DNA of 63,959 nt, the filler included, from Choristocarpus tenellus KU-1152 (taxonomy: Eukaryota; Protista; Phaeophyceae), in the NCBI GenBank assembly GCA_964200185.2. It is 10 parts of 10 records of this genome, joined end to end, with 100 filler letters (N's around TTAATTAATTAA, not from the genome) between each part and the next. Parts side by side here need not be neighbours in the genome. Positions count along the whole stretch, not along the records: positions 4,846 to 18,689 come from CAXNAD020001349.1; 9 more parts are not named here. One strand, written 5' to 3'. Under the pieces are notes generated by a model. That model did no database searches. It saw nothing but the letters and a program-made list of their open reading frames with translations, and had not been told where the DNA came from. The translations under genes were made by a program, and so were the position numbers. Shown in pieces: positions 1 through 63,959 of this stretch; the stretch's first letter is position 1; the number at the start of each line of letters is the position of its first letter.

Positions 1-932
1 GTCAGGGGACATTCATCATAGTCATGTCCTATCCCCCTGCACCTTGGGCATCTTCCATCTCTATCTTCATCTTCCCCCATTCTTGCAGAGGCACCTGCGC
101 GTCGTCCCCTGTCCAGGTTGGGGCAGTCATCTCTCACGTGGCTATCTCTGCCACACAAGTAACAGACTATGCGCCCCTTCCTGCGACCCTTTCTGCCTGA
201 AGATTTCTTTCCTGCACTAGCAATCAAAGCATGGCTACTAGCAGTCTTGCCCATGTTAATCGCCTGCAGGTCCTTGAATCTCGCCACCACCATTTTCTCC
301 ACATCCTGCACCGTATTGGATTTCCCGCAGTCTATGAAGCTCTTGACTTGGGAGTAATTTTCCCCTAGCTTGTTGAGTATAGTAACTACCTTCGTCTCTT
401 TTGTGATGACCTCGCCCATTGACTCCAGTCTCGTAGTTAGTCGCGACAGTTCTGTAAGACCTGGAGATGGGTCCTTCTTGTCATCAAAAGTCAAACGATC
501 AAGCTCCTGGCGTACACGCCTGGTCTCCTGACGGGTCTTTGGCATAAACACCGCATCAAGGGCGCGCCACCATTCGCTCGGAGACCCAGGTGAGATAAAT
601 ATATGCAGGGCTCGGTCTTGTAGCAATAACAGCATCAGTTGCCACACCTTCCTCGCCGGCTTAGTTGCCAGTTGGAGCTCCATGTTGCTGCCCATATCAG
701 GAACAGGTTCTGTTGGAGGTCGCTCCACATCTTCGTCTTCATCACTTTGCGAATTTAACGATTCGGTGTCCACTGCCCAGATGGGCCCCTCGCATATAAT
801 GTCAGGTCCGTGAAGAGCTGTCACACAGTCATGAACTCCGAGCGTGGCCTGAGCCCTCAAAGCAAAGGAGTGGAAGTCTTCGCCCAGCTTTCCGGCAAAC
901 GTGGGGAGTGATGCGATCTTGGTGGCATTCAT
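1..932 (-). mobile_element. Ty1/Copia LTR retrotransposon gag (frameshifted, runs off the window start)
   Basis: The minus strand reads MNATKIASLPTFAGKLGEDFHSFALRAQATLGVHDC. After a frameshift it reads ...SPSEWWRALDAVFMPKTRQETRRVRQELDRLTF...LTTRLESMGEVITKETKVVTILNKLGENYSQVK..., which resembles Retrotran_gag_2. Two CCHC knuckles follow: CYLCGRDSHVRDDC and CPRCRGIGHDYDEC. Confidence 0.85.
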
Positions 933-1182
933 GGCAGATACCTTATGTTGAACTATCCCACACTGGACCCACGGCTTTTATGGTGCTTTAATGAAGGACA
1001 AAGAACAGCTTGATGTAGATGAGCAACGTTAATATTACAGGGGGCTTGTGGTCTCGATTCGGCTGACTGCGAACGTGGGTAAGACCAGTGTTGATTGCCA
1101 TGAGGGGTTTGCAAGTCCACATGGATAATCAGAAAAGAATACTGCAATCAGACAAGAATATAATCACTGCACCATATATGAT

Positions 1183-2150
1183 ATGTGCAGACTTCAACTA
1201 AGATACACCGAAAACTTTATCTGTCACCCTGACCAAGGCAAAGAATGTGATAATAAACTCCTGACTGGGTTGCGTAATGTGTATGGGTATAATAAAACCA
1301 AGGCAACTGCATATCGACCTCAAGGCAATAGCATATGTGAACGAATTCACTCCATGATACAAGGTATGCTGGCCATGTACCCGAATATGGACCAATCTAA
1401 CTGTGCTTTATTACTGCCCTTTGCACAGCTAGCACACAATACAGTCTATAATACCACTGTTCAGAAAACTCCTTTATTTCTCATGTTTGGAAGAGCCCAA
1501 TTTTATCAATTGATCTTATTTTGGGGGTCCCGAGGCCACCCCCATAACGATACAAGAATACAATACGAGAACAGTGGAAAAATTACAGGTAGCTTACGAA
1601 CTTGCCCGGCGCAATATTTGTGAGATGGCACTGAAGGAACAAATCTCAGAATGCCTCCTACTATATGAACTCGGAGATAAAATGTGGCTTCACAAACCAC
1701 ATATATCAGCTGATGTACCGAACCCCATGCTATTGTCCCCATGAAGAGGATCTTATGAAGTGAAGGTACGTTTAATACCCTTTGTTTATCACATAAAACG
1801 CTTGGAAGACCAACGTGAAGTGACAGTTCATGTGGTCTTTAAGGAAGGAAAGACACTGAACGTGACATAGATGCCCTTAATCCACTCTTTTTAGGATGGG
1901 AATTACCCGAACCAAGTATTGATCAGGGGTCAAAGACACAGCCAACTATTGGGTCTTACAATGTATAGGGCATTGTTGACCATATAAGCGAGAAGTGTGT
2001 GAAGAAACGCCATTTACACTTATTATACCGGCTTCACCTTCAAGGATATTTCACTGGTCAGTGATGTATTGTACAAACCCGCTGAAATACCTGAATGTAC
2101 AGAGGTGATCGCAGCCTATAGGAAGAGAACGAGTTGGACCTCTCTAATGT
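1183..2150 (+). mobile_element. Degenerate Ty3/Gypsy integrase (core C-terminal half and downstream region)
   Basis: ORF 1183-1623 contains TAYRPQGNSICERIHSMIQGML...LLPFAQLAHNTVYNTTVQKTPLFLMFGR, the typical Gypsy integrase motif series. The downstream sequence is broken by stops and frameshifts. Confidence 0.85.
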
Positions 2151-3054
2151 AAAAGTCGTTGACCAAGCAACTTGTCAGAAAAGAAAGACTCCTGCAACAG
2201 CCGAATAACTTGAATTGCCGTCAACCGGACGCCCACCTACAAGCAACCAAGCCTCCTCTATTACGTGTGACATCCCTCCTTGTGGACCGGAAAGTGCGAT
2301 TTATGCCTCTATTCTAGTGGGTTGTCGGCCTGGTGAGTTGCCACCAAATTCGACAGATAAGGAAGGTATTTCTTTTTCACTACGAAGATAGCGGAAGCGA
2401 TACCAATAAATTCTTGAAGACCATACCATAGCTCAGTCCGGGTGGTATTTCTATCAGACAACTCGGGGCTAGTGGGGTAGAAAGATAGGTCTTATCCGGA
2501 GACACAAACACAGGTTGGTCCTATCTGTGAGAAGTATGCATATTATTCAAAATATTTCTCAACATATATTATTTTTTTTTCACAACATACAAACAAATGC
2601 GCATACAACAAATACTTGAAGTCTAATATTCTGGTTGTCCAAGCAAAGCACCTTGGAGGCAAGTTGTTGTACCAGAGGTGACAGTAAGATATGATGATTT
2701 TCCCATCACTCTTGACACTATCCCCACAACACTCCCCAATAGATGACTTGATGTACCAAAGGTGTGGTGATACTGAGCTTCATCCACTCAAATCCCCCGT
2801 GGCATGTAGGAGACAGGAAGGTCCATGCCATTTTTCTCACTGCACTTTCCACTTGTTAAAACAGTTTTTCTCTTGGACTAGAATGCGACCTAGGGCTGAT
2901 CACCACTAGTGCCCCACCTTTTCATTTTTTTTGTCCTGGGTTGATTCAACCAGGATATATATATTTTTCTCCCAAAGAAGGACCTGTCTTACATGAAGTG
3001 CTACCCTGCCACTTTTGTGATCGCGTTGGGTGGAATCCACACTGGGGGGGGGGG

Positions 3055-3419
3055 TGTCAGGGACAGGTCACCTTTTTGGGATCTCTCGACACTGATGAGA
3101 CTAATACGTGCAGTCATACACATTTGCGTGCGTCACCTTTTATCTTCGAGGCCAGGCCAAGTGATGTGGTGTGGGTCAGATGTACGACTGGCTCGCGGTA
3201 ACCCTGACATGAATGGTGGATTCAAACCAGCAAAGTCCGAGATTGTGTTTCTATTCTGATTGGTCACACTACCAATCACAGTGAAGATTGATCAACATGG
3301 CACTCTGAGACTGTCAGCATACACCCAGCATGCCTCAGTCTCATTTCTCACTTCCTTTCTGAACCTTATCTTTGGTGGTTCCCATCACTCCCCATCACAC
3401 AGAACCAGGCCCCTTAACA
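3055..3419 (+). mobile_element. 3' LTR of an LTR retrotransposon (probably Gypsy), preceded by a polypurine tract
   Basis: A G-run at 3044-3054 is followed immediately by TGTCAGGG...CCCTTAACA (TG...CA ends). The sequence is homologous along its length to 41875-42238. Confidence 0.7.
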
Positions 3420-3804
3420 ATTTTAACATTTACATATTGACCATTTGCACATTTGACGCTTGACGAATTACTCCTGTTGTCAAAATACAGTGTAAAATGT
3501 AAAATACAACTTTAAGCCACAAATCATCTCAGACACTCCAACACTAAATATGCAACGATGTGTTTGTATTCAAGTTTGAATTTTCATTTACTCTCTAAAA
3601 GAGTGAAGTAGAGAAAATAATATAGAATGATACAATTATAATTTTTCCCTCTGACATTTTTCAGATGTGTAGATGGGCGAGCGGTTGACAAACATTAGTA
3701 TAAATTTCGCAGAGAATGAGTTGTACCGACAATTATCTGTACATGTTCTTATCACAGGAGTGGTGTTAGTGATACGCGAAAAGCGAATACGGATCAACTT
3801 AATT

Positions 3805-4290
3805 TTTATTATGATGCTCTGTGACATTTTGCAGATGTGTGAGGGGGGAAACAAATGAATACTATACACATTGTCAGTATATAAGCCCTAAAGAAATAAA
3901 AGTCATAAATGTGAAATACCCTAATCCATTTGTTGCTTCACCACTATCTATGTTGTACTACTGCCTTCCTGTGTCTCCAATCTACCTATACCTGTGCCCC
4001 GGGGGGAGGACTTAGGGAGGCATCCCAAGAATTCATTAAACCCCTCCGTGCCCATCTCCCTGGTGATTCCAACTTAAAACGCATGAGAAGTCTAGACAGT
4101 GCAACTTGCGTGGTTACTGAGACAATTTGGTGTAGCCAGGATTTAACTACTTCTTTCCTGATATATCCTCCCCCTCCTCTCCCCCCTACAATGTGAGTAG
4201 CCAGCTCATCCCCGATATACAGAATAATACAAGGTCTCATTGGTTTCCCACACATCTATCTGCAAAATGTCAGAGGAATAATAATAAAAA
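3805..4290. mobile_element. CRE-like LINE 3' ends in head-to-head arrangement (long minus copy ~3805-4215, short plus copy ~4235-4290)
   Basis: The minus strand reads DELATHIVGGRGGGGYIRKEVVKSWLHQIVSVTTQVALSRLLMRFKLESPG, the C-terminus of the REL-type LINE ORF. Both outer ends carry variants of the CATCTGCAAAATGTCAGAG-(AAT)n terminus. Confidence 0.7.
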
Positions 4291-4745
4291 TATAAGGTTA
4301 CATGTTTAGAATGGGGTGTGATATTATTTATTATTATTATGCTTCCAACCTTTTTTACATGTATTACGAAAAAAACCCCTGTAATATCTTTCTATTTTGG
4401 TGTCATAAAACACCAGAACCAACTGCCGACTATTGTGTATGTAGTTACAATAGTACTAGCATTTCAGCCACATCAGGTTTGTACGCTGTTCTTTCCTATC
4501 AAATCACAATGTACGGTTTGTACAAAATTGTTCTTTCCTACTAAAGCACAATATAATATTTGTATACGATTGTCATTTTCTGTTAAATCATAAACTGTGG
4601 AAAGCACGTTTGTCTGTTATTATACCGCTATTGACGTATGCCATATACCGTTATACCGTGATAACGATTAAGGTTCCCAGTCAAGAATCCATGATTCCAC
4701 GGACAGACTTTTCTGTCTGAATGTCACACATGGAAGATCCACTTT

Positions 4746-4845
4746 NNNNNNNNNNNNNNNNNNNNNNNNNNNNNNNNNNNNNNNNNNNNTTAATTAATTA
4801 ANNNNNNNNNNNNNNNNNNNNNNNNNNNNNNNNNNNNNNNNNNNN
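4746..4845. other. Artificial 100-nt contig linker N44-TTAATTAATTAA-N44 (also at 18690-18789, 24207-24306, 28505-28604, 31492-31591, 36295-36394, 40844-40943, 49796-49895, 60938-61037)
   Basis: The identical structure occurs nine times, and TTAATTAATTAA puts a stop codon in all six frames. Confidence 0.97.
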
Positions 4846-5346
4846 TTTTGCCATTTAATCATCCCATTTATTCATGCTCGAAGGTGCCTCTGCAGGCTGC
4901 CCCCCCCCCCCCCTGATAGAATCAATAGGTGTATCATGTATTTTCATTTATCAAACAACAACAATAGATGTAGTGTGTATTTTCATATATAAAACAACAG
5001 ATATATCGTGTGTGTTCATTTATCAAATAATAGATGCATCATGTATTTCCATTTAATCCTTAGTATAGTAGTAGTACATAGGTTTTTTAAAAGTTAGGGT
5101 TAGGGTTAGATCAGCAATGGGATGAACAAAAGCCATTGAGTTGTCTACTGTCTGCATACACCCCACTCACTCACACTGCGTGTTAATTTTTTTTATTAAA
5201 AGAAAGAACTGAAATTTAATTGTTCTGAATGACCACCTCTTCTGAATGACCACCTCCTTCTCCTGTATACTGTCATTGCTATGTCATTTCCTTTCATTTC
5301 CGTACACTGCCTAAAATGGCACCATTGCAAATGGGGCATGGTACAG

Positions 5347-6476
5347 CTGGAGTTTGTACAAGATGGATCACAAGAGGGACAAGATTGGAGTGTTTGTGTC
5401 CATTGTGAGCACCAAGATACCCTTCAAGGTGTGCTGTGGTGGAGTGGGTAACATCTACTGGGCACACAGGACAGTGTATTGCGCCTGCGTTATCTAAGAA
5501 ATTTATTTTTATTACTTCTGTTATTATTATTGTTATTATTTTATTGTTATTGTTGCTATTATCATTGTCATTGTTATTGTTATTACTAGTGTTGTTGATC
5601 GTAGATCAGGTCATATCTCAATGGGTTCCTGAGATCTTCAATTTTTTTGCAATACTATCCTTCACGACATTGCAGATACTTCTTTCATAGAGCACTAACC
5701 CTAACCCTAACCCTAACCCCGACCCTGACCCTCTTACAGGGTACAGGTAAGGAGTACATAGGTGATGACATTGAGGAGATTAAGCGATCCGTGAAGCATG
5801 CCCTTCAACAATGCTGCCAGCAACTTAGGGTACACCTTGTGAAGAGAAATGCACTACGAGACCAGCGTGAGAGGAAGAAAGTCCTCACAAAGGTCAGCTG
5901 CCTTGAAAATAAATAAATATACATATATATGTATGTATATATATGTGTGTGTGTTCTGTGTGCAGTGGAGGCGTGTGTTCATTGATTTTTTTTAACTTTT
6001 CTGTTGATTTGTGAAGTACCAGTGATGCTTTTGGTTGGGCTGTTTGTTGTCTGGTAACTTAGGGTTAGGGTAATGGGTGGGAGAGAGTGCATGTGAGAAT
6101 AAAATGTACGGTGTTTGAAAATTTTTAAAGGAAGGAATGTTGACTACCGAGTGCTGGGAGACTTGCCTGTATAGTGTGAGGTGTAGTACCTGTTGTGATG
6201 GTCACATGTCATGACATGTCATGACGTTAGTTGATATTGTGTACAACCTGTTTTGTGTCTTGACCTCTGCCTGCCCTGTTGGGTTTTTTGTTTGAACTGT
6301 TCCTGACTACAAAAACAAACATACCTGGTGGTAGTACATTCCGGATGTGAGTCGATCTGTCTTTGGGATACTCACCGCCATGAGCAAGCGCAGTCTGGAG
6401 GAGGATGTACATGCCAGTGAAGAGGAGGATCTTCCCAAGAGAGCGAAGATATCTTCTGGAAAGGTAGAAGCGAAGG

Positions 6477-6513
<37 letters not shown>

Positions 6514-9500
6514 TATTATTATTACTATTACTATTACTACTGTTGTTGTCAACAAACCTCTTTGCAGTGCTATATCTTTTTCTGGATGTTAAAACTATAG
6601 GAATGATCTAAAATGGTAAGAGCACAAAAATAAGATAGGGTTGATTGCAACTATTAGGTGGTGTTAATGGTGTTAAGTCAGCGGGTGTTTATTTGAATGC
6701 TTGTCTTACTTGAAACGGAATACATTGCACTATTGATACTAATGTATTGATACTAATGTATTTGATACTGATGTATTTGATACTAATATACTTGATACTG
6801 ATGTATTTGATACTATTGTACTTGATACTGATGTATTTGATACTAATGTACTTGATACTGATGTATTTGATACTAATGTATTTGATACTAATGTATTTGA
6901 TACTAATGTACTCGATACTGGTGTATTTGATACTAATGTATTGATACTAATGTACTTGATACTAATGTACTTGATACTGATGTATTTGATACTAATGTAC
7001 TTGAGTAATAACTGTACCCCTAACATCACTGGCTTCAAATGCAAGCTCCTGGTCGAGTTTGCACTCCAACAAGAGTTTCAAGGCAAGACAAAATAGATCT
7101 TTATTTCAGTTGATACAGCATTACTACTTACATTACTACTTACCATACTATCTATATAAATACAAGAAGTACTGTTAGGACCATTTGACTCAGCTCTGCA
7201 TGAGTTGGATGTTGGGCAGTGCGATCACCTCTATCAAGTCCGCAGCCGAAAAACTATCAATGTGTGTGTGCCTAGAGCTACATACTATTGCATGCTCGAA
7301 TATTCTAATGGAGCAATTAATGTCTTTGTATCGGGAATATAGCCAGCCACAATGTTTACCCTCTCGGTAGCAAAGCCAATTTGTTCTGCATAAGATCTCT
7401 TTCCCTTTTCTGACCATCCATATAATGTTGTAACATTATTACTTACTCCCATCTCGTCATATTCAACTTGTGCTCTGCAGCAGATATTATTGTTATTATT
7501 ATTATTATTATTGCTATTATTGTCATTGTTATACTATTATTTGAGCAGTGTTTCGAATGAATATATGAATAAAGCACTAGTGTCAACACATAAAATAAGT
7601 ACTGCGAGTTGCTACCTTTTTTTTTATGTCAACACATAAAACACCTCCAGCACCTCTCTAACGCGCAAAATCTTTAGCTTAGGCAGTTGAAATATTGTCG
7701 TGATGTATGGTTTTTTTACTTTCCACACCTCAGGGGAACAGTTACATATAGACAGTTACATATAGCCATAGCTCTTCATCGTTCAACAAATTAATATATA
7801 TTTTTACCAATACGCACAACCAAGATTGATCTGGACAAGGGGTGTTTTGGACTGACTTGTCCCAGGTGTTTTTGTTGAAAAAAAGAGAAAGTTGTCTTGG
7901 GTGTTTTTGCTGGGTGAGAGGGATAATGAGTGTGAAGTGAGTACGATGGATGCATATTTTTCGTTTTGGATTTTTTTTTTCTTTCCTCAACCCCCCCAAG
8001 AAACTTCTGGTTGTCTATTTCTCTGCTTTCAATGAAAAAGAATCAAACTAATGTGTTTTGTAGTTGTAGTGGTACATGAATGGGTCACTCCGTAATGTCG
8101 TATTTGACCAAATGGGCACAGATGGTGTCCTTGACAAGAGATTTGACAAGAGATCTTACAAGGCAAGTAGAGACAAGTGTTACTACCCTCACCAAAAATA
8201 TTAGAAGCACAACCCTATAAATAGTGTAAGGCAAGAGTTATTTCGGAGTAAATGATCTTTGGTATTGTAAGGTGAATGGATGTTATATGGTCATTGGGTG
8301 TTACAAGGTCAATGGGTGTTATAAGATCAATGGATGTTATAAGGTCAATGGGTGGCCTTAAGGTCATGTAAGTTATGAGGTCAATGGGTGTTACGCAGCA
8401 AATGACTCTGAAAGGTATTTCCCAACAAGACATTTCCCAACAAACTCACCCTGATGTTGTCATGGATATCAGACATTGGAGGAGGCCAAGTATTGCTGAA
8501 CTTTCCAAGGCAACCCGAGAGAGTAGAGTGTCACGATATCCTTAGTCTTAAAAATGTTGCATACAATCACTATGTATACACAGTACTAACACATGTACAA
8601 GAAGGAATGCAGAGCTTACAGCATACAACTTTGACACACAAAAAGGAAACCGGAAACAATCTCATGCAGCACTCGGAAGATTGGTCTTAAGTCACCCTCT
8701 CTACAATCTAATTTCAAATTCCGATCTTTCTAACACGGATAGAAGGTTGGACCTTGTTTGTATCAGTTTCAAACTCACAACTGAGAAAAAGTCACTTCTC
8801 TTACAAGCGCTCTTTTTTTAACATTTTTTTTTAACATTGCCTGCCCTTCCTTGTCAGTCACTCCACCATGTTCAATGCTTCCACTTTGTCTAATACCCCA
8901 TGGTGTGTACAATGTGTTCCAATAGGATCGCATGATTTCATCCCTAGCCAAGAAAGAACTCACTGAGCAGGACCTCGTGTCTGGTCTGGTGCGTGCTGTG
9001 GAGAAGCATGACATGGAGGCGACACATGAGGAGAATAAAGCTGACACCAAGGGGGCTTCTCGGAAGGTGAAAAGGCTTTCCTATCCTTGACCATATATTG
9101 CATGAACCTGTGCATTGTAGGTGCACTTGTACTTGTGTGTGTTGGTGTCAGGTTTCTGGATGCGATTTAATGAGGTAGATGTAGGCAGATGGAATTCTTA
9201 TTCGAATGTTGTACAGATGCTTCCGTTTTTATGATTGGAAAACTCAAAGTGCTGAAGTTGATAGGTTTTTTTTTCTTCAATTGTAAAAAAAGAAAACTAC
9301 ATGAGAAGTTGAAGTTGATGTTGATTTTTGGACAGCCTCAAGGCCAATGTTGAGAGTGATGTGGGTATTCAAAAGATGTGGTATAGTGGCAAGTCATCAC
9401 CAAGACCTTCCTAACGTAACGTACTGCAGCCTAGTCCAGCCATAACATCAACATCAATTTTCTTTTGAATCAAACTATCACTTCATGCTTACCTTCTATA

Positions 9501-11906
9501 AAACATATAGTGTGAACTTTTTTGGATAGGTTGGTAGTTGGTAGTTAGTAGGTACTAGAGTCACCAAAAAAAATTATACCTTTTATGGAGTTGATGAGCT
9601 CAAACCTTTCAGATGATACTACGTGATTACAATTTATTTTACACTGGGTTGCTTAGTAGAGTATGCAAAGAAGAAATCTCGTGGTGTCCTTTGTGATAAA
9701 AGTGTTGATAAAAAAGTAAACCAAACTATAGAGAAGATTCAACTAAGGAATGTGTTCATGGGTGGTCAGTGGTCCCAGTAGAATTTGTCAACACTATATT
9801 CAAGATATTTGTGGCCCGTACTATAACATCAGTATAACTCGTACAACACATTTGTTTTTGGTGAGCATAGTTTTAGTTGCACTGGCTCTCAGTTATCTTG
9901 CAGCAGAGAATCTTAGGTTTCCTAATTGGATAACCTTCTATGTTAATCAATATGCAAATCTAGAGCACTCACGCACTCATCGTCGCCATGTAGCTAAATA
10001 AAAAAATATATTAATAAAATAGTAGAAAAATCACATGCATCCCTGGTGGTACTTACCATTAATAATCAATAGTAGGAAATTGACACCTGGGTGAAGCAGT
10101 TGGTATGTGGTGGGCTTGATAATGTCATTTGGAATCAATCCTCTTGTTGAGGTCCTTTAATTTAATTTGAGTTGGACATTCTTTCATCTTCCAATTCCCA
10201 GAACTTGGGTAGTTGTTACCATTCACTCAAATGTGAATGTTGAGTTGCTTGAACCGCACAATGAACTTTAGCACTACAGAGTGACAGTTACATGATCAGA
10301 GGTCCTGATTGGATGATGCTCAACAGTATGACAATGTCTTCAACAGTCTTCAAGCGTTACAGGGAAAATGGGTTCTGAGGGTTGTCATCAATACCATGGG
10401 ATACAGAGGAAATAGAGAGCAAGCATTTTCATGAACAAAGTAGAGAAAAAACTTTAGGAAACACTTCCATGTGTTAAGAGCTAAGGCTATGAAGAGCATT
10501 TGACCCCTTCTTGTCCTTGATGAGAGTTCTGGCTGGAAAAACAGGTGGGTTGAGATGATGGCCTTATTGAACCAGCGAGCAATAGAATAGTCACGCTTTC
10601 AAGAATTTTAACGAGGGTTTGCCTTAGAATCAGGGAAGTATATAGAATTGCGGCTGGTAAAATGGTATGTGAAAGAAACTGATGCCGGTTTGAAGTACGT
10701 AATATACAGTCATCAGGATCTCTCTCTCTCTATATATATATATATATGTTGGCGTTTTATAACTTGTATCTGGTTGACTAGAATCCTGGACTTGCCTCCA
10801 AAGTCAGCATGCTGCTGTTCTTTTGCTTTAATTTACTTTCCTACCAGAATATTTTGAAAGAACTACTTTGATCCTTAAAGACGAAATGAATACCTTCTAC
10901 TTTTATGTCTCCCTCATTGATTATGTAGAAATCCAGACATGAAGTATGCCTGTTGTGTTTTAAAGGGGGGTTGGGTAGTGCTGGACTTCCCCCTCCCTTT
11001 GGCTTAGTCTCAGTCAGTACTCAGCACCCACCAAAATGTATACACAGGCAGCTTAGGTACCCTGTGAACCAAGAACGAGAAACTATGAAGATAGGAATGC
11101 CACACTGCCCTGTTTGAGGATTAGACCTCTTGAGTGGACTGCTATCAGTAAAACAAACTCATCCACCTCTTACACCACTTGATGAGTGTTATTTGGAGAA
11201 ATTGACTTGATCAAAAAAGGCTGTTGGAGATTAATCAAATCTGAGTGACTAAGATGTGGATCATCATGCATTCAATTCTCAGAAGGGAATCAACCTGTGA
11301 TAAATATTGGATGGTGTCCCCAGTCTATTATTACAAAGACGCCTTTTTGTTCTTAAGCAACACCTCAATACTCAAAATACCCTTAACACATGGTTGTCGG
11401 AGATGTACAGTACAGTACAGTACAACATGCAGGTTGTTATGTCAGCATATCTTAATGCTACTCCTCCGACTACTCTTGAATTCATCAATTGTTGCTGGCA
11501 CTACCACATACTCATAAAATTTCACCTTTTTACAAGCAGTATGTATTCATGTGATCATCACAACCAAACACCTCACATCCATTCTACTCACTACTGGAGA
11601 CTGCACATACTGCAACTATCATGTTCCACGACTTTCAAGTTGGTTGATTGATGTGATCACTTCACACAACAATTGTACAATACTAGTATTGAGTAGTAGT
11701 ATCAAAAATTGTTATAATACTGTTTGTCGTTGCCTGCATACTTACTGTTCATCACTAACTCAATTCTTACCAATTCTTTGCTGCCTTCTGTATAGAACAT
11801 TGCGTTGGTCCCATCATTACACACTGGAGCCGACTTTGGAGCAACTTTGTTCAACTCTCCCACCTTCTCCTTGAAGATCCTTCAGTGTGCTATGCCTAGC
11901 ACGTAG
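5347..11906 (+). CDS. TOP6B: DNA topoisomerase VI subunit B, 3' part (exons 5347-5428, 5740-5892, 6335-6463, 8926-9066, 11796-11906); 5' exons not on this contig
   Basis: Phase-consistent GT-AG exons give WSLYKMDHKRDKIGVFVSIVSTKIPFK|GTGKEYIGDDIEEIKRSVKHALQQCCQQL...RERKKVLTK|YIPDVSRSVFGIL...|DRMISSLAKKELTEQDL...|NIALVP...FNSPTFSLKIL...*. This matches the plant-type Topo VIB transducer domain and C-terminus. Confidence 0.93.
5696..5731 (+). repeat. Short interstitial telomere-type (CCCTAA)n tract; similar (TTAGGG)2-3 tracts near 5094, 6059, 13864, 44561, 45232, 53493
   Basis: The sequence reads ctaaccctaaccctaaccctaaccccgaccctgaccc directly upstream of the acceptor at 5739. Confidence 0.8.
6480..6540 (+). 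repeat. (TTA/TAC)n microsatellite in a TOP6B intron
   Basis: Seen directly in the sequence. Confidence 0.9.
6733..7003 (+). repeat. 15-bp minisatellite (TGATACTRATGTAYT), about 18 units, intronic
   Basis: Direct tandem units. It produces the spurious (YLILM)n and (SNTLV)n ORFs in the ORF track. Confidence 0.92.
8270..8395 (+). repeat. Degenerate 18-bp tandem repeat (AAGGTCAATGGRTGTTAT), about 7 units
   Basis: Seen directly in the sequence. Confidence 0.75.
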
Positions 11907-12910
11907 CAGCAATCCCCTCTGATCAAGATGGCAACCCATCCAATTTACCCCTAATTACTTTGTTGTATTACATAGTTTGAACTGACTGACAATTGTGTAG
12001 TATGTTACAACAAGTTGGTTGTTGCCTTGTTGACGTAGTAGGTGAGAGAACAGATATCCCCCCACAAATGACGATCAATTTAAAACATAAAACGGATTGG
12101 ACATGTGCAATTAATTAATTACACAATTTTTAAGTATATATATTTTTTGTTGGGTACAACTATAGTCACACATTCACAGTGGAGTGACCATGTCTGCACC
12201 AGGCAAACAAGACTTTTTCTTACTGACTTTACTTCAAAACAGTTCTGAAAGGACATGAATGTAAACATGGCACGGCACATTAAGCACACATAAGGCACCA
12301 TACAAACAACATAAAAGAACAATACATGCTGAGATACAACATCACAAATTGACAATCAGACTCAATAACTAAAATCTCGTCAACACATCATCCACCAACC
12401 TCGCGCACCTTCCAGCTATTATTGCATCATTATGATAAACTCTCCTTTCGTACCTAACCCTACCCGGAGGACCAGCATACCTTTTCCCTCCCCAATACCT
12501 CAAATCAAATCTGCTCTGTCAAACCTATGAATATGAATTGAGATCACTTCATTAAACAACCATCCGTGCAAAATCCCAATGAAAATGCAATGACTGCAGG
12601 GATGTAGTTTACACCCCATGGTTGCAGCAAGTTTCATTTGAGAGAGAGGCCCCTCTTCAAGTTTCTTAACCAGCATTGCATACCTGCAGGCATTTAACCC
12701 CCCCCATAATCCCATTTCAAATCGATACACAAAACTAAGTGCTAATCACACGTGCTCTTCACATTAAAACAAGCAATCCATCCACATCTGAGAAAAGAAT
12801 GCTGCTACCTCCTTACAAAGCACAGGTCTTCACTCTCCACACCCAGCAAACAAAAGTCAATCTAGGTGACACAAACGTTACTCAAAGTCAATAAAAATAA
12901 AAGTGGAAAG

Positions 12911-15900
12911 CTAAACATTGCAATCGCAGTTTGCCAAGGCAACACCAAAGGCTGCTAGAGGTGAAAATGGTGCAGTGAAGTCAAGCGCAAAGACATTGTC
13001 CTCTTTTGACCGCCCAAACTGCATGATGAACTGTCCCCGACTGTTATGGAGCATGAAGTTTTTGACAGATTGCTTCTTGATACGATCCTTGTAGAACTCG
13101 AGCACAAAGTATCCCGCCTGTAAGTTAACAGACCAAACAATAAGTACTTTAGTAAATGCCACAGGTTTGATAGCAAGATGTTCTCTCTCTCTCTCTCTCT
13201 GCATTGAGGTAGTTGCATCACTATGTACGTCAATATGGAAGGGAGAAACTCAAGTACCTACAGCAGATCAATTTATAGGTGTGCAGAGGAATTGACAATA
13301 CACAACACAATACCTCCTAAAATAGTGTGGCCAATCACCTGATTCACAAAAGTATCAAACCAGCAACAATATACACACTCACATCATCATCCCACTCAGG
13401 CTTGATACTATGCATACGTGGCACAGGCGTTATGATATTTGCATTCCCATCACCAAAGCTGTTAAGGAGAGAGGCATGGTCCACCACCTCATCATCACTA
13501 TCCGCAACCAGCACCTGACAACCAAAAACCTCAACTGATTAGACAACTGTCTCATCACAGGTACATAGCGGCAATTGAAATGATCTATCTGTGTTTGCAA
13601 TCTCAGAAACTGAATCAAATCAAATCTTGGTGGAGCACCAGCAATGTGAAAAACAGTCAGTGACATGAAAAAAAATTGACGAGAATTGCACAGGTTGCAT
13701 ACATGTGAATAAATCATTGACTAGGTTGAATGAGTATGTATCAATGGTTGCAACTACCATCTTGCTTACTTTTTGATTAGAAAAAAAAATCAACTTCAAC
13801 GAACTGCTGCAATTCACAACAAACACTCAATTTTTTGTACTCCCATCGACTGAAGGTGTTCTAAGGGTTAGGGTTACCATATGGTGCAAACAAACCCTCA
13901 TTCTTAAAGTTGATATGTCAAGTGCTGTCAGTCTACTGCCTTAGCGAGACATGGAAACCTTCTCAACATAAAATCAACATAAAAACAATATTAAATCCCA
14001 CCACACATTAAACAATCAGGTGTATTAAAGCTCTCTTTTTCAAGTCAGCCACTGTATAGGATTGCGCAAGCTTCACATAATTGGAATGCTTTACTTTTGG
14101 TGTCATTACTGGAGCTAAGACCTAAGATGCGAGGTCCTTCCTGGTGACAAGTCAGGGTGACAGATCAGGAAAATTCATCAATACCCTAGCGTATGCCATA
14201 GACAAAAACAAATCAACACCAATATCAGCATTAAATAAATAAGCACAATTCAACAAGTAGACACAATTTCACCTAACAAAAATACAGCACTCTATGGGAA
14301 TGCCTTGTTTGAGCCACTGAATTACAACCAAAAATATTTTAGATGAACCGAAATAGTCCACAGGATCAAGCCTTCATACAACCATGTGGTAGCCAAGCCA
14401 AGCCTATTCACACCTCAAGTTTCCTGGGTCCCTGGAAGTCATCATGGCGAGTGAGGTCGATGCTTACAGCTGCTATCTCCTTTCGCTCAGGTTTGATTGT
14501 GTACTTCTCGGGCCTGTTTAGAGGGATTGTGTTTAGAGGGAGGGAGGTCAGCACTCTCAGTAATTAAAACCTTCCCCAGCATAGTAACCAACAAATCTCT
14601 TAACCACTTTGTAGATGGTCAAATCAGAATATGGGGCATATTCACAGAGGGGCACTTTCCAACAAGGTATGTATCAGTATTGCACCTCTGTATCTGTATC
14701 TGTATCTCTCTCTCTCTGTGTAGTACGTATCCTCTATATCACCAATACAGAAACATCACATGCCACCTCGGTAACAGTAACCCCCCCCCCCCAAAAAAAA
14801 ACCCGGTGCGCACTACAAAAACGCCAACATCACTCCCAAAACCAACATCAACATCAAAAGACTGACAGAAAAGTTAATCAAGCACTTCAAAGCAGACCAC
14901 TGGTCACAACTCAGCACCAAATATCCACATCTACGAAAGAGGTTATTCTAAGTACCACATTGTGAAGACAAGAAATTCAAGCTGAAGGATAAATTGCCAA
15001 ATTGGCACAGCACAATTTAAACTCACAAGGTCTTGTTAGCCTTGAATCCGTTGTCATAGACAATGTATTGTCTACGTTGAGCAACCGCCTTGACCTTGCC
15101 CAATGTGCTTGGCTCCCCGCGCTTGAGATAGGCAGAGTTCATAGAGATAATGAAGCGTCCCTTATCCTTCTTGGCCGTCATGAGCAATCGCATTGTCGGC
15201 TGAATCAACCAATCAAACGGTAAGGGAGAAAACAAGAGTTAGTTATGTACTTCATGCCATGCGCATCACGTGTTGATCAAGAGTGTGAAAGACTCTCCAA
15301 GTCATTGAAACAGTACTTGCCAGATGTACCAATAATACTTACCAATATTCAATCACCCACCAAGAAAAAAAAAAGTTCCATCACTTCCATGGGTAATACA
15401 GTAATTCAACGACAAACTACAAGAACTTAAATGACACAAAAGAGGCCAACATCACCTCAAGGTACAGACAGTACCACACACAGATAGGACATACCCCCAC
15501 AACTCTACAGTCTGAGCACGCCTCTTGCTGGCAACATCTCAAAGATTACAAAAAATAACTGCATGGTTGATGCTAAAGTCTCTCTCTACATGGAGACAAG
15601 AATCAGTAGCAGCTGTCACCTCTTACTCTTAGCAACTTTCATACCTCATAGAAGGCCTGATACATGGTAGTCATCACTCCCTTCTTGCGCTTGACAGTAC
15701 ATTCAATAACACCCGACTGTGCAGGTACCGTTTCATTCAGGAAGGCACGCATAGCAGGCACAGCGAATGGTTCCACGTCCGGAGCCCTGTATACAAAACA
15801 GATTAGAGAAATAAATGTGTGTGTGAGAGCAGTATCCCCATTCACCCTCCTCCCTGTAGGTACATACACACGCAATAAAACTCTCCGGTCGAGTCAATCC

Positions 15901-18421
15901 CAATTCGTACAAATTCCATCTATTGCTTAATGCACCACAGTCTGTCAACATTACACAACCATAAGGCAAACAAGCAGCCGAAAAGATAAGACAGACAGAC
16001 AGACAGACAGACAGGCACATTGTACACCCTTACCCAAGGTTTACTTCCACCGGTGTATTGCGAACATCAGTCGAGGAGCCATCTGATCGATTGTTTCCGA
16101 TTGATTGCAAATTAGGGCTCTCATCCACATCCACTTTTAGAGGAGATAACGGAGAGTCTGCAGGTGGGACACTCTGGGACACTGGACCAGGTGCAACAGC
16201 CCTCTCTGAAGAAAAGTCCTCAGAGGGCGCCTTCGCAAGGTGTCTCTTGGTACTCTTGCTGGTACTCTTGGTAGGCTGTGTAACGGGAGCATCTTCAAAA
16301 ATATCCTCTTCCTCTCCAGCTGTAGCAACAGCGTCTCTTCTCTTTTGTTCCTTTTCAGCTACCTTTCTCCTGCGATTCTGCTCCTCTCTTTCTTTTCTCA
16401 GTACTACCCTCTTCTTTTTCCACAGACGGACAATCCTTTGTGAGCAAACCCTTTCGTGGAATCCCACAATGGCCTCCAAGTACTCATGGTCTCTGCCCCT
16501 GTAATGTTTGCAGCAGGAGGCAATGAGTGTTTTCAAACACGATCTGCAGAACGTACTTTCCAAAACTTACGATGATGCAGCCTGTGGACAATAGCAAACT
16601 CAAACATCTAGTGATTTTTATTTATTTTTTTAAGTATGCTAGACAAATATAGAAAAACATGAGAGTCAATGCTATGGTATGGTATGGTATGGTATGGTAG
16701 ATAAATTTAATAGATACCAATGAATGGTACATTGATACATAATATATTATTATGCCCTCTGACATTTTGCAGTTGTGTCAGGGATTAAGCCAAACCAAAA
16801 TTGCAAGGACATCTGCAAGATAACAGTTTGCGTAAATGTAAAAAAATATCTCTACAAAAACCATGGATACATCAGTGGTACACAAACGACTGTAATATCG
16901 ATCAGTCAACTCAGCACAATGTTGTCAGCAACACATCACCTGACTTCATTTTCCTGGTACACGTACGTATGCATGGGAACAACAGCAAACGGTCATAAAA
17001 ATGCCTCACAAGATGAACATAATTTTACAACAATATGGGCATCAGACCTCTATGTGAATGAATGAAGCATTCAACTATCAAATCAACTTTTCATGAAAAA
17101 AAACATAAAAAGGAGCAGTGTACAGGACACTCAACATGCTTTACAATATCCAACCGCTCAAAAACACTCAACAGTCACTTCCAGAGGCCTCACTCATGAC
17201 ACCATTTCAACAAGTGTCCTCATCTATCATCAACTCAACCTCACAGTTTCGAAGTTAAAACTTCCAGACAAACGATTTTCCCACCCTCTGCAATGACACA
17301 GGATCACCTTTCTTGCATCACATCATCTTACACCTGGAACTACCTATGTCAACTTTCAATTTGGATGGCCTGGTTCAATTTAGAGACAACTGTTATCAAC
17401 AGCCCCACTCAGTCAAAAAGCTTTGAACCGGTAATTGAAATAGTTGTGTCACATCTCCACAAGAAATTGTCTCATTCACCAACTTGAAAAAGTGTATTTT
17501 TTCACCAGAAAAAGATGTTTGATATACCCCTCAAGGTACTTATCACATCTCAAACTTCGTCCATCAAACATACTTTCATTGCCCTGTGAAGGCCCTGTTA
17601 AAAGATATCTAACTACCTATTAGCTTCATTGAGCGTTAACCATGTGTTTAAAATTCGCCCAATAAACTGTGTAACCCTCAAAGTGCAATACCTCCCTCAC
17701 AACAACATGCACCTAACACATTTAGGTGTTACCTCCAGATCCTGATGACCCTACTTAGTGTACAGATATGTATATATCATTCTTACACAGAATCAACTAA
17801 AATAAACTCTTTCCAAGAATCTACGTTGAGTGCAGCACAAGCAGACGCACTTCTCTCTCTTACGTAGTACAAGACACCTCCCTTTTTGAAGACTTCCTGG
17901 ACATTCAAAAAATAATACATAACTTATATACCAGCAGAACTGTCCACACATTGACGCTTCTGAAAACTGTTATGGAACACCCCATCACCCCATCCCATCA
18001 CGCCAAATAGAACAAGACACATACCTTACATCAAGACGACCAAGAACACACATTTCACCACACCCTCTACTCACGGCACAATCACATAACTTGATCAACA
18101 CAGTCCAAAGACAACAATCAAACATTCACCACCTACAAAGCATTCCACTTCATGCTCCATCCCAACCATTTCCTCTCAAGAACATTCCCCAGACAACCAT
18201 CTCATCTCAAACAAAACTAACCTGATGAATATCTTCGAAGCCCCCATTTCATATCCTTCCATCCCTGCTTCAGATGGCATAAGGACTAGCGCCAGTTTCT
18301 GACATACTTGCACACAGTGCACTTGATCAGAAATGTCCATGTTCAGCCAGCCCGGTCCCAGCTTACCGTACCTCCTTACAAATTCACTGTGGAAGAGGTC
18401 CACCCCAACATTCTGGTACAC
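12911..18421 (-). CDS. Myosin-like protein with a C-terminal Tubby domain, 3' part (exons 18421-18222, 16498-16034, 15786-15645, 15199-15027, 14513-14414, 13514-13383, 13117-12911)
   Basis: Seven GT-AG exons, all phase-compatible. The first exon (FHSEFVRRYGKL...D...C...YEMGASKIFIR) resembles the myosin motor C-terminus/converter. It is followed by GRDHEYLE...CSQRIVRLWKKK (IQ-like), a charged helix and an S/P-rich linker. Tubby motifs follow: VIECTVKRKK, LLMTAKK, LGKVKA...YIVYDNG, RKEIAAVS...GPRKLEV, KPEWDDDAGYFVLEF...SVKNF, MQFGR...FALDFTAPFSPLAAFGVAL. Confidence 0.88.
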
Positions 18422-18799
18422 CTGTTGTATGCCAAAAACAAAAATAATTTATTTTTTCTTGTTGGATGGGGTTGTATTCAAAATTAATTCAAAACTGTAA
18501 TATTACCACTGGTTTGTTAGGAAATATATGCAAGCAATGGGCAGGCTTATATGCCACACTCATAGACAACTAAGGCCTGAAAAGATAGAATATACTTGCA
18601 GACATTATCACCAAGTTCTTAAAAAAAGTTGTATCGTGATCAGTATGCCTTCAGTTTCCCTGCACTGTCGGCGGTTACATCGAATATACNNNNNNNNNNN
18701 NNNNNNNNNNNNNNNNNNNNNNNNNNNNNNNNNTTAATTAATTAANNNNNNNNNNNNNNNNNNNNNNNNNNNNNNNNNNNNNNNNNNNNATGTATATAG

Positions 18800-18856
18800 T
18801 TTTCATTGGTTTTCCCCTGACACATCTGCAAAATGTCAGAGGGCATAATAATATAA
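18800..18856 (+). mobile_element. Short 3'-terminal remnant of the CRE-like LINE family (similar remnants near 3640-3670, 16746-16780, 42320-42350, 56745-56770, 58700-58740, 60030-60060)
   Basis: The motif CTGACACATCTGCAAAATGTCAGAGGGCATAATAATA is shared with the 3' ends of the longer copies. Confidence 0.65.
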
Positions 18857-19986
18857 AATATATTAATCGATGAAGTTTTGGAACTTGACAAACTTACGAA
18901 CATATTCTACATAGAGTTAAACAAGAATGGCGAATTTCCGGAATCTATAAAATGGAACTAGTTTCTACGCCAATGAGTTCGAAGTATACTATTCTCAATC
19001 TCTTCATCAAAACAAAATATTGGGAAATTATACACATAACTTGACATGCTAGAAAAATACGACAAAACACGGATGATACGAAGGTATTCAAAAATATCGC
19101 ACTCTAGATATCAATGAAAACCAAAGGTATATTTTTTTTGTAAAGAAAGACATTTCATAAAATGATTACATGTTCCAAAAAATCTGTGTGTAGAATGGAT
19201 AGAACAATTTCAGTTCATGATTTCTCTTTACCCAACAGCTACATGTTTATTGATAAGACAACCTGACATAGTTCTGACGATGACCGCATTTGAAGAGGAC
19301 ACCACGTGAACCTGCTACAGTCCACGATCATAGCAGGTGCGATCATATCAGGTGGGTGTGTGGGGCCGTGAAGGTGTAAAACATCGGAAAGCGAATCTTT
19401 GCAATACATCCTATACTACCCAAAGAGGACGGTAAGATGAACTGTAAACGCCAATCCACCTTATCTCTTTCTCTTGTGCAACTACTGTATGGAACGGGGG
19501 ATCCTTAGAAAGAACCTCAAATCCAAAATGTAGTGCGAGTAGGTAGCAGGTTTGCGTGACCTCAACGAGCACAAAACCGACTCGTTATCCTCATCGAAGC
19601 TTCGAATGAGATAGTGTAGACTTGAACAGATAATGGATAAGGCAAGTTCTGGCGAAACGAGATTAAGTAGGAGTGTGTTATTTAGTGCATGATTGCCAAG
19701 GCCTACCGATCGATATGGATAAATGTACTTGGCAGAAGGGACATGACTTGCTAGTTCAATGGTGTCCATCGCATGATAGGAAAAGGTTTTCTATTTCAAC
19801 CTTAAAAGCACAACCTTACAACCACCACTTGTGATATTTTTTAAAGTATGTTGGACGTGTACATTGTTGCGATGTGTCAGTGTGTCAACATCATTGCCTT
19901 GAACTACTCTGGTCAGTAACATGCTATCATCAATCCTCTGCCATAACAGACACGCCACCGCAAGGCAAGGTGAGATTTCATTGGCG

Positions 19987-20615
19987 ATGAAATTCTCTTG
20001 GAGATTTGCACATCTGGTGCTCGCAACGTTCGTGCTGGGCACTACACCTAGCAAAGCAGATCAATTTGGGAGAGATGGAATTCCCTCCGTAGGGTTAGAC
20101 CACGTGGAGTTTATCTCCGACAATTCGGTCATACGCGACATAGCATCCAGTATCGAGGAGGATGTGCGAGCCACAGGTGAGGGCGAAAGAGGCGATAGAC
20201 GGAAGCACATACTGAATGATGATTTTTAACCGTGGCAAATGATATAAGGGGTCCTACTTTCGATAAATTGTTTCATGTATTAGAAAGGTGTTCAAATGGG
20301 GAAGATGAGACTTAGGGTCGGAGTTGCACGTTGACTTCTTGTCCATGGCTTTCCTACTCTCGAGCGCAGCGCTATGTACATTCAGTTGTTATTATTATTC
20401 CCAAGTTGTTGAAGCACTTTGCTGTGTTCATATCGAATGTCCCCCAGCCATACTTTCCGACACCATGGCTCAAAGTATCTGGGAGGGGGTGGCAGCTGTC
20501 CATTTGAGGCCAGTTTTTTCATGTCGCGATATTTGGGTGATTTGGTTCCATACGTTGGATGAATAGTGAAAGTGCACTTTTCCTGGCGTTGGTCCAAATG
20601 GACACTCTGGTGTAG

Positions 20616-20647
<32 letters not shown>

Positions 20648-23600
20648 NNNNNNNNNNGTGTTGTGTTGTCCAGGTGGTCCTCCCCTCCTTTGTTGCCCCC
20701 CCCCCCCCCCCCCCCTCCAGATACTTTGGGTCCCATTGTCAGGTAAAGCGTAGATTCTCTGGAGGAAACGATAGAAATCATTGTTCTCAGTAGTGTGATG
20801 AACCGAGGGGATAACCGCCAAACTCGAGTGGTTACGAGTTAGAGTTAAACAAGACTACACACAACTCCCCGTTTCTGGCTGCCTCCCCCCTACGTTGAAA
20901 CTGCAAGTGACGAATATCGAACTTGGGAGGCTGGACTGCGACACACTTGGTATGGCAGAAGATGCCCCTCTGCTACAGTTTGCCATCAGCAGGACAGAGG
21001 TCAGGAAATATAGAGGATATTAGCGTCCGCTAGGACTGTTCAGATATCTTGACCCTATACAAGGCTAAGTTTGCCCAGAGTATCTACGTTGGTTGGTGGT
21101 ATGACAGTGTTCCATCTTACCCCAGAATTTTATCCACACAAGTACAGTTCGATTGCTCTTCGAGAAGCGAATGATAAGTAGAAAACCATGAACTGTTTAC
21201 CGTCACACTTCTCATACTCTCTTGTATTGTTCAAACAACATACGAGTTACACCTAATCCTTTAATGTTGTCCGGATTTAGCCACAGCCTTTCAAGCATAA
21301 ATCAACAAATGAACACGACCAATGACTTCCTCCTATTGCCCCAAAATATTCTTCTCCCTATATATACATATTTGCTACAGAGTGTCCTTGCCTCTTCAAC
21401 ATTGTTCACGATCCTCGAAGGGAAGATTTTCACTAATGGCCTAGCCCGTAAGGTGAGAAATGGCAGATGAGTTGTCCAATTATGTCATTAAAATTGACTG
21501 GTGATAGAGAAGATGGCGTGGGAAAGCTAGAGATTTATCTTTAGTATGTTGTGCTGAGGATTTTATAACCACTTGCATGATGTCCTATCAAAGTTTGAAT
21601 GTAGTAGTAAGGATAATGCAGGTGGAAGTTCTCTCAACTAAGCCGTTCAACCTCTCTTAAAACAGATTTGGGTAGGTGATGTCATCGATACTACAACTGA
21701 AGGCACCATTCTTCCACGGACAATTTCTATGACCTGGACTGATGACTGCAATGTCGAGGTGAGAAGGGGAAAAGACAGTGTGATTTTATTGGGTATGAAC
21801 AATGTTGCCTCCTGCCTTACAAGTACACCTACTGGATGAAAACATTGAGAAGTAGTAACGAGCTTGTGGCCGAGTAAGATCCTCGGTAGTGAGTAAACTG
21901 ATCACGGTGTAAGGGAACATTTCACCAGTTCACATAACATTACATCAGATTCAGGGCTGAAAGTTGCATGTGGTTGACGCATCTTTGTTCCAACAAGGAC
22001 ATGCACTTATATATCCTCGTTGTTTGTGTCACTCCTCTGTACATTTGGCTCCTTCAAGACCTTTCTGCTCAAAACAACCACTTCAACAATCGACGGCATG
22101 ACTTCTGTTCTCAAGTCCATGCCTTGTCCAGCTGGAGATGAAAAGGACATCTGCATGGTCGAGGTAGGCTATACTGCTAGATTTTATTTTTCATTGACGG
22201 TAAACTCACTACAACTTAGAGTTCTACCCTGCAGTATATATATTTATATCGCTTTTCACATACTCCTCCAATGGATTATATTCGTCTATGAGATTGTGCA
22301 CGTCCAATATCACCTGTCACTGCTGCAATACTCCAAATTAGATTCAACGCAAGTTTGAGGAGAAAGAGAATGAGTCTACGATTGTACCTGGGCAAGAGAC
22401 TTCCAAACGTGGACTACGAGAACATCGTCTAGAGTCCAAGAGTCATGTAATGCGTAAACTCAGTGAAGATGCAGCAACTGGAGCGGAAGAGGCCAGGAAG
22501 AAATATCCTGACTTGGATTCTAAGCAAGACGATATCAGCATGCTTGAGGTAAGGTTGACATTGTGTTGCTTCTCAATTGCTTGTACGATCGTAGTGTTGA
22601 AGCATGCAAGATGCATAGAACAACCAACATCCCAATAATTTCTATGTCATAGAATCCCAAGGATAGTTCTTTTTTGTTGTCAATTGCAACTAACTTGTGC
22701 GGGAGACATTTATTTTGTCCTAATGACGAGCTTGCTCGCACACCCAATTGCAGCACCCCAACAAAGGACGCAGTATCTTCTTTGTACATACAATAATTGC
22801 AGGTGTATGTGAGAGAACACTTTTGCAGTTGAGGAAAGGGCAGTATTACGAATTGGTTGCCTGAAAACAGTTGTTTTGTACACTTTGGCGAATACACATT
22901 CCAGAAATGTGGAAAGTTGTCTATTTGGAATTAGTTTTAACTAGGCACTGACTCAGAAGCAAGTCTAAGGGATAAGGCACGTACAAGTCAAAGTATCTTA
23001 GGGTTAGGGTAGAACCGCGTCCACTTGGGGGCCAAAATCCAATGTTGCAATTTTGATGTAATTTAGGCTATCGTGTTTGTTAGGAAGTGTCAATATCCAT
23101 ATTCCAGACACACCTTTTCATAACATACACATTTCACATACTACTAAATACGTTTGAGTAGGAAAATGTCACAAAAGAACCCATGGGAAGCCAAGCCCCA
23201 AATTAACAAACAGGGTAAAACTCGTACCCTCTAACATACTTTCACTTGTAGGTTGCCACTAATAAATCTCATTCCAGTAAATCTGGACGTAACAATATTT
23301 AACCTCAATGACCCACAGATACATAGTGTCATACTCATGTATCTTGTAGGTCCTTAGTCAAATATCAATTCCTACAGTATAGTATCATCCATTTGTACTT
23401 CATCAGGAAACTAGGTTTTTCACATAGTATTAACATCAGTAGGATTACTGGTTATATCTTGAATTTTTGTGGCTTCAGACAAACTTGACCTATTACATAA
23501 CAATTTAAAATACAGGCATCACAGTATTTCACTCTGAACTACACGCTTCATAAAAAACTCATATTCTTTAGCAAATGATAGCCTTGGAGGTAGGTACACT

Positions 23601-24206
23601 GGTTGGACCACAATCTGCTCACTAAATAATGCGCCAATTGTTCCCGCTTGTTCGTTGACCACCTTATCTTAAATGGTCTGTACAACGATTCAGAACTATC
23701 TGTTTGCGAGTGTTAAGGACAAGATGGCGTTTCACAACGAAGGTCTGAAGCAATATTCGAGAAACAATTTGGTCATGCCCAGCGGGCGAAGACTAGTGGA
23801 CGGCACTCAGGCTAGTGTTTCCATCTACTTCCTCACACTTGACTTGAGCAATCGCAGTGTGACTGGTGTTGTGAGCGCATCTTGACTTGACTGAGACCGC
23901 GCATATTTCGGCTTATAATAACTGTCCCAAATCTATATATACATAGCGAGCAATTTCTCTTAGAATCAGGCAATTAAATGTTCTAGGTCCTATCACGATT
24001 CTTTCCCTCAAAAAAATTTAGTGTTACGGATAATGTTTGAACGTTTCTCTTTTTTCGAGAAATGAAGAAAAGCTGAGGTAAACCTTTTTCTCTTGTGCAT
24101 AGATCCACAAAAATTGACATCTAACTCTTGTATGCCCCTCTTTCATCCTGTTTGTGTGTAAAGATTGATGTCCTGCTTCTCTACTCAGACAGTGCCTTAT
24201 CTACTG
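19987..24206 (+). CDS. Secreted protein, probably a reprolysin/M12B-like zinc metalloprotease precursor, 5' part (exons 19987-20176, 20754-~20826, 21381-21452, 21666-21758, 22059-22163, 22342-22548, 23694-23810, 24164->24206)
   Basis: The N-terminus MKFSWRFAHLVLATFVLGTTPSKA looks like a signal peptide. A series of phase-0 exons follows, with a prodomain-like region ending in GRRLVDGTQ|IDVLLLYSDSAL, which resembles the first strand of reprolysin catalytic domains. The HExxH motif is not visible because the contig ends. The exon 2 donor is uncertain. Confidence 0.6.
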
Positions 24207-24479
24207 NNNNNNNNNNNNNNNNNNNNNNNNNNNNNNNNNNNNNNNNNNNNTTAATTAATTAANNNNNNNNNNNNNNNNNNNNNNNNNNNNNNNNNNNNNN
24301 NNNNNNTTGTCTCACAATTTTTGGGTCATTTGGTGTAATATGTTCAATGGGTACCGTAAACACCTTTTTCCTTCTTTTGGCCCAAATGGACACCCCTGGC
24401 ATAGACCCCCCCCCCCCAGATACTTTGGGTCACACCAAGTAGGAGTACCCTCACACCCTTTTAAGCCCAATTTGACTCA

Positions 24480-24665
24480 AAATCAGTTCATTATTTGGAA
24501 CATGACGTAAGCCACAGGGGTGGTCCTGCATCACCAAATCGAAGTTCCATAGGTCTGTGAAAGTACCATAAATCCAACGCTTTCTAGGTTACATGGACTT
24601 TGTTCGGAAATACATCCCTGATTTGGCAGCAATAACGGAACCTTAGTGTCACTTACTAGGAATAG
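24480..24665 (+). mobile_element. Ty3/Gypsy RT-RNaseH linker remnant
   Basis: Translates as FLGYMDFVRKYIPDLAAITEPLVSLTRN, matching the FLGxxxY/FxRxFIPxFAxxxxPLxxLT motif. Confidence 0.7.
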
Positions 24666-24671
24666 TATGAA

Positions 24672-25327
24672 TTTTTTATTAATTCGCCCTCTGACATTTT
24701 ACAGATGTATCATAGGAAAAATAAACAAAAACTTCTCAAATGTCAGAATAAACCCTAAAAAAGTAAAGGTTGTCATAATGTGAAAAACATTAATATATTC
24801 GCTGTTTTACTACCATTTATGCTACACTGGTCCCTTCCTGTGCCTCTAACCTAGATTAGTCCTGTACTCCAGGGAGAGGGGCTAGGGAGGCATCCCACGA
24901 ATCTAACAAGCCCCTCCTTGCCCAGCTCCCTGGTTTCAATAGTATGGAGGAAGGAGAGGGACAGGAGGTTACAGCAGCAAGGGGGCTGTCAAATCCGTCT
25001 ACAACAGATAGTTCCTGTCATAACACAGGTAGCTCTATCCAGACCGGACATGCACTTTAAGCTGGAGACTCCAGGGAGATGGGCAAGGAGGAGCTTGTTA
25101 GATTCGTGGGATGCCTCCCTAGCCCCTCACCCTGGAGTACATAACTAATCTAGGTTAGATGCACAGGAAGGAAACAGTGTAGCATAACTGGTAGTAAAAT
25201 AGCGAATAGATAATGTTTTTCATATTTTTGACAACAGTTACCTTTTTAGGGTTTACTCTGACATGTGGATAGTTTTTGCTGATTTTTCGTCTGACACATC
25301 TCCAAAATGTCAGAGGGTATAATAATA
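24672..25327. mobile_element. Inverted head-to-head pair of 5'-truncated CRE-like LINE copies (minus ~24672-24939, plus ~24944-25327)
   Basis: The inverted arms are about 265 bp. The plus copy reads QIVPVITQVALSRPDMHFKLETPGRWARRSLLDSWDASL. Both outer ends carry the family 3' terminus. Confidence 0.85.
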
Positions 25328-25539
25328 TATATTAAGGTAGAGGAAGAAGGGAAACACCATTCCTGCATATCATAACCCTATACGCCCATTGGGGACTGTT
25401 GGTATCGTGTTTGTTAGTGGCACCACTTAATAAAATAAACCACTGAACAACTGTATATTGCTTTGTCAGCATGTCATTCACTGCTCGTCACCAAAAAATC
25501 TTGTACACACATATGGTCAGGCAACTGGGTAGTGTATGC

Positions 25540-38266: not shown

Positions 38267-40943
38267 AGGAGTGCATCTCTGAGGGGCAAGGGATATACAC
38301 CACTGTTATCCTATCTTTTTTTTTTTATGGGGGGGGGAAGTGGAAAATGAGTCCTGGAGTTTTCCGCACTTGTAGATAACCTTTGTCGTGCTATCAATCT
38401 TGTATTGTAATCTATATGAGTATACCCGTATGAAACTCCATATTCTCCTATTTTTAGGCAACAACACAAGATTGTCGCTGTATGGGAAGGTCTTCGCTGG
38501 AAAGTCCTTGCTGTAAGCAATACCACAATACTTGGTCGGTGTGTGTTTTGTATAGATTTTGTAGTGGCTTTGGTGTGTAGTTTTTCTCTGTGTGCTTACT
38601 AAAACACCATGCACAACATAGATGAGTGCTGATCTATAAAGTAGCTCTGGATTTTTAATTACTTGTCATCATGTACCATAGTGACACACAGTCCCACAGA
38701 ACAATTGTAGCACAAACGAATATACAAGTTAAACAGTATACTGGTGGATAAAGGTCAAAAGTCATCTCCCGCCAAGTTGATATGAGAGTGAGGTCTTTCC
38801 CTTGGTTGACACAAGTATGCACAGCTGGCGTGTGGGCTGCGCGATAGTTACACGTGTACTCTTGTGTGTTTTACGTAATTATTGGTGATACTCAAATGTG
38901 TACCCTGGGGCAAGAGTGGATTGGACTACATACGAAGTATCAGGCTCGTCCATTGTATCAGGTATCTACCTTTGATGAGGGGGGATATTGATGCTTCCAC
39001 ATAAAAATAAAACCTTCTCAAACATGACTCAATACCCACAGTGTAGTTGAACAGATCGAGGTTGTACTGTATGCACTACTATATTTACCTATGTTCCAAC
39101 ACTCTGCAGATTGAAATGATCGAGGAAGGCGGCGCAAGAATCCTTTGTGCCCTGCAGGGCAGGTTTTGAGGCATTTGCTTGGAAGGAATGACCATCAGCC
39201 ATCCTCAGCGCGATTAAGAGTCAGTTGTATAAACGAAAGTATTGCCACATAGTCACTCGGACAATAGACAATTGTACACACAAAATGCATTGATATGGGT
39301 GTGAGAAAGGAGGGCATCAGTGTTCCTTTGGCATCTTCAAACCATGGTGGTATCCATGCTTGCTGTGGGGCATAAAAAAGGTGTTAAGGAGCCTGAAGAA
39401 TATTATCGTAGGAAGGGTTCTTGGCGAGATTCATCAGACGGATGTAAGGAAAGAGGTTGATATTTTGCAATTGTGTAAGTACCTTATCATAAAATTGTAT
39501 AATGATAAAGATGTGGTGTAAAAAAAGTTATCAAAGCGAAAATGGACTATAAAAACGAAAAATGAACTCGTCCGAGAATGAGACAGCGATAACACGATTT
39601 CACCACGTACTACCACCATTTTGGAAGTTGGGTCATAGTTATCTAATTAGATGGCACGTCGAGTTGTGTCTGCAACTTACATGACAATTCCCGAGAAAGC
39701 CAATACCAACTCATTCGCGCACGAAGCCCGATAGAGATATAGGTATAAATGGGGTTGCCCAGTAGTAATTGGTACATAATAATATCAAGCATGATCGGTG
39801 GAGCCAGCAGTCAGTAATATGCTGCATACTCAGTTACTTGATGACTATATCAAGTACCAATAGGTCCTCGTAGATTCTCACTTTTCTTCTTCTTGGTGCA
39901 GGTAGTAGGTAAGTTATGTATGTAAAAAGCAGATAATATTATGTACGTGAAAAACAATCCTATAGAGGATATGTAAGTTGTGCAATGCATCATGACATAA
40001 GTACTACGAAAAAAGCACCACGAAGGGGACAGCCAGCACCTAAGGGGCTGTGTGTAGAACCGGCCAATTCGACCTTAGGTAGGTAGCGAGGGTTTTCTGG
40101 TATGAGTGTGTTTCAAAACAGAACAGGAGTACTGCTTTGAGCAATGCTCTAGTCCCTTCTTCGAACTCTTAAGAATAAATTAGTGAAAGTTATTAATACA
40201 TTGTTAAATAGCAGTATAATGGTATGGAAGGGGAAACTCTACTTCTTAATAGTAGCACGTGTCACTTCAACTTGATCCGTATCGGGCTGTGACAGTCTGA
40301 GACCGAGTGCATATGGCAAGTTCAGTTCTTGACTCGGTTGTTATGCAGCCCGGTTTCATATTTCATCCCTCTTTTGAAACAAGATAATAAAAGCTCAACA
40401 AACATCCCAGCTCACAGTCCGTAACAAGGCTATAGAGCATGCAGGTGTAGAACACATGAAGACGTTTTAAATGTGAGTTAGAACCTTTGGTTGGTAGGGA
40501 ATATGCGAGGATTCCGAAAATAGTGTCATCGTTTTTGGTACGTTGATGATGAACTATGCTTGGCGGATTACGATAATTGAAATGTCCTACTTGGCTCATT
40601 TTTCCCAAGGAATGAGCCCAAACAACTGACAGGTAGCCAGGTTTAGGCCCTCTTTGCATTCCAAGCCATCTTTCTTGCCCTGTGCAATACACTTTATTTC
40701 GTTGCTTTTTGTGTGCAATAGTGGGCGTTAAATTGATGTTCACCCTTTCCACGCACAAGGTGACACCATATTTCAGCAAAGGCCCCTTTTGCAATGGTAT
40801 TGGTATGGCATCATTTTTCTATTGGGTCAAAGTATCTGGGGGGNNNNNNNNNNNNNNNNNNNNNNNNNNNNNNNNNNNNNNNNNNNNTTAATTAATTAAN
40901 NNNNNNNNNNNNNNNNNNNNNNNNNNNNNNNNNNNNNNNNNNN

Positions 40944-41632
40944 GTCGCGCCTATCCCCCTGCCCTGGGGCAGGTGCGGGCATGTCTGGTATCGACATTCT
41001 GCCTCCTGCACCCTGCCACTGGGCACCTGTTCGATAGGGCCTCTCTCCCTAGGGATCTGCTGACTATGAGCTTGAATTCTAGTGGGGAGATCTGGCATGC
41101 TGGTTCCAGAGGTTGAGTTGCGGCCCACGCGTTTGCCCCTTGTCCACACTGGCTCCCGTGGCACGCTAGGGCTAATGAGGAGCTTTCCCTCCCTTGGTGT
41201 GCCTCATTTGCAAGGCCGACCAGTTGTGTCCTGAAGGAGTTAAAACGAATCTTGTTGAGGAGGCGTGTGATCTCGTGTTGAGCCTTCCTTGTGATCCCGG
41301 CGTCATGGGCAGCTAGGATATGTACCTCTGGGGCAGGTGCAGGGGGTGTTATTCCCCCCCAGGTTACCCAGTCTTGGCCAATGATATCCGCAAGGTCTTC
41401 TGAGGGGACACCTGTAGAAAGAAGGGTGTAAATGGACAATCCTAAGGCCTGAATCGTAGGGCTCGTACAGATAGCTTGTGCGAAGGACTCGCCATGAGGC
41501 CCTTGCTGCCTTGCTAGGAGGGTGGGGAGAGTAGCCACCAGTGATCCTACAAAAGCTGCATGTTGGCAGTGTTTCATAGAGGAGAGGCCCAGACCCCCCG
41601 CACTTGTAGGCATCTGTGCCTATACTTGTTAG
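40944..41632 (-). mobile_element. CRE-like LINE fragment (post-RT region and zinc knuckle)
   Basis: Reads MPTSAGGLGLSSMKHCQHAAFVGSL...ISPLEFKLIVSRSLG...CPVAGCRRQNVDTRHARTCPRAG. Homologous to 55200-55870. Confidence 0.85.
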
Positions 41633-41874
41633 TTATATATTGTATGCCTTGGGCTGGAGTGTTACTGCAGGCGTAGGATTGCCATGTACATGTTTTCGTA
41701 TCCAATGTTACAGGGATAACATAGTGTTTAGAGTCACTTTGTCGAGGGTGGCAACAAAAAAATGTAATCCGCCCGTACTTGTACTTTGTATCTCGTATCT
41801 TATTGGTTGTTCAACCTACTTCTTGATGCCCCTTTTTGTGTACCAAAAGAGAATCCTCACGAAATATATACAGT

Positions 41875-42238
41875 TGTCATGGAGAGATCACCTCTTTTGG
41901 ATCTCTGACATTGGTGAGGATAATACGCGTGTCACATACAATTGCGCGCGTTACCTTTCGTGATTGAGGTCAGGGCAAGTGATGTGATGTGGGTCAGACG
42001 CACGAATGGCACGCGGTAACACCGACATGAACTGAGGATCCAAACCAGCAAATCCGAGATTGTGTTTTCTGTTCTGACTGGTCACAACCAATCACATTGA
42101 AGATTGATCCACATGGCACTCTTCTGAGGCTGTCAGCATATACCCAATATGCCTCAGTCTCATCTTTTACTTCCTCTCTGAACCTCATCTCTGGTGGTTC
42201 TCATCACCCCCCATCACACAGAATCAGGTCCCATTACA
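41875..42238 (+). mobile_element. Solo LTR, same family as 3055-3419
   Basis: Ends are TGTCATGG...CCCATTACA, flanked by CAGT/CATT (an imperfect 4-bp TSD). No adjacent PPT or internal sequence. Confidence 0.7.
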
Positions 42239-42860
42239 CATTGTTTTTTTTTAACAGCTAAGATAGAAGACAATAGCTTGTACTTTCAGTATTAGTCCTT
42301 GTGACATAGTTTTGGTTTCGTTCTGACACATCTGCAAAAAAATGTGAGAGTGTGAAACAGGTGGAAACTGGCCGACATATTCTTCAGACTGAAGGGGAAC
42401 GGGAAGAACTACAGGAGGAATGGAAGGAGGGGGACAGGGCAGAAGGGCAAGCAAGTCTAAGGTCTCTCACGAAAGGAGTGATCTCAAGAAGGGAAGCCAA
42501 CGAATGGGACATGGAAGCTGCACTCCATATCCTGATGTTGGTGTATCAGGAAGGTATAATGATGTCATATTAGGGAACAGGCTCTGAGGTGTACCTTATA
42601 CAGGAAGGGCACTTCAAAGGTATAGGTAGAAATGAGGGTGCCTATAGGAAGAGGGGTTTTTAAAAATAGTTATTGTTTGAGAAGACCCATCTCAACCAGT
42701 AATCTGGTATACCTTAAACACGCGCCGAGTGTCACAAAGGTATACCTTTGATTGGATTTCTTGTCACACAAGTCACTTTTTTGAAAGGAAGTGTATCTAT
42801 AATAATGTAAGAATTAGGTTAGGTTGGTCAGACATTGACCATATTTTGGTGAAGAGACCC

Positions 42861-45842
42861 ATGAACTGGCCCTTTTGTCCATCGTGTGGAACTGTGCTCG
42901 ACGCACCAGAGGCAGGAGATGTCCTTTGCGAGAATTGCGGTTTCCGAACGAGCTACGAAAGTGAGATGAATGTTAGGTTGTCACATTGTTTGTTGCTGGT
43001 CCATCCACTAAATTGGTTGGGTGCGCAACTGAATTACTCATCCCATTCGCATTCTTTCCCCACCTGAGTCTGACTTCGTTCTGTTTTTTCTGGAAGCGCA
43101 GACTTTGGGGTGATTGAAGTGGTAACAAGAAGCCAGGATCGGCCGTTGCCAGAGTGGGTTATGCAGCTTCAAAGAAAAGGAGAGAAACAGGGGCTTCAAC
43201 GAGCGTCGGTGCGTAGTGTTGGCGTTTGGCGAAGACTCCTAAAATGGGCTATATATTCCTATCAGATTGTCATGTCGGTGCCTGGTCAAGAATATGCTAA
43301 AAGTCTAGACTGCATCTCCAAATATATCCATATTTTCCGTCGTGACCTTGAAGTAGTGTTGTCTTAGAGGTTGACAATACAGATTCACCCTTGTCCCCCT
43401 TTCTTTTGTCTTCGTAGAATACGGTATTGTGTACAAAATCCTAGCCTCCATTCTTCAGTCTCGCCTTGTGAACTCTACAACTGCCCTCTACACTCCACTC
43501 CGATACCGAATTTGGCTTTGGTCGGCTAAAGTCAGCAGTACTTAAGCACCAGAGAGATCCACCCCTGCCCCCAACCCCGAAACATTGGCACGTCACCAGG
43601 TAATGAGAAATCAGTTAGAGAATTAAGCTCCTCGATCCTTCTCCTCATGAATAATATTAATGTAAATCCAATAGAGGGTCACACACCGTTGCCTGCGCGC
43701 TCATGGTGACTCGTTCACCATATTGCACACGAAGCGATATTGGAAGTTGTTGTGGACCAATTAGTTCTGGATGTGTATAAAGGGCGAGGGAACCAACAAA
43801 TAATTCTATTACAAATAGAGATGGATCAATGACCAGTAGATAGTTGCGCATCAAGTATATAGTTGATCGGTTAAGAATCATGACTACTAGTAGGCTTAGC
43901 ATCTAGAAAGTTTGTGAATATCTGGATGGAGGGTGGTTTTAAAGGTAAGAGCTAAGGCTGGATGGTATTGTCTTGAGGGGTGCGGTGTGTGTGTATGGAT
44001 TTTTAAGTAGAATGAAGAGCAGTGTATCCATTTGAGAAATCATTGTGTATTTCTACGATATTCAGCCTGAAGGTGGCATGCACAAAAGAACAAACTTGTG
44101 TGGCTGGGATGTCCATGCAGAGGATTTATGCTTACGAATATTTGGTATCTTTTGGTTGGAGTGAAAAAATGCTTTTGATATGTATGCCACAAACTCTTTC
44201 ATTAGCCTGTGAAGAGACACTAGGCAAGAATTGCTGTCATACTTTTTTTTTAGTGACCAAGTGCTCTCAACCTTGGCTCGCAATTTCAAGTATGAGTGCA
44301 CTAACAATGTATAGTTTTTCTCTCAATAAGAGAGATATTGTCAAGAGAGTAATCTCTTTTTTGCCAGCCATTTTCACAGTCTGTAATCAAGAGGTGAAAC
44401 CCTTTGGGGAGACTGGGTTTGTTTTGGAAATTGTGTACATTTATTATAAATTATATTGTATTATATTGTATTATATTATATTATATATACGTTATAACAA
44501 ATATCAAGGTGCAAAAAGAAGTCTGGGCTACAGTATGCTATTGATTGTTGCCTGACCTTTTAGGGTTAGGGTCAGTGAACTGAAACGCCTTCGATCCTAG
44601 TCTAGTCAACGAGGGAGGGAGTTTCCAAATGATACATTGGCGTATCTGAGATGGTGTGTATTAAACTAGATATTGTAATGAGAAGCCTACAGGCCATATA
44701 TGTTGACATGTGATGTGAGTGATACAACGCTACAATGCCAAGAGGGTTGGTTTGATATGTTACATGTGATGTTTTCCTTGTGGGATCATGGCGTACCACA
44801 TGGTGAAGCAACCAGGGTGTGAGATCTAGACTCAATCATTGTGCAATAGCACATACATATTCCCCCCCCTACCTTACCTGAGTTTCTGACTTTAGTGATG
44901 TTTCTCGATTCCTCTGGAGTACCTTTTTGGATTACAACACAGAAAAAGTTTTGCTGATTTCGATTAAAATTGTTGGCGCCCAGGGTTAGGGTATGGTTAG
45001 GGTGTGATGGTATAGGTGTAATGGTATGGATGTGGTGCCAAGGATGATCACCTTCTTTTTCTTATTGTAGGTGGGGATGAGGATGATTGCCCTCGCTGAT
45101 CTACGGGGATAGGGTAGCAGTGCTGGCAGAAGAGGGTTCCACAGTTTTGTCTAACTTGTTGGATGACTAAAGAGCTGTTGTAGTTTTCTGAGCATGGGTA
45201 AGAGGGCTGTGAAATGGGGCTGCTTTTTTTAGGGGTTAGGGTTAGGGTCACAGAGGAGTGACTGCTGTACCGAATTGTTTTTGTGTGTGAAGAGGGGATT
45301 TTATGGACTGTTGACTTCTCACTTCGCAGGTAGGATCAGTGCAGCAGCTTTGGAACATAGAGCAAAGTAAGCTTGTCAATGCCTTATTGCTATCCTAAAA
45401 GGTCATGTGCATACCCATTCACAATGTTTTGTCATATTGCATCTAATGGTCGAGGTATCTACAGTTGATTCGGAGTTGTACCATAGACGTTTGAATTATG
45501 TTCACATTTGTGTTCACATTTGTGTTCACACCCTGCCGAACCAAACACAGCATGCCATTATTTCAATGCTTAATTTTTCATCCATGTATTTTCCTTCAAG
45601 ATGTTCTCCAACGTTGCAATGACTCTTCACAATTGACAGTTCCTCCTCCCTGGAACCCCTGCACCATCCCTCCTATCTGCTTATTGGGAAACATATTGTA
45701 GGTGGAGGAGCCATGCCCAAAGTGTGGACACCCAGAAATGGAGTTCTACACCATGCAGCTGCGTTCTGCAGATGAGGGACAGACAGTATTCTACGAGTGC
45801 CTATCAAAATCCTGCAGGCATAAATATTCAGTTAACAATTAG
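42861..45842 (+). CDS. RPA12: DNA-directed RNA polymerase I subunit RPA12 (exons 42861-42960, 43102-43208, 45702-45842; 115 aa)
   Basis: N-terminal zinc ribbon FCPSCGTVL...CENCG. C-terminal TFIIS-like ribbon [32 protein letters not shown]...C. The ADEGQTVFY motif is typical of A12 rather than C11 (ADEPMT). Confidence 0.93.
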
Positions 45843-48800
45843 ATCTAACAACATACACCCTTTTTTGGTCCTTCCTGTTCATAGTATTATTTAGTAAGAT
45901 GTTTTTTTATTTCCCCTTGCAGCTGACTCTGCGTGACTTTTGTGCTAGGACACTCTTCAGGAATGTACTGAAGTTGGGAAGTTTATGCATATACACCGAA
46001 CAAAGTGTGGTTCTGCCCATTTGTTGTTGCATCACTGCCACATAACTCAATTAGTAAAACATGCTATCGGGAATGATGCTTGCCTAATACATTTTATCAG
46101 GCAGATTATGTTGTGTCTGTGTCACATTTTTCCTCTTCATGGAGTGTGTACACATCACATCCATACCATATTATTTATTTCTTGTCTGAGTTGTAGCGTT
46201 CTTATGGCAGCTTGTTTGTTGCACCTTTGTCCAATTAACTGTTTTTTTGAAGGATGTATTTCATTCTCAATGTACTTGTTGTACCTTTGATCCATCTGGC
46301 ATACCGATGAGTGATTTGTTGGCCAAGTTCTCTGCTTTCTTCACCATAACAGTCTCGTCTACAACATTGAGGGGCCACAACTACTCACCACATAATCCTT
46401 AGGTGCAGAGATCAAGCACATTGTCAGTGAAGAAATCCTTCAACGCAAGAGAGATATATGTTGACACCAAAATTACATGTTCAATGCAGTCTGGGGTTCC
46501 ATTATGTTGAAGGCTGATGATAAGTAGTCCACCACTACTCCATTTTCCAGATGAATCTATTCAGAGTGTTCCAGCCATGCAACCACTCAACTCCCTTGGA
46601 TTGAGTTTGCACCAACCTCAAGTTGGCACCACCTTATCAATTCCCAAGTCAAGTGATGCACATGATCAACATTATAGTTGAAAGAAGAATATATATATCA
46701 TATCAATCTAGAGAGGGCCGTCTTCCAAGAGGAGGAGCCTTTTCTCATGAATGATGACAAGTATTTCTATGTGGGCTGTGTGCATGTGTATATTCTTCAG
46801 ACATCAATTGTTTACTTGTTGAGTGTTGGGTCTTATTTGGACTTGTTGCTACTCCTGAGATAATTCAAATAGCATTATGTTACTGCCCACCATACCTCCA
46901 AGGTTGTAGTAAGAGCATGTAAAATACTGTGGATTCTGGTCTTAACTTTGACTTCCCAAACAACAATCCCTGAAAGACACGGTTAATGGTTGCTTGTAAA
47001 TTGTAAACGCCATCAGTGAAAAGGAATTCTAGATATCAAATATTTCAACTGCAAGGGTCACTCCGTTGAAGACTGCACTTACCTCAATAATACTGGTGTG
47101 AACTCCAGAAGGACTGCAACTGACTATAGCAGTAAATAACAGGCAGAATCTTCATTGGGTGGAAGTACAAACCAGAAATGACTATTTTACTATTAGGAAG
47201 CACCACTGACAGTGCTACTAACTTCAAACTGATGGACCTCTGTGAAGTGCAAGAGTATGAAGTATGTAGAATTGTGATCTATTGGTGTGTCTTACAACAT
47301 TCAGAACAAGTACATTTACAGCATCACAATTTTGTGTCCTAACCCTAACAACAGTCCACAGTGCTTGGAAAGCTGTGCTCACACCTGAACTCGAAGTTGT
47401 GGTCATGTCCAATCTTTGATCATACCTCGCTTTGCTAATAGTGCTGACATATTGTACTACTAGGCTCTAGAGCACCAATCAAAAACAAAATACAACAACA
47501 TTAATGAAGAAGACTTCGATTCTCTTCCCAACAGCCTGCTGCTATTCTTTGTGTGTGCATGACTATCTTGAGGAAAGACAGAATGCCTATTTTGTTCAAA
47601 TGTAGTAGTGGGGACTATGCCATACAAAAGGATGATTTGCTGCATGACAACGTGTACCCCTACTGCATATCGAACCCCTTCTCATCACTATAACATGTAC
47701 ATTGAGCAAAAAAAACGGTGGAAGGTTGTATACTGTTATCCCAAGGGAACCACGCATCCAGGGGGCCCCCTCGCTGTACTGGACGATGTTTCCTGCAATC
47801 ATAACTGGAATCCTACTCAAAAATTGACCACACATATCAGAGACCTAATATACAAACAAATGTTAAACTAGCAACAGTGTCAACAGGACGACCTGTGCAT
47901 CTACTCTTTCGCATCTCACTGTGGTCAACTGACTATCTCTGTAGCCTACTATAAGTACTGCAGAACGTATGAAATAATCCCTCCTACACAAAATATATTT
48001 CATTTAACAAGGGCCCTGAAGTATACCCAATAACACGACATCGGTACTCATCAATGGGAAAGAGATGAGCAAAACAGATGCAACTCCAACTGATGGGCAA
48101 TAAACAAGGCAACATCACAATTAAACAACAAGTGCTAGGGGTTATGTTGAGACGTTGGAGCAAGCAGTTGAATGCACCACTAGCTCTTGCCATTTACACA
48201 CATGCTTGCACTCCCAAGCATTGTTCTGCACATCCCTCAGGTATTGCCGTCCCCCCTCTGCTCTACCTCCGTTACCCAGAATCTCAGCCCCTGCATACAC
48301 ACACACACAAACAATACTCCCTGGCTTGATGCATTTAATCTGCAGCACCATAACCCCAACATTCATTCACGTAGCACAATCTTCTGAGCATTTTCTTCTT
48401 GTCCTTCCCTTTCTCCCCTGCCCCATCTAGTGTTGCGATAGTCACACCACCAGCATCTCTGAACAGTACAGAAGGGAGGATCACCCTCCACATGCCCTTG
48501 TTGCACTTCCTCTGGTGATGCATTTGAAGCACAACAAACTGTTGGGGGGCAGCACCAGCCTGAAAACATGGTCTAGACCGTGTACAACCCATGTGTACTC
48601 ACAGGAAGATATGGATGGCCAATACAGTATTGCATATAGTCAATTGGGTGTATAGCACCATTACACATCGTTTCTCTCATGTACAGCACGCCACTACCTC
48701 ATCCAAGTCCAAGGGATCGATTGATAGCCTCCTGCACATCAAAATCTTCATAGACACCCTTACGCCCTGATGACTGAGGGACTGCCTGCAGCAAGGATAA

Positions 48801-51727
48801 AGGTGACAACAAAAATCAGGGCGTAGAACATGATGAGATCGCTCTTTGCTAATATTGCTTTCACCACGTAAGTGGAAGATGTTGAACTTGCAATCAAACA
48901 AAGCCAATGGTTTGGCAGGCCAAGGTGACCAAAAGCTGTTCCACCCCAATAATCTACAAACGGTCATTTCACAGGGCGAATCCACCCCAGTCAAATGTCT
49001 TCGGATAAAATGAACCCCTTCACATTCCCCATTTTGATGTTCACTATTTCTAATAGGACATACGAGTGAAAGTACCTTAGAGGGTACGATTTTTGGTCTG
49101 TTTGTCCATTTGGGGCTTGGCTTCCCACGGGGTTTTTTATGACATTTTCCTACTCCAAAATGTTTCGAAGTAGGTAAAATGCATACGTTATGAAAAGGTG
49201 TGTCCAGAATGTGGATATTGACTCTTTCTAAAAAACACGATGGTCAAAATTACATCAAAATCGCAACATTGGATTGTGGTCCCCAAATGGACGCGGCTCT
49301 ACCCTCTAAGATACTCTGGTTCACACAATATTAATCTCTGGAGCCCCAAGAAATGGCCAGGACTGACTCAGTGGCACATGGTGGCAAAGTATAATACTGT
49401 GTTTCATGAAGGCAGGGTGATGTCTTTATCTACTAGCTACTAGATCTGTACGAAATATATGTCAAAGTATATATTTCAGGTACTCCCTGCTCTTGACAAT
49501 TTGGGCTAGAGGAGTCGACATGAATAGCATCAGATGTGACCATATATTCTCGCATGAATTTCTTCGCTCTCAGCAAGCATCAAAATCCACCATGAAGGGG
49601 TTAAGCAAAACTGCATCATACTTTAGGCAGACAGGAACAAACCCATCTCAAACAGTCACGAGTTTGCGAGGGCTGAACTTCAGCCTTGTGCACTCATATA
49701 AAGATCCCCACACAATGGAGGGAAGTTGTTTGCCGCCACCTAATCCAATCAGCACCCCACTGACCCAAAGTATCTGGGGGGGGGGGGGTCTACACNNNNN
49801 NNNNNNNNNNNNNNNNNNNNNNNNNNNNNNNNNNNNNNNTTAATTAATTAANNNNNNNNNNNNNNNNNNNNNNNNNNNNNNNNNNNNNNNNNNNNGCAAA
49901 TGCACTTTTCCCGATTTTGGTCCAAATGGACACCCTCGTGTAGACCCCCCCCACCCCCCCAGATACCTTGGGTCAGTTACTCACATAGGGACAAGCCTTA
50001 CGCAAAGGGTAAAGGGAAGGTCAAAATGACAGTCCTTATGAAGAAGAGGTTGGGAGAAGGTGCTGGACTGATGAGACCCTTCAAACATCCTTGTGGAAAT
50101 GACGGTAGAGATTTAGAACCTAGCCTTTTGGCAGACGCCTTCGCTTCTGCCAGGAAGGGCGGATACGCGGAAAAAAGCAGCGCCATGTACTACGGGGCAC
50201 GAGGATGATGACGAAACGTCCGCGCATGGTGATGACGACCGAGTGACACGGGACGCGGTCGACTCCAGCGATGCATCTGTCGTGGGGATCACCGAAGCCT
50301 TCACGGATGCATGTGTTACTGAGCTCCTACGATCAGCAACAAAACCCGCTTCGTCGCAGTACCGAGTACAAACCCAAATCCTTACCCAGGTCATATACAA
50401 CCATGGGTTCAGGCTCCAAAAAGCCGGCAGAACGGCAAAGGTCTTGTATTCGGGGATGACTGCTACGTCCATGAGCCCACACAGCTAAACCTCAGCGGTC
50501 GTGGAGGGAAGTCCAGCAGCATGTTGCGTCCGGAGCATGTGGAAACACTCCACGAAAGGAAGGCCATCTTCATGAGTCTCGTGAAGCCAGCCCGAACCGT
50601 GGAACGACAGGTACTCCATGCGCCTATATCTCTGCCAACTTCTAACCGAGGCATACCCCAAGCTTGTAGAGTGATGGGAGAAGGGTGAGGAGTGTCATTT
50701 CGATTCCACCTACCAATTGAAATAGGCTTCAGTCGTTTAAGTTATTTTGTTGAAGTACGGATCGAGTTACTTGTGTCTGATTCGTGCATCAGTGTACCTT
50801 GCCTTGGTATCCGACTACCATGTTCATGCAATTTCCGTTCGATGGGTTATGCATTTACACAGTGGTATCGGATATATTGCTACCAGTCAAAGGTATCAGT
50901 GTATCATATATGATGCCCATCTTGAGGGTTAGATCTGTGTTCGGGTTTGTTTAACAGAGCTTGTCCAATGCAAGGCTCAGACTACTAAAATTGAAACATT
51001 TTAAAACAACTCTTCTTCATCTTTTCCACTAAGGCTCCTATAAATTCTTCACCAAGGCCTGCGATGGATACGTTGTCTTCTTACAAGCCGCTGGTTATTC
51101 TATGAACACTACTACCTAGCTCTCCCCTCCTTCTTAATACTCTATGTACCATCTCATGCTTTGTCCAAGTGTCGACAAACGAGGGCCGACCTCGTCCTCC
51201 TTCAAATCTTGGAGGATCATATTCCGAAGTTCACGCCCGATGCTCCTAAGCACAACACCAACCCTGAGCCTATCCTAAACACGTGCCATGAACTCGACGA
51301 ATGGCCTGGATCGCCACCCCCACACACCGACACTAACCATAACCTTACCCTAACACTTACACTGAGCCCATCTGCATCCCGTGTCAACCTAAAATAGACA
51401 AGAGTCTGACCTGAATTATATACCAATGTCGTCATCGACCTTACTTACACCAAACCAACCCTAGCCCGTCAGGATTTATTCAACCCACTAACCCTAACCC
51501 AGAATCAAGGGAAGTATATCTTGAGATACTTCTAGCGAAACGTACGACAATAGACCTTGAACAATAACCATTTGTGAACACATCCAGACTCCGTCGACAC
51601 ATTTCATCAAAGAAACACTACACTAACCCGAAAGCAAAACCTGACCCTTTTCGGTTACTTCATGCCAACAACTTTAACCCTAACACCCTGAGCGACAACC
51701 CCGTTTGTGTACATACTAAGTCCGACA

Positions 51728-51960
51728 CATGCAAGCAAATACACGAAATTCTAAATTTAAAACAGTCCATGGTATATTTTTCAGTTCCTCATGCACACTC
51801 CGGGAGAATAGGCCCTAACTGACAGTCCTCTTTGAGTACATGCCAGACACGAATCATGCAAGCAAATAAACGAAAATTCTAACCTCGAAACAGTCCATGG
51901 TCTTTTTTTCAATTCCTCGTGCTAACACTGGGAAAACACACCCTAACCGACAGCCTTCTT
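51728..51960 (+). repeat. Tandem duplication of ~115-125 bp
   Basis: CATGCAAGCAAATA.ACGAAA(A)TTCTAA...AAACAGTCCATGGT...CCCTAAC.GACAG occurs twice. Confidence 0.75.
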
Positions 51961-52329
51961 TATGTGCTAACTAAATCCCACTCATGCAACCAACCAAATC
52001 AATAACTAGCCCTGAAACTACCAATGACATATCTCTCATTCTTCATCCTAACTGTAAGACAAACATACACCAACTAATAAGCCTGTTTGAACACATTCGA
52101 AATTCGACACATGCAAACCTCGAATCTCCTAACCAAGCCTATATAAATGATGGCATATATTCCCATTCCTCTTGCGTACGCAAGGACAGAAGGGAACCTG
52201 ACCAACATCCTTCTTTTTTTGGCCCATATTTCAAATCCAACACGTGCAACCAAATCACACCAAAAAATGAAAATCGAAAAAAGGGTGAAAAACGGACACC
52301 AGCACCCCCCACTCGATACTTTGATCCTC

Positions 52330-53611
52330 AATGGACCCAAACCGCTCCTCCATCACCCGGCATTTCAAATATCTGAACAAGCACAGGTCCATGATATTGA
52401 GGTCGGGGGAGTTAGATGGCTACGTCACAAGCCTAATCGACCAACCCTCAGTCTTCCCTGCCCCTGGCAAGATTTCTGAGTTGCCCTTGCCCGTGTGGGG
52501 AGTAGCACCGCGTTGCTGAACGACAACGTGCTTCCCCTGCAATCAAGGCATCTTGGTCTTGATTGTAGTCAGTAACTCCTCTGCGTACTACTTCCTGTAT
52601 CTCAAATGATCTAAAGTACAGTCCTGCTCATACACATCCCCCTTGTTATGGTTCTTGCTTGTCCTGTCTGCCGTTTTTGGAGCACACACAAGCCAGACAC
52701 CAAGCTTTCCATCAAAGCTGTGACCCGAATCTAGGTGGGCGTTGGCTGCAATTATCATGGTTTGAGGAATATGACTCTTGCGCTGCACAGTAGGGGACCC
52801 TGGAAGGTCGCTATCATCCTCATGCTGAAATACCCTAACCCTTTCCACATCAGCCATCGCGTAAAACGAGGTGTCATCCACATGGATCGTGTTCGCCATG
52901 GAGCCGTACACACCACGTTTTCGGTCCACTTGATCACAAACAAAGTCCATTCTCCATACCGTTTGCCACGATTTAAGTTTGGGTTTGATCCAGCGGCGAT
53001 TTGGTATGGCCCACATATCATCCAACCACCTGTTTATGGTGCTCGTGCTATAATTCAGCCCCTTGATGGCCATCTTCATTGTCACCTGACACACTGTGGA
53101 TGACCGATTATCGGAGTTGATGCTATGTATTGCGGCCATCTTGGACGGTGTGAGCTCCGAAGGCCGCCCACCATGTGCCTCCACCCCTAGGTTAAGTGTG
53201 TGGCAACGGGCGAGGTGATCGGAAACGTCCTTCCAGAGCTCTCGCATGTAACACTCGGATACTCCGAACTCCGTTGAAGGGGCTAGCTCAATGTGTCACG
53301 GCAGTTTATGCTCACCAGGGACCATCTCGAGGGCGTGACTCACTGCAAACGCAACCCTGGTATTCGGGGACACTTGGGCACCCGTCCTACGCAGGGGTGT
53401 CGATGGGGGGGTTGCCATGCTGACGTTCTGACCCTCGATGTCCCCAGTTCTGACCTCAAAATCACCCCAGAAGACTCCCTACTTAGATTGCTTGGGTTAG
53501 GGTTAGATTTTTTTGGTACTGAAAACCAGGGAGCAGATGTGTTTGACCAAGAATTTACCAGTAAGAATTTTCAGACAAAATGTGAAGTGTTTGATGAATA
53601 TACGGAGGGAG
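52330..53611 (-). mobile_element. Tc1/mariner transposon, plant/oomycete DD39D-like, pseudogenised, with one CTCCCTCCGT terminus
   Basis: The transposase reads WIKPKL...RMDFV...TIHVDDTSFY...VQRKSHIPQTMIIAA...FDGKLGVW...ADRTSKNHNKG, then past in-frame stops VVVQQRGATPH and PSNSPDLNIMDL. ACGGAGGGAG at 53602-53611 is CTCCCTCCGT on the minus strand. Confidence 0.85.
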
Positions 53612-54042
53612 AAGAGTCATAGGATCTTAGAGGGTAGAGTCCCGTCCATTTGGGGGTCAAAATCCAATGTTGCTATTTTGATGTAATTTTGGCTATCATT
53701 TTTGTTAGGAAGTGTCAATACCCTTGTTCTGGACACACCTTTTCATAACGTATACATCCTACCTATTCCAAAACATGTTCAGTAGGAAAAGGTAATAAAA
53801 CACCCCATGGGAAGCCAAGCACCAAATGGACAAACAGGTTAAAACTCGTACCCTCTAAGATGCTTTCACTCATAACATGTATTATTGAGGTTGCATTTAG
53901 AGAGTAAATTCTGCTTGTTTTCAGCAAGAGGAGGATGTTGCAATAACTAGTGTTCTTATGTTGTGTGTGTTGATACAAGCATATAACACAGTGTGAAAGT
54001 TTTATGTACATGTATCTTTAGTTCAGTACAATACATAGTAGT

Positions 54043-54300
54043 GAGTGAACGTATCTTAGAGGGTGCGAGTTTTGCCCTGTTTGCCCATTTAGGGCTTGAC
54101 TTCCCATGTCTTTTCTAATGAAATTTTCCTACTCGAAAATATTTCGGCATAGGCGAAATATATACGTTATGAGATGATGTGTCCGTAACATGGAGTTTGA
54201 CACTTCCTAGCAAACACGATAGTCAAAATACACCAAAATCGCAACATTAGATTTTGGCCCCCAAATGGACGCTGCTCTACCCTCTAAGATACTTTGGCTC
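54043..54300. mobile_element. MITE family B (~258 bp, PIF/Harbinger-like); other copies at ~22985-23247, ~36073-36271, 49064-49322, 53614-53871, 54634-54891, ~60687-60857
   Basis: TIR GAGYSAAAGTATCTTAGAGGGTA...TACCCTCTAAGATACTTT. The 3-bp TSDs are AGT (54043 copy) and TGA (54634 copy). An internal palindrome reads TACTCCGAAA..TTTCGGAGTA. Confidence 0.88.
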
Positions 54301-54934
54301 AGTAACATATATAACGGTATGATGAGTCAGTCTCTGCGCATACGTCAGGGAATGGATGGCTAAGACAAACGCTCATCCGATAACCAACAAACAGTGTATA
54401 TTCACCATGTAACACACCAGCACCTCATGATGACGAGCCTTTCCTTCATGAAGCTATTCAACACATTTAACTTATTTCCTACGTCTTAGCCATCCAGTCC
54501 TTAAATTTTTGTCTACACTCCGATTCTTTCTTTCTATCCGTGCCAATATTTTTGCTTACCGTAGGTATTTCCTTCTAAAAATTCTCACGCTCACAAAACT
54601 CAGACTAATTCGTAAACTTCCCTATTATATTGAGAATCAAAGTATCTTTAAGGGTAGAGTCGAGTCCGTTTTGGGTCCAAATTCCAATGTTGCTGTTTTG
54701 ATGTAATTTTGGCTATCGTGATTGTTAAGGAAGGGTCAATATCCTTGTTTTGGACACGTCTTTCATGACGTATACATTTTCCTACTCCGAAACAATTTCG
54801 GAGTAGGAAAATGTAAACAAAAAACTGTGGGAAGCCAAGTCCCAAATGAACAATCCGGGCAAAACTCGTACCCTCTAAGATACTTTCAATCTGAATTATT
54901 ATGCCATCTGAGACTCAAAGTATCTGAGGGGGGG

Positions 54935-56560
54935 TGTTTTTGCGCCTCAACTGCAGTAGAACCTACATCTTTGCTGATGGATAAGTGGCATGGATGGGAG
55001 GCTGCTTGCACTTCTGCAAACACAACATCTAGGAGGACTTTATCCCAGTATTGAGCTGATCCAGCGTCCGCAAGTGTCCCAGTATGGAAGATCACATCCA
55101 TGCGGAAGTTCAGGACCATTGTGAATGGGCTACTATCCCCAATGGTGGAAGGGATGCCCACTCCTTTGCAGAGTTGACCTAGATGCTTAACCATCTGCGT
55201 GTGCTTGCGTGTCTGTCCTCCTGCCCTAGGTCAGGTACGAGGATGTCTAGTATCGAAATTATGCCTCTGCGCCCGGTCACCAGGCACCTGTTGAGCAGAG
55301 TCTCCTCCCTCCCTAGAGATCCGCTAGGAGTGAGTCTAAACTCTACGGGAGAGATCTGGCGTGCAGGTTCCAGGAGGCCTATGCATTTGCCCCTTGTCCA
55401 CACTAACTCTGGTGGTGGGCTAGGTCTAATATAGAATTCCCCTCCCTTGTTTGCATCGTCTGGTAGGTTGACCAATTGCACCTGGAACGAGTCGAACCGG
55501 ATCCTGTTCAGGATGCGGGTGATCTCATCTTGTATCCTCCTTGTGATCCAGGTCTCGTGGGTTGCTAGAGTGTGGACCTCTGGGATAGGGGTAGAAGTTG
55601 TTGTTCCTCCCCAGGCTATCCAAAATTCATCAATAATTCCCACCAAGTCTTCTGAAAGGACTCCTGCTGAGAGGAGGGTATGGATGGATGATCTCAGGGC
55701 CCGGACGGTTGGGCTCATACATATGGCCTGTGGAAACGCCTCTCCATTTGGGCCTTGTTGCCTTCCTAGGAGTGGGGAGAGGGATCAACGGTGATCCTAC
55801 GAGAGCTGCATGCTGCCGATGTTTCATGGAGGACAGGCCCAGGCCCTCCCAGCTTGTGGGCATCTGTGCCTGTACTTGTTGGTGTGATTCCAGGTGAAGA
55901 GACCCATTTTCACATCCCCCATCGAAGATATCAGTGGCTCCAGCTGAGTCTGCTACCTCCATTATCGTTTCTACAGTACACAGTGAGGTGCTGTCTGCTT
56001 GTTCCATGGTGAAGCGCGCCAAGTGGGGGAGAGTGACCCTCACCTAAACCTGAAGCAGGAAGATAGGGACCAGGAGTTGGTGAGCCAGGCAAATTGTTTA
56101 TCCTCAATCTCACTCAGATGCCTGGCCAACATTCATAAGCCTGATTTCTCAATCACCCCGGCCATGTTTGGCTCGGATGAATTCATCTTTCCCTACTGGG
56201 GTCCCTATAGTGTGACATGACAAAGTCATTTGGGTCCGGGGCCAGGTTGATTCCCACCGTGGCAAGGAGTTACAGTTCGAAGGAAGTGGGATGGTGGCCC
56301 TGGGGTGTTTCAGCAAGGTCTTATCCATGTTCAGGACGATGCCCACCTCGTACAGACTGTCTTCAACTGCTCAAAGGCAGCTATAGCAGTGGAGTTTATC
56401 TCCCTTGCATAAATGTATGTGTCGTCCAGGAACTTTGGGAGGAGACTCCTGGGGTCCAAGGTAGATTAGACCCGCTGTAGAGCTCTAGCTGTAGCCATGC
56501 AGTATAGAAGGGCGTCAAGGGGATCCCCTTGTCATGCCGACCTTGATAGCATTACCTTAA
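54935..56560 (-). mobile_element. Degenerate CRE-like LINE: RT C-terminal half, linker and REL endonuclease, interrupted by a MITE A end
   Basis: QGDPL lies near 56525 and an LDD-type RT motif near 56425. Downstream are MPTSWEGLGLSSMKHRQHAALVGS and the endonuclease motif FRMDVIF...VLLDVVFAEVQ...GSTAVEAQKH. Many frameshifts. Confidence 0.85.
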
Positions 56561-58239
56561 TTCCTCCCTAATCCAGGAGGAAAAGAAGATCACGGGGTAC
56601 TCCCATATACCTTGGACACATAGGGTAGGAGTCCTGATAGGGGCTCGGGGCTTGAAGGCGAAGTGGTGTAATCTGCTTTAATAATATATATTACACATAA
56701 AACACTACTGTAATCGGTACGTACGTGTAATATTCTCGGGTATATTTTATTTTGCTGACATTTTCCAGGTAAAGGGGGAGGGGAAAAGCGCAATACTGTA
56801 TGGCTAGGACTACTGCAAATACAACAGATGTCGTCAATGGTAAGACACCGCCACAACTCCCTAAAATATGTGACAGACAAAAAAAAGAAGACAACCCGGA
56901 AAAGTTATCACGTAGAGGAAGAAACATGTGCACGATCAGGTTAGTATGTTACGAAAATCAATTTCCCGCTTTCAGTATGAAGTACTTCCTGCATAGACGG
57001 TACATGTTCATAACATTTTTTGGATGAGCAACAGAAGTCCAAGCAGTGGCTCAACGTATCCGAAGGGGGGGGGAAGGGGTCTAGACCAGGGTGTCCATTT
57101 CGACCCGGACCAGGAAAAGTGCTCTTACATTATCCATCTAACACATGCAACCAAATCATCAAAAAATTGGGACATGAAAAAATAGGCCCCAAATGGGCAG
57201 CCTCCATCCCCCCCCAGATACTTCGAGTCAGTTTGTCATCAACCCCACTGATCCACCAGCAATGGTGTAGCTGACACTGCGACCAAGACACGAAAGTACA
57301 CCCATTACGAGGGATATTTTGATTTGAAGTTTTAATTTCAACACCTTCATGGTGGAAAGTATTGGACGCCGTTTGAGATAGTGTCTATCACTGTACAAGT
57401 AGCTCTCTCGAGACGTGTCAAGTTAGAGACGTCAAGTAGATGGGCAAGAAGGGGCCTGTCAAATTGTTGGGATGCTTCCTAGGCTTTTTGCCCACCTTTG
57501 TAAGGCTTAGGCAGGCTAGAAGAAGCATAGCAGTAATTACCAACCATAAACATTGTTTTTTTTCGAATAATGTGAAAGTTTATAAAGTAATCTAAATTTT
57601 GTGGGTGGGAGAATTCTGGTTGGCTGGGGGCACAGGACAAGGGAGGGTATAGGAAGGAAAAAGAAGTAAGCAAGGAGGGAACAAAAGTCAAGGAATGACA
57701 GGCTAAGAGAGAGGGGAGAAAGGTTAAAAGAAATGAGTGGTAGGAAGAGGGTTGGGGAACAAAGGATCAGTATCTGATAAGACGGCTGAGAATCAGGGGT
57801 ACAGGGTGAGGAGGGCGAGAACAACACAACCTCCAAGCAAGCTTTCCCGCCCACCCACCCTGTCGCTTGCTCACGACCGACGGGAGTACTGGGAAAGGTG
57901 GGGGGGGGTCAAGTTCGGGCGGGGTAGATATCTTCTAGCTCAAAGGCACAGTACGAAGGGGATCATAAAGAGGTGTTCTTGGATTATTGTGGAGTGGTGT
58001 TGATTGGAGTGGTAAGACCCAAAGTATCTGGGGGGGGGGGGTCTACACCCGAGTGTCCATTTGGACCCAAACGAGGAAAAGCGCACTTTCATTATCCATC
58101 CATGTTACAGAAACAAATCACCCAAAAATTGTGACATGAAAAAATTGACCCCAAATGGACAGACGCAACCCCCCCCCAGATACTTCTAGCCTAACTGCTG
58201 TAGGGTTGAGGAGAGTGGTAACTTGTGTGGGGTTGAAGG

Positions 58240-58510
58240 GTGGGGGGAGTGACTGGAAATCAGGGGCGAAAGGGTCGCACTGGTTGGTCATCAGATGGGG
58301 GAGGGGTGACTGGAAATCTGTGACGAAGGGGTCGCACTGGTTGGTTATCAAATGTGGGGGGTGACCGGAAATCGGTGATGAAGGGGTTCGCACTGGTTGG
58401 TCATCAGAGGTGGGGGGTGACTGGAAATCAGGGGCAAATGGGTCGCACTGGCTGGTCATTAGAGTTGGGGGATAAATAGGAAATCAGTGGCGAAGAGGTC
58501 GCACTGGGCT
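58240..58510 (+). repeat. ~55-bp G-rich minisatellite, about 5 units
   Basis: Unit GGGGGTGACTGGAAATCAGGGGCGAA.GGGTCGCACTGGTTGGTCATCAGA. Confidence 0.88.
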
Positions 58511-61500
58511 GGTCAGAAGAGGGGATACATGGGGAAGGAAAGAAATGGGGAAATGAGTGGATTGCGAACAAGGAATATTATGATAATAATAATCCAGAAT
58601 TCGTGAGCAAAACAAAATATAATATTTAAAGTGTTATCTCTTGCATTAGTATATCTATTGTATTTGCAACAACAGTCTTTGTTATATATAGCTCTGATTT
58701 TCCCTTACACATCTTCAACATGTCAGAGAGCATAAAAATAAAAAAGTATGTATCGGACCATCTGTGAAATGACACGGAGTTGTAATGCATTGCCGAAGTT
58801 GTAATAATCTTCATCCTCGCATGTGTTGTTGATGTGAGGTCGTTGAACTTAATATCTTCAGAGGTTAGATATACACGTGCACAGGTCGATTGTAGAAATA
58901 CGAATGTTACTGTTTTCCTTCGTTTGGTATATAATATTTACTGTATCTGGGGTTTATTGTTACGCCAAATAATTTGAAACCTGAATCGAATGCATTGTAT
59001 ATGTAAGCGAAACACGTAGACTGCGAGTGAAGAGGAATCATGGAGTTGAAAAGCACCGATGAGTAGGATGCGTAGTCTGTGGTATGAGTAGATGTGGTTG
59101 AGAAGCAAGGCACTGATGTATTTGTTCTGTTGCAACTGAAGTAATTGATCTCTCAGTTAAGAATGATGTGATGTGAATTCAGTGTTATTCCATTATATAC
59201 TCAACGAAAGAAGTCCATGCTCTGTGTAGAGGCTTGTTACCTTGGCTGACAAGGGTTTCAGTAGATGGTTTTAACTCTGTGTGTATTACATCCAAGTGTG
59301 TGTCAGGGGCACTATTGCAGAGTGAGCTTGAGGTGCTCAGTGAGGGGACAATGACAATCAATAAAAAATAATAAACTATTACCGTGCATCTGGGGTCTTA
59401 TGCATATAAAAAGAAAGAACATAGATGGCAGACAACAACAAATAGAAAAAAAGGAACACAAGGTAAAAAGTGGAATGCACTTGATGCAAGTTCCGAAGTA
59501 ACTTGAATGACGTGTGCTATGATGTTCCTGTGTGCGATGTGGATCAACTGAATATCAACTGATGCTATACTTCTATCTACTGTCATCGATGTGATGATGA
59601 GTTGGGATGCGCAATAAATAAATGAACGCTAATTACCAGTGCAGTGCACCAATCAACAGCCAGTACAAGCTGGTAGTTTTGTGTATCATATCAACAAGAA
59701 ACAAATGAATAGCCTATGTTTTAACAAATAACATGGTACAGAGATTGTCATGTAGCCAATACAACTAATATAAAGGAGAGAAGACAATACACACAACAGG
59801 AATAGAATCTGAAAAAGAAGAAGCATCATGTAACGAATATAACAAACAGGGCAACATTAGAGAACTTATCAGGAACATCAGAGTTTTGTATGTAAAACAA
59901 GAAAGCAAGAAGGTGCAGAAAACATCTATAATTGAAACTATACCTAGACTCCTAGACTTAATCTATGAAAAAGCGGCGAGAATCAAAGGACAAATCCCAC
60001 CCTTCATGTTTCATCCTTTCCCTATTGTACATAACATCTGCAAGATGTCAGAGGGCATTTAAAAATTACGGTTCTACTACACCACTGATTCACATACAGG
60101 TACAACTGTTGGAAATGTATCCCTCGTAGTGTTGTAGTACCACTGAGGAGTTTTTTTGTGATGGGAACGTTTATACCCAGTGGTACGCTAAAGAGGAGAT
60201 AGGCTTCTTGCCAAAGGCATTCTTTATTGTGGCCCTTATCCCTATAGTGTTGTGGTAGGAATAGTGCCACAGTGCTACAAATTGATTGGGAATGTTTCAT
60301 ATGGGTGCAGAAGGCACGAATAATGACCTCCACCTTCCCTGCAGAGAGATGACTTGAATCAACACTTCTTTATTGGTTGTTTGTTTTCTCCTTCCCGAAG
60401 TGCTCTGGTGAACGAATTGTGGGAATTGCCAATAATTTCATCTCATTTTTTCCGAGTATAAAGTTCATCATCCCACACACAGAAAACCACCGGACAAGAT
60501 GAAATTTACGCAAAACACAAGAATAACTCAGATTTTATGTTAATGCCATTGTTCCAAATGATGTAATGATGTTTACGTAGGAGGGATGTGTCGATGCACA
60601 TTCGGGAGTGTCATTTTCCCCCTCACTTAAAGCCCACACACACAACTGCTGTTCGGATACTTGGAAGCTCAGGGCCTGATCACGGAAGAGTAAAAATATC
60701 TTAGAGGGTAGGGCCGCGTCCGTTTGTACCAAAATCCAACTTGTGATTTTGATAATATTTTGGCTATCGTGTTTGGTTAGGAATTTTCAATATCCTTGTT
60801 CCGGACACACCTGTTCATAACGTATGCATTACACCTACTCTGAAATATTTCGGAGTGGCTTAAAGTATCTGGGGGGGGTATGTTCTGTCCGTTTGGAGTC
60901 GAGTTTTTCATGTCGCGATTTTTGGGTGATTTGGTTGNNNNNNNNNNNNNNNNNNNNNNNNNNNNNNNNNNNNNNNNNNNNTTAATTAATTAANNNNNNN
61001 NNNNNNNNNNNNNNNNNNNNNNNNNNNNNNNNNNNNNAACGTTTGCACTTCGTTGAAATACAAGAAGAAAAGCTCGCGCTATTCGCCTGTAACAGTAGTA
61101 CCACTCTAATCTCCTCACTCCTTCCCTAAGCATTGTTGAAGCCTTTATGGTGTTAACTTAGTGCACTGAAGCATGATTCATCCACCAATGCCGGCCACCC
61201 TTCATTTCCACCCCCTCATCAACAGAGAAGTGTTTTATAGGTTGCGTTTTTCACAGATTTCAGTCATGCCTTCGCATTAACTATAGAAAATGTCGGGCCA
61301 CACTTAGTGTGATTCTTGAGATCCTGTTCAATACCAGTTGACCTGGGCATGAATCAATGATGCTGATGGGGTAAATCAGATGAAGAGTGAGATGCTCTGA
61401 GAAGGGCTTGTTACTTAATGAAAGAAAGGTTGAAGATGTTCAACTCTGAATATATATCGTCCTGGTATATTCAGGTGTACACGAAAAAGCAGAGTGAACT

Positions 61501-63487
61501 CATTTCATCCTCTCTATACTTCCCACAACAAAGTAGTATCACACCTGACTCCTATCCTGACTCATTCACAAGTTATTGACCAAGATAATTAGCTTCTAGT
61601 TTTTTTACCATTTTTTTAGAAGCATTTTCTTTCCTTGTCGCTCTTTGCTGCATTACTAAGGAAGCCCTCAAAATCTATTGACCTTAAGTGGTGCAATTGA
61701 AGGATCAGGATCCTGGTGTTTCACAGACGAGCTTCTCGCGTGGAAAGGAGTCCTAGCGCTTAGAATTTGAGCCGTCTGTTTCAGGGATGTTAAATCGGGG
61801 GTGCTATAATTTCGACCTCATGATATCCAAAGAAGCGATGGATTATCTTATGTGGCAAATAGGGATATCAGAATCCAGGTTACATGAGATTTTCACTGGT
61901 CAAAGTCGTTCACAAGACATATGTGATCCTGCATGGGGTTATTATAACTGTCCCGAACAGTGGTATCACAATTGTTGTCAAATCGAGGATCCTCTAACTT
62001 CGACCTCATGACATCCAAAGAAGCAACGTTTTCTTCCGTTTGGTACCTGGGAACTGTGTGCGGTACCCAACTGGCTCAGATTCACACACCTCAAAGCAGT
62101 TCGCGAGATACAAGTGATCTCATACAAGGGTATGACGATCGGGGTTCCAAGCAATTTGTGAACTCGGAGAAGAACATAGGTAAGGAGCAGAAATGCATGA
62201 AAGAGGAAGAAAAGATAAGGCCACATTGCTAGCCCTGAGTGGAGCTCTAAAATGTGTTTGGATGAAGACTTTGAAGCTAATGAAGACGGCCGAGGAGGAG
62301 GAGGAGGAGGGGGGGGGGGGGGGGGGGGGGGAGGGGGGGGGAGGGGAGGGGGGGGAGGGAGGCCGCCCNNNNNNNNNNGGCAGGGAAGAAGGAGGAGGAG
62401 AGCAAGCTGAGAGAGGAGAACCTCATCGCCCTCCCTGGAACTGAAGTTTACATTCAGGATGTAGAAGAAAGTCACGAAGAGCACAGCGAGGTTGTGGACA
62501 AACAGATAATGTTACAGCACGCTCCACAGCTTACCTCCACGGGATGCATAGCTCCATCCACAATATTACTGATGCACGTACAGGACTCCTGATGCACAAG
62601 TCGTCAAGTATGGTGGATCTCTGACTTGGATTATTGCCTTCATAAGTATCGATATCATCACAAAAAAGGAACAGGCAACAATGTACCACCTGGGGCATGA
62701 TCATAACAAAATAATAACTAAATAGTCAAGAAGTACAAATATTTCAAATCTAGTACTTCAAGAGGTCATAATGGTGTTTATGAAATCACCATCAAGACAT
62801 GACATATCACCTGTGTAACAACAATAGGTGGGCGGAGAGATGGCACTACATGTGGAGATCTGAAGAAGTATCGAATCTGTGCGAGCTCAATACACTTAAA
62901 TACTTAAATATTCTTCAGTGACCTAAACACCAATGAACAGTAAGACCTGGAAGGTCAGTCCCACACAGCAACATGCAGGGATTTAGTATATGCCATTACC
63001 ATAATAAACCAAAGTATATGTGCTCCCTTCACTTTCAACGCCTAAAATACTTCAAAATGCTTCACTATTATACACCAAAAGTATATGCTGCTATATTTCT
63101 CGACTCCTGTACTACTCGCAACCTATACCCACACAACTAACCTATTAACATATTCTCTCTGCCAGTACTACATGTTTCCTTATTTAAAACCGTAAAATAT
63201 ACTTCGGAGTAGCTGTTTGTTCCCAGAGACGTGTAATTTGCACCCCAACAACAACAATCTCGAAAAACCTGTAATATCTCTATGCCAGCTACCATCTATC
63301 GAAATGCAATTATCCGCTCACGCCACTACACACCCCTTGTTCTCAGGTTTCAATGCCAAGGATTTGTCAGAAATTGATCGTACGCGACAAATTTGATTTG
63401 TTCGATGTGTGAATATATTCCTATGTATCTTCTTATTTATTAATATTTATGTAGGTATCTATCTGTTAGTGTGAAGTGCGTGGTTCA

Positions 63488-63795
63488 CTATTTTTATTAT
63501 TATGCCCTCTGATATTTAAAAGATGTGGCAGGGGAAAAACTAATGAAAACTATTCACATGTCAGAAAAATGGCCAAAGAAGTAACAGTTGTCACAAATGT
63601 GACAAACATTTGTCCATCTATGTTGTACCACTGCCTTTCTGTATCTCTAACCTACCTATTCCTGCGCCCTAGGGTAGGGAGCTAGGGAAGCATCCCAAGA
63701 ATCTAACAAACCCCTCCTGCCCATCTCTTTGGTGACTCCAGCTTATAATGCATGACACGTCTAGACGGGGCCACTGCGTTGTTACAGAGACTATT
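63488..63795 (-). mobile_element. 5'-truncated CRE-like LINE copy
   Basis: Homologous to 3805-4130 and 24672-24939 (GGGA.GCATCCCAAGAATCTAACAAACCCCTCC; TTATTATGCCCTCTGA terminus). Confidence 0.8.
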
Positions 63796-63959
63796 AGTAG
63801 TTAACTGTAGAAATCCTCATTTCACGAGTATCACCTTTCGGATAATCCATTAGATCCATGGTACAAGACCGACCCAGATATCACTATCAGGCTCAAAGTA
63901 TCTGGGAGGGGGTGGCGGCTGTCCATTTGGGGTCAATTTTTTAATGTCGTGATTTTTAG

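Follow-up and report, generated by a model that had tools for sequence, protein, structure and literature searches.

A putative myosin gene with a Tubby tail, cut by a contig edge, in Choristocarpus tenellus

On balance, we consider one contig of Choristocarpus tenellus KU-1152 (CAXNAD020001349.1, hereafter C1349) to carry the 3' half of a single unconventional myosin gene with a Tubby tail. The contig belongs to the window that was analyzed, a stretch of 63,959 nucleotides including filler, along which all positions are counted. On the minus strand, from 18421 to 12911, translation and reading of the sequence gave seven exons (E1 to E7) with GT-AG borders and compatible phases. The original prediction of seven phase-compatible exons on one contig was thereby borne out, and the peptide strings of all seven were confirmed on the minus strand where it had placed them. 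In the gene that we propose, E1 would be the end of the converter of a putative motor, and its junction with E2 would recreate the ..KIFIR|G....YLE.. passage into the lever-arm helix. E2 would contribute a charged single helix and a linker as well as one degenerate IQ site, and E3 to E7 would form a complete Tubby barrel keeping the basic pair used by Tubby for PI(4,5)P2. By analogy with myosin I and myosin X, whose tails bind lipids, such a motor would walk on or pull against actin and its Tub domain may dock on a PI(4,5)P2-rich membrane, with the outcome that the plasma membrane or vesicles would be tethered or moved along actin.

Exon model and splice signals

The features of the locus are as follows.

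18631..18689, no strand assigned: dispersed repeat at the contig edge; assembly break, 210-268 bp upstream of E1
18222..18421, minus strand: E1, putative end of a myosin-like converter, its last 55-66 residues (..HSEFVRRYGKL..GYEMGASKIFI and an Arg split by the intron)
16499..18221, minus strand: putative intron 1 (GT..AG) of 1723 bp, longer than any other in the model
16034..16498, minus strand: E2, putative neck and linker, 154 open codons
16288..16497, minus strand: 68 residues predicted to form one unbroken alpha-helix, with lever-arm and charged SAH-like character (AlphaFold2, single sequence)
16402..16449, minus strand: degenerate IQ-like motif (VCSQRIVRLWKKKRVV), agreeing by eye with IQxxxRGxxxR at Q, R, K/R, and hydrophobic positions
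15645..15786, minus strand: E3, start of the Tub domain; in-frame ATG at 15752-15750
15027..15199, minus strand: E4, Pfam Tub profile 42-95, E=1e-5, 25.8 bits
14414..14513, minus strand: E5, middle of Tub (..RKEIAAV..QGPRKLE), from its place between E4 and E7 and a short GPRK match to paralogs
13383..13514, minus strand: E6, middle of Tub (..HSIKPEWDDD), from position and phase only
12911..13117, minus strand: E7, C-terminal Tub strands and helix, then a TAG stop; Pfam Tub profile 191-255, E=7.9e-15

The acceptors of all seven exons read cag|G or cag|C. At the E1/E2 junction, AG at the end of E1 and G at the start of E2 would give an Arg codon; GG at the end of E2 would be completed by G at the start of E3, and TT at the end of E4 by G at the start of E5. 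A second good acceptor was found inside E1 (cctcttccacag|T at 18387, giving an exon start at 18386), and a second phase-compatible one, ctgcag|A, lies upstream of E2. Since E1 and E2 have two candidate acceptors each, sequence alone does not fix their 5' edges; the edges originally predicted are present and are not the only candidates. Putative intron 1 is 3 to 7 times as long as four of the five other introns and about twice as long as the one between E5 and E6 (899 bp). No ORF inside it had a family match.

The Tubby domain and its proposed link to the neck exon

All searches were done exon by exon. At the sequence level, the identity of the Tubby domain was secure. E7 alone scored 55.7 bits, exceeding the PF01167 gathering score of 27, and in a profile scan of the genome it reached 56.1 bits (E=3.9e-13), with the match running from profile position 173 or 191 to 255. 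E7 also matched Tubby and TULP structures at 1e-7. Together with E4, it provided the profile coverage of the domain; E5 and E6 were assigned by position, phase, length, and short motifs. E3 matched the first Tub exon of a paralog (C14235:1339-1461) at E=2.7e-4 in tblastn. Submitted separately, E3, E5, and E6 had no match in Pfam, and a phmmer search of the PDB with them returned nothing. For E7, nothing was found in a metagenome scan, and an exact-product look-up of the ORF containing it gave no match. E3 to E7 amount to about 250 residues, and the C-terminal Tubby fold that had been predicted proved real and is probably about full length.

The motif GKVKAV in E4, with its two Lys codons at 15097-15095 and 15091-15089, aligned on GKLRSN of mouse Tubby (1c8z/1i7e), the R being replaced by K. 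The basic pair predicted within GKVKA was thus recovered as K-x-K, in line with K330/R332, the PI(4,5)P2-binding basic pair of mouse Tubby.

Splicing of E2 to E3 would join this domain to the neck. It is supported by the position of the E2 stop codon within a consensus donor, G|GTAAG, and by an in-phase cag|G acceptor 247 bp downstream. The locus could also be read as two neighboring genes, a short-tailed myosin ending at the TAA at 16032-16030 after ..VEVNLG and a Tub-only protein starting from the ATG at 15752-15750 (MRAFLNETVP..). In favor of two genes, the stop of the E2 frame falls exactly at the proposed donor, and the in-frame Met of E3 lies two residues ahead of the start of the Tub profile. 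Tub-only proteins are also plausible, and about six other Tub loci in the genome have no myosin nearby. However, the stop is embedded in G|GTAAGG, a consensus donor, and the next acceptor is a pyrimidine-rich cag|G in the correct phase. Moreover, a 3' UTR, a promoter, and a 5' UTR would have to share a gap of just about 280 bp, although the genome measures 164 Mb and has long introns. No AATAAA was seen in the gap. We therefore regard two genes as rather unlikely and favor a single gene in which E2 would be spliced to E3.

The neck exon and the myosin-like end

The codon-usage score of E2 was in the top 5.5% of open frames. E2 has no Met codon, and an upstream exon is therefore needed. When its first 70 residues were modeled with AlphaFold2 from the single sequence, a helix was predicted over residues 2-69 with a pLDDT of 91.6, so that the charged helix expected after the E1 junction was recovered. 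A continuous helix is what a myosin lever arm would have, and the model thus supports the assignment of E2 as a neck. E2 would also contain a disordered Ser/Thr/Pro linker of about 90 residues. The IQ-like sequence, SQRIVRLWKKK, retains Q, R, and K but has neither the first hydrophobic residue nor the Gly. Its predicted degeneracy agrees with the Pfam search, in which the IQ profile (PF00612) did not match E2 even at E<=10. Pfam returned nothing else for E2, neither an F-box nor any other family, and a word search found no relatives of it.

E1 is the closest open frame upstream of E2 that combines coding-like codon usage (top 5% of open frames) with canonical splice sites at both borders and a fitting phase. 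Four observations suggest that it is the end of a converter (EFxxRY .. YxxGxTKxFxR) that leads into a lever-arm helix. First, a composite myosin-end motif, defined as EFxxRY followed after 20-60 residues by YxxGx[ST]KxFx within one open frame, occurred once on the contig; the chance expectation is about 0.015 per 164 Mb of second-order Markov sequence. Second, E1 matched a myosin converter exon of the same genome, on C8335, at E=2e-4 in BLASTP (HSEFVRRYG versus HGEFVKRYG), and that exon matches Pfam Myosin_head at profile positions 606-654. Third, E1 had four weak matches in the PDB, of which just one was a myosin, 7kch; it was aligned at residues 672-721 of 735, exactly the head end, with an E value of 0.63. 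Fourth, the predicted helix follows, and the YLE spacing across the E1/E2 junction is that of the myosin head-to-neck transition.

E1 had no match in Pfam, including Myosin_head, of whose 679 profile positions the exon spans only the last 60 or so. Myosin_head also failed to match the corresponding last exon (..GKTKVFFRQ) of the bona fide paralog on C8335. No relatives of E1 were found by phmmer among 1.84 billion representative proteins; two matches were rejected as spurious tandem-repeat proteins. The ESM Atlas, searched by features, gave no usable match, a metagenome scan found nothing, and a search of the genome itself returned E1 alone. The single-sequence AlphaFold model of E1 was uninformative (pLDDT 53) and was not taken into a fold search. 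At the level of motifs and weak pairwise matches, E1 looks like a converter end, as originally proposed; the myosin head itself was not seen.

A likeness to myosin could also arise by chance, with E1 being foreign to the gene and a different, unrecognized 5' exon giving E2 its start codon. This would fit with the lack of a statistically significant profile or database match for E1, and the tail motif alone was at chance level in the genome when searched as a DNA pattern (18 matches versus 20 in a control). On the other hand, the rarity of the composite motif, the pairwise match to the paralog converter exon, the fitting phase and splice signals, the YLE spacing, and the lever-like helix that comes next all argue against chance, which we consider quite unlikely. 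The additional matches of the DNA pattern were not convincing as myosin exons, and we therefore abandoned the hypothesis that the intron position is conserved.

If E1 begins at 18421, it lacks the GFPxR motif, as originally noted. With the acceptor at 18387, GFPxR would fall in an exon further upstream that is missing here, which may explain its absence and weakens the pseudo-motor reading drawn from it. It is quite improbable, in our opinion, that the locus encodes a diverged, possibly nonmotile myosin-derived scaffold that starts at 18421 without GFPxR and uses its helix and Tubby domain to tether a PI(4,5)P2 membrane to actin or flagellar cargo. The lineage of such a scaffold might be one without recorded myosin-Tub fusions.

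The contig edge and known myosin tails

C1349 ends 268 bp upstream of E1, within a dispersed retrotransposon repeat. At least 19 further copies of it were found across the genome (85-98% identity), and the one on C6999 sits within a retrotransposon pol/integrase open frame. Because the contig ends inside this repeat, the P-loop and switches could not be recovered, and no P-loop, switch, or actin-binding sequence was visible on the contig. C1349 could not be linked to another contig through its end, since the last 58 bp are repetitive and occur in at least 20 copies. C6999 and C21785, which begin with the edge repeat, were rejected as upstream partners, as they carry retrotransposon ORFs and no myosin; the long open frames indicated on C9598 and C27220 turned out not to be intact. 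Myosin_head and Tub matches never fell on the same contig of the genome. The missing partner could be among the myosin-head contigs, at least five of which break off at an edge ahead of their converter.

The repeat also raises the question of whether E1 is a relic of a motor separated or destroyed by a retrotransposon, in which case the product would be a Tubby-like protein with a neck remnant, or the locus a pseudogene. The contig break just upstream of E1, the weaker codon bias of E1 and E2 compared with E3, E4, E6, and E7, and the lack of relatives of E1 and E2 in the databases searched would all fit, as would a converter without GFPxR if the exon starts at 18421. The acceptor at 18387, however, does away with the GFPxR problem. 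Every exon is open with intact splice signals, the codon bias of the Tub exons is good, and intronic transposons are common and usually tolerated. We consider a relic unlikely and retain the reading of a gene whose motor would lie beyond the contig edge.

The original prediction had allowed that the architecture may already be listed in surveys, and it is. Among the tails of heterokont and haptophyte myosins of class XXI, Tub is listed by Sebé-Pedrós et al. 2014 (PMC3942036). This class, within the myosin V-like assembly, has a motor, IQ motifs, and, in some members, a C-terminal Tub domain (PF01167), and class XXX myosins have PX/PH tails (PMC3942036). Our locus resembles class XXI in its putative motor end, IQ-like motif, and C-terminal Tub domain, although membership of that class is set by motor phylogeny and here the motor is off the contig. 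The locus is probably a member of this catalogued architecture. In the literature searched, we found the myosin-Tub combination mentioned in the 2014 survey only and found no functional study of it. If the model is true, the locus is one more myosin with a Tubby domain as its cargo-binding tail and would offer a direct, testable link of actin motors to PI(4,5)P2 membranes in a red-plastid alga; a plastid contig of the red type was seen in the genome. With the architecture catalogued and the motor off the contig, the locus contributes little more than a further gene model that is incomplete.

In myosins with lipid-binding tails, a motor and a short neck are combined with a phosphoinositide-binding module, through which the motor docks on a membrane. 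The proposed protein would follow the same logic as myosin I (TH1/PH), myosin X (PH), and class XXX (PX/PH); their lipid-binding fold is PH or PX, whereas here it is a Tubby barrel. Plant F-box Tubby-like proteins likewise have Tub fused to a lineage-specific N-terminal module, but Pfam detected no F-box in E1 or E2. Animal Tubby and TULP3 share the C-terminal Tub barrel, the basic pair (K-x-K here), and the conserved C-terminal strands. Their N terminus is an IFT-A-binding or nuclear region, in contrast to the long predicted helix after a myosin-like converter end found here. At the other end of the model, E1 resembles myosin XI/V-type converters in its second helix and in its GYxxGxxK end.

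Exon structure and the Tubby domain

Contig C1349 (CAXNAD020001349.1; window 4846-18689, 13,844 bp), from an assembly of 164 Mb in 27,310 contigs, is eukaryotic in sequence and rich in introns. Its GC content is about 40%, and 43 to 48% across the proposed exons. Seven phase-compatible exons had been predicted on this one contig, E1 being the 5'-most and E7 the 3'-most. On a minus-strand reading they were recovered with peptides identical to those quoted. All introns are bordered by GT..AG, all acceptors read cag followed by G or C, and the phases are compatible.

Proposed exons of the putative gene
E1: 18421-18222, minus strand, myosin-like converter end
E2: 16498-16034, minus strand, neck and linker
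E3: 15786-15645, minus strand, Tub start
E4: 15199-15027, minus strand, Tub, basic pair
E5: 14513-14414, minus strand, Tub middle
E6: 13514-13383, minus strand, Tub middle
E7: 13117-12911, minus strand, Tub end, TAG stop

The exons were searched one by one (Pfam, PDB, protein and genome searches). E7 matched the Pfam Tub profile at positions 191-255 (E=7.9e-15; 55.7 bits, with a cut-off of 27 bits), and E4 matched it at 42-95 (E=1e-5). A six-frame genome scan with the same profile returned E7 at 3.9e-13 and E4 at 0.007. Solved structures of Tubby, TULP1 and TULP3 matched E7 at about 1e-7, and E3 matched the first Tub exon of a paralog on contig C14235 (E=2.7e-4 in a small database). Searched singly against Pfam and PDB, E5 and E6 gave nothing beyond short motifs, such as GPRK shared with the paralogs; both lie in phase between E4 and E7. 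Together, E3 to E7 comprise about 250 residues, compared with 256 positions in the Tub profile. Judged from sequence, the full Tubby fold of the original prediction was accepted as apparently complete, E4 and E7 standing by Pfam, E3 by its paralog and E5 and E6 by position only. When aligned with mouse Tubby, GKVKAV of E4 falls on GKLRSN, the site of the K330/R332 pair contacting the PI(4,5)P2 head group in 1i7e. This alignment confirmed the basic pair expected in GKVKA, here K-x-K.

The introns hold microsatellites, (CTGT)n, a G/T homopolymer run, (GA)n with (GATACA)n, and (TACCA)n on the minus-strand reading, at 15990-16020, 14780-14800, 14700-14730, 13185-13205 and 16680-16710. Exons of topoisomerase VI subunit B lie at 5354-5916 on the plus strand, in a gene that runs past the contig start; two ORFs matched its transducer domain (PF09239; E=9e-5 and 3.4e-8). 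A minisatellite at 6739-7096 has long repetitive ORFs on both strands (ISIKY.. / LILMY..) that are not coding-like.

The candidate converter and the neck

E1 had been read as the end of a myosin head. Pfam scans of the exon and the genome gave no match for E1, 1.84 billion representative proteins yielded no relatives (both matches were tandem-repeat artefacts), nothing was found in Atlas, and a fold predicted from the single sequence was uninformative. A myosin of the same genome, on contig C8335, has one exon at Pfam Myosin_head 606-654, reading ..AGFPVRMQHGEFVKRYGLL.., and BLASTP of E1 against this exon gave E=2e-4 for that one comparison (VDLFHSEFVRRYG against VRMQHGEFVKRYG). Since Pfam likewise finds nothing in the final exon of that myosin (..GVQIGKTKVFFRQ), the missing match of E1 is not decisive. 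Four PDB entries matched E1, all weakly, one of them a myosin (7kch), whose residues 672-721 of 735 align with positions 12-66 of E1; this is the exact motor end, ..GYQIGKTKVFL. The composite myosin-end motif in one open frame was found once on C1349; in 164 Mb of Markov sequence it is expected about 0.015 times. Taken by itself, the tail motif is unspecific genome-wide (18 matches versus 20 in the control). Among 764 open frames that are 50 codons or longer, E1 in the proposed frame ranks within the top 5% by codon usage. Given these statistics, the least likely reading is that E1 is no exon at all and owes its resemblance to chance.

The myosin head-to-lever transition has the form KxFFRAGxxAxLE. 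The E1/E2 junction (18222/16498) reads KIFIR/GRDHEYLE, with the same spacing, and a predicted lever-like helix follows. The descent of E1 from a myosin converter is, in our view, very probable; the head end is supported by the C8335 match, the 7kch alignment and the rare composite motif, and not by a Pfam profile.

E2 has 154 open codons without any Met, so it cannot begin a protein. In its predicted structure, residues 2-69 of the first 70 form a single unbroken helix (pLDDT 91.6). Inside this helix, VCSQRIVRLWKKKRVV matches the IQ motif at its Q, R and K/R positions and is not detected by the Pfam IQ profile, in agreement with the degenerate IQ proposed earlier. The next 30 or so residues alternate K/R with E and look like a single alpha-helix (SAH) segment. 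The remainder is rich in Ser/Thr/Pro, and a word search found no relatives of it.

Could a short-tailed myosin be followed by a separate, Tub-only gene? The E2 frame does meet a TAA (16032-16030), and an ATG lies in frame within E3 (15752-15750). However, the TAA forms part of a consensus donor, G/GTAAGG, the acceptor is in phase, and the gap between the two genes would be just about 280 bp, which makes this arrangement quite improbable. We moderately favor a single gene encoding a myosin with a Tubby-domain tail. This reading is partly supported: the Tub domain and neck are supported, and the candidate motor and putative splicing remain proposals.

The contig edge and the motor

The GFPxR motif was said to be absent, making a pseudo-motor possible. 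With the acceptor at 18422, its position in E1 indeed reads NVGVD. However, a second acceptor, cctcttccacag followed by T, lies at 18388-18387; its use would put the exon start at 18386, a single base ahead of GAA TTT (EF), and GFPxR would belong to the preceding exon, beyond C1349. Because both acceptors are compatible with the sequence, it is too early to infer a pseudo-motor.

Upstream of E1, its reading frame is closed at 18451-18449. The hoped-for 5' exons were not recovered, as the remaining 268 bp contain no exon and the contig stops in a dispersed repeat. This repeat (18631-18689, the last 58 bp) has at least 19 other genome copies with 85 to 98% identity, and on contig C6999 (region 3-830) the copy lies within a retrotransposon pol/integrase open frame. 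The assembly thus appears to have broken in a transposon within the intron upstream of E1. It is unlikely, though somewhat less so than two genes, that a transposon cut off the motor itself and left a headless gene or pseudogene. In profile scans, no contig of the assembly combined a Myosin_head match with a Tub match. Of the contigs with a myosin head, at least five end at an edge before the converter (C3551, C18133, C6668, C13997 and C16251), so a motor partner for E1 may exist, possibly among them.

Across the genome, exon matches to Myosin_head number at least 58, on about 27 contigs, and there are about seven Tub loci; the set of myosins is large, and the assembly has left it badly broken up. 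A Tub paralog on contig C2161 has its first Tub exon (about 5019-5147, minus strand) in a reported 565-aa open frame, and may be a TULP whose large N-terminal region is encoded by a single exon.

Comparison with known myosins

In function, the predicted design resembles that of myosin I, myosin X and class XXX, where a motor is combined with a phosphoinositide-binding tail. The suspicion that the architecture was already listed proved correct: heterokonts and haptophytes have class XXI myosins, which belong to the myosin V-like assembly and whose tails include IQ, WW, PX and Tub (PF01167) (Sebé-Pedrós et al. 2014, PMC3942036). The locus is probably a further member of this catalogued myosin-Tub architecture. 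The main text of Kollmar and Mühlhausen (2017) is silent on myosin-Tub, and full-text literature searches found no functional work on a myosin with Tub/tubby.

The largest contig of the assembly, C1 (120,357 bp), is AT-rich with an rps5-like ORF and is probably the plastid genome, of the red lineage.
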